Positions 1 to 64,000 of a DNA stretch of 64,000 nucleotides are shown here, one piece after another. The translations under genes and the position numbers were made by a program. The stretch spans positions 20 through 64,019 of the forward strand of contig CAZDLY010000008.1 of assembly GCA_964506575.1 (NCBI GenBank), read 5' to 3'. Under the pieces are notes generated by a model that was given only the letters and a program-made list of their open reading frames with translations, was not told the origin of the DNA and did no database searches. This DNA comes from an uncultured Akkermansia sp. Lineage in GTDB: Bacteria; Verrucomicrobiota; Kiritimatiellia; RFP12; JAAYNR01. Each line of letters starts with the position of its first letter. Within the stretch, counting starts at the first letter, position 1.

Positions 1-2
1 TG

Positions 3-1055
3 GTGGACCGCCTGACCCTCACCGACGCCCGGTTCGACGCCATGGTCGGCGGCGTCCGCGAGGTCGCCGCGCTTCCCGACCCCGTCGGCCGCCGCATCTG
101 GCGCCGCACCCGCCCCAACGGTCTCGTCATCGAGAAGCGCCGCGTCCCCCTGGGCGTCGTGGCGATCATCTTCGAGTCGCGTCCCAACGTGACCGCCGAC
201 GCGGCGGTGCTGTGCATCAAGACCTCCAACGCCGTGATCCTGCGCGGCGGCAAGGAGGCGATTCGCTCCAACCTCGCCATCGCCGAGGCTCTGGCTGCGG
301 GAGGCGCCCGCGCGGGCCTGCCCGACCACGCCGTCCAGCTCATCCCCACAACCGACCGCGAGGCGGTGCGCGAACTCGTGCAGCTCGACGAGTGCGTCGA
401 CGTGGTCATCCCCCGCGGCGGCGAGTCGCTCATCCGCGCGGTGGTCGAGCAGGCCCGCGTCCCCGTCCTCAAGCATTACAAGGGGGTCTGCCACCTCTAT
501 GTCGACGCCGCGGCCGACCTCGACATGGCGCTGCGGATCGCCGAGAACGCCAAGTGCCAGCGTCCCGGAACCTGCAACGCCATCGAGAAGCTCCTCGTGC
601 ATGAGCAAGTCGCCGCCGCCTTTCTCCCCCGGCTCGCCGAGCTGGCCGCGCGGCGCGCCATCGAAATCCGCGCCGACGCCGCGGCTCGGGCGATCATCCC
701 GGCGTTCGGCCCGGCGACGGAGGCCGACTGGTCCGCCGAATACCTCGACCTGATCCTCACGGTCGGCGTCGTCCCGTCGCTGCAGGCGGCGATCGACCAC
801 ATCAACCGCCACGGGTCCCATCACTCCGACGCCATCATCACCGCCAACCGCCGCGCCGCCGACCGCTTTCTCAAGGAGGTCGATTCGGCGGCGGTCTACG
901 TCAACGCCTCCACCCGCTTCACCGACGGCGGCGAATTCGGCATGGGCGCCGAAATGGGGATCAGCACCGACAAGCTCCATGCCCGCGGCCCCATGGGACT
1001 CGAGGAGCTCACCACCTACAAATACCGCGTCACCGGTGCCGGCCAGATCCGCTGA
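3..1055 (+). CDS. proA: gamma-glutamyl phosphate reductase (glutamate-5-semialdehyde dehydrogenase), N-terminus cut by window edge
   Basis: The ORF is open from the window edge. ProA-type ALDH motifs are present (VIEKRRVPLGVVAIIFESRPNVTADAA, ILRGGKEA, NASTRFTDGGEFG). About 350 aa of a normally ~415-aa protein is present. Confidence 0.9.
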   Translation: MDRLTLTDARFDAMVGGVREVAALPDPVGRRIWRRTRPNGLVIEKRRVPLGVVAIIFESRPNVTADAAVLCIKTSNAVILRGGKEAIRSNLAIAEALAAGGARAGLPDHAVQLIPTTDREAVRELVQLDECVDVVIPRGGESLIRAVVEQARVPVLKHYKGVCHLYVDAAADLDMALRIAENAKCQRPGTCNAIEKLLVHEQVAAAFLPRLAELAARRAIEIRADAAARAIIPAFGPATEADWSAEYLDLILTVGVVPSLQAAIDHINRHGSHHSDAIITANRRAADRFLKEVDSAAVYVNASTRFTDGGEFGMGAEMGISTDKLHARGPMGLEELTTYKYRVTGAGQIR

Positions 1056-1092
1056 CTGAAAAGAAAATTGCCTTCCGTCCCCCTCGTGGCGT

Positions 1093-1728
1093 ATGCTGTG
1101 GCCCATGAATTCCGAAATCATTGTCGTCGGCTCGTTTGAGGTGAACTGCGTCGTGCTCTGGAAGGACCCGCGTGCGGCGTGGGTGATCGATCCGGGCGCC
1201 GATCCCGAGGCGATCCTCGACTTTCTGCGCAAGAACGGGCTGGGGGTCGCCCTCTATTTTCTGACCCACGGTCACATCGACCACGTGTCGGCGCTGGACG
1301 CCCTGCTCGCGGCGTGCCCCGCGCCCGTCCATCTGCACACGGACGATGTCGCCTTCGCGTTCTCGCCGATGAACCGGTTTCCGCCTTATCTCTCGGTTCC
1401 CGCGCGGCCGTCATCCCTGGTGCCGACTCCGGCGGATGCCCCGTCCCTCACGGCAGGGGGCATCACCGCCGTAATTCTCCACACACCCGGCCACACGCCC
1501 GGCTGCCAGTGCCTGTGGTTCCAGGAAGACAAGCTGCTCATCAGCGGCGACACCCTCTTCGCCGGATCCGTCGGGCGCACCGACCTTCCCGGCGGCAGCA
1601 GCAAAGCGCTTCAGCACTCCCTTCGGCGCCTGACCGCCCTCCCGGCCGACACCCTCGTGATCCCCGGCCACGGCCCCACGACCACGATGGCCATTGAAAA
1701 ACGGGACAATCCCTATCTGGCGGAGTGA
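1093..1728 (+). CDS. MBL-fold metallo-hydrolase (GloB/YcbL-like)
   Basis: Contains the metal-binding motif FLTHGHIDHV, plus HTPGHTPG and GDTLFAGSVGRTD. At ~210 aa it has the typical single-domain size. The start could be the second ATG at 1105. Confidence 0.85.
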   Translation: MLWPMNSEIIVVGSFEVNCVVLWKDPRAAWVIDPGADPEAILDFLRKNGLGVALYFLTHGHIDHVSALDALLAACPAPVHLHTDDVAFAFSPMNRFPPYLSVPARPSSLVPTPADAPSLTAGGITAVILHTPGHTPGCQCLWFQEDKLLISGDTLFAGSVGRTDLPGGSSKALQHSLRRLTALPADTLVIPGHGPTTTMAIEKRDNPYLAE

Positions 1729-1821
1729 GGATCACGGAAGGTCAGCCATACGTTTTCGAGCCCATCCCAGCAGGCCGAATCCCTCGCAAAAAACGCACGA
1801 ATGTTTTTTTTGAATTTGTAC

Positions 1822-1848
1822 TTGAAAAAGCACCACAACTCTTATAAT
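1822..1848 (+). promoter_or_regulatory. sigma70-like promoter candidate for the DUF4143 ATPase gene
   Basis: A perfect TATAAT lies at 1843-1848, with TTGAAA at 1822-1827. The 15-nt spacer is short. The site is in an AT-rich spacer about 40 nt upstream of the ATG at 1889. Confidence 0.4.
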
Positions 1849-1888
1849 ATGCTGGTGTCGAGTCAGTTCTAATGAGGGCTATCTACAG

Positions 1889-3046
1889 ATGATTCCGAGA
1901 AGAATGGAAAGATCATTGCGGGCGGCGGCCGCGCTCTACCCGGTGGTCACGCTGACCGGCCCCCGCCAGTCGGGCAAGACCACACTTGCCAAAGCCATCT
2001 TCTCCGATTACGCCTATGCCAATCTGGAAGATCCGGAACTCCGTGCCATGGCCCAGGGTGACCCCAAGGAGTTTCTGCGGCGTTTTCCAGAGCCGGTGAT
2101 CGTGGACGAGATTCAGCGCGTCCCTGACTTGCTGAGCACCATTCAGGTCTTGGTTGACGAACATCCGGACCGAAAAGGACGATATGTTTTGACCGGTTCG
2201 CAGCAACTGAACCTTCGGGCCTCCATCGCGCAATCGCTGGCCGGCCGGACTGCCGTGCTGAAACTGCTACCGCTGTCCATCGGCGAACTCACGGACGCCG
2301 GTTTCCGGCTGGACCGCGATGTCTATCTGCACAACGGATTCCTGCCGCGTCGCTATCAGGAGAATATTCCGTCCGATTCGCTTTACCGAAACTACTTCGA
2401 GACCTATGTCGAACGGGATGTGCGACAACTGATCCACGTCCGCAATCTGCACACCTTCGAATTGTTCATCAAACTGCTGGCCGGCCGGATTGGTCAGGTC
2501 GTTAGTCTCCATGCGTTGGGCGGTGAAGTCGGCGTGAGCAGCACCACGCTCAACGAGTGGCTCGCGGTACTGGAAGCTTCGTTTGTGGTCTTTCGACTGC
2601 CGCCCTACTACGAGAATTTCGGGAAGCGCTTCATTAAATCGCCCAAGCTATACTTCACGGAACCCGGCCTGGCGGCCTACCTGCTGGAGATTCGGACGCC
2701 GGAGCAAGTGGCACGTGATCCGCTGATGGGAAATCTGTTCGAGAACATGGTGGTGATCGAAGCCTTGAAAGCCCGCTACAACGCGGGACGGGATGCGGAT
2801 CTTTACTTCTTCCGCGACCAGCGCGGCTTTGAAATTGACCTCATCAAATCCGAGCATCGCGAACCGACCCCCATCGAGATCAAAGCCTCACGCTCCTTCC
2901 ATCCGGAGTTCATCAAACGGCTCAAGGCCTTCGAGGCGCTCGATCCGCGCATCAAGCCGGGCGCGGTTGTCTATGCCGGGGAAGCCGAGCAGCAGTTCCA
3001 GGGTTGCCGGCTGCTCCCCTTTACGCAGACGGAATCCTTGTTCTGA
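1889..3046 (+). CDS. AAA+ ATPase with C-terminal DUF4143-type domain (function unknown)
   Basis: Has the Walker A motif LTGPRQSGKTTLAK and the Walker B-like motif VIVDEIQRVP. The length (385 aa) and C-terminal region are typical of the AAA_14/DUF4143 family. G+C is visibly lower than in the neighbouring genes. Confidence 0.8.
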   Translation: MIPRRMERSLRAAAALYPVVTLTGPRQSGKTTLAKAIFSDYAYANLEDPELRAMAQGDPKEFLRRFPEPVIVDEIQRVPDLLSTIQVLVDEHPDRKGRYVLTGSQQLNLRASIAQSLAGRTAVLKLLPLSIGELTDAGFRLDRDVYLHNGFLPRRYQENIPSDSLYRNYFETYVERDVRQLIHVRNLHTFELFIKLLAGRIGQVVSLHALGGEVGVSSTTLNEWLAVLEASFVVFRLPPYYENFGKRFIKSPKLYFTEPGLAAYLLEIRTPEQVARDPLMGNLFENMVVIEALKARYNAGRDADLYFFRDQRGFEIDLIKSEHREPTPIEIKASRSFHPEFIKRLKAFEALDPRIKPGAVVYAGEAEQQFQGCRLLPFTQTESLF

Positions 3047-3082
3047 GCGGGACGATTCAGGCCCGTCCTCCGTGGCCCGTCC

Positions 3083-3236
3083 CCCGCGCGGCCGTCATCC
3101 CTGGTGCCGACTCCGGCGGTCGCTCCGCCTCTCGCGGCGGGCGGCTTCTCCGCCGTAATCCTCCACACACCCGGCCACGGCCCCACGACCACGCTGGCCA
3201 TCGGAAAACGGGACAATCCCTATCTGGCGGAGTGAC
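3083..3236 (+). pseudogene. remnant copy of the 3' end of an MBL-hydrolase gene (internal 177-nt deletion)
   Basis: Positions 3083-3119 are identical to 1399-1435, and 3176-3236 match 1667-1728 including the stop. In the MBL frame it translates as PARPSSLVPTPAVAPPLAAGGFSAVILHTPGH|GPTTTLAIGKRDNPYLAE*. It has no start codon and no N-terminal part. Confidence 0.8.
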
Positions 3237-3411
3237 GATCCGTGCAGGGTGTTTTCCGTGACGCGGGCCCGGATTCGCACGGGCGCCGGCCGCTTTCGGA
3301 GCAGTCGCACGAGCAGTGCCCCGTTTTCCCGGCCACAGCGCGGCAGAACGCGCGGATGGCGAGAGCGAGGACGAGGGCGACGATAATCACGACGGCGGCG
3401 ATGTCCCACAT
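3220..3411 (-). CDS. FeoB-associated Cys-rich small membrane protein (candidate)
   Basis: A 63-codon ORF lies 15 nt downstream of the feoB stop, with an AAAGGAG RBS. It has an N-terminal TM helix (IAAVVIIVALVLALAI) followed by GKTGHCSCDCS, the pattern of the FeoB_associated family. The C-terminal end is uncertain. Confidence 0.6.
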   Translation of the reverse strand: MWDIAAVVIIVALVLALAIRAFCRAVAGKTGHCSCDCSESGRRPCESGPASRKTPCTDRHSAR

Positions 3412-3426
3412 GGCAGGCTCCTTTCT

Positions 3427-5610
3427 TCAGGTTCCGATTCCCAGCAGGCTTCCGACCTGGAAGACGGCGGCGGTCACGACCCACGCCAGCAGGGTCAGGC
3501 CCCCGAGCTGGAGCAGCGCCCAGCGCCACGAGCCGCTTTCGCGGCGTGTCACGGCGATGGTGGCCATGCAGGGGGCGCTGATGAGGCAGAAGAGCATCAC
3601 GCAGAAACCCGCGAGCGGCGTGTAGTCGGCCCGGATCTTCTCGCGCAGCGGCGCCGACGCCTCGTCCGAATCGCCGCCGAGCGCGTAGATGATGCCCATC
3701 TGGGTCACAAAGACCTCCTTGGCGGCGAGGGCGCCGATCATGGCGGTGGAAAGCTTCCAGTCGAAGCCGCACGGGCGCAACACCGGCTCCAGTCCGCGGC
3801 CGAGGCGCCCCATCAGCGACGCCCGCAGCGCCGCCTCGGCCTCGTCGCCGCCGACCGCCGCGAGCGCATCCTTTCGGGCCGGGCCGTCGGCGAGCGCCTC
3901 GGCGGCGGCGCGCCGCCCGGCGAGCGCCTCCGCCTCGCGGGCGGGGATGCCCGGCCACTGCTGCATCGCCCAGAGGAGGATGGAGATGCCGAGAATGACC
4001 GTGCCGGCCTTCTTGAGGTAAGCGCCGCCACGGTTCCACAGGTGGATCGAGAGGCTGCGCAGCGTCGGCATCCGGTAGGGCGGCAGCTCCATCACGAAGG
4101 GCGGCGTCTCGCCCCGGAGCAGCGTGGATTTCAGGACCTTGGCGCAGACGACCGCCAGCGCGATGCCGATCAGGTAGATGCTCCACAGCATCGGCCCGTG
4201 CCAGGGTTCGGGAAAGAACGCCGGAATGATCAGCGCGTAGATCGGCAGGCGGGCGCCGCAGCTCATCAGCGGCACCACCAGCATCGTGGTCAGCCGGTCG
4301 CGCCTGCTTTCCAGCGTCCGCGTCGCCAGGATGGCCGGAACGGAGCAGCCGAACCCGATCAGCATCGGCATGAAGCTCTTGCCGTGCAGCCCCATCTTGT
4401 GCATGATGCGATCCATCAGGAAGGCGGCCCGCGCCATGTAGCCGCTGTCCTCCAGGATCGCAATGGCCAGAAACAGGAGCAGGATGTTGGGCAGAAAGAC
4501 GAGCACGCCCCCCACGCCGCCGATGATCCCGTTGATCAGCAGGTTGCGCAGGAGGCTGGCGGAGCCGTCCGGCCACAGTCCGCCGATGGCCGCGCGCAGG
4601 GCGTCGAACCCCGCCTCGATCCAGCCCATCGGCGGCCCGCCCAGCGTGAAGGTGAGGGTGAACACGAGATACATCAGGCCGAGAAAGATCGGCAGACCGA
4701 AGAGCCGGTCGGTGACCACGGCGTCGATCGTGTCGGACAACTCGTGCCGACGCTCGACCGTGTGGCGCACCGCCTCCTGGCAGGCGCCGGAGATGAAGCC
4801 GTAGCGGCGGTCGGCGATGAGCGCCTCGGCGCTGTCGCCGACGAGCGCCTCGAGCCGGCGCGCCGCCTCCGCGGCGGCGGCGGCGATTTCCGGACGGGCA
4901 AACCGCGCGACCAGGTCCGCATCTCCCTCAATCAGCTTCACCGCCAGCCAGCGGGCCGGCACGCCGTCCGGAAGCGCGCCGAGCGCCTCCAGCCGCCGCT
5001 GCAGCGGGGCGATCTCGGCTTCCAGCGCCTCGCCGTAGGCGATGTGAAGCGGGGTGGGGGGCGCGGCGCGGCGGGCCGCGGCGGTCACGGCGTCGAGCAG
5101 TTCCGTCCGGCCCTCGCCCGTCTGGCCGACCGTCGGGACGATGGGCGTGCCCAGCAGCGCCTGCAGCAGCGCGAGGTCGAAGGCGATGCCGCGGCGGGCG
5201 GCGAGATCCGACATGTTCAGCGCCAGCACGAGCGGCAGGCCGAGCTCGAGCATCTGCACCGCCAGGTAGAGATTCCGCTCCAGATTGGTGGCGTCGACGA
5301 CGTCGATCACGACATCGGGACGCTTCTGAATCAGGAACGTCCGGGCGACCCGCTCCTCGGGCGAATAGGCCGTGAGGCTGTAGGTGCCGGGAAGATCCAC
5401 CAGATTCATCCGGATCGAACCGTGCGTGCAGGCGCCCTGAAACGTCTCCACGGTCACGCCGGGGTAGTTACCCACATGCTGCCGGGCGCCGGTGAGCGCG
5501 TTGAACAGGGTCGTCTTGCCCGCGTTCGGATTGCCCGCCAGGGCGACGGTGAGCGGTCCGCCCGCCGCCGCCGGCGCCCCGGCTTCGTCTGGCCTTAAAA
5601 TGTTCGTCAT
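3427..5610 (-). CDS. feoB: ferrous iron transporter FeoB
   Basis: Has an N-terminal G-domain (VALAGNPNAGKTTLFNALTG, DLPGTYSL) followed by a polytopic membrane domain. Start chosen at MTNILRP, preceded by a GGAAGGA RBS. The 1003-aa ORF in the track is upstream read-through of this frame. Confidence 0.93.
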   Translation of the reverse strand: MTNILRPDEAGAPAAAGGPLTVALAGNPNAGKTTLFNALTGARQHVGNYPGVTVETFQGACTHGSIRMNLVDLPGTYSLTAYSPEERVARTFLIQKRPDVVIDVVDATNLERNLYLAVQMLELGLPLVLALNMSDLAARRGIAFDLALLQALLGTPIVPTVGQTGEGRTELLDAVTAAARRAAPPTPLHIAYGEALEAEIAPLQRRLEALGALPDGVPARWLAVKLIEGDADLVARFARPEIAAAAAEAARRLEALVGDSAEALIADRRYGFISGACQEAVRHTVERRHELSDTIDAVVTDRLFGLPIFLGLMYLVFTLTFTLGGPPMGWIEAGFDALRAAIGGLWPDGSASLLRNLLINGIIGGVGGVLVFLPNILLLFLAIAILEDSGYMARAAFLMDRIMHKMGLHGKSFMPMLIGFGCSVPAILATRTLESRRDRLTTMLVVPLMSCGARLPIYALIIPAFFPEPWHGPMLWSIYLIGIALAVVCAKVLKSTLLRGETPPFVMELPPYRMPTLRSLSIHLWNRGGAYLKKAGTVILGISILLWAMQQWPGIPAREAEALAGRRAAAEALADGPARKDALAAVGGDEAEAALRASLMGRLGRGLEPVLRPCGFDWKLSTAMIGALAAKEVFVTQMGIIYALGGDSDEASAPLREKIRADYTPLAGFCVMLFCLISAPCMATIAVTRRESGSWRWALLQLGGLTLLAWVVTAAVFQVGSLLGIGT

Positions 5611-5633
5611 GCCGAACGATCCTTCCAAAAAAA

Positions 5634-5930
5634 TTACCGCCCCGGCGGCGCCGGGGGCGCGGGCCTGACCCGCACCTGGTTCGCCATGCCGTGCCCGAGG
5701 ACGATGCGGCTGCCCATCACATTCAGGACCACCGGGCCGGCGCCGACCGCGACCACCTCGGCCGTGATGCCGGGGGTGAGACCCAGGGCGCAGAGCCGCG
5801 CCACGAGGGCCGGACCGGCGTCCACGGCGATCACGCGGATCCGCTGGCCGGGCCGGGTGTCGGTCAGTGTGACGCCCGCGTGACGCGGGGCCTGCGTGTG
5901 CGGCTGATGGCAGTGGGCGGAAGGTGTCAT
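5634..5930 (-). CDS. feoA: FeoA family protein
   Basis: A 98-aa SH3-like FeoA pattern is present (LTDTRPGQRIRVIAVDAGPALVARLCALGLTPGITAEVV). Its ATG overlaps the stop of the upstream regulator gene (ATGA). Confidence 0.85.
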   Translation of the reverse strand: MTPSAHCHQPHTQAPRHAGVTLTDTRPGQRIRVIAVDAGPALVARLCALGLTPGITAEVVAVGAGPVVLNVMGSRIVLGHGMANQVRVRPAPPAPPGR

Positions 5931-6709
5931 GCGCGCTCCACCTGAATGCGGGCGGCCTCCTCCTTGCGGAGGGTGAGGTGATAGCCCTTGATCTTGACCT
6001 CGATGGGGTCGCCCAGCGGCGCGACCCGCTCGACCTCGACCCGCGTGCCGGCGGTGACGCCCATGTCGAGCAGGCGTCGGCGGATGCCGCCCGCCGCGCC
6101 GGCGATGGTGAGGATGGTCGCCTTGCCGCCCGGTTTGAGGTCGGCGAGGGTGGCACCGGCCTTTTGCGTTCCGCCGTATTCCATGTGCTGCTCCTTCCGT
6201 TGTTTCGATTGGACCCGGTCCAGCGCGCGGGAGAGGCAGGCCTCGCAATGGCCGGGCCGCTTATCGGTGTGGCAGGACCGCCTGAACCCCTCGATCCAGT
6301 GGAGGCCGCCGCGGGGGCAGCGGTCGACAAAGTCGATGAAGTCCAGCAGGCGGCCGAGGACGTTTTCGGATACGGCATGTTCGAGTTTGCAGGCCGCCGC
6401 ATCGGCCTCGGCGGGATCGACGGCCAGGACGTTCGCAAAGAAGTCGCCGAGCACCTCGTGGCGGCGCGCCACGCCCTCGGCGACCTCGCGGCCCCGGTCC
6501 GTCAGCGTGACGAGGTCGTACGGCGCATAATGGATCAGCTCGCGGTCGGCGAGGGCGTGCAGCGCGCCCGTGACCGACGAGCGGCCGACCTTGAGGCGGC
6601 GGCCGACGTCCTTCGCCCGCGCCACCTGCTTCTCCGCCACGATGCGGTAGATCGCCTCGAGGTAATCCTCCAAGCTGGCGCTCAGATGCAGGGTTGCGGC
6701 GTGTGCCAT
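5927..6709 (-). CDS. DtxR/MntR-family metal-dependent transcriptional regulator with C-terminal FeoA/SH3 domain
   Basis: Has an N-terminal wHTH (SLEDYLEAIYRIVAEKQVARAKDVGRRLKVGRSSVTGALHALADRELI), a dimerisation domain, a Cys-rich linker and a C-terminal FeoA-like domain (LADLKPGGKATILTIAG...RRLLDMGVTAGTRVEV). Confidence 0.88.
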   Translation of the reverse strand: MAHAATLHLSASLEDYLEAIYRIVAEKQVARAKDVGRRLKVGRSSVTGALHALADRELIHYAPYDLVTLTDRGREVAEGVARRHEVLGDFFANVLAVDPAEADAAACKLEHAVSENVLGRLLDFIDFVDRCPRGGLHWIEGFRRSCHTDKRPGHCEACLSRALDRVQSKQRKEQHMEYGGTQKAGATLADLKPGGKATILTIAGAAGGIRRRLLDMGVTAGTRVEVERVAPLGDPIEVKIKGYHLTLRKEEAARIQVERA

Positions 6710-6781
6710 TTGTTCCCTCCCGTGATCCCCCGGCCCGGACGAGGCGTCTGCCGGAACCGATGTGTTTCAAGTGGCGCACAT

Positions 6782-6799
6782 TGTACGGCATGCCGAACA
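6782..6799. promoter_or_regulatory. 18-bp near-perfect palindrome, candidate operator of the DtxR-type regulator
   Basis: The sequence TGTACGGCA|TGCCGAACA has one mismatch between its arms. It lies about 75 nt upstream of the regulator start, in the divergent intergenic region. Confidence 0.4.
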
Positions 6800-6905
6800 T
6801 TTTGTCAAGCGGGCGCGCCGCCGACGAATCAGATTGGCAAGACCGGCGATGCCGGATATACTGCTAACCCTTTGATACGACTCGACACAACCCTTGGGAG
6901 GACTC

Positions 6906-7778
6906 ATGAACGTTCGCATCGCCAGTCTCGCGGTCCTGGTTGCCGGCTCGGTTTTCGCGGCGGAGAAGCCGGACAGTGACGGCGCCCAGCCGGGGCGCTG
7001 GACGATGGATTACGACGCGGCCCGGAAAGTGGCGGCGGAGAAGAAGCTGCCGGTGCTGCTGAACTTCACCGGCTCGGACTGGTGCGGCTGGTGCAAGCTC
7101 ATGGACAAGGAGGTGTTTTCCAAGCCCGTCTGGAACGCCTATGCCACGAACACGCTGATGCTCGTGTGGATTGATTTCCCCCAGGATGATTCGCTGGTTC
7201 CCGATAAATACGTTTCCCGCAATTCGGCGCTGGACCAGGCATTCGGCGTTGAAGGCAAGCTTCCCACCTACATCCTGCTGGACGATGACGGTCAGACCGA
7301 ACTCGGCCGGCTGGCGGCGGCTCCCGAGATAACAGCGGCCGCGTTCATCGCCGAGGTCAACACCCTCCTGCAGATGCGGCCGTCGGTGATTGAGGTCTGG
7401 CTCAAGACGCTCCCGCCGGAGACCGCCCAGGAATACCGTGACACGGCAAAGGCGCTCGCCGCCGCGAAGCAGGAGTTTGCGGCGCTGCAGCTTGATTTGA
7501 AGAATAAGAGCGAGACGCTCGGTGGGCAGATCACGAAGCACGAGGGTCGGCTGGCCGACATCCGGCTCGACGCCCGGCTCGCCAAGCTCCCGGAAGCGGA
7601 CGCCGCGGCCTACCGCGCGAAACGGGCGCGTCGCGCGGCGGCGGAAGCCGAGTTGAACGCGTGGATGAAGACCCGGCCCCAGAAGAATGCCGCGAACACC
7701 CGGAAGTTCACCGCCTGGCGCGACGAGATGAGCCGGCTGGACAGCGAGATGAAGGCGATATTGCCCCCTGCCAAATAG
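6906..7778 (+). CDS. exported thioredoxin-fold protein (DUF255/thioredoxin_7-like) with C-terminal coiled-coil
   Basis: Has a signal peptide (MNVRIASLAVLVAGSVFA), a thioredoxin-like CxxC (NFTGSDWCGWCKLMDKE) and a Lys/Ala/Glu-rich helical tail. A GGAGG RBS precedes the ATG at 6906. Confidence 0.75.
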   Translation: MNVRIASLAVLVAGSVFAAEKPDSDGAQPGRWTMDYDAARKVAAEKKLPVLLNFTGSDWCGWCKLMDKEVFSKPVWNAYATNTLMLVWIDFPQDDSLVPDKYVSRNSALDQAFGVEGKLPTYILLDDDGQTELGRLAAAPEITAAAFIAEVNTLLQMRPSVIEVWLKTLPPETAQEYRDTAKALAAAKQEFAALQLDLKNKSETLGGQITKHEGRLADIRLDARLAKLPEADAAAYRAKRARRAAAEAELNAWMKTRPQKNAANTRKFTAWRDEMSRLDSEMKAILPPAK

Positions 7779-7787
7779 ATGAAGCGA

Positions 7788-7834
7788 TTGACAGATCGAC
7801 TGCGTTCAGGCAACATGTACTGAAATACGTACAT
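7788..7834 (+). promoter_or_regulatory. promoter/operator region of the toxin-antitoxin pair
   Basis: TTGACA lies at 7788-7793, with a weak -10 (CAACAT) after a 17-nt spacer. The inverted repeat ATGTAC(7815-7820)...GTACAT(7829-7834) lies just upstream of the antitoxin RBS (GGAGG). Confidence 0.45.
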
Positions 7835-7846
7835 ACTGGAGGTCTC

Positions 7847-8107
7847 ATGACAACCCTGACAGCAACCGATGCGCGACGCGGTTTCTTCGACGTAGTCAAA
7901 GGAGCCATGGACAATCATCAAGTTTTCCGCATCCATCACCGCAGGGGCGCTGTTGTTTTAATGGCGGAGAACGACTATGAGAGCCTTCTGGAGACCCTGG
8001 AGTTGTTGTCCATGCCTGGGTTCCGGAAAAGCCTGAAACTTTCCGTCGACCAGATGCACCGGGGCGACACCTTGTCATTTGAGGAGGTCTTTGGAGAAAA
8101 CGCGTGA
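7847..8107 (+). CDS. type II antitoxin, Phd/YefM family
   Basis: An 86-aa protein with MTTLTATDARRGFFDVVKGAMDNHQVFRIHHRRGAVVLMAENDYESLLETLELL, the typical Phd/YefM N-terminal fold. It overlaps the toxin start by 4 nt. Confidence 0.85.
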   Translation: MTTLTATDARRGFFDVVKGAMDNHQVFRIHHRRGAVVLMAENDYESLLETLELLSMPGFRKSLKLSVDQMHRGDTLSFEEVFGENA

Positions 8108-8361
8108 CACCCTACACGCTCCGTTTCACCAAGGTGGCGGCCAAGGACGTGGTCAAGTTGCCGCCTCGCCTTAAGGACAAACTCAAGATCGTCCTGCAGC
8201 AGCAGGTGGCACCGAATCCTCATTGCGGTAAAAGACTGGTCGGCGACCTCGCCGGGTTCTTTTCTTTACGCATTTCCTATAAGGACCGACTGGTCTACTC
8301 CATAGACGAGGAGCGTCGAATCGTTTATGTCCATCGCGCACGGACTCATTATGGAGAGTGA
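8104..8361 (+). CDS. type II toxin, RelE/ParE family
   Basis: An 85-aa protein with a GTG start overlapping the antitoxin stop. The C-terminal pattern is LAGFFSLRISYKDRLVYSIDEERRIVYVHRARTHY. Confidence 0.85.
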   Translation: MTPYTLRFTKVAAKDVVKLPPRLKDKLKIVLQQQVAPNPHCGKRLVGDLAGFFSLRISYKDRLVYSIDEERRIVYVHRARTHYGE

Positions 8362-8372
8362 AGACTGAACCC

Positions 8373-8407
8373 TGAGCCTTCACAAACCGGCGGTTTGTGA
8401 AGGCTCA
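8373..8407. terminator. perfect 16-bp stem hairpin between convergent relE and secDF
   Basis: The arms are TGAGCCTTCACAAACC and GGTTTGTGAAGGCTCA, separated by the loop ggc. No clear U-tract follows on either strand, so it may be a factor-dependent or bidirectional stop, or an RNA-stability element. Confidence 0.5.
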
Positions 8408-8416
8408 TCCATAATC

Positions 8417-10966
8417 CTACGCCTTCTTGCCATCGGCGGCGAAGCCGGGGCGGCGGCCCTTGTACCAGGCGACCATCACCGGGGTGGCGATGAAGAGCGT
8501 CGAGTAGGTGCCGGCGATCATGCCGATGATCATCGTCAGTGCGAAGTCGCGGATCGAGCCGCCGCCGAAGATCAGCAGGGAGAAGACGGCCAGCATCGTG
8601 ACAAAGGTCGTGAGCAGGGTCCGGCTGAGCGTCTGATTCATCGCGCGGTTGATCACATCTATAAAGCTGGACCGTTGATCCAGGCGCATGTCCTCGCGGA
8701 TGCGGTCAAAGATCACGATCGTGTCGTTGATCGAGTAGCCGACGATCGTCAACAGCGCCGCCACGGTGGTCAGATTCACCTGCCGCCCCAGGAGCGTGAA
8801 GATGCCGAAGGTCACCAGCACGTCATGGGCCAGGGCCACGATGGCGCCGAGCGCAAACCCGAACTGGAAGCGCACCGTGATGTAGATGATCATGCCGATC
8901 AGCGAGATGACGATCGCCTTGATCGCGTCGTTGCGCAGGTCTTTGCCGACCGCCGGGCCGATCATCTCTTCGCCGATGACCTTGAACTGCATGTCGGGCA
9001 GGCTCTCGTCCAGCGCAAGCTGCACCCGCTTGGATGTGGGGGCGCCGGCGATCTCGGTGTAGCTGGATTTGATTTCCAGGACCCCCGCACCGCTTTCGAG
9101 CGACTTCTGGTACTGCACGGCGGCATCGGGAATGCCGGCGTCCGTCAGCGCCTGGCGCACCTGGCCCAGATCGGCCTGTTTTCCATAGGAGAGCGTGACC
9201 GAAGCGCCGCCCGTGAAGTCGACGCCGAGCACGGCGTTCCTGTCGCGCGCCACGCGCCCCGCGAAAAAGCCCCAGGAGATGACGATCACGGCCAGCGACG
9301 CCAGCATGGCGGGTTTCCGTTTGGCCAGGAAGTCGTAGGAGGTCGTCCCGATCAGCTTCAACATGCGGTACGGCTTGACGCGGTTTTCGGGAACCGTGGC
9401 GTCAAACACCATGCGGGTGAGCACCAGCGCGGTGTACATGCTGACGATCAGGCCGGCGGCCAGGGTGACGGCGAAGCCGCGGATCGGCCCCGAGCCGAAG
9501 ATGAAGAGGATGATGCCGGTGAGCAGGGTCGTCAGATTCGAGTCGAGGATCGCCAGGAAGGCGCGGTCATAGCCCGCCGCAACCGCGGCGCGGACCGATT
9601 TGCCGAGGAGGAACTCCTCGCGCATCCGTTCGTAGATCAGCACGTTGGCGTCCACCGCCATGCCGATCGAGAGGACGATGCCGGCGATTCCTGGGAGGGT
9701 CAGCACCGGAAGCTGGAGCACGCTGTTGGAGATTCCGGAATCGCGAACGAAGACACTGAGCAAGCCTCCGGCGATGATCATGCCAGCGGGCATCAGCACC
9801 AAGTTGGCCAGCAGCGCGACGTTGGCGATCAGGCCGCAGTACAGGTAGTACATGCCCATGAAGAGGATCACGGCCAGCGTGCCGATGACGGCCGCCTTGA
9901 CACCGCTTCTGATGGCGTCCGATCCCAGGGTCGGCCCCACCGTTCGTTTCTCGATGATCTTGACGGGGGCGGGCAGGGCGCCGGCGTTGAGGGTGTTGCG
10001 CAGGATGGCGGCGTCGCGGGCGGTGAAGCTGCCGCTGATGGAGGCGCGGCCGCTGGGGATCGGCTCGTTGATGACCGGCGCCGAGTAGAGGGTGCCGTCG
10101 AGGACGATGGCGAGCTGCCGGCCGACGTCGCTGTCCAGGTTGCCGGGGCCCTTGGGCGCGTAGCGGGCGGTGAGCCGTGCGAATTCGGTCTTGCCGCGGC
10201 TCGAGAAGGAGAGGCCCACGTGCATCGCGCCGGTCACGGGATCGCGGTTGATATCGGCCCGCTCGATCTTGTCGCCCGTCATCTCGACCTTGCGCAGTAC
10301 GAAATGCGGCGCGTACAGCGTCTGGCCGTTCTTCAGGCGCGTCTCCTCCAGCATGAACTCATAGAGCGGATCGGGCGTGTGGAAGGTGGACAGTTCACGG
10401 GCATAGCCGGGGTCCTTGACCACGGAGCGGAACTCCTCCGTCCGCTGGTAGAACCGGCGTCCGTCCATCTCCACAATCTCATGGCCGCGGGGTTTGCGGC
10501 CTTCGGTGAACAGGGCTTCGACGAGTTTCTGGTTGTTCTTGTGGACCAGCCGGAATTGGAGGAACGCCGCGCTCTTGATGCTTTGCTCGGCGGCGGCAAA
10601 CTCCCATTCGTTGGTTCCGGGAATCTGGATCAGGATGCGGTGATCCGCGCCCGCCATGATCAGCGGCTCGGAGGTGCCCAGCCCGTCGATGCGGTTGCGC
10701 AGGACCTCGAGGATCCGCTCATCGGCGTCCTTCATCGCGTCGCGCACCTTGCTGTCGATCGCCTCGGCGTCGAGCTTGGGGTTGTCCGCCGCGAGATCCG
10801 CGCGAAGCTTCTCCGCGTCGATCTGCACGGTGAAGCTCACGCCGCCCTGCAGGTCGAGACCGAGGCGGATCTTCTTCTCGGGCGGCATGACCACATAGAC
10901 CGAAAAGACCGTGATGATCGCCAGAAGCAACCACTTCCAAACCGCATGTTTGCTGTTCATGTCCAT
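8417..10966 (-). CDS. secDF: protein translocase subunit SecDF (fused SecD-SecF)
   Basis: SecD features are present (LGLDLQGGVSFTV, periplasmic domain, VGPTLG). A second RND-like 6-TM SecF half follows (GVDFTGG..., INDTIVIFDRIRE). The start is ambiguous (10984, 10966 or 10960), with the GGAGGAG RBS overlapping codons 5-6. Confidence 0.92.
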   Translation of the reverse strand: MDMNSKHAVWKWLLLAIITVFSVYVVMPPEKKIRLGLDLQGGVSFTVQIDAEKLRADLAADNPKLDAEAIDSKVRDAMKDADERILEVLRNRIDGLGTSEPLIMAGADHRILIQIPGTNEWEFAAAEQSIKSAAFLQFRLVHKNNQKLVEALFTEGRKPRGHEIVEMDGRRFYQRTEEFRSVVKDPGYARELSTFHTPDPLYEFMLEETRLKNGQTLYAPHFVLRKVEMTGDKIERADINRDPVTGAMHVGLSFSSRGKTEFARLTARYAPKGPGNLDSDVGRQLAIVLDGTLYSAPVINEPIPSGRASISGSFTARDAAILRNTLNAGALPAPVKIIEKRTVGPTLGSDAIRSGVKAAVIGTLAVILFMGMYYLYCGLIANVALLANLVLMPAGMIIAGGLLSVFVRDSGISNSVLQLPVLTLPGIAGIVLSIGMAVDANVLIYERMREEFLLGKSVRAAVAAGYDRAFLAILDSNLTTLLTGIILFIFGSGPIRGFAVTLAAGLIVSMYTALVLTRMVFDATVPENRVKPYRMLKLIGTTSYDFLAKRKPAMLASLAVIVISWGFFAGRVARDRNAVLGVDFTGGASVTLSYGKQADLGQVRQALTDAGIPDAAVQYQKSLESGAGVLEIKSSYTEIAGAPTSKRVQLALDESLPDMQFKVIGEEMIGPAVGKDLRNDAIKAIVISLIGMIIYITVRFQFGFALGAIVALAHDVLVTFGIFTLLGRQVNLTTVAALLTIVGYSINDTIVIFDRIREDMRLDQRSSFIDVINRAMNQTLSRTLLTTFVTMLAVFSLLIFGGGSIRDFALTMIIGMIAGTYSTLFIATPVMVAWYKGRRPGFAADGKKA

Positions 10967-11033
10967 CTCCTCCGTGCTGTCCAAGCGCCGGACGCCGACC
11001 GCGGCGACCCGGAAATTCCGCCGGGTCCCGGGA

Positions 11034-11357
11034 TTACGCGGGATCTGTCTTGATCATTTCGCCATCGGCGAGCGTCCGGGTGATCGCGCCGCGCGCGATT
11101 TCGACGATGACGCCGTTGGCGATCTCGACCATGAAGGTGTGCTCCTTGCACTCGACCACCTTGCCGATGAACCCGCCGCCGAACAGCACCCGCTGGCCGG
11201 CCCGCAACTCGGCGATCTGCTTCTGCCGCTCCTTCTCCTTGCGCTGCTGCGGGCGGATCATCATGAAGTAGAAGATGCCCAGCATCAGGAGAATCGGCAC
11301 CATCATTCCCAGCCCGCCCGGCTGGGCCTGCGCGAGCGTCACGTTCAAACTGTCCAT
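11034..11357 (-). CDS. yajC: preprotein translocase subunit YajC
   Basis: A 107-aa protein with a single TM and the motif FYFMMIRPQQRKEKERQKQIAELRAGQRV. It lies directly upstream of secDF. Confidence 0.9.
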   Translation of the reverse strand: MDSLNVTLAQAQPGGLGMMVPILLMLGIFYFMMIRPQQRKEKERQKQIAELRAGQRVLFGGGFIGKVVECKEHTFMVEIANGVIVEIARGAITRTLADGEMIKTDPA

Positions 11358-11397
11358 ACTGTCTCTTTTCCGCGGGTCTCCCCGCCTCGCTGCCGGC

Positions 11398-12576
11398 TCA
11401 GCCGGCGTTTACCGTTGGTGCGTCCGCGACGGACACCGCCACTCGCAACCGGGCGGCGCATGCGCGCCTCCAGTCGTCAAAGGCGCCGGCCGCGATCGCC
11501 CCGCGCATCTCGCGCAGCGTCTCCAGATAGCGGTGCACGTTGTGAAGGGTCAGCAACCGCACGCCCAAAATCTCGTTCACATTCAGCAGGTGCCGGACGT
11601 AGGCGCGGCTGAACGTCTGGCAGCAGTAGCACCCGCACCCTTCCTCCACCGGCCGCGTGTCGCACTTGGCGGCGCCCGCCTTGACCGGATAGAAGCCGTG
11701 CGCCGTGAACGCCGAGCCGTTCCGCGCATGCCGCGTGGGTATCACGCAATCGAACAGGTCGACTCCGTGCGCCACCGCCTCCGCCATCTGCCACATGTCG
11801 CCCAGCCCCATCACATAGCGGGGCCGGTCAACCGGCAGCAGGCGGACGCCGTCCTCCACCTCCTGAAGCAAAACAGGTTCCGGTTCGCCCACGCTGACGC
11901 CGCCGACGGCGTAACCGTCAAAGCCGATGGCCGTCAGCCCGCGGGCGCACCGTTCCCGCAGCTCCCGAAACTCCCCGCCCTGCACAATGCCAAAGACGAG
12001 CTGTCCCGAAGCGCGAGCCTGATTCGCACATAAGCCCGCCCATAATAAGGTCTTATCGACCGCCTGACAAGCGGATTGTGCGGAACAGGGATAGGGCGGA
12101 CACTCGTCGAAGCACATGGCGATGTCGGATCCGAGCGTTTTCTGGGCGGCCATAGCCTCGACAGGACCGATAAAAAGCGCCCGGCCGTCGATATGCGACT
12201 GGAACTCGACGCCGGTGTCCCGGATCTTGCGCAATCCGGAAAGGCTGAACACCTGGAAGCCGCCGCTGTCGGTGAGAATGGGGCCGTCCCAGCCCATGAA
12301 GCGGTGGAGTCCGCCGCAGGCTTCGATGATCTCCAGGCCCGGGCGGACCAGCAGATGGTAGGTGTTGCTCAGGATCACTTGCGCGCCAGCGGCGGTCAGA
12401 TCGCGCGGTTCCAGGCACTTGACCGTGGCCTGCGTCCCCACGGGCATGAAGGCGGGCGTCTCGATCGGGCCATGGGCGGTCCAGAGCACCCCGGTCCGGG
12501 CTGAACTGCGCGGATCGGCCTTCTGAATGTCGAAGGTTCCCGGCGGGCGCGGCCACGGCTTGGCGAAACTGTTCAT
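11398..12576 (-). CDS. tgt: queuine tRNA-ribosyltransferase (tRNA-guanine transglycosylase)
   Basis: Motifs present: ARTGVLWTAHGPIETPAFMPVGTQATVK, LTDSGGFQVFS and the Zn site CxCxxC (CGCYCC). Start chosen at MNSFAKP. Confidence 0.92.
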   Translation of the reverse strand: MNSFAKPWPRPPGTFDIQKADPRSSARTGVLWTAHGPIETPAFMPVGTQATVKCLEPRDLTAAGAQVILSNTYHLLVRPGLEIIEACGGLHRFMGWDGPILTDSGGFQVFSLSGLRKIRDTGVEFQSHIDGRALFIGPVEAMAAQKTLGSDIAMCFDECPPYPCSAQSACQAVDKTLLWAGLCANQARASGQLVFGIVQGGEFRELRERCARGLTAIGFDGYAVGGVSVGEPEPVLLQEVEDGVRLLPVDRPRYVMGLGDMWQMAEAVAHGVDLFDCVIPTRHARNGSAFTAHGFYPVKAGAAKCDTRPVEEGCGCYCCQTFSRAYVRHLLNVNEILGVRLLTLHNVHRYLETLREMRGAIAAGAFDDWRRACAARLRVAVSVADAPTVNAG

Positions 12577-12637
12577 GTCGGGGGTACAGACGATCCGTCC
12601 TTTGCGGAACCACGAGAGCGATGAGGAATTGCGGCCG

Positions 12638-13015
12638 TCAGGCGTCCGCGCCGGGAAGGACAACGGGTCCGTCGAGCGAAAAGATAATAATGCGTTCGCC
12701 GGTCAGTGTGCTGATATCGGTATGGAGGCTCTTGATCGACTGCCCGGTAATATCGCGGACGATGGTGTCCAACAGGGGACGCGCCTTCTCCAGCAGCTCC
12801 ATTCGGACCTGTTTGATGAGCGCGCGTCCCTGGCCCTCGGGGTCGCTTTTGGCCAGTTGCCGTTCCGCGGGCGTTAGAACGCCTTGCAGACGCACGAGGA
12901 TGATATCATACAGCAAATACGTGTGCACCGCTTCGGGTCCGCGCCCCATGTACTCACGCTCGAACTTGACGATGGCCTCGCTGATGTCAGCCTCGAGTTG
13001 TCCTCTCGTTCGCAT
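12638..13015 (-). CDS. DUF2294 (MpsC-like) domain protein
   Basis: MRTRGQLEADISEAIVKFEREYMGRGPEAVHTYLLYDIILVRLQGVLTPAE matches my memory of the DUF2294 N-terminal signature. About 125 aa from the internal ATG. Confidence 0.6.
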   Translation of the reverse strand: MRTRGQLEADISEAIVKFEREYMGRGPEAVHTYLLYDIILVRLQGVLTPAERQLAKSDPEGQGRALIKQVRMELLEKARPLLDTIVRDITGQSIKSLHTDISTLTGERIIIFSLDGPVVLPGADA

Positions 13016-13100
13016 GTCTGATTCCTTTGGCCGGAAGAATAGCATAGGTGCGTCCGCCTGCGCCACACTGAAAACGGCGAAGGCTCAACAGATCGGCCCT

Positions 13101-13391
13101 TCATCCAACGCCGCTTTCGGATTGTTTTACGCGGGAACGTCCAGGCGCGATCAGTCGACCGAGCAGCTTCCGCGCTTCTTCAATCGCCAGCACAGAGGAG
13201 GCAACTCCCACCGCAAGCGCCCAATGGGTCAGACTCAAGTCCGTAGTGCCGAATACCGCCTGTACAGGCGCCCAATGCACGACCAGTGCTTGGAGCAGTA
13301 CCACGCCCGTGAACGACAGCCACAGCCAGCGGTTGGTGAAGAAGTCACGGGTGAAGGCGGATTCGCGCCCGGCGCGGGCGTTAAAGGCGTT
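13101..13391 (-). pseudogene. in-frame C-terminal remainder (last TM helices) of the P-type ATPase, downstream of a TGA
   Basis: In the same frame as 13392-15863 it reads NAFNARAGRESAFTRDFFTNRWLWLSFTGVVLLQALVVHWAPVQAVFGTTDLSLTHWALAVGV..., the conserved tail of type II P-type ATPases. Confidence 0.75.
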
Positions 13392-15824
13392 TCACACCTG
13401 GAACAGGACGAAAGCGGTGAAGGGCAACGTGGTCGCGTGCGCGGCATTGCCGTTGCCATCCGCCCACCAGAGCAATCCGAGGGTGCCCGCCGCCATGATG
13501 CCGCCAAAGACGGCCAGTCGTCCCAGTCGACGCGGGGTAAGCATTCGCGCGCCGATCGCGCGTGGCGGTTTGTGCATGATGCCGGGGTGCGCGCGATCTA
13601 CGCCGAGAGCCATCGCCGGCGGGCCGTCCATGATAATGTTTACCCATAGGATCTGGATTGGATTGAAGGGCAGCGGCAGTCCCAGAAAAGGCGCGATGAA
13701 CACGGAGAGGATGGTGCCCAAGTTGGTGGAGACTTGGAAACACACGAACTTGACGATGTTGCCGTAAATGGTGCGTCCTTCACGCACTGCGTGCACGATG
13801 GAGGCAAAGTTGTCATCGGTGAGCACCAGGGTAGCCGCCTCCTTGGCCACGTCCGTGCCGGTGACGCCCATGGCCACGCCTATGTCGGCGCTCTTCAATG
13901 CAGGGGCGTCGTTCACCCCGTCACCGGTCATTGCCACCACTTGGCCGTGAGCCTTCAGCACTTTGACAAGGCGGACTTTCTGCTCGGGGGTGGCGCGAGC
14001 AAACACGGAAATGGCGTCGATGTGGCGGGCCAGCTCCGCGTCATTCAACGCGTCCAGTTCGGTCGAGTTCATCGCCGCGCCGTCGAGCCCCAGCTCGCGG
14101 GCGATGGCGGTGGCGGTGGTCTTCTGGTCACCGGTGATCATTTTCACCTGGATGCCGGCTTGGCGGCACAGGCGGATGGCCTCTGTTGCCTCGGGCCGCG
14201 GCGGGTCCATGAGGCCGACATGGCCGACGTAGACGAGGTTGTTCACCTGAGACATCAGATCTCCAGCCGGGTCGAAACCGGCGGCCTGGATCTCGGTCAC
14301 AGCCACTCCGAGCACACGTAAACCCTCGGATGCCAAGGCCTCGTTGGCGCGGGCAAGTTCGATGCGGCCCGCAGCATCGAGCGGCGCTTCGCCGTGCGCG
14401 CTGAGAAAGCGATCGGCACGGGTCATGAGCACATCGGGCGCGCCCTTGACGAAGATCCGCACCTGGCCTCCCCGCAGATGAAAGGTGGCCATGAACTTGT
14501 GGGCTGTGTCGAAGGGGATCTCGGCGATGCGCGGCAGATTGCTCAGCATCGTATCCGAGTCGAGGCCCCCCTTGGCTGCCAGCACCTTGAGCGCGCCTTC
14601 CATGGGGTCACCCACTACCTGGCCTCCATTCACACGGGCGTCGTTGCACAGGGCGAGAGGCATCAGAATGGGCGCAAGGTCTATGCCGGCGCCACCCTCG
14701 ATTCGTCCGTTGGCCGTGTAACCCGTGCCGCTCACGCGGAAATGATGTCCATGGACGTAAAGGGCTCGGGCGGTCATCTGGTTAAGCGTTAGCGTACCGG
14801 TCTTGTCCGTGCAGATGACCGAGGTGCAGCCCAAGGTCTCCACCGCCGCCAGGCGTTTGACCAGCGCTCGCTGTCGGGCCATGCGGTGCAGCCCCAGAGA
14901 CAGCGTTACCGTCACCACCGCCGGCAGCCCCTCGGGGATGGCGGCAACGGACAGCGAGATCGCGGTCATCACCATCGCCATCCAAGGCTCGCCGCGCACG
15001 ATCCCGTGCGTGAGCATGATGGCGATCACCGCACCGGCGATCAATGCCAGCCGCTTGCCAAGAGAATCGAGCTGTATCTGTAGCGGAGTGGGTGCCTCGT
15101 CAGCCGCGGTAAGCATGGCTGCGAGCCGTCCCATCTCGGTGTCAGCCCCCGTGGCCGTGACCGCCAGTTCTGATCGCCCTCGCGTCACCACCGTATTCAG
15201 GTACAGCATGTTGCCGCGCTCGGCGAGCGGCGTATCGGGGTCGGCGATCGATTCGCTGCGCTTGCCGACGGTGTGGGACTCGCCGGTGAGCGAGGATTCG
15301 TCCACCTCCAGGCCGTGTGCGGCGAGCGCCCGCCCGTCGGCCGGCACGCGGTCGCCGGCATCGAGCAGCACGATGTCGCCGGGCACAAGCTCATGGGTCG
15401 GGATCATGCGCGTCACGCCATCACGGCGCACTTCGGCCTCGGGGGCGAGCATCTTCTTGAGGGCGGCGAGGGATCGCTCAGCGCGGTATTCCTGAAAGAA
15501 ACCGAGCCCCGCATTGATCAGGACCACGACGAGGATCACCAGGGTGTCTTTACTGTCGCCAACCAATGCCGCTAACCCCGCCGCGCCGATCAGCACCAGG
15601 ACGAGAATGCTCTTGAACTGGTCAAAGAACAGCCACACAGGCGAGCGCGGCGGCTTCTCGGGCAGGCGGTTTTCGCCGTGCGCGTCGAGACGGCGACGGG
15701 CTTCCTTCCCGGAAAGTCCGCACGCTTTGTCCGTACCGAGGGCATGCAGCACCTCGTCCGGGGCGAGGGTGTGCCAGAAGCGAACGGAGCGCAGCCGACC
15801 ATCGCCGGTATCTGTCAGTGTCAT
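13392..15824 (-). CDS. cation-transporting P-type ATPase (type II, Ca2+/Mg2+-like), prematurely terminated by in-frame TGA
   Basis: Motifs present: TGES, phosphorylation site ICTDKTGTLT, MITGD, VAMTGDGVNDAPALK. The ORF stops at FVLFQV-TGA (13392-13394) although the protein family continues. Start chosen at MTLTD (15824). Confidence 0.9.
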   Translation of the reverse strand: MTLTDTGDGRLRSVRFWHTLAPDEVLHALGTDKACGLSGKEARRRLDAHGENRLPEKPPRSPVWLFFDQFKSILVLVLIGAAGLAALVGDSKDTLVILVVVLINAGLGFFQEYRAERSLAALKKMLAPEAEVRRDGVTRMIPTHELVPGDIVLLDAGDRVPADGRALAAHGLEVDESSLTGESHTVGKRSESIADPDTPLAERGNMLYLNTVVTRGRSELAVTATGADTEMGRLAAMLTAADEAPTPLQIQLDSLGKRLALIAGAVIAIMLTHGIVRGEPWMAMVMTAISLSVAAIPEGLPAVVTVTLSLGLHRMARQRALVKRLAAVETLGCTSVICTDKTGTLTLNQMTARALYVHGHHFRVSGTGYTANGRIEGGAGIDLAPILMPLALCNDARVNGGQVVGDPMEGALKVLAAKGGLDSDTMLSNLPRIAEIPFDTAHKFMATFHLRGGQVRIFVKGAPDVLMTRADRFLSAHGEAPLDAAGRIELARANEALASEGLRVLGVAVTEIQAAGFDPAGDLMSQVNNLVYVGHVGLMDPPRPEATEAIRLCRQAGIQVKMITGDQKTTATAIARELGLDGAAMNSTELDALNDAELARHIDAISVFARATPEQKVRLVKVLKAHGQVVAMTGDGVNDAPALKSADIGVAMGVTGTDVAKEAATLVLTDDNFASIVHAVREGRTIYGNIVKFVCFQVSTNLGTILSVFIAPFLGLPLPFNPIQILWVNIIMDGPPAMALGVDRAHPGIMHKPPRAIGARMLTPRRLGRLAVFGGIMAAGTLGLLWWADGNGNAAHATTLPFTAFVLFQV

Positions 15825-15960
15825 GTTGTCTCTTTTCTTACGGCGTTCCAGAGCGCCGAACACGTTCCTGTCGCCCTTAGGCGTTTCAACGGAACGCCAT
15901 TTTGTCCCCGATACTCCATGGCATTCTCCCCGGCAGTTCGGCTCGGACCTGACTCCAAGT

Positions 15961-16473
15961 TCACGTCATGCTCACGCTCGCCTGTAAGGCATGGTCCGCT
16001 TTGACTACCTCTTCTGTCATGCGCTTGCGGTAGGCGGCCAACTGCGTGCGCAATCCGCTGTCCTGAAGCGCCAGGATGGCGACCGCCAGCAAGCCCGCGT
16101 TCTTGGCGCCGGCCTTGCCGATCGCGACTGTCGCCACAGGAATGCCCCCGGGCATCTGTACGGTGGACAACAGGGAATCAAGCCCGCCCAGATCGCTTGT
16201 CTGCATGGGAACCCCGATCATCGGGAGAAGCGTCAGCGAGGCGAGAACGCCCGCCAGATGCGCCGCCTTCCCCGCGCCTGCGATGATCACCTTGACCCCG
16301 CGATCTTCCGCCGACAGGGCGAAGTCCCGGGCTGCATCCGGCGTGCGATGCGCGGAAATGACGCGGATCTCATGCGGCACCGAGAACTCCTTGAACACGG
16401 CTGAGGCTTCTTTCAGCGTGTCGAGGTCGGATTGACTTCCCATCACGATGGATACCAGTGGTTTGTTCTCCAT
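15961..16473 (-). CDS. purE: 5-(carboxyamino)imidazole ribonucleotide mutase
   Basis: VSIVMGSQSDLDTLKEA...VISAHRTPD...IIAGAGKAAHLAGVLAS...PMIGVP is the classic PurE pattern. Confidence 0.93.
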   Translation of the reverse strand: MENKPLVSIVMGSQSDLDTLKEASAVFKEFSVPHEIRVISAHRTPDAARDFALSAEDRGVKVIIAGAGKAAHLAGVLASLTLLPMIGVPMQTSDLGGLDSLLSTVQMPGGIPVATVAIGKAGAKNAGLLAVAILALQDSGLRTQLAAYRKRMTEEVVKADHALQASVSMT

Positions 16474-16500
16474 TTAACTATCTCCTTTATGGCTCATTGA

Positions 16501-18039
16501 TCAGACACCGAACATCTCAACCGAAGCGGCGACCGACTTTCCGGACGCCCTTCTGAGGCGGTCCATGATGGCCAGGCCTAATCCCGTCTCGGGCACCGTG
16601 TCTGCCACGATCTTGTCGAGACCCAGGGCATCCAGACGGTGAAGAGCGGCGAATAGACGGATCGCGGCCTCTCGCAAGTCCCCGTCACGGGAAAGCACTT
16701 CCACGGCAGCAAAACCGTCCATGCAATCCCATGGACGATACGCAAGGAGCCCGACCTTCGCACCCGGGGAAATCGCGTCACCCGGGGCGCCCAGGATGAT
16801 CGGCGTCCGCGGCGCATAGTGGCTGGGCGTTTGTCCCGGCGCCGAAGGACGGTCGGATGATGAGGCGTGATCGAGAGTGACCCCCATGACTCGTTCTATG
16901 TCCTCGCGCGCGAGTCCACCGGCCCGAAGAATGGCGGGACGCGGCCCGGCCAGCGACAAAACGGTGGATTCAACGCCCACCGCGCAGGGACCGCCATCCA
17001 GCACCATGTCAATGTGGTCGCCGAGATACCGGACCACGTGTTCTGCCGTTGTGGGGCTGACATATCCAAACGGATTCGCGCTTGGCGCCGCGATCGGCAT
17101 TCCGGTTCGCTGGATCAGTTCCAACGCGAGCGGATGCCTCGGCATGCGGACCGCGACGTTTGGAAGGCCTGCCGTGACCAGATCAGGCACCTGCGGCGCT
17201 TTGGGCAACACCAGCGTCAAGGGCCCCGGCCAGAATTGAGCGATCAGGGATTTGGCCACTGGCGGGACCGCTCCAACCAGAAGAGGCAACTGGTCGGTGC
17301 TACACACATGGACAATCAGAGGGTCAAAATACGGGCGTCCTTTGACTTCGAACACTCTGGCGACGGCCTTCTCGTCAAAAGCTGCCGCTCCCAGGCCATA
17401 CACGGTCTCGGTGGGGAATGCCACGATGCCGCCGTTTCGCAAGAGGCCCGCCGCGCGGTCGAGCGTGCCGGGATGGGAGTCCTCCCGCTTCTGCATCTCG
17501 CGAGACGCCAGGATCCAGTCGGTCGCCTCCCGGATGCCGGGGACAACCGTTGTCCGTGGGCGGAGTTCCGTCCGGTGCTTGGCGCCGTGTCCAGTCAACA
17601 CGTAGATCCCGGTGGCTCCGGCATTGTCAGCCAGCGCGACATCGTGCGGGTGGTCGCCCACGACAAACGACCGCGCGAGGTTCAGTCCGTACTCGCCGGC
17701 CGCCTGCTCCAGGAAGAACGGCCGCGGCTTGATGCAGGCGCACTGTTCTTCCCGCCGGTGCGGACAGCAATAGACCCCGGAAATGATCACCCCGTGCCGG
17801 CGCAATTCTGCAACAACATGCTCGTTGACCTGCTCCACCTCATTGGCGCGCACGAGCCCGGACGAGATGCCGGGTTGATGCGTAACGATAAACAGGAGGA
17901 AATGCTCCTGCAGCGTCACCAGAGCCCGGACGGTATCCGGGTAGAAGACAACCTCAGACGGCGTCCTGAGATGGCCGCGATCCTCGATGATCGTGCCGTC
18001 TCGATCGAGAAAAACGGCTGGTTTCAGATTCGAACTCAT
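16501..18039 (-). CDS. fusion protein: HAD-IIIA phosphatase (GmhB/histidinol-phosphatase-like) + L-threonylcarbamoyladenylate synthase (Sua5/TsaC with Sua5 C-domain)
   Basis: The N-terminal half has VFLDRDGTIIED and the Zn motif CCPHRREEQCACIKPRP (GmhB-type). The C-terminal half has GGIVAFPTETVYGLGAAAFDEKAVARVFEVKGRP plus a Sua5-type extension. Start chosen at MSSNLKP (18039). Confidence 0.8.
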   Translation of the reverse strand: MSSNLKPAVFLDRDGTIIEDRGHLRTPSEVVFYPDTVRALVTLQEHFLLFIVTHQPGISSGLVRANEVEQVNEHVVAELRRHGVIISGVYCCPHRREEQCACIKPRPFFLEQAAGEYGLNLARSFVVGDHPHDVALADNAGATGIYVLTGHGAKHRTELRPRTTVVPGIREATDWILASREMQKREDSHPGTLDRAAGLLRNGGIVAFPTETVYGLGAAAFDEKAVARVFEVKGRPYFDPLIVHVCSTDQLPLLVGAVPPVAKSLIAQFWPGPLTLVLPKAPQVPDLVTAGLPNVAVRMPRHPLALELIQRTGMPIAAPSANPFGYVSPTTAEHVVRYLGDHIDMVLDGGPCAVGVESTVLSLAGPRPAILRAGGLAREDIERVMGVTLDHASSSDRPSAPGQTPSHYAPRTPIILGAPGDAISPGAKVGLLAYRPWDCMDGFAAVEVLSRDGDLREAAIRLFAALHRLDALGLDKIVADTVPETGLGLAIMDRLRRASGKSVAASVEMFGV

Positions 18040-18080
18040 CGCTGGTGGCGTCGATGGGCGCTTTCCGGTCCTGGGGTTTG

Positions 18081-18977
18081 CTATTCGGTTGTTCCGTTCT
18101 GCGTCAGCAAGCGGAGAGCCTCGCGGTACTTGGCCGTCGTCTCCTGGACAACCTTCTCGGGCAGCTGCGGAGCCGGCGGCTTCTTTTCCCATCCGATGCT
18201 GTTCAGGTAGTCCCGGACGTACTGCTTGTCAAAGCTGGGCTGTCCCTTTCCGACGACGTACCGGCTCGCGGGCCAGAATCGCGAAGAGTCCGGCGTCAGC
18301 ACTTCATCGATCAGCGTGAGTTTCCCCTGCACGAGACCAAACTCAAACTTCGTGTCGGCGATGATGATGCCGCGAGTGCGCGCATACTCAGCCGCCGCGA
18401 CATACAGCCGTAAACTCACGCGGCGGATCTCTTCGGCGATCTGCGGCCCTACAATTCCGACCGTATTCTCGAACGATATGTTTTCGTCATGGGCGCCGTC
18501 GGGCGCCTTGGTGGACGGCGTATAGACCGGATCAGGCAGTTTCTCCGATTCCCTGAGCCCGGCCGGAAGCCGGATTCCGCAAACCGTGCCGCTGCGCTGG
18601 TATTCCACCCAGGCCGAGCCGCTCAGGTATCCCCGGACAATGGCTTCCACAGGCAAGGCATCGGCCTTATCCACCACCATCGTGCGCCCCTGCAAATCCC
18701 GCCTGTCCTTCGCGTTCGTGATCGCGGCGGGCACGTCCGTGGACCGAAGATGATTGCGAACGATGTTCCGCGTCAGACCGAACCACATCTTCGACATTTC
18801 CGTGAGCACCACTCCCTTGCCGGGAATCGGCGTGGGCAGCACCACGTCGAAGCAGGAGATGCGGTCGGTGGCCGCAATCAGCAGCGCATCCCCCATGTCG
18901 TACACGTCGCGAACCTTGCCCCGCTTCAACAAGGGAATATTCTCGATGGTTGTTCTGACTACCGTATGCGTCGTCAT
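18081..18977 (-). CDS. purC: phosphoribosylaminoimidazole-succinocarboxamide synthase
   Basis: KRGKVRDVYDMGDALLIAATDRISCFDVVLPTPIPGKG and ADTKFEFG motifs are present. Start chosen at MTTHTV. Confidence 0.92.
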   Translation of the reverse strand: MTTHTVVRTTIENIPLLKRGKVRDVYDMGDALLIAATDRISCFDVVLPTPIPGKGVVLTEMSKMWFGLTRNIVRNHLRSTDVPAAITNAKDRRDLQGRTMVVDKADALPVEAIVRGYLSGSAWVEYQRSGTVCGIRLPAGLRESEKLPDPVYTPSTKAPDGAHDENISFENTVGIVGPQIAEEIRRVSLRLYVAAAEYARTRGIIIADTKFEFGLVQGKLTLIDEVLTPDSSRFWPASRYVVGKGQPSFDKQYVRDYLNSIGWEKKPPAPQLPEKVVQETTAKYREALRLLTQNGTTE

Positions 18978-19014
18978 GTGTCTCCGTCTCCTTTCGTTGG
19001 TTCGGTTCGCCTTC

Positions 19015-20361
19015 CTACTCCTCAAACGCCGAATCCGGCACGGTCGGCCCGCCGCCCGGTTCCGCGGCCATCTCACAGGCGCACTGGAACATCCGCTCGA
19101 ACAGGTCGGAAATGTCCTTCTCTTCAATGCACGAGAACGCCACCCGGATGTCGGTTGGCGCGGTGGCGATGACGCCGATGCCGCAACGGTTCAGAAGCCG
19201 CAGGCGGTACGCCTCCGCGTTGAGTGTCTTCAGACGCAGGCACATGAAGTAGCCGGAATTGAAGGGATACGGCGTCCACGCCGACACGTACTTCGCTCCC
19301 GCCAGGACGTCCTTCACGCGCGCGGCCCTCGCGCGCAGCACCTCGAACTTCGCCTTTTTTTCCACCGCATAGGCCGGGTCGTTCATGGCGCCGAGAAGGA
19401 TGCTCTGCGAGGCGAGCGAGCAGTTGGAAATGGTTCCACGAATGCAGCCTGCCGTTTTCTTTTCCAGAGCGTCGTGAACCGGCGCCCCGCCTGCTGCCGC
19501 AAATGTGATGAACGCCACGCGCAGGCCCCAGACGAAGTCTTCCTTGGTCGCGCCGTCCAGCTTGATCGGAAGCAGCCGAGGGTGCTTGCCGGCCAGCCGT
19601 GCGAAGACGGATTCGCGCATGACTTCCGGCTCGTAGAAGAGCCCGAAGTAGGCATCGTCGCACACGACCACCACACGGCATCCGCTCTCCGCCGCCGTAA
19701 CCAAGGCGTTACAGAGGGCCTCCGCTTCGGTTTCGGTCGGGGCATAGCCGGTGGGGTTGTTCGGGAAGTTGAGCAGGACAACCAGCTTCCCGCGCTTCGA
19801 CTCCGCGGCAACGGCGGCGGCAAAGCCGGCGGTATCAAGTCCGCCAGAGGCGGAAAAGAAGGGGTACTTCGCCATGCGCGCCTCGCGGCGGACCTTGAAG
19901 ACCATGTTGTAGTTGCCCCAGACCTGGTCCGGGATCAGCACGGTGTCGCCCGCGTTGACGAACAGGTCCGCCACCAGGCTCAGACCATGCGTCACCCCGC
20001 TGGTCACGACCGGCAGGCTGATCGCCTGCCCGGCCAGAGACGGGTTGACCGCCTGAATGTGTTCCCGCCATTTCGTCCTCAGCGCCGGAAGCCCGAACGA
20101 CGGCGCATAGGGCAGCGCGTCGTCCGGCGAGAGCGAGGCGAACCGCCGCATGACGCTCGGAAGATGCATCGCCTGATTGCCTTCCCTGGCAATGCCGATC
20201 GTGGCGTTGTAGCGGTTCGCCTTTTGCTTGGCCTCCGCCGACTGCGTCAGAATGCCCTTGGGGAAGTACAACTCGCGCCCCAGGCCCGAGAGCATCCCGG
20301 AGATGCCCGGCGCCTCCTTCTGGATCGCGTGATTCAACTCGATGGCCAATGTCGTTGCCAT
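19015..20361 (-). CDS. PLP-dependent aminotransferase, class I/II fold
   Basis: NFPNNPTGY motif and a candidate PLP-lysine region (DGATKEDFVWGLRVAF) are present. About 448 aa. A GGAGGAG RBS precedes the ATG at 20361. Substrate not assignable by eye. Confidence 0.8.
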   Translation of the reverse strand: MATTLAIELNHAIQKEAPGISGMLSGLGRELYFPKGILTQSAEAKQKANRYNATIGIAREGNQAMHLPSVMRRFASLSPDDALPYAPSFGLPALRTKWREHIQAVNPSLAGQAISLPVVTSGVTHGLSLVADLFVNAGDTVLIPDQVWGNYNMVFKVRREARMAKYPFFSASGGLDTAGFAAAVAAESKRGKLVVLLNFPNNPTGYAPTETEAEALCNALVTAAESGCRVVVVCDDAYFGLFYEPEVMRESVFARLAGKHPRLLPIKLDGATKEDFVWGLRVAFITFAAAGGAPVHDALEKKTAGCIRGTISNCSLASQSILLGAMNDPAYAVEKKAKFEVLRARAARVKDVLAGAKYVSAWTPYPFNSGYFMCLRLKTLNAEAYRLRLLNRCGIGVIATAPTDIRVAFSCIEEKDISDLFERMFQCACEMAAEPGGGPTVPDSAFEE

Positions 20362-20518
20362 ATCTCCGGCAGCTCCTCCATTCTTCCGTTTGATTCCTCT
20401 GGATGGCAGAAACGGACGGCGTTGCAGCAGGGCCGCCGGGAGGCGGCGGCAGACCGCCGTGCCCCCGGAAGCCGTGCGCAGCACGCTTTCCCCGCGCCTG
20501 CGTCGTCCGCGCCGGCCA

Positions 20519-22324
20519 TCACAAACCGACGCGTTTTTTCAATCCGGCAAGCTGCGCCTTCATCCGGGCCGGCAGACGGGCTCCGGCGGTGTTGAGATAG
20601 GCCTCGATCTCCGGCACCTCGCCCTTCCAGCCGTCCACGTCGATGCGCAGCAGTTCGGCCATCTCGGTCTCGCTGATCTTCAGGCCGCCGACGTCCAGAT
20701 CGCCGGCCTTCGGCACATAGCCGACCGGTGTCTCGACCGCGCCGACCTTGCCTTCGACACGCTCGCACATCCACTTCAAGACGCGGCAGTTCTCGCCGAA
20801 GCCCGGCCACAGCCACTTGCCGTCGGCAGATTTGCGGAACCAGTTCGCATAGAAAATCTTCGGAGCTTTGGCTCCGAGTTTGTCGCCCATGTTGAACCAG
20901 TGCTGCCAGTAATCGCCGATGTGGTAGCCGCAGAAGGGGAGCATGGCCATCGGATCGCGGCGGATGGCCTTCTTGGCATCCAGCGCCGCCGCCGTGGCTT
21001 CGGAGGCGGCCGTGGCACCCATGTAGACGCCGTGATCCCAGTCGAAGGACTGGCTGACCAGCGGCACCAGCTTGGAGCGGCGGCCGCCGAAGATGAAGAT
21101 GTCGATCGGCACGCCGTTGGGGTCTTCCCAGTCGGGGCAGATGACCGGGCACTGCTTCGCCGGGGCGGTGAAACGGGCGTTGGGATGGGCGCCCAATACA
21201 GGCTTGCCATCGGCGTCCTTCTTGTCCGGCGTCCAGTCGTTGCCCTTCCAGTCGATGCCGTGCTTGCACTCCTTCGCCATGCCCTCCCACCAGATGTCGC
21301 CGTCATCGGTCAGCACGCAGTTGGTAAAGATGGAGTTTTCCTTGATGCTCTCCATGGCCATCGGGTTGGAGGCGTAGCTCGTGCCCGGACACACGCCGAA
21401 GAATCCGGATTCCGGATTGATGGCGTGCAGGCGGCCGTCGGGGCGGATCTTCATCCAGGCGATGTCGTCGCCGATGCACTCGCATTTCCAGCCGGGGATG
21501 GAGGGCTGAAGCATGGCGAGGTTGGTCTTGCCGCAGGCGCTGGGGAAGGCGGCGGCGATGTGGAAGCGCTTCCCCTGCGGATTGGTCAGGCGCAGGATCA
21601 GCATATGCTCGGCCATCCAGCCCTCGCGGCGGGCCATCGTGGAGGCGATGCGCAGCGCCAGGCACTTCTTGCCGAGCAGCGCGTTGCCGCCGTAACCGGA
21701 CCCGAAGGACCAGATCAGGTTCTCTTCCGGGAAATGCGCGATGTACTTCTTCTCGATCGGGGCGCACGGCCAGGTGACGTCCTTCTGGCCGGGCTGCAGC
21801 GGCGCGCCTACGGAGTGCAGGCAGGGGATGAACTCGCCGTTCGCGCCGAGCGCTTCGATGACCTTGTCGCCCACGCGCGTCATGATGTGCATGTTCACCA
21901 CGACATACGGCGACTCGGTGAGTTCGATGCCGATCTTCGAGATCGGCGAACCGATGGGGCCCATGCTGAAGGGGATCACGTACATCGTCCGGCCCTTCAT
22001 GCATCCCTTGTAAAGCCCGCGCAGGGTCTCTTTCAGCCCGACCGGGTCGATCCAGTTGTTGGTCGGGCCGGCTTCGTCCTGCGTCACGGACGCAATGTAG
22101 GTCCGGTCCTCGACGCGCGCCACGTCGCTGGGGTGGCTGCGGAACAGGTAGCTGTTCGGCCTTTTCTTCAACGGCGTCGCCGCGCCGGCGTCGACCATGA
22201 TCTTGATCATGGCGTCGTATTCGGCCTGCGAGCCGTCACACCAGACGACCGAGTCCGGCGTGACCATCTCCTGAACTTCCTTGACCCATTGGACCAGCTT
22301 CTTGTTCTTACATGTGATTGCCAT
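20519..22324 (-). CDS. pckG: phosphoenolpyruvate carboxykinase (GTP)
   Basis: About 601 aa with typical GTP-PEPCK blocks ([38 protein letters not shown]). Start at MAITCKN. Confidence 0.93.
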
Positions 22325-22365
22325 TGTGTACCTGCCTTTCGTTCTGTAGCCTGCCCGTTCCTTTA

Positions 22366-22409
22366 AAACAAAAAACCGGCACAGAGTTCCTCTCGGACCT
22401 CCGTACCGG
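22366..22409 (-). terminator. intrinsic terminator candidate (end of the long minus-strand operon / pckG leader)
   Basis: On the minus strand, the imperfect hairpin CCGGTACGGAG...CTCTGTGCCGG is followed by TTTTTTGTTTT. It lies about 200 nt downstream of the LarA remnant and about 40 nt upstream of the pckG ATG. Confidence 0.5.
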
Positions 22410-22609
22410 CCTGTTCGCACCCGACGGACCTGCCCGTCGTGTGCTCTCCTGCCTGCGTTGCGCGCACTGTTTACCAGATTGATCGAACCCTGTCAAGCAC
22501 GATTGGAGCGTTCGTCCGGTCGGTGAGGTCGTCGACGATATCCGGTCCCTGCGTGGCGGCGCCTTCGCGTTTCACGACCTGAATCTGACCGATGCACACA
22601 TTTGTCTGG

Positions 22610-22882
22610 TCATTGCCTTATCTTGGGATGACGGGCAAAGAAAAGATAGGAGGGGGCGCGGGTGATGCCGGTAAACACAATGCAGGCGCGATCACCCGGG
22701 TGGGCCAGTTCACGCAGCGGCGGCGTCCCAATCGGGTGATCCAGCGCTTCCCTTATGGCGGCTTCGACATTCTGCAAGGGTTTCGCCTCCTGCGAGACGG
22801 CGACGGCCACCTGCATTGTCGAAGGCAGGGAAAATTCAAGGTGGGATTTGCCATAGGGGATTTTGTAGGTCTGATTCTTCAT
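22610..22882 (-). pseudogene. truncated N-terminal fragment of a LarA-type (DUF2088) lactate racemase-like gene
   Basis: The 90 aa MKNQTYKIPYGKSHLEFSLP...IREALDHPIGTPPLRELAHPGDRACIVFTGITRA follow the LarA N-terminal pattern up to the (S/T)D(I/V)TRP block and then stop. Full-length LarA is about 420 aa. Confidence 0.55.
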
Positions 22883-25419
22883 TTTTTTTCTTTGGAAATA
22901 AGGAACCCATCAATTTCATGTCCAGCCCGCATGCCCTCCGCCACACATTGCGACACAGAGGCGCCACCGTTGATCACGCCGCCACCGGCAAAGACTCCGG
23001 GCAACCCGCAGGCGAACGAGGCGCCTTCAGCCGTTTTGACCAGGCCCTTCTCGGTGAACGAACACGCCTTGAGAGCCGATGCCAGTGATGCTTCGAGGCC
23101 CAACCCCATGGCCTCAATGACGAGCGTGGATGCAAGCATTGTTTCAGGCATTGACGCCGCTTCAAGGGAGTCCCCCCAACATCTGCGAATGCGCAGCCCC
23201 GTCACCTGGCCGTCGGCATCCACGCGATATCCCAGAGGGCGGGTCATGGTCAGAAAATGGACCCCTTCCGTGCGGAACCACGAATCGTCCATGTGCCAAT
23301 GCATCTCGGAGAGTGGCCCGGCATAGACAATCAGCAATTCGCGCGCGCCCCTTTCGAGAGCGACCCTTGCGCTGTCCATCGCGCTGTCGCCGCCCGCCAA
23401 CAGAATCACCCGTCCGCACAGCGTTCTGACACGGCCGGCTTTGGCCTGGGAGAGAAAATCCAATCCCGCGACAACCCCCGTCGCCGCTCCCAGCGATTGC
23501 TCGCCCCAGACTCCCGTCGCCAGAAACAGAGCATCGTGGCCGCGCCGCATCTCATCCAGCGTCAGGTCCCGTCCCAGCGCAACACCGTACTGGATCACCA
23601 GGCGGGCCTGGCGCAAGGCAGGCATCAGGATGGCTTCCGCCTCGGCATGGGCACCAGGAAAACGGCTTGAGGGAATGACCTGTTCGGGGGTTCCACCCAG
23701 ACGCGAGGCGCGTTCGAAAAGCACGACCTGATGACCCTGCTCCAGCAGGGTCGCCGCACAGGATAGGCCTGCGGGGCCAGCCCCGACAACAGCGACTTTC
23801 TTACCGCTATCGCACGCGGGCACGCGGATGCCCGTCAGACCGTTCCGGCGGGCTTCCCAGGACACGACGTATTGGATGTCGTGGATGGGTATCGGGGCGC
23901 CATCCAGCGTGCCGGCGACGCACCGGCCTTCACAGAGCGCTCCAACCGGGCACAGGTGCGAACACATCTCCGACAGGGCATTCGCCTGGCGGAGGATGTC
24001 ATACGCCACCCCGGTCTCCCCCTCCGCGAAAGCTCTGAGAAATGCGGGAACATCAATTCGCGTCGGACACCCCGCGCGACAGGGCGCCGGCTCGCAGCCA
24101 CGGCAGCGTCTGGCCTCCTCCTTCAGGTTGTCCTGCGCAAAATGACGGCGGCTTCGATATTCCCCGCTGTAGAACGCACCGTCCCTAATCGCGCACCCCG
24201 CATGCCCGCCGTCCTTCATCAGCTGGACACAGGCATCACAATTGATACAGCAGTCATCCGGCTCCATTCTCCCATTCTGGAGCAGGTCCCCTGCCAGTGA
24301 AGGATAGGCCAGCGCGGCACGTCCGACGCCAATCAATGTCGCACCGCCCCCCTGCAGCACGCCTGCTGCCACATGGGGAAGAAAATGCCTGAACCAACTG
24401 AATCCGCCGACGACCACCGCAACCCCGGGCAGCGCCCTCTGCACGGTCCGTGCAACCTCCGCCACCCGCACAAAGCTCTCCAGCGGATGCGCGTTTACCC
24501 CGGATGACAGCGTGGCTTCCGCGAGAGCCGAAAGATTGAGCAAGTTCACTCCCGCCGCCTGCAGGCTCAGAGCCAGTTCCACAGGTTCAGTGGAATCCAT
24601 CCAGGCCGGATCGACAGAGATTCGTGAAGCCAGGAGCCTTCCGGGATGCGCTGCGCTGAGCTTGGCGATCACCTCACGGAGAAAACGACTCCTGTTCTTC
24701 AGGGAACCTCCATAGCGGCCCGGTCGCGTGACCGCACACAGCAGTTCTGCCGGCAGGTCATGGTAACAGGCTTTAATGTCTACGCCGTCGAACCCCGCGT
24801 CCATCGCCAGGCGGCCTGCGTTGACAAACGTTTCCTGAAGCGCATCCAGGTAATCATCGGACACCACAGACGAATCCGACGGGCTTCCCGCTTGCGGATC
24901 GCGGGTGGCGATCAGGGGCGCGGCCTCGCCCTGCGGGCGGCAGTAACGCCCGGCATGGGCCAACTGAAGGATCACGATGATTTCATGTCCCCGGCGACGA
25001 CGGGCTGTCGCTCGGATCTCCCGGACCAGTTCGGCAAAGGCATTGAGATTTTTCCGGTTCATCCACAACTGCCGCGGATTCGAGCGGCCAGGCCCATCAA
25101 CGGCGGCAGCCTCCAACCAAATCAGTCCAAAGCCACCCTCCGCATAGCGCCGGTAACGCCGGACGGTCAGCTCCCCGGGGGCGCCGCCTTCGTCGGCGTC
25201 GCATCCCTCCATGGGCTGGACGCAGAGCCGGTTGGGGATGTTCAGTCCATTGATCAAAACGGGTTCGCCCAGCACAGCGACATCCCTGGAGACGGGCAGT
25301 TCCATCCTCAGGCGGCTGGCTTCCTCACACAGCTCGTTCAGCGTCCGAATCCGAAACGGTTCAAATGGTGTCGCTTGGGTTTTCACGGTTTCGGCTTTTT
25401 CCGGCATCTCGTCGCTCAC
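22879..25419 (-). CDS. fusion flavoprotein: OYE-like NADH:flavin oxidoreductase TIM barrel + Fe-S linker + GltD/DPD-like FAD/NAD(P) oxidoreductase
   Basis: The N-terminal part has an OYE pattern (LNIPNRLCVQPMEG..., QLAHAGR). The middle has a Cys-rich GltD-type Fer4 region (CRGCEPAPCRAGCP...CSHLCPVGALCEGRC). A Rossmann motif KKVAVVGAGPAGLSCA follows. 846 aa. Confidence 0.8.
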   Translation of the reverse strand: MSDEMPEKAETVKTQATPFEPFRIRTLNELCEEASRLRMELPVSRDVAVLGEPVLINGLNIPNRLCVQPMEGCDADEGGAPGELTVRRYRRYAEGGFGLIWLEAAAVDGPGRSNPRQLWMNRKNLNAFAELVREIRATARRRRGHEIIVILQLAHAGRYCRPQGEAAPLIATRDPQAGSPSDSSVVSDDYLDALQETFVNAGRLAMDAGFDGVDIKACYHDLPAELLCAVTRPGRYGGSLKNRSRFLREVIAKLSAAHPGRLLASRISVDPAWMDSTEPVELALSLQAAGVNLLNLSALAEATLSSGVNAHPLESFVRVAEVARTVQRALPGVAVVVGGFSWFRHFLPHVAAGVLQGGGATLIGVGRAALAYPSLAGDLLQNGRMEPDDCCINCDACVQLMKDGGHAGCAIRDGAFYSGEYRSRRHFAQDNLKEEARRCRGCEPAPCRAGCPTRIDVPAFLRAFAEGETGVAYDILRQANALSEMCSHLCPVGALCEGRCVAGTLDGAPIPIHDIQYVVSWEARRNGLTGIRVPACDSGKKVAVVGAGPAGLSCAATLLEQGHQVVLFERASRLGGTPEQVIPSSRFPGAHAEAEAILMPALRQARLVIQYGVALGRDLTLDEMRRGHDALFLATGVWGEQSLGAATGVVAGLDFLSQAKAGRVRTLCGRVILLAGGDSAMDSARVALERGARELLIVYAGPLSEMHWHMDDSWFRTEGVHFLTMTRPLGYRVDADGQVTGLRIRRCWGDSLEAASMPETMLASTLVIEAMGLGLEASLASALKACSFTEKGLVKTAEGASFACGLPGVFAGGGVINGGASVSQCVAEGMRAGHEIDGFLISKEKK

Positions 25420-26375
25420 TTTGAGATTGAGCTTGGGGCGGATTCCGCGTCACGCCCCCCCTCCGCTTTTCCGGTCGCCGCAAGATAGATGACAAACTCC
25501 TCTTTCCCGTCAAGGCCGAGCAAGGCGTCCATGCGGGCCTGGTCATAACCCAGGACCGCGCATACCCCACCCTGGATGGATTCCGCGGCGAGGTAAAGAT
25601 TCTGGCAGAGGTGTCCGGCCTCGATGGCGATGAGCTTTTGCGCGATACTGCCGTAGTGCCATTCGGTCCGGACAGGAATCGCGGCCCAGACAAAGACCAC
25701 CGCCGAACGGCCAATGAAGGACTGTCCGTAGCAGGAAGCCATAGCCTGCGTATGGAGTGTCGCATCCTCCTTGATCAACAACAGTTGATGTTCCAACGGG
25801 AGGTAGCGATATAATCCGGGGGCGACACCCGCGACCCGGCTGATAATCAGGTAAGTCTCAAAGGGATGCCTGGCACCGCCTGAGGGGACCGTCCGGAATT
25901 GCGTAACAGGCTTCCCGTTCTCGTCCCGGTCAACCCTGGTAATACCCTGCGTGGCCCAGAGCAGAAAACTCAGTTCTTCGAGAGAGAACGGCGCCGACGT
26001 ATAGTTCCGTCTGCTGCACCGGTTACGGATAGCGTCCTTCACGCTGACCGTGCCGACCTTGAATTCAGAGGGGGCGACCAGGTCTAGCCGTTTTGCCTCC
26101 GCCGGATAAGGTTTCTGTGCGGGCGGGGGTTGCAGGCCCCGACGGTCATCGGTATCCGTCCGCCAATCGGATAACGTTCCCCGCAGAAAAGCGCGGCGCT
26201 GTTCGAGTGGCAGCGCATCAACACCCCGGATCGGTTCGCGAGGCACGGCCATCGCTGGATCGGCACGGGAGGTCAAAGGCAGGGCTGTCAGGAGAAGCAG
26301 AAGCACGAGGGCCATCAACGTGAAGGGCCCGTCTCCAGAACCAACGCGCGAACGCTTTTGACAGGGGATCATCAC
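25416..26375 (-). CDS. SagB/ThcOx-type nitroreductase-family dehydrogenase with N-terminal signal/TM segment
   Basis: RCSRRNYTSAPFSLEELSFLLWATQGI...TVPSGGARHPFETYLI...GLYRYLP matches the SagB-type dehydrogenase signature. A hydrophobic N-terminus is present (FTLMALVLLLLLTALPLTSRA). Confidence 0.7.
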   Translation of the reverse strand: MMIPCQKRSRVGSGDGPFTLMALVLLLLLTALPLTSRADPAMAVPREPIRGVDALPLEQRRAFLRGTLSDWRTDTDDRRGLQPPPAQKPYPAEAKRLDLVAPSEFKVGTVSVKDAIRNRCSRRNYTSAPFSLEELSFLLWATQGITRVDRDENGKPVTQFRTVPSGGARHPFETYLIISRVAGVAPGLYRYLPLEHQLLLIKEDATLHTQAMASCYGQSFIGRSAVVFVWAAIPVRTEWHYGSIAQKLIAIEAGHLCQNLYLAAESIQGGVCAVLGYDQARMDALLGLDGKEEFVIYLAATGKAEGGRDAESAPSSISK

Positions 26376-26386
26376 ACAACCTCTGC

Positions 26387-27793
26387 CTATGGCCTCTTCT
26401 TTTTGGGTGCGCTCTTCGGCTCTTCGTAAGTCTCAACGCCGGGCTCTTTCACCTCTTCAAGCAGGCGCTTGACGATCGTGATAGAGTTTATTCCCTCCGA
26501 GTCGGCGGAAAAGTTGGTCAGGATACGATGGCGCAACACCGGCATGGCGGCGTGTCGGACATCATTGCAGCTGACATGGATACGGCCTTCCAGCACGGCA
26601 CGCGCCTTGGCTGCCAGGATTAGGAACTGTCCAGCACGCGGTCCGGCGCCGGTCGAGACATACTTCTTGGTGAACGCCGGAGCCGTTTCCTCGCCAGGCC
26701 GGGTTGCCCGAACCAGCTTGACCGCATAGCTGACCACATGCGGGGAGACCGGGATTTTCCGCACCACCTCCTGCAGATGGATCACCGCCTGCTTGTCGAC
26801 CACCACCTTCGGTTCTCCGCCCGCCGACATGGTGGTCCGGGCGACGATCTCCATCTCCTCGTCCAGCGTCGGATAGTCTACAAAAATATTGAACATAAAC
26901 CGGTCGAGCTGCGCTTCGGGCAACGGGTAGGTTCCCTCCTGCTCAATGGGATTCTGGGTGGCCAGCACAAAGAATGGCTTGTCGAGCGTGTAGACCTCTT
27001 TCCCGACGCTGACCTGTTTCTCCTGCATGGCCTCCAACAACGCGGCCTGCGTTTTCGGCGGCGTACGGTTGATTTCGTCCGCCAGCAGCATATTACAGAA
27101 GATCGGTCCCTGCATGAAGCGGAATTCCTTCTGCTGGGTCACCCGGTCTGTTTCCAGCACCTCGGTCCCCGTGATATCCGACGGCATCAAGTCGGGCGTA
27201 AACTGAATACGCTTAAACTTCATATCCAGCACTTTGGCGATCGTATTGACGGTCAGCGTCTTGGCCAGCCCAGGCAAGCCGATCAACAGGGCATGCCCGC
27301 CCGCGATGATGCACATTAAAATCTCATTGAGCACGTCTTCTTGGCCGATAATGACCTTGCCCACCTCCCTGCGGATGGCATCCATGGATTCGCGCATCTG
27401 TTTGACCAACTGAAGGTCGCCATCCGTCGTCAAGCTTTTTTGTTCATGTTCAGGGGCGCTTTTCGGGGTGGGCGACGGAGCATGTCCAGCGCCTGGCTTC
27501 GCCTCATTCCTAAAGACAAAGATCGTACCGCCGACGGCGATGAGATCATTCTCCTTCAACGGGGAGGTCACGACGGCGGCATCATTGAGAAGGGTTCCGT
27601 TGGCGCTGTCGAGATCAGCCAGGCACCACACCCCTTTATCGTCGCAAAAAACTCTAGCGTGATGGCGTGACACCATCGCATCGTTCTCCAGCCTGATGGC
27701 ACACGTCTCATCACGCCCGACCACTATTTCACCGCCTGCCAAATCAAATGCCTGCCCCTCAAACTGCCCCTTCTTCACTAACAGACTAGCCAT
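26387..27793 (-). CDS. FHA domain - MoxR-family AAA+ ATPase fusion
   Basis: The N-terminus has FHA motifs (VVGRDETCAIRLENDAMVSRHHARV...LADLDSANGTLLND). A MoxR core follows a linker (IIGQEDVLNEILMCIIAGGHALLIGLPGLAKT, LADEINRTPPKTQAALLEAMQE). Confidence 0.85.
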   Translation of the reverse strand: MASLLVKKGQFEGQAFDLAGGEIVVGRDETCAIRLENDAMVSRHHARVFCDDKGVWCLADLDSANGTLLNDAAVVTSPLKENDLIAVGGTIFVFRNEAKPGAGHAPSPTPKSAPEHEQKSLTTDGDLQLVKQMRESMDAIRREVGKVIIGQEDVLNEILMCIIAGGHALLIGLPGLAKTLTVNTIAKVLDMKFKRIQFTPDLMPSDITGTEVLETDRVTQQKEFRFMQGPIFCNMLLADEINRTPPKTQAALLEAMQEKQVSVGKEVYTLDKPFFVLATQNPIEQEGTYPLPEAQLDRFMFNIFVDYPTLDEEMEIVARTTMSAGGEPKVVVDKQAVIHLQEVVRKIPVSPHVVSYAVKLVRATRPGEETAPAFTKKYVSTGAGPRAGQFLILAAKARAVLEGRIHVSCNDVRHAAMPVLRHRILTNFSADSEGINSITIVKRLLEEVKEPGVETYEEPKSAPKKKRP

Positions 27794-27814
27794 GGAAGCA
27801 CCCTTTCATCACCC

Positions 27815-28534
27815 TTATTTGTTCTTCTTATCGTTACTCATATCAATGTCACCCAGGTTCTTCACTTGATCCGTGACCCGGATGTTTGACAATAGATCCG
27901 AGTAATGGTGTATCGGATTGAGCAGACGGAGATCGACCGTCACGGGATAGAGATCCCTTTTCTGGACCACCTGCCAGCCCACGCCAACATCCTTCAACCA
28001 AATCAATTTGAACGTCCGGCGTCCCTGCCCTTTGAGTGGTTCGTAATCCGCGGTGACCGTTCCAGGGCCATCCCGGTACTGTGTCACCACGCACCGGGCG
28101 AAGTTGCCCCGTCCGGTGGTGCCGGCGATGCGGTGAACAGTCTTTTTGTTAAAAAACGGATCGGATTCGTTGACGATCTGGGTGATGCTTTGACGATCCT
28201 TATCTGTTAGCGTATCGGGTTCGAACGACAGCTGGAGGCCCTCAAAAAACTCATTTTCATAGATGACGAAGAGGTCATATTTTGCCATCGGCAGATTCCC
28301 GAACGCGAACTCCCGCCGGCTCGTACCGGAGATCTGCCCTTCGTAGACGAAGCGCGGTTCGTCAGGCGGCATGGCCAGTATCTGGAGGATCGGCAATTCC
28401 GGCTTAATGATTCGACCCGCGATCCCGCCTGAAGCGGACAGATCCGGTGCCGTATACAACCGGCCGCGTTCTTTTTCGGCAGCCCATGCCGACAGCGTCA
28501 ATAACAGCAGGCCAACACCCGCAATTCTTTTCAT
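27815..28534 (-). CDS. exported hypothetical protein (possible CarboxypepD_reg-like beta-sandwich at N-terminus)
   Basis: Has a signal peptide (MKRIAGVGLLLLTLSAWA) and an AGGGAG RBS before the ATG at 28534. GGIAGRII...FAFGNLPMAKYDLFV loosely resembles carboxypeptidase-regulatory-like domains. No firm family assignment. Confidence 0.55.
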   Translation of the reverse strand: MKRIAGVGLLLLTLSAWAAEKERGRLYTAPDLSASGGIAGRIIKPELPILQILAMPPDEPRFVYEGQISGTSRREFAFGNLPMAKYDLFVIYENEFFEGLQLSFEPDTLTDKDRQSITQIVNESDPFFNKKTVHRIAGTTGRGNFARCVVTQYRDGPGTVTADYEPLKGQGRRTFKLIWLKDVGVGWQVVQKRDLYPVTVDLRLLNPIHHYSDLLSNIRVTDQVKNLGDIDMSNDKKNK

Positions 28535-28554
28535 AAACAGCTCCCTATCGACGA

Positions 28555-30891
28555 TCACTCCTCGTTGCCGCCAAATACCGTCCGCTTACGGATTTCTTTC
28601 TCAAGCTTCTCAATGGCCGCGTCGGGTTCCTTCATGGCATACATGCAATCTTTAATCATTTGCAGGGCCTCGGGCAGGAAATTCGAAACGTCAACCTGGT
28701 CGCAATACGCGGTCAGAAGCTTGCGAGCCCGTTTGTAATCCTCCAACCGCATATACAGCTTGGCCTCGCAAAGAATGTAATCGCCGGAAATTTTAGCCAT
28801 CGGAAAGGCCCGTTCCCATCGTTGCAAGGCTTGGAACGCCTCCAGGTAGAATCCCTGGCTGATCAGCATGTCCACATATTCAGAGGCAGCCACCTCCCGG
28901 ATAGCGGCCAGTTTCCAGGTAGGCACATTCTGAGGCGCGCCCATCGGATCCTGAGGCGTGACCACCGGAACCAGACGGTTCTTCCCCTCCTTCGGGTCAC
29001 TCTTGCCACCCTTGACTAGCTTTTTCCGGGACTCAATGAGGTCACGCACCTTCCTCGGGCCTTCGAGCACGGGCCGCAGCGGGCCCTCGAGCACGGGCCG
29101 CAGTGGCGTTGTCTGGACCTTCTGGGCCTCGGCCTTGGAGCGGCTCTGGACATCCCCGTACCGTTGCGTGGCGGCGTTGATGTTACGAGAGAGAAACTCC
29201 AGATCTCCCATGCGTACCTTGGCCCATTCTCCCCCGTCGCCGCTGCTAGTGATCAGCGGAGTGATGATTCTTCTGGCGCCATCCAAATCATCCAGATAAT
29301 ACATCAGGACTTCCGCCTGCTTCAGCTTCAAGACCACGGACCGGGTCCCGGGAAAGACCTCCTCGCTGAATTCGGAAGCCCATTTCATCGCCTCCTTGGG
29401 CTTGCGGGGCCCCATGGAAAAGAGGGCGACATCCTGTAACAGGGCCTTCTTGTCGGGATCCAGCTTCTTCTTGAAAAAGTCCCACCGCTGCGTCACAACA
29501 TATTCCAGCAATGGGTTCGCGCCTTTCAGATCGAATACACGGAAGAAATTGTTCCACATCGCCGCATCCCATTGCGCGAGGGGGTCCGCCTGATCCGGGT
29601 AAGCCCTCAACATCGTATAGCAGGCCAGGTTAAAATCCTGCCGCGTATTCTCGTCGTCTAAGCTACTGCTGTGGCTTGCGCACGTATAGAAAATCGATCT
29701 GGCGGAGGCCTTCTTCCCCGCCACCTCCGCAGTCAGCGTCACCGGGGTGTATTTTCCCCCTTTAAAGAGCCAACGGATTTCGGGGCCGTCGATCCTGGCC
29801 TCCGGGGTTGTCTCCATATGCCAGCTGTACCGGGTTTCGGGCGGATTATTCTTTGTCCAGGCTTTCAGACCGTAAGCGATCAGTTCATCCTCTCCCGGGA
29901 ACACGAACACACTGGTGGACCGCACATCAAATGCGGCAACCGGCCCGGTGCGTGACTGGATATCGCGAACACGACACTGGCCGGATTTCACGACATGCCT
30001 GGCATCAATCAGGCACGATTCATTCATAGACGTTCCGGGATATCGCAGGTCTTTCGCGCGAGGACCGCCAAGCTCGCCAATGGTTGTCTTGGGTGTACGC
30101 CAGCTGAACATCATGGGACCGCTGGCTCTATTGGGGTCCACGCTGTATCCGTAGAGTTCCACTTTATGCAGACCCGCGGACAAATGAATCGTGTCTCCGA
30201 CACCGCCGACCTTCTCGTTCTTTTTGGCCAGCTTCAGCATCTTGCCGTCAATCGCGATCTCCATGTTGCCGGATCTTGCCTGGGGAGCAACCCAGGTGGG
30301 CCCTGGATCCGTGACTTGGATATACGCCAACATATACATGGCGCTACCTCCTGCCAGCCCCTCCGACATGGCCATTGGAATCGACTGGTTCCCCCAGGCG
30401 GCTGGCTTCCAGGCCTGATTAGCACATTCGGCCTTCGGGCCGACAGCGCCCAAGGCAGCCAGTCTCATCGCATCTTCCCTGTCCCGGGTTTCATTGATTG
30501 CACAGAGGATGGCACTGGGCGTCAGGCCGCTCTGCGGGGTCCAGAGGTTCAGTCTGCTGGCACTTCGAAAATAGACCACCACTTTCTCTCCAGCCTGAGG
30601 AGCTTCGAAGACCAGACCACACCCAGTATCTTTGCAATGCCACAGTATGCCACTCTTCAATGCATTGCCATTTTCATCAACCACAACCGACTCCGGCGTG
30701 GAGCCAGGCAGCAGCCCGCCATCCTGGATGAACACGAAATAGCCTGCACTCGGATGGCTGGGCGTGTTGACCAACTCCACCACGAACCGGACCGACGCAT
30801 CCTTAATCGCCCAGTCTCCGGAAATTTCAACCCCGGACGCAGAGAGCACAAAACCCGTAACCAGTATACCTAATGTTTTGATCTTCATCAC
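28555..30891 (-). CDS. large exported hypothetical protein, beta-rich N-half and TPR-like helical C-terminus
   Basis: Has a signal peptide (MMKIKTLGILVTGFVLSA). The C-terminal repeats (YLEAFQALQRWERAF..., AKLYMRLEDYKRARKLL) look TPR-like. It overlaps both neighbouring genes by 4 nt. No firm family assignment. Confidence 0.55.
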   Translation of the reverse strand: MMKIKTLGILVTGFVLSASGVEISGDWAIKDASVRFVVELVNTPSHPSAGYFVFIQDGGLLPGSTPESVVVDENGNALKSGILWHCKDTGCGLVFEAPQAGEKVVVYFRSASRLNLWTPQSGLTPSAILCAINETRDREDAMRLAALGAVGPKAECANQAWKPAAWGNQSIPMAMSEGLAGGSAMYMLAYIQVTDPGPTWVAPQARSGNMEIAIDGKMLKLAKKNEKVGGVGDTIHLSAGLHKVELYGYSVDPNRASGPMMFSWRTPKTTIGELGGPRAKDLRYPGTSMNESCLIDARHVVKSGQCRVRDIQSRTGPVAAFDVRSTSVFVFPGEDELIAYGLKAWTKNNPPETRYSWHMETTPEARIDGPEIRWLFKGGKYTPVTLTAEVAGKKASARSIFYTCASHSSSLDDENTRQDFNLACYTMLRAYPDQADPLAQWDAAMWNNFFRVFDLKGANPLLEYVVTQRWDFFKKKLDPDKKALLQDVALFSMGPRKPKEAMKWASEFSEEVFPGTRSVVLKLKQAEVLMYYLDDLDGARRIITPLITSSGDGGEWAKVRMGDLEFLSRNINAATQRYGDVQSRSKAEAQKVQTTPLRPVLEGPLRPVLEGPRKVRDLIESRKKLVKGGKSDPKEGKNRLVPVVTPQDPMGAPQNVPTWKLAAIREVAASEYVDMLISQGFYLEAFQALQRWERAFPMAKISGDYILCEAKLYMRLEDYKRARKLLTAYCDQVDVSNFLPEALQMIKDCMYAMKEPDAAIEKLEKEIRKRTVFGGNEE
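29057..29104. repeat. 24-nt tandem duplication inside the 778-aa gene
   Basis: GGGCCTTCGAGCACGGGCCGCAGC is followed by GGGCCCTCGAGCACGGGCCGCAGT (2 mismatches). The pair encodes PLRPVLEG-PLRPVLEG on the minus strand. Confidence 0.9.
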
Positions 30892-33800
30892 ATCACTTCA
30901 TTCAGCTTTTTATAATATTCGGCATTCAATTTTCGATATTTCTCAGGCGACAGCTCTTGATCAGCCTCGATCACATCCGTCAGGGTCGAGATGAAATTTT
31001 GTCCATCCAGGCTAGTTGCGCTCCCTTCGCCAAGTTCGGTCTTGGCTTTATTCAAGGCCCCGATCGCTTTGCGCCGCAGTTCCGCCATCTGACTGATGGG
31101 GACGCCCTTGGAGATCGCATCCGTGGCCTGGCGGATGTGGTGGGCCGCAGCCTCCAGCGAATCCGTACGCAGGCCTTTCATGGAAGCCTGCGCATACGCC
31201 TGGTTTGTCTTCTTGGCCATATTCTCCAGTGCCTGGGACCAGCTGCCGGCCTCGGTTGCGTTCATGCGATCCGTGCCGCCGCCGTCTCCCCAGTCATCAC
31301 CCTTGCCCGATCCGAGCTTGCCGCCTCCCGTGGCCTTCGTATCGGCTTCGCCATCTGCCGTGACCTGTCCGGACTGGGTGGGGTCCTGCGTGCGCCGCGC
31401 CTGGATCGCGTCATCCCCCTTCCCGATGGTGCCCGAACCGGCGGCGGTTTCTCCGCTCGACATTCCCTGGCGCCCGACATTCGACCGTCCGTCCTGCTCT
31501 TTGTGATCCGGAGCCTCGTTGCCAGACTTTCCCTTTGCTGAAAAGGCCGTGATATCGCCTTCCATGATTTCACCGCCGCTTTCCATGTCAGGGGCAGAGG
31601 CGTTGATTGCGCCGTCATCGGCCTCCTTGGCCAGCTGCTCGTCAATCTTCTGAAGATCACCAATGATATCCGCCAATGATGTTTGCAGGGGCGTCAGAGC
31701 GACTCCCTCCGGCATCTCTTCCTTGTCCGCAGCCTCCACGGTAATCTTGGTGGCGTCCGGTTCCTTGCCGAGCCACATTTCAAAATCGTCCAGCAGCTCT
31801 GTGGCTTTCTCCATTGCGTCCAGCAGGTATTCACGCTTGCTCACCGCCTTCTCCGCCACAGGCCCCCCGCCGGGTGTCTTCTCGCCGGAACCTGCCGTCT
31901 GCTTCACCTCTTCAAACGTGGAGAAGACATCCTCCACCAAGTCGTTCCCCACATTCAGGTGCGCAAATATATCGAGATCCTTGGGGATTTGAAGCATCGC
32001 ATCCTTGATATTCTTCTCAATCTCGGCGGCCTGCGCTTCCATGACATCGAAATCTTTGGTGTTCTTGTTTTTGTTAGCCTCGATGCTGTCCATTTCTTCT
32101 TTGAGCTTTTTCGCCATCTCCTTGAGTTTTTCCAGTTTGGCTTCCGCAACCTTGATGGCATCGATCATCTCCTCCTGCGTTTCCTTTTCACTCTTCGCAA
32201 GGACCTCCTCAAACCGTTTACGTGCGGCCTGAAGCTTGGTATAGGCATTGCGCTCATGCTGGACAGCGTCAGTCGCTTTGTTTCCCTCCAGCTGTTCGGC
32301 GGCGAGCAGCATGTCGTCACGGATCTTTTCCCTCTCACAGAACGTCGCGACGGATTCCACAAAAGCCGCCTGATCCTTATCTTCCCACTGACCGGACGAC
32401 GCTTCAGCCCTGCAAGCCTTAATGAAGGCGATGAGCTCTGAACTCAGCTTGTCCTGATGAGTCACAACCGACGAAGCCACCGCGACGTTCTGGGTTGCAC
32501 AGTTCAAGGTCGTCCGGAGGATCTCCGCCTGTCCGGTGATAATGCCGTCCAGGATGCCGATCAGAGAACTGGTTTTATTGGCCTCCTGTACCTTATTGGC
32601 CGACTCGCCTGCAAAGGTCAGTTGGCGCAAGATTTTTTCCTGCATGGAAAGCGCCAGGACGACCTGCTGGTCTTTCGCCGCGACATCCTTCACTTCAGGA
32701 ACCTTCCTCAATGCCGGAATCACCTCTGCCATTTCATTCACATACAGTTTCTTGACCGTTGCCATCAGGTTTCCAAAAATGCCGTCACCGCCCTTTTCGA
32801 CCAGCAGCCTCACCGTCTTCCGGATGAGTTCCTGCTGTTCCACCCTTTCATTCCATTGTTCATCCTGAGAGGCCATCAATTTTCCCTGAAGCTGTTTGGT
32901 GCGGTCGATATTCTCGCGCTGGAGTTCAATCACCTGACTCAGCCCTTCAGCGGCCTTCTTGAACTCCTCCTGTCGCTTTTTCGCCGCTGACGAAAGATCC
33001 TCCCGTTCAAAACTGAGCATCGGCGAGATCGTCACGTTTGGGGATTCCGCACGATTGTCCTTCGCGACAACCCGCAACGTGAGGCTACCCGTATCGGCCG
33101 TCTTCCGAATGTCACCCTTCCACAGGAAGGAAAGGTCTTGGCCTCGGTATTCCTCCCGGCTGTAGCGCTTCAGTATCTTGGGCTGTTCAGCCGTGTCCCC
33201 GGGACCGGGGAGTTGCTCGATGATGATCTCGCTGAACCCGAAATCATCGGAAACGGAGAAGTCAATGCTGGGCGCAAAGCCGGGCGGCAGGGGCACGGGC
33301 TTCTGGGGATAGTTGACCGTGAGCACCGGGGGCCTGTCCGGGAGGAGGTTAAACCCCATTACGGCCTCGGCCTCGTCCCCATTCGTCGCCACTGCGGCAA
33401 GCTTCAGGGCGGCCCCGTTGGTCATGGTGAGGGTGGCGACGCCATTCCGGCTCTCTCCTTTCAGCACCAGGTTCATAGGTTCGCCCATCCCGGAAAGGAC
33501 AAGCGAGCGCAGCGGGGTGTTGCACGCGGCCGTCAGTTCGGCCTTCGAACCGTACGGGATGTCGATCGCCTTCGACTGCCCGTCATACTTCCGTGCGGGC
33601 AACCCCATATAGGCGGGCGGGACCACCTTCAGCAGAAGGGAGTTGAACGCCAGGGGTGGCCGCAAGGTAATCTCATTCCAGCCCGCGACATAGGCGTCGC
33701 CGGCCCGGAAGCGGTATTTCAAGGCCGTCGTGACCTTGTTCAGCGTATAGGAAAAAACCTCTGATCCGGCACCTGTGATCGTACCCAGATTATAGGTTAT

Positions 33801-34487
33801 CACCTCGCCATCCGCGGGGTACACGTCCAGTCGCACCGCATGTCCCGACTGGCCTTCAACCGTACACGACAACGGGATGTCTCCGCCCTGCAGCACCGTG
33901 GCATCGCCCGGGCTGACAGCGAGAATACGTGTCAGGCTTACCGGCGCGATTTCGGCAAACGGATTCAGAATCCGTACCATCGAAACCGACCAGGCCCGCC
34001 CCAGAAAAGCGAAGGGAACCACGAGCAGAACGACCGCCACCCCCAGCGCCAGCTGTGCCTGTCGCAACGTACGCCGATCCTTCATTGAGGCTAAATTCAG
34101 TCCATCCCAATGAGGGATATTCATTTTGACATACGTCGCGATGAAAGCATCCCGGACGCCGACGGCGGAGAATTGCAGGAAGTTGATCAGGTGGTTGTCG
34201 AGTTCAGGAAAGGTCTGTTCCACGCGGACAGCCACGCCCTCCGGAGTATGACGGCGAGATAACGTCTTCATCACAAGCCCCACAAGAACGGTGGAGCCCA
34301 GCAACAGAAAACTCCAGGCCGTCAGCCGTCCGCCCCGGCTAAAACGCGCCAGCCAATCGCTCCATGCCAGACAGAGGAGCAGCACGAGCACCAGGGCCAG
34401 TCCAGCCGTGAACTGGATCTCCGCCCGCCATCGGTTCAGCATCTGTCCGATTCTTTTTAGCTGTCCAACCACTGCGGAGAGCGCCAT
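30888..34487 (-). CDS. giant membrane-anchored coiled-coil protein, DUF4175-like
   Basis: Has two N-terminal TM helices, then VEQTFPELDNHLINFLQF, a beta-rich middle, a long Glu/Lys coiled-coil, an acidic Gly-rich region and a C-terminal ...EKYRKLNAEYYKKLNE tail. I recall this tail from DUF4175 proteins of MoxR/BatA operons. Confidence 0.6.
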   Translation of the reverse strand: MALSAVVGQLKRIGQMLNRWRAEIQFTAGLALVLVLLLCLAWSDWLARFSRGGRLTAWSFLLLGSTVLVGLVMKTLSRRHTPEGVAVRVEQTFPELDNHLINFLQFSAVGVRDAFIATYVKMNIPHWDGLNLASMKDRRTLRQAQLALGVAVVLLVVPFAFLGRAWSVSMVRILNPFAEIAPVSLTRILAVSPGDATVLQGGDIPLSCTVEGQSGHAVRLDVYPADGEVITYNLGTITGAGSEVFSYTLNKVTTALKYRFRAGDAYVAGWNEITLRPPLAFNSLLLKVVPPAYMGLPARKYDGQSKAIDIPYGSKAELTAACNTPLRSLVLSGMGEPMNLVLKGESRNGVATLTMTNGAALKLAAVATNGDEAEAVMGFNLLPDRPPVLTVNYPQKPVPLPPGFAPSIDFSVSDDFGFSEIIIEQLPGPGDTAEQPKILKRYSREEYRGQDLSFLWKGDIRKTADTGSLTLRVVAKDNRAESPNVTISPMLSFEREDLSSAAKKRQEEFKKAAEGLSQVIELQRENIDRTKQLQGKLMASQDEQWNERVEQQELIRKTVRLLVEKGGDGIFGNLMATVKKLYVNEMAEVIPALRKVPEVKDVAAKDQQVVLALSMQEKILRQLTFAGESANKVQEANKTSSLIGILDGIITGQAEILRTTLNCATQNVAVASSVVTHQDKLSSELIAFIKACRAEASSGQWEDKDQAAFVESVATFCEREKIRDDMLLAAEQLEGNKATDAVQHERNAYTKLQAARKRFEEVLAKSEKETQEEMIDAIKVAEAKLEKLKEMAKKLKEEMDSIEANKNKNTKDFDVMEAQAAEIEKNIKDAMLQIPKDLDIFAHLNVGNDLVEDVFSTFEEVKQTAGSGEKTPGGGPVAEKAVSKREYLLDAMEKATELLDDFEMWLGKEPDATKITVEAADKEEMPEGVALTPLQTSLADIIGDLQKIDEQLAKEADDGAINASAPDMESGGEIMEGDITAFSAKGKSGNEAPDHKEQDGRSNVGRQGMSSGETAAGSGTIGKGDDAIQARRTQDPTQSGQVTADGEADTKATGGGKLGSGKGDDWGDGGGTDRMNATEAGSWSQALENMAKKTNQAYAQASMKGLRTDSLEAAAHHIRQATDAISKGVPISQMAELRRKAIGALNKAKTELGEGSATSLDGQNFISTLTDVIEADQELSPEKYRKLNAEYYKKLNEVM

Positions 34488-34489
34488 AA

Positions 34490-35137
34490 CTACTCTCCTT
34501 TCTTCACCGTAACCTGGCTTGGCAATTTCACAATCTTAACATTGGCGAGATAGAAATTGCCTGCGCCATAAGTCGCCCCGGGCACGAATATCAGGACTGT
34601 GAGATACCTGACTTTTTGCAAGTGGCTGAAGGCAAGCTCCGAAATCTCCGGCATGGGAAACTCCACGCTGACGCTCTCCCAGGCGGCCCCGTTCACATCC
34701 ACGCTCGCCGCCTTGTAGGTGCGCCGCATATCCTGAATCAGCGGTTTATCGTCCGGCGGAATTCCCGGTTTCAGGTTATACCCCTGGAACAGTATCTTCA
34801 CGCTCACGGCGTCAACAAGAATGTCAAACGTGCACTTGTACCGATCCCCCGTCTTGTACGGAATCAGCGGTGTTTCGACCTTTGACTCGTATCCGGACGG
34901 CACGGCCATTTTCAATACATTCTTTTTGCCTCGGAACTCCGGCAGATAAGAAACATTGAGATGATTGCCCATCTGGTGCTTGTTGGCCGTCCAGTCAAAA
35001 TCGATATTCCAACCGTCAAAATGGCCCTTCTCCGAATCGAACGAGTGGTTATAACATACGTTCTCATCGACAGCCTGGGATGACAGCGTCATGGCCAGAC
35101 CACCGATCATGCACCCCAAAAACTGCATCCACTTCAT
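34490..35137 (-). CDS. exported hypothetical protein (possible CBM/jelly-roll fold)
   Basis: Has a signal peptide (MKWMQFLGCMIGGLAMTLSSQA). The 215-aa sequence is beta-rich (GWNIDFDWTANK...). It lies 2 nt from the downstream gene. Confidence 0.5.
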   Translation of the reverse strand: MKWMQFLGCMIGGLAMTLSSQAVDENVCYNHSFDSEKGHFDGWNIDFDWTANKHQMGNHLNVSYLPEFRGKKNVLKMAVPSGYESKVETPLIPYKTGDRYKCTFDILVDAVSVKILFQGYNLKPGIPPDDKPLIQDMRRTYKAASVDVNGAAWESVSVEFPMPEISELAFSHLQKVRYLTVLIFVPGATYGAGNFYLANVKIVKLPSQVTVKKGE

Positions 35138-35187
35138 AACGATCCTCCGTGAGAGATTCCGTTTTCGTTTGCAATTATACCACTTTA

Positions 35188-44589: not shown

Positions 44590-45387
44590 TCACCGAGGTT
44601 TGGCCATGACACTCCAATGATTCCCGTCTGACAACACGATAATGTAAGTGCCCACATAAATAAGATTAACGTTGTTCACCCAGTCGCCCTCCTCACGGAT
44701 CAAGGAACGGCCCTCTCCCGTCTTGAACTCAACCCCATTCTTGGAGCCCGGAACCATGCGGACCGGTTTAAGATCCATGCGTTCGGCATACCTCAGGTTC
44801 AAGGCGTCCTTCAGATCTGAACGTAGCCCCAATACTGCCGATTCCAGATCATAGCGTTGGGTTTCCATCCCCTTAATCAAACTTCCCCTCCGATAGACCC
44901 ACGGTTTGCCCCAGCGATCCGTCAAGGGGAGCGGGGCTTTGTCTCCGAGCGCTTTGACCGCCTCCAATGAAGCGGGGAACTCCATATCGCGCCTGTAGCT
45001 CTCCGTCAGCGCATGCGTCACGTGCTCCCGGTCCATCCGGCTGAGCCAGCTCCGAGCCATCTCATCGCCCGCCTTCCGGAGCCCCGTCGCGGGGCCCTTG
45101 ACCAGCAGGGTAGTGAAGATCGCAGCTGCGGTGCCCGTGTCGCCCCGCTTCAGGCGATTCCATGCCTCAAGTCCAGAGACCACAACTGTGAACGCATCTT
45201 GCGGCGCACGGGCTCTGAATGTTGTGCAAGCCTCCGCAACCTCCGAGGCTTCGAAGGCGCTATTCGTGCCGACGCACCAGACATCCCACAGGCCTTTTTC
45301 ATCAGCTCTGACGGATTGCGCACGGCCTGCCATGGCAACGGCCAGAAAAAGCACCACGCAAACTTCAACTTTTAACATCGATTTCAT
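44590..45387 (-). CDS. exported hypothetical protein
   Basis: Has a signal peptide (MKSMLKVEVCVVLFLAVAMAGRAQS). 265 aa with no recognisable family. It is the first gene of the minus-strand block. Confidence 0.5.
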   Translation of the reverse strand: MKSMLKVEVCVVLFLAVAMAGRAQSVRADEKGLWDVWCVGTNSAFEASEVAEACTTFRARAPQDAFTVVVSGLEAWNRLKRGDTGTAAAIFTTLLVKGPATGLRKAGDEMARSWLSRMDREHVTHALTESYRRDMEFPASLEAVKALGDKAPLPLTDRWGKPWVYRRGSLIKGMETQRYDLESAVLGLRSDLKDALNLRYAERMDLKPVRMVPGSKNGVEFKTGEGRSLIREEGDWVNNVNLIYVGTYIIVLSDGNHWSVMAKPR

Positions 45388-45544
45388 ATTCGCGGGTTCA
45401 GTATACGGTGGGAGAGGGGAGAGTCAATCCATTTTTTCAACTATCATCGGGCGGTTTCTCCTTCCCGCTCGCTTTTTCCGTCCTGACGCGGTATAGTTCT
45501 TCCAATCCTTCACCACTCAATCGGAAATAGAGGGGAGCAACGTT

Positions 45545-46849
45545 ATGGCCACACCCGCAATCACCCGCGAAGAAATTCTGGCGTTTCATCTGAATGGCAA
45601 GGTCGGGCTCCGCCTGACCAAGCCGCTGCGCACGCAGCGTGACCTCTGCCTGGCGTACACGCCGGGCGTCGCCCAGGCCGTCAAGGCGGTCGCGGCCGAT
45701 CCCGATTCCGCGTTTGCCTACACGGCCCGCGCCAACCTCGTGGCCGTCGTTTCGGATGGGACCGCCATCCTCGGCCTGGGCGATCTGGGCGCGCTGGCCA
45801 GCATTCCGGTGATGGAGGGCAAGGCCGTCCTGTTCAAGGCGTTCGGCGACGTCGACGCCTGGCCCGTGCCCCTCGCCCGCTGCCGCGCCGGCGGCGCCGA
45901 CACCGGCCGCACCGATCCGCAGCGGATCATCGACGTCGTTGCCGCCCTCGCGCCGATGTACGGCGGCATCAACCTCGAAGACATCGCCGCGCCCGCCTGC
46001 TTCGAGGTCGAGGATCGCCTCGACGCCATGCTCGACATCCCCGTCTTCCACGACGACCAGTGGGGCACCGCCGTCATCACCCTCGCCGGATTGATGAACT
46101 ACGCGCTGCTGAGCGACCGCCGCCTCGCCGATTTGCGCGTCGTCATCAATGGCGCGGGCGCGGCTGGCATCCGCATCGCCGACATGTGCAAGGCCGCCGG
46201 CGTCCGCGATCTGGTGATGTGCGACACCAAGGGGCCGCTCGCCGAATCGCGCACCGACCTCAACGACCACAAGCGCCGGCATGCCGCGAAGACGAACGCC
46301 CGCACCCTCGCCGAGGCGCTCCGCGGCGCGCACGTCTTTATCGGCGTCTCGGCCGCCAACGTCCTGAGCGGCGCGGATGTCGCGGCCATGGCCCACTTTC
46401 CCGCCATCTTCGCCATGTCCAACCCCGACCCCGAGATCGACCCCGCGGCTGTGTCCATCGCCCTCGCCGGCAAGCCCTACATCATGGCAACCGGCCGCTC
46501 CGATTACCCGAACCAGATCAACAACGTCCTCGGCTTTCCCTTCCTCTTCCGCGGCGCGCTCGACGTCCGCGCCCGGACGATCAATACGGCGATGAAGGTC
46601 GCCGCCTCCGAGGCGCTGGCCGCGCTCGCCCGCCAGCCGGCGCCCGAAGCGGTGCGCGCCCTTTACCCCGCCGAACGCCTCGAATTCAGCCCGGGCTACA
46701 TCATCCCCAAGCCGTTTGACCGCCGCCTGTTCGTCGACATCTCCCACGCCGTCGCCAGCGCCGCCGTCACCTCCGGTGCCGCGCCCGCGCATGACCTCGC
46801 TGCGCTCCGCGCCGCGCTCGATGCCCGCAACGCGTCGCGCGGCGGTTGA
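45545..46849 (+). CDS. NAD(P)-dependent malic enzyme (short form, no PTA domain)
   Basis: [26 protein letters not shown]...[21 protein letters not shown] and VINGAGAAG blocks are present. 434 aa. Confidence 0.9.
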
Positions 46850-46854
46850 GCCGC

Positions 46855-47613
46855 TTACTGCCGCTGCCGGACGGCTTCGTAGAGGCAGATCGCGCCGGCC
46901 ACGGCCGCGTTGAGCGAGGCGACTTGGCCGGCCATGGGCAGGCGAGCGATGAAGTCGCAGGTCTCGCGCGTCAGTCGTTTAAGCCCGTGCCCTTCGCTGC
47001 CGATGACAATGCCGATTCGATCCTTGAAATCGATCGCGGTGTAGGGCCGCACGTCGTCGCCCTCCATGTCGAGGCCGACCGTCCACAGCCCGGCCTTCTT
47101 GAGGAGCTCCATGGCGCGAACCAGGTTGACCACGCGGGCCACGCGCAGGTGCTCCGACGCGCCGGCGGAGGCACGCACCACCGCCGGGGTCACGCCCACC
47201 GCCCGGTCTTCGGGGATCACCACGGCGTGGACCCCCGCCGCATCGGCGGTGCGCAGCAGCGAGCCGAGGTTCTGCGGATCCTCCAGGTGGTCCAGGATCA
47301 GCACGAGCGCGTCCGGGCGCTTCTCCACCAGCCCCGCCACCTCTTCCACGCAGACGTACGGAAAACCGCCCGTCCGCACCGCCACGCCCTGATGGTGGCC
47401 GTTCTGCGTCAGATCATCCAGATCCCGCCGGGACACCTTTCGCACCGGCGCGCCCGCGCGCGCCGCCGCGGCCCGAAGCTGCGCCAGCTCGGGCGTTTCG
47501 CGTCCCTCTTCGGCCACCAGCAGCTCGTGCACATGCCGCCGCGCCGCCGCGAACACCTCGGCGACCGGCCGTCGTCCGAAAATCCATTCCCCTTTTTCCG
47601 CTTTGCCTTCCAT
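46855..47613 (-). CDS. rlmB: 23S rRNA 2'-O-ribose methyltransferase, SpoU/TrmH family (RlmB-like)
   Basis: HHQGVAV..., LDHLEDPQNLGSLLRTADAAGV, IVIGSEGHGL and PMAGQVASLNAAVA motifs are present. Confidence 0.8.
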   Translation of the reverse strand: MEGKAEKGEWIFGRRPVAEVFAAARRHVHELLVAEEGRETPELAQLRAAAARAGAPVRKVSRRDLDDLTQNGHHQGVAVRTGGFPYVCVEEVAGLVEKRPDALVLILDHLEDPQNLGSLLRTADAAGVHAVVIPEDRAVGVTPAVVRASAGASEHLRVARVVNLVRAMELLKKAGLWTVGLDMEGDDVRPYTAIDFKDRIGIVIGSEGHGLKRLTRETCDFIARLPMAGQVASLNAAVAGAICLYEAVRQRQ

Positions 47614-47683
47614 GTGTTCCTTTCCCGTGGGCGTGTTTCCGATTCATCCTAAATCCGGCCATTGATCCCTACCATTCGCTCGA

Positions 47684-47718
47684 CGTGACCCGTGACCCGT
47701 CATCCGTGATCCGTGAGC
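47684..47718. repeat. five tandem heptamers CGTGAYC-like
   Basis: The repeat reads CGTGACC CGTGACC CGTCATC CGTGATC CGTGAGC. It lies between the stop of the second DUF4143 gene and the rlmB start. Confidence 0.85.
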
Positions 47719-47727
47719 TTCGAACAA

Positions 47728-48978
47728 CTAGCCATGGAGCGCCGCAAGTTTCGCCAGAAATCCGGGGAGATTCAGCGATGCGCTAGCTTCGGACTCCATG
47801 AGCGTAAGCGTCCGGGATATGAGGATGCGCTTTTTGGCGCCAATCAGGTCGGCCATCTTGTTCAGGCGCGCCAGGTCATCCGCCTTGGGATCGGTCGTCA
47901 GCTTGATTTCGCATGCCCAGCGTTCCGTTCCGAAATCGAGCAACAGGTCAATCTCGTGTTGGTCGGAGGTCCGCACATGGTACAACTCGCAGTCTGTACC
48001 CGAAGCATTCAACCGCGAACGCGCTTGCTCAATCACAAACCCCTCCCAGCTTGCGCCGACCCAGGGTTGCGACAACAGGGCTTCCATCGTCGAAACACCG
48101 GACAGGGCGTGCAGCAAGCCGCTATCCCGCCAATAGACCTTGGGACTTTTCACGAGCCGCTTTCGGATATTCGCATGAAAGGGTTGCAGACGCCGCAAGA
48201 GAAATGCGCCTTCCAGATAGTCCATGTAGCCGTTCACGGTCTGGTAATTCAGTCCCAGACTCTGTCCGATCGCGCTGGCATTCCAAGGCATTCCGTGGGT
48301 GACGGTGAGCATCTTGAACAGCCGTTCGGTCATCTGCGGCTTGGATGGCAATCCCCATACCGGAAGATCGCGTTGCGCCAGTAATGCCAGATAGTTGCGC
48401 TGCCATCCGGGCATGGCGTCCGTTCCCAGAATGCCGCCGTCAGGGAATCCGCCGTGAAGCCACAGGGCGTCGAGTGATTCCGCTCCGACTTCATCGAGAA
48501 AGAAGGGTGTCAGTTCGACGAGGCCAAGCCGACCGGCCAGAGATTCCGAAACCTCGCGCATCAGGGCCGGGGAGACGGAACCCAGAACCAGAAAGCGCCC
48601 AGCTTTCCGCCGCCGATCAATAGCGGAGCGCATCCGTTTGAAGACCGTCGGATGCGACTGCGCCTCGTCCAGAACGACCAGATCCTTTCCCTCGATCAAT
48701 CGATCCCATGACAGATCGAGCTTGAGGACATCCGCTTCGTCCTCCAGATCGAAGTAATGGCCGCCCAGCGATTGCGCCAGGGTGGTTTTTCCGCACTGGC
48801 GCGGCCCGACCAAGGCGACGGCCGGGTAGCGCTGAAGATCCTGTTGCAGCCGCTGTCCAATGGCTCTTGGTTTCACGGCTTGCAGTATACGATATCGTTT
48901 GTAATTTGCAAATAAATTCTTTTTGCGCCTGCTAACCGACGCAGGAGGTTTTGCAAGCGCCTCGCCTGATCCGGTCAT
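47728..48978 (-). CDS. AAA+ ATPase with DUF4143-type C-terminal domain (second, divergent copy)
   Basis: Has Walker A LVGPRQCGKTTLAQ and Walker B-like LVVLDEAQSHP, with the same architecture as 1889-3046. The N-terminal extension and start are uncertain. Confidence 0.8.
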   Translation of the reverse strand: MTGSGEALAKPPASVSRRKKNLFANYKRYRILQAVKPRAIGQRLQQDLQRYPAVALVGPRQCGKTTLAQSLGGHYFDLEDEADVLKLDLSWDRLIEGKDLVVLDEAQSHPTVFKRMRSAIDRRRKAGRFLVLGSVSPALMREVSESLAGRLGLVELTPFFLDEVGAESLDALWLHGGFPDGGILGTDAMPGWQRNYLALLAQRDLPVWGLPSKPQMTERLFKMLTVTHGMPWNASAIGQSLGLNYQTVNGYMDYLEGAFLLRRLQPFHANIRKRLVKSPKVYWRDSGLLHALSGVSTMEALLSQPWVGASWEGFVIEQARSRLNASGTDCELYHVRTSDQHEIDLLLDFGTERWACEIKLTTDPKADDLARLNKMADLIGAKKRILISRTLTLMESEASASLNLPGFLAKLAALHG

Positions 48979-48988
48979 CGGTCCGGCA

Positions 48989-50029
48989 TCATCCGATATC
49001 GATCATCGCCTTCACGACGCCGTCCCGGTAGCCGGCGACGCATTCGAAGGCCGCCTGGGCGTCGGCCAGCGCGAAGCGGTGCGTGGCCATGATCCGCACA
49101 TCGAAGTCCTTGCGGGCGATCATGTCGAGCGCCGGCCGGACGCAATGGTTCTGGCGGCGGACGTTCTGGATGCAGATCTCCTTGTGCCGCAGCGTGTCGA
49201 TCTTGAACGAGACCCGTTCGGAGGTCGGCGGGATGCCGATCAGCATCAGCTTGCCGCCGGGCTTGAGGATTTCGAGCGCCTGATCCAGGGCCTCCTGCCG
49301 GCCGCAGCATTCAAAGACCGCGTCCAGCCCGCCGGGCTCCAGTTTTTGAATCTCGGCGACGACAGTCCCGCGGTCGGGATTTCCGCCCCACGCGGCGCCG
49401 GCCTTCCGGGCCAGGTCCAGGCGCCGGTCGATCTTGTCGGTGACGTAGATCTTCCGTGCCCCCTGCGCCTGCGCGGGCAGCAGCACGCTCAGCCCGACCG
49501 GCCCGACGCCCAGGATGCCGATCGCGGCCCCGCGCATGGGGATGGACAGCTTGACCGCGTAGACGCCGATGGCCAGCGGTTCGGAGATGGCGGCTTCGTC
49601 AAACGTGGTGTCATCGGGGATGGTGAAGCAGCACGCCTCGGGCATGACGATGAATTCGCTCAGGCACCCCTCCGCCTGTTTGGGGCAGCCGAGGAAGCGG
49701 AGCTGGCGGCAGGTGTGCGGCCGCCCCGCCAGGCACTGGTCGCAGGTCCCGCACGACATCGCCGGCTCGATGGCGATCCGGTCGCCGACCCGGACCCGCG
49801 TGACGCCCGGGCCGACCGCCTCCACGATGCCTGCCCCCTCATGGCCGACCGTGAACGGATAGGTGACCATCTGGCTGCCGATCTGTCCGTTCTGGAAATA
49901 ATGCACATCGGAGCCGCACACCCCGACCACCTTCATGCGGATCAGCACATCGTCCGCCCGGACGATCCGCGGGGTGGGCGTCTCCATCAGTTCCACGCGA
50001 TTGATGCCCGTGAGCTTCATGGCCTTCAT
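48989..50029 (-). CDS. zinc-dependent alcohol/polyol dehydrogenase (MDR family, sorbitol/threonine dehydrogenase-like)
   Basis: GVCGSDVHY, GHEGAGIVEAVG, the structural-Zn Cys cluster CGTCDQCLAGRPHTC and the Rossmann motif GILGVGPVG are present. Confidence 0.88.
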   Translation of the reverse strand: MKAMKLTGINRVELMETPTPRIVRADDVLIRMKVVGVCGSDVHYFQNGQIGSQMVTYPFTVGHEGAGIVEAVGPGVTRVRVGDRIAIEPAMSCGTCDQCLAGRPHTCRQLRFLGCPKQAEGCLSEFIVMPEACCFTIPDDTTFDEAAISEPLAIGVYAVKLSIPMRGAAIGILGVGPVGLSVLLPAQAQGARKIYVTDKIDRRLDLARKAGAAWGGNPDRGTVVAEIQKLEPGGLDAVFECCGRQEALDQALEILKPGGKLMLIGIPPTSERVSFKIDTLRHKEICIQNVRRQNHCVRPALDMIARKDFDVRIMATHRFALADAQAAFECVAGYRDGVVKAMIDIG

Positions 50030-50075
50030 GACCGGCCTTCTTTCCTTTGTGATGGCGTCGTTTGTCCGTGCAGAC

Positions 50076-51554
50076 TCAGGGGTTAAACAAATTGCCGCGG
50101 TTCAGCCGCGCGCCGGGGTCGAACAGTCGTTTCAGTTGCCTCATCCCGTCAACGCCGTCCGCGCCGTACTGGACTTCGAGCAGCGCCACCTTGATCTTGC
50201 CGATGCCGTGTTCGGCCGAGACCGAACCGCCCAGCGCCGTGACGATGCCGGCCCATTCCCGATACAGCGCCTTGCCCCGGTCATACTCGGCCTGCGTGCG
50301 CGGGAGGATGTTGACGTGGACGTGGTTGTCGCCAATATGGCCGAAGATCACCGACTCCAGCCCGGCGGCGGCGAGGTCGCCATGATAACGCGCCAGGATG
50401 TTCTCCAGCGCGGCATCCGGCACCGCCATGTCCGTCCCGAGTTTGGTCAGGCCCGGGCAGGTCTTCCGCCGTTCGTCAATCAGCAGATTGACCGCCTCCG
50501 GGGTGGCATGGCGAAAGGTCTTCAGGCGATCGAGCACCGGGGGCTGATCGGCAAACCAGCAGGTGTCGTCTTCCGCGCCGAAATCCGGCAGCCGCCCGGC
50601 GATCGCCAGAACCGCGGGTTCCAGCGCCGCCGCATCCCCGCCGCGCAACTCGACGTAGATCGCGGCGGCACCGGAAGTCGGCAGCGTGGGCAGATGGGAA
50701 AAAGCGGGGGTCTCCTGTTGGGCCCGGCGCAGCAGATTCAGCGCATCGGCGTCAAAGAATTCAATCGCAACCGGCGCCAGCGGCAGGGGGCAGTCCCCCT
50801 CGCCGCGCAGGAAACGGACAAACGCGAGCGCGCCGGCCTCGGCGGGGAAGAAGGCGGTCAGGGCCTGGCGGACCGGCGGTAGCGGGAGCAGCTCGAGTTC
50901 GGCCTCGGTGATGATCCCCAGGGTTCCTTCCATGCCGATGAACAGATCCAGCAGATCCATGTCCGGTTTGACATAGTACCCCGCGGCATGCTTCACCGCC
51001 GGCATCTTCAGTGCGGGCAAGTCCCCCGCGATCACGCTTCCGGAATCGGTCTTCAGCGCGAACCGGTTGCCCTGCGCCCGCTGGCCGCCGCGCCGCAGGG
51101 TCAGCGTCTCGCCTTCGGCGAGCATCACCCGCGCGGAGCGGATCCAACGGCGGGTCGGTCCATAGTGGTAGCTGAGCGCGCCGGAGGCGTTGCAGGCGAT
51201 CATTCCCCCGATGGAGGCCGACGTTTCGGTGGGGTCCGGCGGAAAGAACAGGCCCTGCGGCGCGACCTCCGCGTTGATCTCGGAAAGAAGCGCGCCGGGC
51301 TGGACGGTGATCCGGCGATCCGCAACCGCGCCGATGCGCTTCATGCGGCTCAGGTTGAGTATCAGCCCGCCCTCCGGGACCGCCCCGGCGGTAATGCCGG
51401 TGCGCGCGCCCTGCACGGTGACCGGCCAGCCGTGGTCGCGCGCCTCGTCCAGGGCGCGCCCGACATCGCCCTCGTCGGCGGCAAACACGATGCGCTCCGC
51501 GCGGCCGGTCCGCCGCGACTCATCGCGCAGATAGCCGGCCTCATCCGCAGTCAT
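50076..51554 (-). CDS. FAD-binding oxidoreductase (GlcD / D-lactate dehydrogenase-like)
   Basis: An FAD_binding_4 pattern (WPVTVQGARTGITAGAVP) and the C-terminal FAD-oxidase block (GGSVSAEHGIGKIK) are present. Start chosen at MTADEAG. Confidence 0.85.
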   Translation of the reverse strand: MTADEAGYLRDESRRTGRAERIVFAADEGDVGRALDEARDHGWPVTVQGARTGITAGAVPEGGLILNLSRMKRIGAVADRRITVQPGALLSEINAEVAPQGLFFPPDPTETSASIGGMIACNASGALSYHYGPTRRWIRSARVMLAEGETLTLRRGGQRAQGNRFALKTDSGSVIAGDLPALKMPAVKHAAGYYVKPDMDLLDLFIGMEGTLGIITEAELELLPLPPVRQALTAFFPAEAGALAFVRFLRGEGDCPLPLAPVAIEFFDADALNLLRRAQQETPAFSHLPTLPTSGAAAIYVELRGGDAAALEPAVLAIAGRLPDFGAEDDTCWFADQPPVLDRLKTFRHATPEAVNLLIDERRKTCPGLTKLGTDMAVPDAALENILARYHGDLAAAGLESVIFGHIGDNHVHVNILPRTQAEYDRGKALYREWAGIVTALGGSVSAEHGIGKIKVALLEVQYGADGVDGMRQLKRLFDPGARLNRGNLFNP

Positions 51555-51576
51555 GGGCGCGCCAATCCAATCCTTC

Positions 51577-53214
51577 CTACTGTTTGATAATCCGCTCAAG
51601 TTCCTCCGCCTTTCCGATAAAGAAGACCACTTTCCCCTCATTATTCTGCGGACGCCCGACCGCCACCAGATGGGTGCAGGGGATGGAGCTGTTGCCCCAG
51701 ACCCGGCAGGGACCCGGACCGACGCGCGCGACAAAGGCCGTGCCGTCGTACGATCGCAGAACACCATGATTAACAGCCGGCAAGCTGCCGGGCACCGACC
51801 AGTAGAACGTCTGAAGATCCCGCTCCCCATCCATGGGATAGCCGCCCCCCGCGCGGAAGCCCTGCGGTCCGTCAGCCACCCGGACAAACGCGCCGTTGAG
51901 GATGATGCCCTGGGACATCTGCTCCTGGCTCGAAAAGAACGGGCTGATGGTTTTCATGCAGACATGGCCCATCATCCCGCTGTCATTTGCGATGTTGCGG
52001 GTGTCAATCCGGAATCGGACGGTATGCCCGTTCTCCACCCACGCCGTGCAGGCGATCCGTTGATCCCCCTGTTCGCGCACATAAGACGCGCGCTGCCCGT
52101 CGGGCGCGACGACCCAATCCACCGTCGTCTGGGGGTCTCCCGGGAACCACATGTTCGCCCCGATGAAGGGGCCATAGCCGGTCTCCGGCACGTCCAGCGT
52201 CCAGACACTCTCCGGGAACCAGGGGACGCGCACCTCGAGCGTGGTCGTCTCGAGTCCGCGCAGCGTGATCGGTTCCTTCAGATACAGATCCGCGCGAATG
52301 GCGAGCGTGGCCGGCAGCGCGGGCGCGCGCGGCCGGTACGCCTCTCCCGGGCCATCGCCGGGCGGGGGCGTGTCGGACGCGCAGCGGAAGCCGGAAACAT
52401 AATTGCGCATCCCCGGCGTCCAGCCGAAACGGGCGGTCACCAGGCGCGAATAGGGCTGGGTGTGGAAGACGCTCGACCCGGCCAGAATATGGCGCTCGCG
52501 CCCTTCGATCGTCCGCACATACTGGCAGACCAGCCCCACCATGTCCATCGCGCCGCACGGGCTGGCGCCCGCAGGCCAGGAGCCGACCGGGAAAAGGGTC
52601 GCGAACGAAAGGTTGCCCGTCCCCTCATAGCAGGCGTTGGTCGACGGCTCATTGCCCCAGGGGTAGCGCCGCCCATCGGTTCCGCGCGCCGCCAGCTCCC
52701 ACTCGGCCTCGGTGGGCAGGCGCTTGCCGACCCAGCGGGCATAGGCCTCGGCATCGTCGGCATTGACGCCGATCATGGGAAGCGCCTCGGCGCCGGGCTG
52801 GTCCGGCGGCCAGGACCGGGTCAATTCCCGCCAGCCGACCACCCAGCCGTTGCGCAAGACCTGGTAGCGGGTCTCCTTCAGGAAGCGGGCGAACTGGCCG
52901 CGCGTGACCGGATAGGTGTCAATCCAGAACTCCCTCACCTTCAGGATTTTCCGGTCCGTGTGGAACTTCAGGCGATCGGGATGCACCCCGGCGGCGGCGG
53001 CGGCGGCTTGTTTCTCCTCCGCAGTCATGCCGAAGATCAGGTCCCCGCCGGGCACACGAACCATCTCGCGATCCATCCGTTGTGCGGAATATCCGCCTGG
53101 CCGGGGCCGGGCGGCCTCCCCCTGGCCGAGACCCGCCGTCACGGCCGCCAGCAGGGCCAACAGGCACAGACTGGCGACACGGACGATCTGCGGCGATATT
53201 GTGTTCTCAGTCAT
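51577..53214 (-). CDS. exported formylglycine-generating-enzyme (SUMF1) family domain protein with extra C-terminal domain
   Basis: Has a signal peptide. FWIDTYPVTRGQFARFL, DAEAYARWVGKRLPTEAEWELAARG and RYPWGN are FGE-sulfatase motifs. About 250 further residues have no recognisable family. Confidence 0.8.
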   Translation of the reverse strand: MTENTISPQIVRVASLCLLALLAAVTAGLGQGEAARPRPGGYSAQRMDREMVRVPGGDLIFGMTAEEKQAAAAAAGVHPDRLKFHTDRKILKVREFWIDTYPVTRGQFARFLKETRYQVLRNGWVVGWRELTRSWPPDQPGAEALPMIGVNADDAEAYARWVGKRLPTEAEWELAARGTDGRRYPWGNEPSTNACYEGTGNLSFATLFPVGSWPAGASPCGAMDMVGLVCQYVRTIEGRERHILAGSSVFHTQPYSRLVTARFGWTPGMRNYVSGFRCASDTPPPGDGPGEAYRPRAPALPATLAIRADLYLKEPITLRGLETTTLEVRVPWFPESVWTLDVPETGYGPFIGANMWFPGDPQTTVDWVVAPDGQRASYVREQGDQRIACTAWVENGHTVRFRIDTRNIANDSGMMGHVCMKTISPFFSSQEQMSQGIILNGAFVRVADGPQGFRAGGGYPMDGERDLQTFYWSVPGSLPAVNHGVLRSYDGTAFVARVGPGPCRVWGNSSIPCTHLVAVGRPQNNEGKVVFFIGKAEELERIIKQ

Positions 53215-53276
53215 TGCAAACTCCTGATTCTGATTTTCCTGAACCCGGGCTCATCCCGCTTCCTGCGGGGTGTCCC

Positions 53277-53963
53277 TCACACCAGCCGTCCGTTCTCGAG
53301 CGTCAGCGTCCGGTCGCAGAGCGCGGCGACCTCGGGCGAGTGGGTGACGAGCACGAGGGCGTGGCCGGTCTGGCGGGCGATGCCGAAGAGGAGATCGAGG
53401 ATCTGGGCGCCGGTGCCGCGGTCCAGATTGCCGGTCGGCTCGTCGGCCAGCAGCAGGGGCGGCGCATTCATCAGGGCGCGGGCCAGCGCGGCCCGCTGCT
53501 GTTCGCCGCCCGAGAGTTCGAGCGGGGTGTGCGTGGCGCGGTCCGCCAGCCCCACGCGCTCGAGCATCGTGATCGCCCGCCGCCGGATCGCCGCGCGTCC
53601 CTGCCGGCTGCCGCCCGCCCAGGCCGGCAACATCACGTTCTCGGCGATATCCATCTCGGGGAGCAGGTGGTAGGACTGGAAGACGAAGCCGATCTCACGG
53701 GCGCGCAGCATCGCCCGGTCGCGTTCGCCCAGCGCATAGATCGAGCGCCCGTTGATGCGCACCTCGCCCGCTTCGGGACGGTCCAGCGCGCCGAGGACGT
53801 GCAGCAACGTGCTTTTGCCGACGCCGCTGCGGCCGACCACGGCCACCCGCTCGCCCGCGGCCAGGGTCAAAGACGCCCCCGTGAGCACGGTGACGGTCTT
53901 GTGCGGCAGGTGGTAGCTCTTGTCCAGATCGCGCGCGTCGATCACAAGGTCCGGGTCGGACAT
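53277..53963 (-). CDS. ABC transporter ATP-binding protein (LolD/MacB/FtsE-like)
   Basis: Has Walker A GRSGVGKSTLL, the signature LSGGEQQR and Walker B LLLADEPTGNLD. No permease gene is adjacent. Confidence 0.88.
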   Translation of the reverse strand: MSDPDLVIDARDLDKSYHLPHKTVTVLTGASLTLAAGERVAVVGRSGVGKSTLLHVLGALDRPEAGEVRINGRSIYALGERDRAMLRAREIGFVFQSYHLLPEMDIAENVMLPAWAGGSRQGRAAIRRRAITMLERVGLADRATHTPLELSGGEQQRAALARALMNAPPLLLADEPTGNLDRGTGAQILDLLFGIARQTGHALVLVTHSPEVAALCDRTLTLENGRLV

Positions 53964-54054
53964 GTCGGTCTCCCACGGGCAGTATGGTTACGAAAGGCCG
54001 TCATTGTGGCGCAAATCGGCGCCGACGGCAAGCGCGGTGTTGGGCGAATGCCCC

Positions 54055-55071
54055 TCATCGCCCGGCGCGGGCGAGGGCGATCCAAGGGGCGAGTTCGGCG
54101 AGGGTTTGCTTGAACGTGGCGCTCGGCAGTTGCTGCGCGGCGTCGCTGTAGGCCTCGTTGGGATTGGGGTGGGCCTCGATGACCAAACCGTCGGCGCCCG
54201 CGCCGAGCGCGGCCTTGGCGAGGGGCAGCACCAGCGAACGTTTGCCGGCGGCGTGGCTGGGGTCGACCAGAACCGGCAGGTGGGTTTCCTGTTTGGCCAC
54301 GGCGACGCCGCCGAGGTCGAGGAGGTTGCGCACCGACTTGTCGAACGACCGGAGGCCGCGTTCGCACAGCATCACATTGGAGCAGCCGTTGACCAGGAGA
54401 TACTCGGCGGCGGCGAGCCACTCCTCGACGGTCGAGGCCATGCCGCGCTTGAGCAGCACCGGCTTGCGCGCCTGGGCGACCGATTCGAGCAGATCGTAAT
54501 TCTGCGCGTTGCGCGCGCCGATCTGAAGCACGTCGGCGGTGTCGTGCACCATCTCCACCTGGGCGGGGCCGAGGATCTCGGTCACCATCGAGACGCCGAA
54601 CTCCGCCTTCACGTCGCGCATGATCGCGATGGCGTCGGCCTTGAGCCCCTGGAAGTCGTAGGGCGACGTCCGCGGCTTGAAGGCCATGGCGCGGATGAGG
54701 GTGACCCCGGCCGCCTTCAGATCGCGCACCGCGAATCGGAACTGGTCGGCGGTCTCGATCGCGCAGGGGCCGGCGATAATCGCGATGGCGCCGCCGCCGA
54801 CCGGCGTGCCGTTGACCGTGATGACGGTGTCGTCGGGGTGGTATTCGCGCGAGACGAGCTTGTAGCGCTGCTGGACGGGCATCACCGACTCGACGATCGG
54901 CAGGTTGTTGAGCACCTCGAGCGAGCGGTTGCTGAGTTCGTCGCCGATGCAGGCGACGACCGTGCGCTCGACGCCGCGGATGACCCGCGGCTGGTAGCGC
55001 AGCGTGCGGACGAGTTCGCTGACCGACTGGATGTCGGCGTCGGTTGCATGAGGCTTTAGAACGATTATCAT
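54055..55071 (-). CDS. 3-deoxy-7-phosphoheptulonate (DAHP) synthase, type I-beta with N-terminal regulatory domain
   Basis: The N-terminus MIIVLKPHATDADIQSV... is a ferredoxin-like regulatory domain. A KDSA/AroF core follows (IAGPCAIE, RAMAFKPRTSPYDFQG, VDPSHA). Confidence 0.88.
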   Translation of the reverse strand: MIIVLKPHATDADIQSVSELVRTLRYQPRVIRGVERTVVACIGDELSNRSLEVLNNLPIVESVMPVQQRYKLVSREYHPDDTVITVNGTPVGGGAIAIIAGPCAIETADQFRFAVRDLKAAGVTLIRAMAFKPRTSPYDFQGLKADAIAIMRDVKAEFGVSMVTEILGPAQVEMVHDTADVLQIGARNAQNYDLLESVAQARKPVLLKRGMASTVEEWLAAAEYLLVNGCSNVMLCERGLRSFDKSVRNLLDLGGVAVAKQETHLPVLVDPSHAAGKRSLVLPLAKAALGAGADGLVIEAHPNPNEAYSDAAQQLPSATFKQTLAELAPWIALARAGR

Positions 55072-56075
55072 GGCGCCATTATAGCGTCCCCCGGCAACGG
55101 GAGCAACCGGCAATCTTCATCGGCGGAGGCCAGCACGTGCTGCATGTCGTCCGGAAGGTCGATCTGATAAGAGACCGGGAGGCCGGATCCGGGGTGCCGG
55201 AAGGTCAGGCCCGAGGCGTGCAGCGCCTGACGCCCCATGCGCAACACCGACCGGTCTGCGTCGGTCAGGCGCCCCTGGCAAAAGCGGATGAAGGCCGTCT
55301 CGTCGCGGCCGTACAGCTTGTCGCCCACCACCGGATATCCCAGCGCCAGCAGGGTGGCCCGGATCTGGTGCAGACGTCCGGTGAGCGGCTCGGCCTCGAT
55401 CAGCGCCATCCCCCGCCGCTGCGCCAGCAGCCGGAAGCGGGTCTCGACCCACACCGCTTCCGGTCCTGGGAGGCCGGTGTCCGATCCCAGGACCACGCGG
55501 CGTTTTTTGCGCACGGCCGAAGCCGTGTCGGGCAGCAGCCAGCCGACGCCGTTCAGATCGGCCGGGAAAGCCTGGGCCTCGACCAGAACGGTGTAACGCT
55601 TGCTCACCAGCCGGTTCGCCAATTGCCGGCCGCAGTGGCGCGCGGCCTCCGGGTTTTTGGCCACGACCACCAGGCCGGAGGTCTCGCGGTCGATGCGGTT
55701 GACGAGCGCGGGTTCGCCCATTCCGCGCACGTCCTTGAGCCAGGCCCACAACGTGTGGTTGAAATAGCGCCCGCCCGGATGGCAGGGGAGGTTGCCGCTC
55801 TTGTTGACGATGAGGAGGTCGGCGTCGTCCGATACGATGCCGATTGTGAAATCGACGGGCGGCTCGGGAATGTCGGAGGTGTCGTAGGCGAGCCGATCAC
55901 CCGCCCGGAGCGCCTCATCGGGCAGATGCTTCCGCGCATTAACCGTGACGTGACCGGAACGGATTCGCTCGCACCACCCCGTCCGATCATGGTAGGGGAA
56001 TCGGCCGGTCAGAAAGTCGGCCAGCGCCAGCCCGGCGGCGGCCGCCGGCACGTCACACGCGGTTTGCCGTTTCAT
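55068..56075 (-). CDS. RluA-family pseudouridine synthase
   Basis: NRIDRETSGLVVVAKN (catalytic Asp block) and TGRLHQIRA motifs are present. The stop overlaps the DAHP synthase start. Confidence 0.85.
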   Translation of the reverse strand: MKRQTACDVPAAAAGLALADFLTGRFPYHDRTGWCERIRSGHVTVNARKHLPDEALRAGDRLAYDTSDIPEPPVDFTIGIVSDDADLLIVNKSGNLPCHPGGRYFNHTLWAWLKDVRGMGEPALVNRIDRETSGLVVVAKNPEAARHCGRQLANRLVSKRYTVLVEAQAFPADLNGVGWLLPDTASAVRKKRRVVLGSDTGLPGPEAVWVETRFRLLAQRRGMALIEAEPLTGRLHQIRATLLALGYPVVGDKLYGRDETAFIRFCQGRLTDADRSVLRMGRQALHASGLTFRHPGSGLPVSYQIDLPDDMQHVLASADEDCRLLPLPGDAIMAP

Positions 56076-56099
56076 GGGGCTGCCCGGTGGGAAAGGGAC

Positions 56100-57923
56100 T
56101 CATCGCGTCTGCCGCCGCCGCATCTGGCGCGTGGCAACATCCGGCTGCTCGACCACGATCGCGCCCGCGCCGTCCCGCTTGTTCTTGTCGCGGTAGCGCT
56201 GCAGCAGCATCTGCAGGATCGAAATGCCCTGGCTGACGGTCCAGTAGAGGGAGAGCGCGGCCGGCATGCTGTAGAACATGAACAGCATCATGCCGGGCAT
56301 CATGATCATCATCATCTTCTGCTGCGTCGGATCGCCTGTGGACGGCGTCAGATAGCTCTGGATGGCCATGGTGCCCGCCATCAGGACCGGCAGGATGTTG
56401 AGCGAGCCGATGAATGGGATCATCCCCGCGAGCAGATTTTCCGGCTCGCTGAGGTCGCCGATCCACAGGAACGGCGCGAAGCGCAGCTCGACCGCGCTGC
56501 GCAGCACGGTGAACAGGGCGAAGAAAACCGGAAGCTGCACCAGCATGGGCAGGCAGCTCGACAGCGGATTCACCTTGTTTTCGCGATAGAGGCGCCAGGT
56601 CTCCTGCTGGATTTTCTGGGGATTGTCCTTGTGCAGGACCTGCAGCGCCTTGATCTGCGGCTGCAGGGTCTGCATCCGCTTCATCCCCTCGGTGCTCTTG
56701 TGCGTCAGCGGCCAGAAGATCACCCGGACGAGGATGGTGAGCAGGATCACGGCCACGCCGTAGTTCGGAATCACGCTGTTGAAGAAGTTGAGGGTCGGCA
56801 CCAGCAGCTTGCAGAACCATTTGAACGTGCCGAATTCCATCACCTCGTCAACCCCGTGGCCGACGGCCTTGAGAACGGCGAGTTTCTTGGGGCCGATGTA
56901 GAGGGTCGTGTCCCGCGTGACCGTCTCGCCGGGCTGGAGGGTGAAGCCACCGAAGGCGACCGCCGCCGAGAGGCTGCCGACCGGATTTCCCTTGTGTCCG
57001 GCGGGCGCGGCCACGATGTCCATGCGGAACCCGGCGTTGGTGGCCGCCGACAGGAAGATCTGGGTGAAGAAACGCGACTTGATCGCGACCCACCGCTGCG
57101 GGGTTTCGACCGACAGGGTTGCCCGGGGCTTGAGCGGCCCTGCCGCGCCGCCGCCGCAGCCGCCGAACCCGCCGCCACTGCCGCCGACCGCCCGAGCCAC
57201 ATCGCGTTCCCAATACCGGGCCTTGGCCTCGGCCCCGGCTCCGAACGAATCGACGCCCAGAATGTCGTTTTTGGACGCCCCGCAATGAAAGGTGCCGAGG
57301 GTGATCCAGTTGGACGCGACCCCCACCGGCCGGTCCGAGGTGTTGCGCAGGCGATCCGTGACCTCGACCCGGTAGAGATCGCGCAGAACGATCCGGCGTT
57401 CGACCGTCAGGCCCTGAGCGGACTGGGTTGTCAGGGTGACCGTCTGGGTGTCGGCCTGAAGCGTATAATCGGCATCGGCGGCGATCCCGGGCAGCCCCTC
57501 CCAGCGCAGCGCCGCCACGGCGTCGAAATCGAAGACCATCGGGCCGCTGTCCGGCTGTAGCGTGGCCTTATGCTCCAGCAGCGTCGCATCGACCACCGCG
57601 CCGCCGCGGGAGGAGATGGAGACGACCAGTTCGTCATTGCGAAGGGTGGCGATCTGCTCGGGGAGGCGCGCCACGGCGGATGTGGCGCCTTCCAGAACGG
57701 CCTCCAGCACCACCGGCGTTCCGGTCGGGGCGGTCACGGACGCGAGATCGGACGACGCCCGCCAGGTCGCCGAAGTCGCCGCGACTGGGGAGATCGCCTC
57801 CCGTTTCAGGCGTTGCCGCGCCTGCTCTTCAAGCCGCGCCCGGGCGACCTTGTTCTGATAGAGCATCCAGCCCAGCAGAGCGAGGAACAGCAGGCACACG
57901 ATTGCGATGTCTTGTTTTTTCAT
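56100..57923 (-). CDS. yidC: membrane protein insertase YidC
   Basis: Has an N-terminal TM, a large periplasmic domain and a C-terminal 5-TM core (NYGVAVILLTILVRVIFWPL, MQTLQPQIKAL, LPMLVQLPVFFALF). Its position upstream of yidD-rnpA-rpmH fits. Confidence 0.92.
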   Translation of the reverse strand: MKKQDIAIVCLLFLALLGWMLYQNKVARARLEEQARQRLKREAISPVAATSATWRASSDLASVTAPTGTPVVLEAVLEGATSAVARLPEQIATLRNDELVVSISSRGGAVVDATLLEHKATLQPDSGPMVFDFDAVAALRWEGLPGIAADADYTLQADTQTVTLTTQSAQGLTVERRIVLRDLYRVEVTDRLRNTSDRPVGVASNWITLGTFHCGASKNDILGVDSFGAGAEAKARYWERDVARAVGGSGGGFGGCGGGAAGPLKPRATLSVETPQRWVAIKSRFFTQIFLSAATNAGFRMDIVAAPAGHKGNPVGSLSAAVAFGGFTLQPGETVTRDTTLYIGPKKLAVLKAVGHGVDEVMEFGTFKWFCKLLVPTLNFFNSVIPNYGVAVILLTILVRVIFWPLTHKSTEGMKRMQTLQPQIKALQVLHKDNPQKIQQETWRLYRENKVNPLSSCLPMLVQLPVFFALFTVLRSAVELRFAPFLWIGDLSEPENLLAGMIPFIGSLNILPVLMAGTMAIQSYLTPSTGDPTQQKMMMIMMPGMMLFMFYSMPAALSLYWTVSQGISILQMLLQRYRDKNKRDGAGAIVVEQPDVATRQMRRRQTR

Positions 57924-57945
57924 AAGGGTAACGAATCCTACCTGT

Positions 57946-58164
57946 TCAGGGCGGCGGGACCGGATCCTCTCCGCACGGTCCGAAGGGCCTGCAGCGGACG
58001 ATGCGCCGCACCGCCAGCCACAGACCGCGCCACGGGCCGTGGATGCGGAGCGCGCCGATGCAATACTCCGAACACGACGGCGTGAAACGGCAGCACGGGC
58101 CGATCAGCGGCCCGAGCGCCACCTGATAGCCGCGGACGCACAGGATCAACAATCGGCTCAACAT
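57946..58164 (-). CDS. yidD: membrane protein insertion efficiency factor YidD
   Basis: A 72-aa protein with YQVALGPLIGPCCRFTPSCSEY, the signature motif. Confidence 0.9.
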   Translation of the reverse strand: MLSRLLILCVRGYQVALGPLIGPCCRFTPSCSEYCIGALRIHGPWRGLWLAVRRIVRCRPFGPCGEDPVPPP

Positions 58165-58604
58165 GGTCCCGGTTCCTTCCGGCAGAGGCCTCCCCGTCTG
58201 CAGACCGCCAGAAAATCTTCGGCCACGGCCCCTCCGCCCGCATCGACGATCCGCGCCCGCGCGATCAGCACGAGATCAACCCCGCCGCGCAGCGCATGCC
58301 GGTTCAGCCGGAACGCCTCGCGCATCAGGCGCCGCGCCCGGTTCCGCTCGACCGCCGTGTGCAGCGCGCGCTTGCTGGCCACCACCCCGACCCGGCGCGC
58401 CGCGCCCTCCATTGATCTTGACCAAACCACGATGTAACGCCCCGCAATCGAGCGACCCGCGTCAAAAACCTCCCGATACTGCCGGGATGTGAGACGGGCC
58501 GAGCGCGGCAAACAATACCGGACAGGCGGCGATGCAACCACCGTCGCGTGCGCCTGGGAATCGGGAACGTGAGCGCCCGTGCCGGTCATGGCCGCATCCG
58601 CCAC
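58158..58604 (-). CDS. rnpA: ribonuclease P protein component
   Basis: LPRSARLTSRQYREVF...VVASKRALHTAVERNRARRLMREAFR is the RnpA motif. Gene order supports the call. The start is uncertain (GTG 58604 or ATG 58589). Confidence 0.85.
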   Translation of the reverse strand: MADAAMTGTGAHVPDSQAHATVVASPPVRYCLPRSARLTSRQYREVFDAGRSIAGRYIVVWSRSMEGAARRVGVVASKRALHTAVERNRARRLMREAFRLNRHALRGGVDLVLIARARIVDAGGGAVAEDFLAVCRRGGLCRKEPGPC

Positions 58605-58605
58605 G

Positions 58606-58740
58606 TTAGATGGTCAGGCGCGCGCGGCCCTTTTGACGGCGCCGGGCCAGGATCTTGCGCCCGCCCTTGGTCGCCATGCGGGCGCGAAACCCGATCTTGC
58701 GGGCGCGCTTGATTTTGGAAGGCTGCCATAGCTGCTTCAT
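58606..58740 (-). CDS. rpmH: 50S ribosomal protein L34
   Basis: The 44 aa [44 protein letters not shown] are L34. The longer ORF in the track is upstream read-through. Confidence 0.93.
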
Positions 58741-58786
58741 GCTCGTGCTCCTCGGTGTGTCAGGTTTCCTGAGAAAATGGAGCGTC

Positions 58787-58815
58787 ACGATAGCCGATCG
58801 GCGGACCGAAGTCAA
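58787..58815 (-). promoter_or_regulatory. sigma70-like promoter candidate for rpmH-rnpA-yidD-yidC
   Basis: The minus strand carries TTGACT (58810-58815), a 17-nt spacer and TATCGT (58787-58792), about 45 nt upstream of the rpmH ATG. Confidence 0.5.
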
Positions 58816-58856
58816 TCCGGGTTTTTGGGGATTACAATTGAAATGCATTCTGGGGG

Positions 58857-58886
58857 TTGACAACGACGGGGGTCTATCTGTATGAT
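58857..58886 (+). promoter_or_regulatory. sigma70-like promoter candidate upstream of nusA
   Basis: TTGACA (58857-58862), an 18-nt spacer and TATGAT (58881-58886). Confidence 0.55.
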
Positions 58887-58918
58887 GTCCGAGCCCGTTA
58901 ATAGTGGACTTTAATAAC

Positions 58919-58943
58919 GAGTGGGGTCCGCCCACTCTTTTTT
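58919..58943 (+). terminator. promoter-proximal intrinsic terminator / leader attenuator (or 3' end of a ~50-nt sRNA)
   Basis: GAGTGGG-gtccg-CCCACTC is followed by TTTTTT. It lies about 30 nt downstream of the candidate -10 and about 50 nt upstream of the nusA ATG. No ORF lies in between. Confidence 0.55.
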
Positions 58944-58995
58944 ATTGGAAGCCCGAGCCCCTTGACCGGGTTCTTTGAAAGCAGGTGGAACGGCC

Positions 58996-60252
58996 ATGAA
59001 CAACGAATTGCAAACCGTAATCAGTTACTTGGAGCGCGACCGCGGGGTCGACCGCGAAGTCATCATTCAGGCTATTGAGTCGGCGCTGCAGCAGGCCGGC
59101 CGGAAAAGCATGAGCGGGACGGGCGAAGTCCGTGTTCAGATTGATCGCAAGACGTTCGAGATCAGGACGTTCGAGATGCGCACGGTGTCGGATATCGAGG
59201 CCGGCCACGGCTTCATCACCCTGCGCCGCGCCCGCGAAATCAACCCCGCCGCGCAACCCGGCGACACCCTCGAGGTGGAGGGGCCGGCGGACAAGCTGGG
59301 CCGCATTGCGGCCCAGACCGCGCGCCAGATGATCGTGCAGAAGCTCCGCCAGGCCGAGCGGGAGAATGTCTTCGACGAATTCAAGGACCGGATCGGCGAC
59401 ATTGTCAGCGGCTCGGTCCGCCAGATCATCCACCGCGACCTGATTGTCGAACTCGGCAAGGTCGAGGCGATCATCCCCGGCAAGGAGCGGATCCCCACCG
59501 AGGAGTATCAGGTCGGCGACCGCATCCGCGCCTATGTCCATAGCGTCCAGGCCAACGCGAACGGCCCCGCCGTGATCCTGTCCCGCGCCTGCCCCGAGTT
59601 CGTCAAGGCGCTGTTCCGGCTCGAGGTCTCGGAGATCGCCGACGGCATCGTCGAAGTGATGGGCGTGGCCCGCGATCCCGGCTACCGCAGCAAGATCGCG
59701 GTCCGCTCCCATGATGAGAAGGTCGATCCGGTCGGCGCGTGCGTCGGCCTCCGCGGCAACCGCGTCAAGAACATCGTCCGCGAACTCTCGGGAGAGAAGC
59801 TCGACATCGTCCGCTGGAATGAGGACATCCGCCAGTTCGTGACCCAGGCGCTCGCGCCCGCGCATCTTTCGGAAATCACCATCGACCCCGACCAGCCGTC
59901 GACTGTGGCGATCCTCGTCGAACCCGACCAGCTTTCGCTGGCGATCGGCCGGCATGGCCAGAACGTCCGGCTGGCGTCGCGCCTGACCGGCTGGCGCATC
60001 GACATCCAGAAGCGCGAGGCGGCCGAGTCATTCGAAGAGCAGGTGACCCACGCCATCGACTCGCTGGCCGCGATCCCCGGTATTTCCCGCGAGGACGCCG
60101 ATCTGCTGGTGCAGAACGGATTCCTGACGGACGACGGCATCCTGGCCGCCGAGATCCCCTACATCATGGAAGTAACCGGTTTGGACGAAGCCAACGCCAA
60201 GCGCATCTGGGAGGCCGCCGCGGCCACCGTATCCGGAGAGGACGGCGAATAA
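58996..60252 (+). CDS. nusA: transcription termination/antitermination factor NusA
   Basis: The N-terminal domain (LQTVISYLERDRGVDREVIIQAIESAL), the S1 domain and two KH domains (GACVGLRGNRVKNIVREL, AIGRHGQNVRLASRLTGWRIDI) are present. Start at MNNELQ. Confidence 0.93.
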   Translation: MNNELQTVISYLERDRGVDREVIIQAIESALQQAGRKSMSGTGEVRVQIDRKTFEIRTFEMRTVSDIEAGHGFITLRRAREINPAAQPGDTLEVEGPADKLGRIAAQTARQMIVQKLRQAERENVFDEFKDRIGDIVSGSVRQIIHRDLIVELGKVEAIIPGKERIPTEEYQVGDRIRAYVHSVQANANGPAVILSRACPEFVKALFRLEVSEIADGIVEVMGVARDPGYRSKIAVRSHDEKVDPVGACVGLRGNRVKNIVRELSGEKLDIVRWNEDIRQFVTQALAPAHLSEITIDPDQPSTVAILVEPDQLSLAIGRHGQNVRLASRLTGWRIDIQKREAAESFEEQVTHAIDSLAAIPGISREDADLLVQNGFLTDDGILAAEIPYIMEVTGLDEANAKRIWEAAAATVSGEDGE

Positions 60253-60256
60253 GACG

Positions 60257-62788
60257 ATGAGAGTATTCGAACTTGCCCGATCACTCAAAACGACGAGCGC
60301 CGACGTGCTGAAAATCGTCGCTGCCTTGGAGATCGAGGCGTCCACGGCGCTTTCACGCTTGGAAGCTGATGACATCGCCGCCGTCCGCGCCAAGCTCGCC
60401 GCCGCGCCGGATGCCGCCGCCGCCGCCAGCCGCGTCGAGCGCCTGGAAGCCAAGCGCCAAGCCAACGCCGTTAAACGCGCGGCATGCGACCGCGTCGAAG
60501 CCGACGCTCTCGCGGCCGCTATCGTCCGCTCCCAGGCCACCGAGGCCGAGGTCCGGGGACTTCCTCCTCCGCAGCAGCCGGTGCCCCAGGCCGCCGTGCA
60601 GCCGGAAGCGCCCATCGTGTCGGCCGCGCAGCCGCCTCCTGCGGCCGCACCCGCACCAGCCACCCCGCCGCCGGTGGCGCCCACACCCGTCCAGCCTGCA
60701 CCGGCCGCCGCACCGGCCGCCAAACCCGCAGCCCATCCGGCCAAGCAGAAATCAACGCCTCCCCCCGCCAGCGCCGAGGAGCAGATTGACCCCGACGAAG
60801 AGGTTGCTGCTACGTGGAACGCCCGGCAACCGCCGCGCACGGCCGCCAAGCCGCCGCCGGCAAAACCGTCGCAGAATGACCGCGACCGTGGCGATCAGGC
60901 GCGCCGTCAACCCCCGCCTCCCCGCCAACCCCCGACCCGCGCCGCCGCACCCCCGCCGCCGCCGCTGCGCCGTCCCGGCCCCGCAGCCCCCGCGCCCGTC
61001 GAAGCTGAACGCGTCATCCAGTTGCGCGGCGCCACCATCGTCAAGGACCTCGCCGAACTGATCGGGTTGCGCCCCAACCGGGTGATCGCCGACCTCATGC
61101 ACCTGAACGTTCTGGCCTCGATCAACCAGCGCGTTGAGCTGGACGTGGCGACCAAAATCGCAGAGAAGTACGGCTACAAGGTCGAAATCGAACGCCAGAA
61201 GCGCTCCACCGAACGCAAGCCGATCTTGCGCCGCGACGATGCCGACGACGTGATCCCCGACGACAAGCCGGAAGATCTCGTTCCCCGGCCTCCCGTCGTC
61301 ACCTTCCTCGGCCATGTCGACCACGGCAAAACCTCGTTGATGGACCGGATCCGCAACACCCAGGTGGCCTCGGGCGAGGCGGGCGGCATCACCCAGCATA
61401 TCGGCGCGTACACGGTCGATGTCAACGGCCGGCGGATCACGTTTCTCGACACCCCGGGCCACGCCGCCTTTTCGGCCATGCGCGCCCGCGGCGCCAGCCT
61501 CACCGACATCGCCGTCATCATCATCGCCGCCGACGATGGCGTCATGCCCCAGACCAAGGAGGCCATCAAGCACGCGAAGCAGGCCGGCGTCCAGATTCTG
61601 GTCGCCATCAACAAGTGCGATCTGCCGCAGGCCAAACCCGAACTCGTGCGCCAGCAACTGTCGGGTGAGGGCCTCACCCCCGAAGAGTGGGGCGGCGACA
61701 TCGTCTGTTGCGAGGTTTCGGCCCTTACCGGCAAGGGCCTCGACCACCTGCTGGAAATGATCCTGATCCAGGCCGACGTCCTCGAACTCACCGCCAGCCT
61801 GAGCCGCCGCGCCGACGGCTATGTGATCGAGGCGCAGCTCGAACAGGGCCGCGGGCCGACCGCCAGCGTGCTGGTCTCGGGCGGCACCCTCCGCGTGGGC
61901 GACGTTATCCTCTGCGGCGAGTATTTCGGACGGATCCGCGGACTGATCGACGACCGCGGCCGCAAGGTCAAGGAGGCCACGCCCGGCACGGCCGCGCGCA
62001 TCATGGGCCTGTCCGGCGTCCCCGAGGCAGGTGCCCACTTCCGCGTGATGCTCAATGAGAAACGGGCGCGCGAGCTGGCCGAGAAAGAGTCCGAAGTGCG
62101 CAAGCTCAGCGAGCTGTCGTCCTCGGTGGCCACCTCGCTCGACACGCTGATGCAGAAGTACCAGGAGCAGGGCCAGTTGGAGATCCACGTGATCGTCAAG
62201 GCCGACATGCAGGGCTCCTGCGAGGCGATTCAGGATTCGCTCAACGGCATCAAGAGCTCGAAGGTCGCGCTCCAGATCGTCAACAGCGGCATCGGCCACA
62301 TCAACGCCAACGACGTCCAGCGCGCGGCCTCGGGCCGCGCCATCATCGTCGGCTTCCACGTCGGCTGCGAGCCGGGCGTGCAGAGCCTCGCCCGTCATGA
62401 CGGCGTGCGCATCAGCACCCATCGCATCATCTACGAGCTGATCGACCATGTGAAGCAGGAAATGCTCAACATGCTCCACCCCGAATACCGGGAGATCATC
62501 CGCGGCCACGCCGAAATCCGCGCGATCTTCAACCACGGCAAGCGGGGCATGATCGCCGGGTGCCAGATGCTCGACGGTGTGTTGCGGGTGGATTCGCGCG
62601 CCCGCGTGTTGCGCCAGACGCAGGTGATCTTCGACGGCAAGTTTCTGTCGCTGTTCCACTTTCAGGACGAAGTCGCCCGCGTGGACGGGTCGCAGGAGTG
62701 CGGCGTCCGCTTCGTCGACTTCGCGGCCTTCGCCGTGGAGGACGTCATCGAGTGCTATTCGCTCGAAGAGAAGGAACGGGTGCTCTAG
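60257..62788 (+). CDS. infB: translation initiation factor IF-2
   Basis: Has a Pro/Ala-rich N-terminal region, a G domain ([28 protein letters not shown]) and C-terminal IF-2 domains. Confidence 0.95.
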
Positions 62789-62791
62789 GCC

Positions 62792-63172
62792 ATGGCCGTC
62801 GACCGCCTGGAACGGGTGAATGCGCTGCTCCGCCGCGAAATCGGCGAGGCGCTCTACCATGTCTTCAACGGCGAGATTGATCTCGCCGCCGTGACGGTCA
62901 CCCGCGTCGAGACCGCGCGCAATCTCCGCACCGCCACCGTCTCGGTGTCGGTCTTCGGCCACGAGACCGAACGCGGCCGGATCCTGCGCGCCCTCGCCGA
63001 CAAGCATGCCGCGCTCCAGGCCCTGATCAACCGCGATTGCCACCTCAAATACACGCCCCGCCTCCGCTTCCAGCTCGACACCTCGATCGAGAAGGGCGAC
63101 CACATCCTCGCCCTCCTCGGCAAGATGGACGGGGACGTCGAGGATGATGCGGATCAACCGGAATCACCCTGA
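62792..63172 (+). CDS. rbfA: ribosome-binding factor A
   Basis: RLERVNALLRREIGEAL...VTVTRVETARNLRTATVSVSV...TPRLRFQLD is the RbfA pattern, and the position after infB fits. Confidence 0.9.
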   Translation: MAVDRLERVNALLRREIGEALYHVFNGEIDLAAVTVTRVETARNLRTATVSVSVFGHETERGRILRALADKHAALQALINRDCHLKYTPRLRFQLDTSIEKGDHILALLGKMDGDVEDDADQPESP

Positions 63173-63244
63173 ACCACCCCGCAGGCACGTCGCAGCAGAC
63201 GGACGTCTGCCCTCCACCCGTCACCTCCAACCCGTAGTAGTCCG

Positions 63245-64000: not shown

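What the first reader, a model, noticed from the sequence alone, without database searches (positions are those of the whole stretch)
26387..27793. FHA domain fused to a MoxR AAA+ ATPase
The first ~100 residues are a clear FHA domain (GRDETCAIRLENDAMVSRHHARV...LADLDSANGTLLND). A ~40-aa Pro/Ser/Glu-rich linker follows, and then a complete MoxR core. FHA domains read phosphothreonine marks, so this ATPase may be recruited or gated by Ser/Thr-kinase signalling. The vWA/MIDAS partners of MoxR are encoded upstream in the same operon. No kinase or phosphatase is present in the window. I do not recall this architecture as part of the characterised MoxR systems (RavA, CbbQ, classical BatI). The gene is also last in its system rather than first.
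Basis: partly seen in the sequence, partly recalled or inferred. Interest (0 to 1): 0.6.

Follow-up and report, generated by a model that had tools for sequence, protein, structure and literature searches.

The report
Phosphothreonine-reader domain fused to MoxR ATPase
The gene is a real, conserved fusion of a phosphothreonine-binding FHA domain to the MoxR ATPase of a large cell-envelope operon; it recurs in Kiritimatiellia, Lentisphaeria and related bacteria, I found no published description, and it suggests that protein kinases switch this poorly understood system on or off.

Summary
The gene at 26387-27793 lies on the minus strand and encodes 468 aa:
- FHA domain, residues 23-88 (Pfam E 1.9e-15)
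- disordered Ala/Pro-rich linker of about 25 aa
- complete MoxR core: AAA_3 (E 4e-63) plus AAA_lid_2

It is not a mis-assembly. More than 100 database clusters (57-92% identical) carry the same in-frame fusion. About 30 of 301 sampled genomes of the phylum have it.

The FHA part evolves fast (median 44% identity, against 82% for the ATPase). Its phosphothreonine-pocket residues (G26, R27, S42, H45, N65, G66, T67, N70) are nevertheless 96-100% conserved.

The main fusion clade is monophyletic. Its sister group is a set of Planctomycetota MoxRs encoded next to DUF4159 proteins.

The gene sits in a conserved operon: DUF4159, DUF58, BatA-vWA, GATase1-like, four unknown proteins, FHA-MoxR, SagB-like nitroreductase, OYE fusion. 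It is therefore not the last gene.

The genome has 7 Hanks kinases, none linked to the locus, and no detectable PP2C phosphatase. It also has two other FHA-ATPase fusions.

Best reading: a kinase-gated or kinase-recruited MoxR of a Bat-like envelope system. The phospho-dependence is inferred, not shown. It is a new variant of a known kind, of moderate interest.

The parts
26387..27793 (-). FHA-MoxR gene, 468 aa (P0001)
   Evidence: ORF. Pfam FHA + AAA_3 + AAA_lid_2. A GAAAGGG Shine-Dalgarno-like stretch lies upstream of the ATG.
27503..27793 (-). FHA domain (residues 1-97) with pThr-pocket residues G26, R27, S42, H45, N65, G66, T67 and N70
   Evidence: Pfam E 1.9e-15. AF2 gives a beta-sandwich with pLDDT above 90. 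The pocket residues are 96-100% conserved in 105 homologues.
27425..27502 (-). Disordered Ala/Pro/Ser/Lys-rich linker (residues 98-123), ending in the conserved junction motif [M/L]-[T/A]-[T/S]-x-[D/E]-D-L
   Evidence: AF2 pLDDT below 50 for residues 99-117. Linker length is 23-92 aa across homologues. T or S is present at positions 122/123 in 102 of 105 sequences.
26387..27424 (-). MoxR AAA+ module: helix alpha-0 (residues 124-144), AAA_3 (167-301), AAA_lid_2 (376-441)
   Evidence: Pfam. Closest solved structure is 2R44, E 2.7e-84. Walker A K178/T179, Walker B D239/E240, and R298 and R386 are invariant in 105 sequences.
27815..28558 (-). p247: exported protein of unknown family, always directly upstream of FHA-MoxR in the main clade
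   Evidence: No Pfam or NCBIfam hit. Signal-peptide-like N-terminus. Synteny in about 25 loci.
28555..30891 (-). p778: exported protein with a weak TPR-like C-terminus; part of the conserved trio p778-p247-FHA-MoxR
   Evidence: Weak YbgF-TPR hit, E 3.4e-4. Synteny.
30888..34487 (-). p1199: large protein with two N-terminal hydrophobic segments
   Evidence: No family hit. Conserved position in relatives.
34490..35137 (-). p215: exported protein of unknown family
35188..37389 (-). 733-aa membrane protein with a GATase1_like/DUF4350 domain
   Evidence: Pfam PF07090, E 1.6e-7. Conserved in relatives and in Planctomycetota MoxR operons.
37386..39584 (-). BatA-type protein: N-terminal double-TM anchor plus vWA domain
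   Evidence: Pfam BatA and VWA_2. TIGR02226.
39591..40544 (-). DUF58 (vWA-like, MIDAS DRSHS): the presumed cytoplasmic partner of the MoxR, with no adjacent MoxR of its own
   Evidence: Pfam DUF58, E 1e-45. Sequence. The other DUF58 genes of the genome each sit beside their own MoxR.
40572..42591 (-). DUF4159 tandem-domain protein (41281-42591) and exported p234 (40572-41276)
   Evidence: Pfam DUF4159, E 1e-65. Both are conserved in G243 and G257.
22879..26375 (-). SagB-like nitroreductase (25416-26375) and OYE-Fer4_20-FAD oxidoreductase fusion (22879-25419), co-transcribed downstream of FHA-MoxR
   Evidence: Pfam. An 11-nt gap and a 4-nt overlap. Syntenic in most relatives.
42638..45387 (-). 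Head of the island: p265, YcaO and a small Cys-rich ORF. In relatives the same genes follow the OYE gene instead, so the gene order is circularly permuted.
   Evidence: Pfam YcaO. Synteny in L034-L043.

Best explanation
The gene encodes the single cytoplasmic MoxR AAA+ ATPase of a roughly 23-kb Bat-like envelope operon typical of PVC bacteria: DUF4159, DUF58, BatA-vWA, GATase1-like membrane protein, and four exported or membrane proteins of unknown family.

In an ancestor of Kiritimatiellia and Lentisphaeria, this MoxR acquired an N-terminal FHA domain joined by a disordered Ala/Pro-rich tether.

Shown:
- The fusion is real, in frame, catalytically intact and monophyletic in its main clade.
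- It is embedded in a conserved gene set.
- The FHA pocket residues that contact phosphothreonine are under strong purifying selection while the rest of the FHA domain drifts.

Inferred:
- The FHA domain docks on a phosphothreonine written by one of the genome's unlinked Hanks-type kinases. The target would be a cytoplasmic part of the system (DUF58, or the cytoplasmic loops of BatA, the 733-aa protein or p1199), or the MoxR's own junction motif.
- MoxR/DUF58-driven remodelling or assembly of the envelope complex then happens only when and where that mark is present.
- This is the same logic as kinase/FHA-dependent recruitment of an AAA+ ATPase to other envelope machines.
For: - Domains: FHA 57.5 bits, AAA_3 211 bits, AAA_lid_2 57 bits; 2R44 at E 2.7e-84; mycobacterial FhaA FHA structures at about 1e-7.
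- Fold: (FHA pLDDT above 90, linker below 50).
- Conservation of the fusion: more than 100 clusters, about 26 loci; about 30 of 301 genomes of the phylum.
- Selection on the pocket. G26 105/105, R27 102/105, S42 104, H45 104, N65 104, G66 104, T67 101, N70 104. FHA median identity is 44% against 82% for the ATPase.
- Active ATPase: (Walker A/B, R298 and R386 invariant).
- Belongs to the operon: the operon's DUF58 has no MoxR of its own, whereas four of the five other MoxR paralogues (L001, L003, L004, L006) each sit beside their own DUF58; the fifth locus (L005) showed none. The order BatA ... p778-p247-FHA-MoxR-NitroR-OYE is conserved.
- Phylogeny. The main FHA clade has SH-aLRT 94-98. Its sister (SH-aLRT 95) is a set of Planctomycetota MoxRs divergent from DUF4159 genes.
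- Signalling capacity: 7 Pkinase genes. Three of the 5 FHA proteins of this genome are N-terminal fusions to oligomeric P-loop ATPases (sigma-54 activator, T2SSE ATPase, MoxR).
Against: - No experiment, and no phospho-site or kinase assigned.
- Kinases are not genomically linked: only 1 of about 26 FHA-MoxR loci has one within 10 kb.
- No PP2C, PP2C_2 or SpoIIE phosphatase was detected in this 90%-complete genome, so a reversible switch is not evident.
- A more distant FHA-MoxR lineage (L104, L113) has Val in place of the pocket Asn, so pThr binding may not be universal.
- Most operon products next to the gene are exported and cannot touch a cytoplasmic FHA domain.
- Some FHA-MoxR genes (G163, G277) sit away from any DUF58/vWA partner.
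Confidence: 0.6

Rival explanations
1. Auto-regulatory switch. The FHA domain binds a phosphothreonine in the protein's own junction motif (T122/T123, T-x-x-D), either in cis or on a neighbouring protomer. Phosphorylation of the MoxR itself would then block or drive hexamer assembly, as in GarA/OdhI self-inhibition or Rad53/Chk2 oligomerisation.
For: - The motif [M/L]-[T/A]-[T/S]-x-[D/E]-D-L lies at the end of the tether.
- S or T is present at positions 122/123 in 102 of 105 sequences, and Thr in 76 of 105.
- D126 at position +3 is 98/105 conserved. From my own knowledge, this fits the pT-x-x-D preference known for some FHA domains.
- The closest FHA-less MoxRs keep D-D-L but have no TT before it.
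- The flexible tether of 23-92 aa would allow back-binding.
Against: - 29 of 105 sequences have no Thr there, only Ser. From my own knowledge, FHA domains discriminate against pSer.
- The residue sits exactly at the N-cap of helix alpha-0, which starts at 124. S/T-x-x-D/E is a generic helix-capping box.
- The preceding Met (40 of 105) looks like the relic of the ancestral MoxR start codon.
- Several distant members lack S/T at that place.
Confidence: 0.15
2. Phospho-independent scaffold. The FHA domain is only a protein-protein docking or oligomerisation module and reads no phosphorylation. From my own knowledge, this is what is proposed for the FHA-like domains of T3SS YscD and T7SS EssC. It would tether MoxR to a membrane component.
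For: - Strong match to the Yop-YscD_cpl model, E 1.9e-14.
- No linked kinase.
- No PP2C phosphatase in the genome.
- One lineage has lost the pocket Asn.
Against: - All canonical pThr-contacting residues are 96-100% conserved while the rest of the domain is only 44% identical. From my own knowledge, phospho-independent FHA-like domains typically lack these residues.
- The genome encodes 7 Hanks kinases.
Confidence: 0.2
3. Artefact: two separate genes (an FHA protein and a MoxR) joined by a frameshift, a mis-assembly or a wrong start call.
For: Public annotation of at least two orthologues starts at an internal Met and omits the FHA part: P0068 in L035 and P0073 in L028.
Against: - There is a single uninterrupted frame here.
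- The same in-frame fusion is found in more than 100 clusters from independent assemblies.
- In L035 and L028 the FHA-coding part is in frame upstream of the annotated start.
- The FHA pocket is conserved at the protein level.
Confidence: 0.01

Closest known systems
MoxR-proper / DUF58 / BatA ('Bat-like') envelope operons: Bacteroides fragilis bat operon, spirochaete homologues, Rhizobium leguminosarum cmdA-D (named from my own knowledge and from earlier scan notes). The solved MoxR structure is 2R44 from Cytophaga hutchinsonii.
   Same: - AAA_3 + AAA_lid_2 ATPase, 2R44 at E 2.7e-84.
- Same operon as a DUF58 vWA-like protein and a BatA-type double-TM vWA protein.
- Function in all of these is still poorly defined.
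   Different: - An N-terminal FHA domain and tether.
- MoxR is encoded 12 kb downstream of DUF58 instead of directly before it.
- The operon contains DUF4159, a GATase1-like protein and four family-less proteins, plus YcaO, SagB-like and OYE genes, rather than BatB-E.
Planctomycetota MoxR genes divergently transcribed from DUF4159 proteins (for example L073), and the Planctomycetota MoxR-DUF58-BatA-GATase1-like operons
   Same: - The former are the sister clade of the FHA-MoxR clade (SH-aLRT 95), with 56-61% identity in the ATPase core.
- Same partner families: DUF4159, DUF58, BatA, GATase1-like.
- They share the D-D-L start of helix alpha-0.
   Different: - No FHA domain.
- In the canonical operons MoxR is the first gene.
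Kinase/FHA-controlled ATPases of envelope machines. Named from my own knowledge: the Pseudomonas aeruginosa H1-T6SS PpkA/PppA-Fha1 relay that recruits ClpV1, FHA domains of EssC (T7SS), and the FHA-bearing ABC transporter Rv1747. In this genome: FHA-sigma-54 activator and FHA-T2SSE ATPase fusions.
   Same: - An FHA domain couples Ser/Thr phosphorylation (or docking) to an oligomeric P-loop ATPase that serves a membrane machine.
- The same N-terminal FHA-ATPase layout occurs in two other proteins of this genome.
   Different: - The ATPase here is a MoxR, for which I found no description of a direct FHA fusion.
- The kinase and phosphatase are not in the locus.
MoxR-vWA-beta-propeller ternary conflict systems (eLife 2020, PMC7159879) and the Esr sensing pathway of Actinobacteria (bioRxiv 2026, PMC13622651)
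   Same: A MoxR-vWA pair is functionally linked with FHA and Ser/Thr-kinase signalling.
   Different: - In those systems the FHA domain sits on the vWA/effector component or on a separate protein, and the kinase and phosphatase are in the locus.
- Here the FHA domain is fused to the MoxR itself.
- There is no beta-propeller, effector or kinase in the operon.
- The bpMoxR model scores far below AAA_3: 41.7 against 211 bits.

Membership tests
FHA domain (PF00498) | Profile match above the curated threshold | tested here: met
   57.5 bits against a cut-off of 20.7, E 1.9e-15, covering model positions 1-67 of 67.
FHA domain (PF00498) | Conserved pThr-contacting residues (Gly-Arg, Ser-x-x-His, Asn-Gly) | tested here: met
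   G26, R27, S42, H45, N65 and G66 are present and 97-100% conserved in 105 homologues.
FHA domain (PF00498) | Beta-sandwich fold | tested here: met
   The AF2 model has ten strands in residues 2-96 with pLDDT 91-96. This is a prediction only.
FHA domain (PF00498) | Binds phosphothreonine peptides | not testable with these tools
   Needs peptide-binding assays.
MoxR AAA+ ATPase (AAA_3, MoxR-proper type) | AAA_3 core plus AAA_lid_2 | tested here: met
   AAA_3 covers model positions 1-131 of 131 at 211 bits; AAA_lid_2 scores 57 bits. 2R44 matches at E 2.7e-84.
MoxR AAA+ ATPase (AAA_3, MoxR-proper type) | Intact Walker A, Walker B and conserved arginines | tested here: met
   GLPGLAKT (172-179), D239/E240, R298 and R386 are invariant in 105 sequences.
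MoxR AAA+ ATPase (AAA_3, MoxR-proper type) | Encoded with a vWA/DUF58 partner | tested here: met
   DUF58 and BatA-vWA are in the same minus-strand operon, but 12 kb upstream and not adjacent. The same holds in relatives.
Bat (aerotolerance) operon of Bacteroides and spirochaetes | moxR first, followed by DUF58, batA, batB, batC (TPR), batD, batE | tested here: not met
   MoxR, DUF58 and BatA are present. There is no recognisable BatB-E set, only a weak TPR hit (E 3.4e-4), and MoxR lies near the 3' end. It works like a Bat-type system but is not a member in the strict sense.
MoxR-vWA-beta-propeller ternary systems (bpMoxR, PF20030) | bpMoxR-type ATPase with a vWA-effector protein and a beta-propeller sensor | tested here: not met
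   bpMoxR scores 41.7 bits, far below AAA_3 on the same residues. No beta-propeller or effector domains are present in the operon.
Esr-type MoxR-vWA + kinase/phosphatase + FHA relay | Ser/Thr kinase and PP2C phosphatase encoded in the locus | tested here: not met
   The window's contig holds no Pkinase. No PP2C, PP2C_2 or SpoIIE is found in the genome. A kinase lies near only 1 of about 26 related loci.

The most novel reading that the evidence does not exclude
The FHA domain and the conserved T-T-x-D-D-L junction form a phospho-switch built into a AAA+ protein. A Hanks kinase phosphorylates the junction. FHA-pThr binding between protomers then drives or blocks MoxR hexamer formation on the membrane complex. 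Envelope remodelling by a Bat-like system (here coupled to YcaO/SagB-like/OYE chemistry) would thus be under direct kinase control. This would be the first regulatory input known for any MoxR-DUF58 system.
Probability: 0.12. Interest if true: 0.7.

Novelty: new variant of a known kind. Interest (0 to 1): 0.45.

Why it matters
MoxR-DUF58-vWA ('Bat-like') operons are widespread. From my own knowledge, their function and regulation have stayed unclear since they were first described.

A MoxR that carries its own phosphothreonine reader gives a concrete, testable regulatory input: which kinase, which phospho-site, and what changes when the pocket is mutated. It also gives a handle (the FHA domain as bait) for pulling out the cytoplasmic partners of the system.

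The fusion is a clean lineage marker for part of the PVC superphylum.

Public annotation sometimes removes it by choosing an internal start codon, so architecture surveys undercount it.

Tried and rejected
1. Representative-library search with residues 1-165, meant to find FHA-MoxR fusions outside the PVC group. The top 150 hits were swamped by multi-FHA proteins. Only a few fusion fragments, two full-length members and one FHA-MoxR-MoxR tandem were recovered. Spread beyond Verrucomicrobiota stays open.

2. Genomic linkage to kinases. tblastn of a kinase domain against all related loci found one case only, L020. Rejected as a conserved feature.

3. Phosphatase search (PP2C_2, SpoIIE, PP2C). 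Nothing found. The genome is 90% complete, so absence is not proven.

4. Junction TT motif as the phospho-acceptor. It could not be separated from a helix N-cap or from the relic of the ancestral start. Kept only as a minor rival.

5. Internal start at L121 (TTG). No Shine-Dalgarno sequence lies upstream. Not pursued.

6. Empty-site test in the same-genus genome G251. Only pckG matches, and there is no synteny on either side, so an insertion site could not be shown.

7. Single origin of all FHA-MoxRs. The f37 lineage (L104, L113) falls outside the main clade on a long branch. One or two origins cannot be decided.

8. Literature search for 'MoxR' with 'FHA domain' or 'forkhead-associated', and for 'DUF4159'. 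No paper describes the fusion. The library lacks most subscription journals.
Full report
**1. Observation**

The coordinates 26387-27793 hold one ATG-started ORF of 468 aa on the minus strand. A GAAAGGG ribosome-binding-like stretch lies just upstream.

| Pfam family | Residues | Score | E-value |
|---|---|---|---|
| FHA | 23-88 | 57.5 bits (cut-off 20.7) | 1.9e-15 |
| AAA_3 | 167-301, whole model | 211 bits | 4.4e-63 |
| AAA_lid_2 | 376-441 | 57 bits | 1.6e-15 |

No NCBIfam equivalog reaches its cut-off. The closest solved structures are the Cytophaga hutchinsonii MoxR 2R44 for residues 135-448 (E 2.7e-84) and the mycobacterial FhaA (TB39.8) FHA domains for residues 10-95 (about 1e-7).

An AlphaFold2 model built on 80 homologues gives three regions:
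- a confident beta-sandwich for residues 1-97 (pLDDT 91-96);
- a disordered stretch at 99-117 (pLDDT below 50);
- a helix starting at residue 124 that leads into the AAA+ core.

The strand is minus. The linker is about 25-30 aa rather than 40. The gene is not the last one.

**2. Not an artefact; a conserved family**

A search of 5.8 billion proteins returned more than 100 clusters of 440-540 aa at 57-92% identity. All carry FHA + AAA_3 + AAA_lid_2. Where named, they come from Kiritimatiellia, Lentisphaerae or Verrucomicrobiota MAGs and are labelled only 'AAA family ATPase' or 'MoxR-like ATPase'.

A scan of one genome per species gave 24 loci with the full-length fusion, all from those groups. 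The best FHA-less matches (54-62% in the ATPase core) come from Planctomycetota, Zixibacteria, Eisenbacteria and Ignavibacteria.

In an even sample of 301 genomes of the phylum, about 30 carry a full-length or long-linker copy.

At least two public annotations start the gene at an internal Met and drop the in-frame FHA part: P0068 in L035 and P0073 in L028.

**3. Selection on the FHA pocket**

In 105 aligned full-length homologues the FHA region is only 44% identical to the query at the median, against 82% for the ATPase. The residues that contact phosphothreonine in characterised FHA domains are nonetheless almost invariant:

| Residue | Conserved in |
|---|---|
| G26 | 105/105 |
| R27 | 102/105 |
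| S42 | 104/105 |
| H45 | 104/105 |
| N65 | 104/105 |
| G66 | 104/105 |
| T67 | 101/105 |
| N70 | 104/105 |

Walker A (K178, T179), Walker B (D239, E240), R298 and R386 are invariant.

The tether is Ala/Pro-rich and 23-92 aa long. It ends in a conserved [M/L]-[T/A]-[T/S]-x-[D/E]-D-L motif. FHA-less relatives begin with M...D-D-L-Q-A-V. The motif therefore probably contains the ancestral MoxR N-terminus, and its S/T sits at the N-cap of helix alpha-0. Thr is present at positions 122/123 in 76 of 105 sequences. A role as a phospho-acceptor is possible but cannot be separated from a structural role.

**4. Context**

On the minus strand the genes run as follows:

| Gene product | Coordinates |
|---|---|
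| p265 | 44590-45387 |
| YcaO | 43235-44521 |
| small Cys-rich ORF | 42638-43099 |
| tandem DUF4159 | 41281-42591 |
| p234 | 40572-41276 |
| DUF58 (MIDAS DRSHS) | 39591-40544 |
| BatA-vWA | 37386-39584 |
| 733-aa GATase1-like membrane protein | 35188-37389 |
| p215 | 34490-35137 |
| p1199 | 30888-34487 |
| p778 | 28555-30891 |
| p247 | 27815-28558 |
| FHA-MoxR | 26387-27793 |
| SagB-like nitroreductase | 25416-26375 |
| OYE-Fer4_20-FAD fusion | 22879-25419 |

The gaps around the FHA-MoxR gene are 21 nt and 11 nt, so it is co-transcribed.

The operon's DUF58 has no adjacent MoxR. Four of the five other MoxR paralogues of the genome (L001, L003, L004, L006) each sit beside their own DUF58; the locus of the fifth (L005) showed none. 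FHA-MoxR is therefore the ATPase of this operon.

In about 22 related loci the order BatA, GATase1-like, p215, p1199, p778, p247, FHA-MoxR, nitroreductase, OYE is kept. In many of them YcaO and the small ORF follow the OYE gene rather than heading the cluster, which is a circular permutation.

Other arrangements also occur:
- In G243 the trio p778-p247-FHA-MoxR, headed by the small ORF, forms its own unit divergent from the rest.
- In a more distant lineage (L104, L113; 46% identity) FHA-MoxR is the first gene, followed by DUF4159 and DUF58.
- In G163 and G277 it stands away from any vWA partner.

The fusion, not the gene position, is the conserved feature.

**5. Phylogeny**

On the ATPase core, the main FHA-bearing clade is monophyletic once three mislabelled rows are corrected. 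L042 and L043 have long linkers, and L045 is cut by a contig end. Support is SH-aLRT 94-98.

Its sister (SH-aLRT 95) is a Planctomycetota clade of stand-alone MoxRs divergently transcribed from DUF4159 proteins. The genome's own paralogues fall outside.

The L104/L113 lineage falls elsewhere on a long branch, so one or two origins remain possible. That lineage also has Val at the pocket Asn position.

**6. Signalling inventory**

The genome (2.93 Mb, 90% complete) has:
- 7 Pkinase genes, none on this contig;
- 5 FHA proteins;
- no PP2C_2, SpoIIE or PP2C hit.

Three of the five FHA proteins are N-terminal fusions to oligomeric P-loop ATPases: a sigma-54 activator, a T2SSE-type secretion ATPase and this MoxR. 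This points to a common regulatory logic. Only one of about 26 related loci (L020) has a kinase within 10 kb.

**7. Horizontal origin of the operon here**

The block at 22.6-45.4 kb has 57.3% GC against 65.3% for the genome. The nearest relatives (87-90% identity) lie in contigs of 54-56% GC and belong to another family of the order.

The same-genus genome G251 (95% complete) lacks both FHA-MoxR and p778. An empty site could not be shown because synteny around pckG is not kept.

**8. Mechanism**

Shown:
- a catalytically intact cytoplasmic MoxR;
- an FHA domain with a selected pThr pocket on a flexible tether;
- membership of a conserved Bat-like envelope gene set.

Inferred (about 60%): the FHA domain binds a pThr written by an unlinked Hanks kinase on a cytoplasmic element of the system, and so recruits or licenses MoxR/DUF58 action.

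Rivals:
- self-binding to the junction motif (about 15%);
- phospho-independent docking (about 20%);
- artefact (below 1%).

**9. Comparison and novelty**

The protein works like the MoxR of Bat-type operons and belongs to the AAA_3 family. It fails strict membership of three named systems:
- the Bacteroides bat operon (no BatB-E, different gene order);
- the bpMoxR ternary systems (no beta-propeller or effectors);
- the Esr relay (no kinase or phosphatase in the locus).

Papers that link MoxR-vWA systems with FHA domains place the FHA domain on other proteins (PMC7159879, PMC13622651). No searchable paper describes a direct FHA-MoxR fusion or DUF4159 systems.

Earlier notes of this scan, which are unchecked AI notes, describe the same fusion in other PVC genomes. 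My independent synteny and tree results agree with them.

Verdict: a new variant of a known kind. It is common in its lineage, uncharacterised, and of moderate interest.

Noticed in passing
window 22600-45400: The whole operon is a lower-GC block: 57.3% against 65.3% for the genome. Its closest relatives (87-90% protein identity) lie in contigs of 54-56% GC from another family of the order. The same-genus genome G251 lacks FHA-MoxR and p778. This suggests horizontal acquisition of the complete 23-kb cluster.
   Followed up: partly
window 42638-44521 versus loci L034-L043: The gene order is circularly permuted between relatives. Here YcaO and the small Cys-rich ORF head the cluster. In many relatives they follow the OYE gene at the tail. 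The persistent linkage in both orders argues for functional coupling of the YcaO/SagB-like/OYE genes with the MoxR system.
   Followed up: partly
genome contigs C4:12255-12443 and C60:8135-8290 (loci L016, L019): Two more N-terminal FHA-ATPase fusions occur in the same genome: FHA-sigma-54 activator (487 aa) and FHA-T2SSE (CpaF/TadA-like) secretion ATPase (580 aa). With the MoxR, 3 of the 5 FHA proteins are ATPase fusions.
   Followed up: partly
whole genome G000: Seven Hanks-type kinases were found, but no PP2C, PP2C_2 or SpoIIE phosphatase, in a 90%-complete assembly.
   Followed up: partly
P0013, P0015, P0018, P0019, P0021, P0026 and P0174 (database proteins): Tandem MoxR-MoxR proteins of 695-798 aa are among the close homologues (inferred from their length and high bit scores; not checked with Pfam here). 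One 916-aa FHA-MoxR-MoxR protein has two AAA_3 modules behind one FHA domain.
   Followed up: partly
L035 and L028 (public records JBAXMJ010000027.1 and JBAYXX010000107.1): Public annotation starts the orthologous gene at an internal Met (proteins of 347 and 331 aa named 'MoxR family ATPase'). This drops the in-frame FHA domain, so architecture surveys undercount the fusion.
   Followed up: yes
L086:221-865 (minus strand) next to MoxR at L086:1388-2653: In one Planctomycetaceae MAG, a separate 214-aa FHA protein and a response-regulator-like gene lie divergently upstream of an FHA-less MoxR-DUF58 pair. This is a possible unfused counterpart, seen only once.
   Followed up: no
L020:14264-19587: In a Lentisphaerae-type locus, a 1228-aa Ser/Thr kinase-WD40 protein and an FHA-GAF-HATPase_c protein lie 3-8 kb downstream of FHA-MoxR. 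This is the only kinase seen near any FHA-MoxR locus.
   Followed up: no
window 40572-41276 and 44590-45387: p234 and p265 are exported proteins without any family hit. Both are conserved in the distant relative G243 (28-40% identity) between DUF4159 and DUF58; in G257 only p265 was found there. They appear to be further unrecognised members of the system.
   Followed up: no
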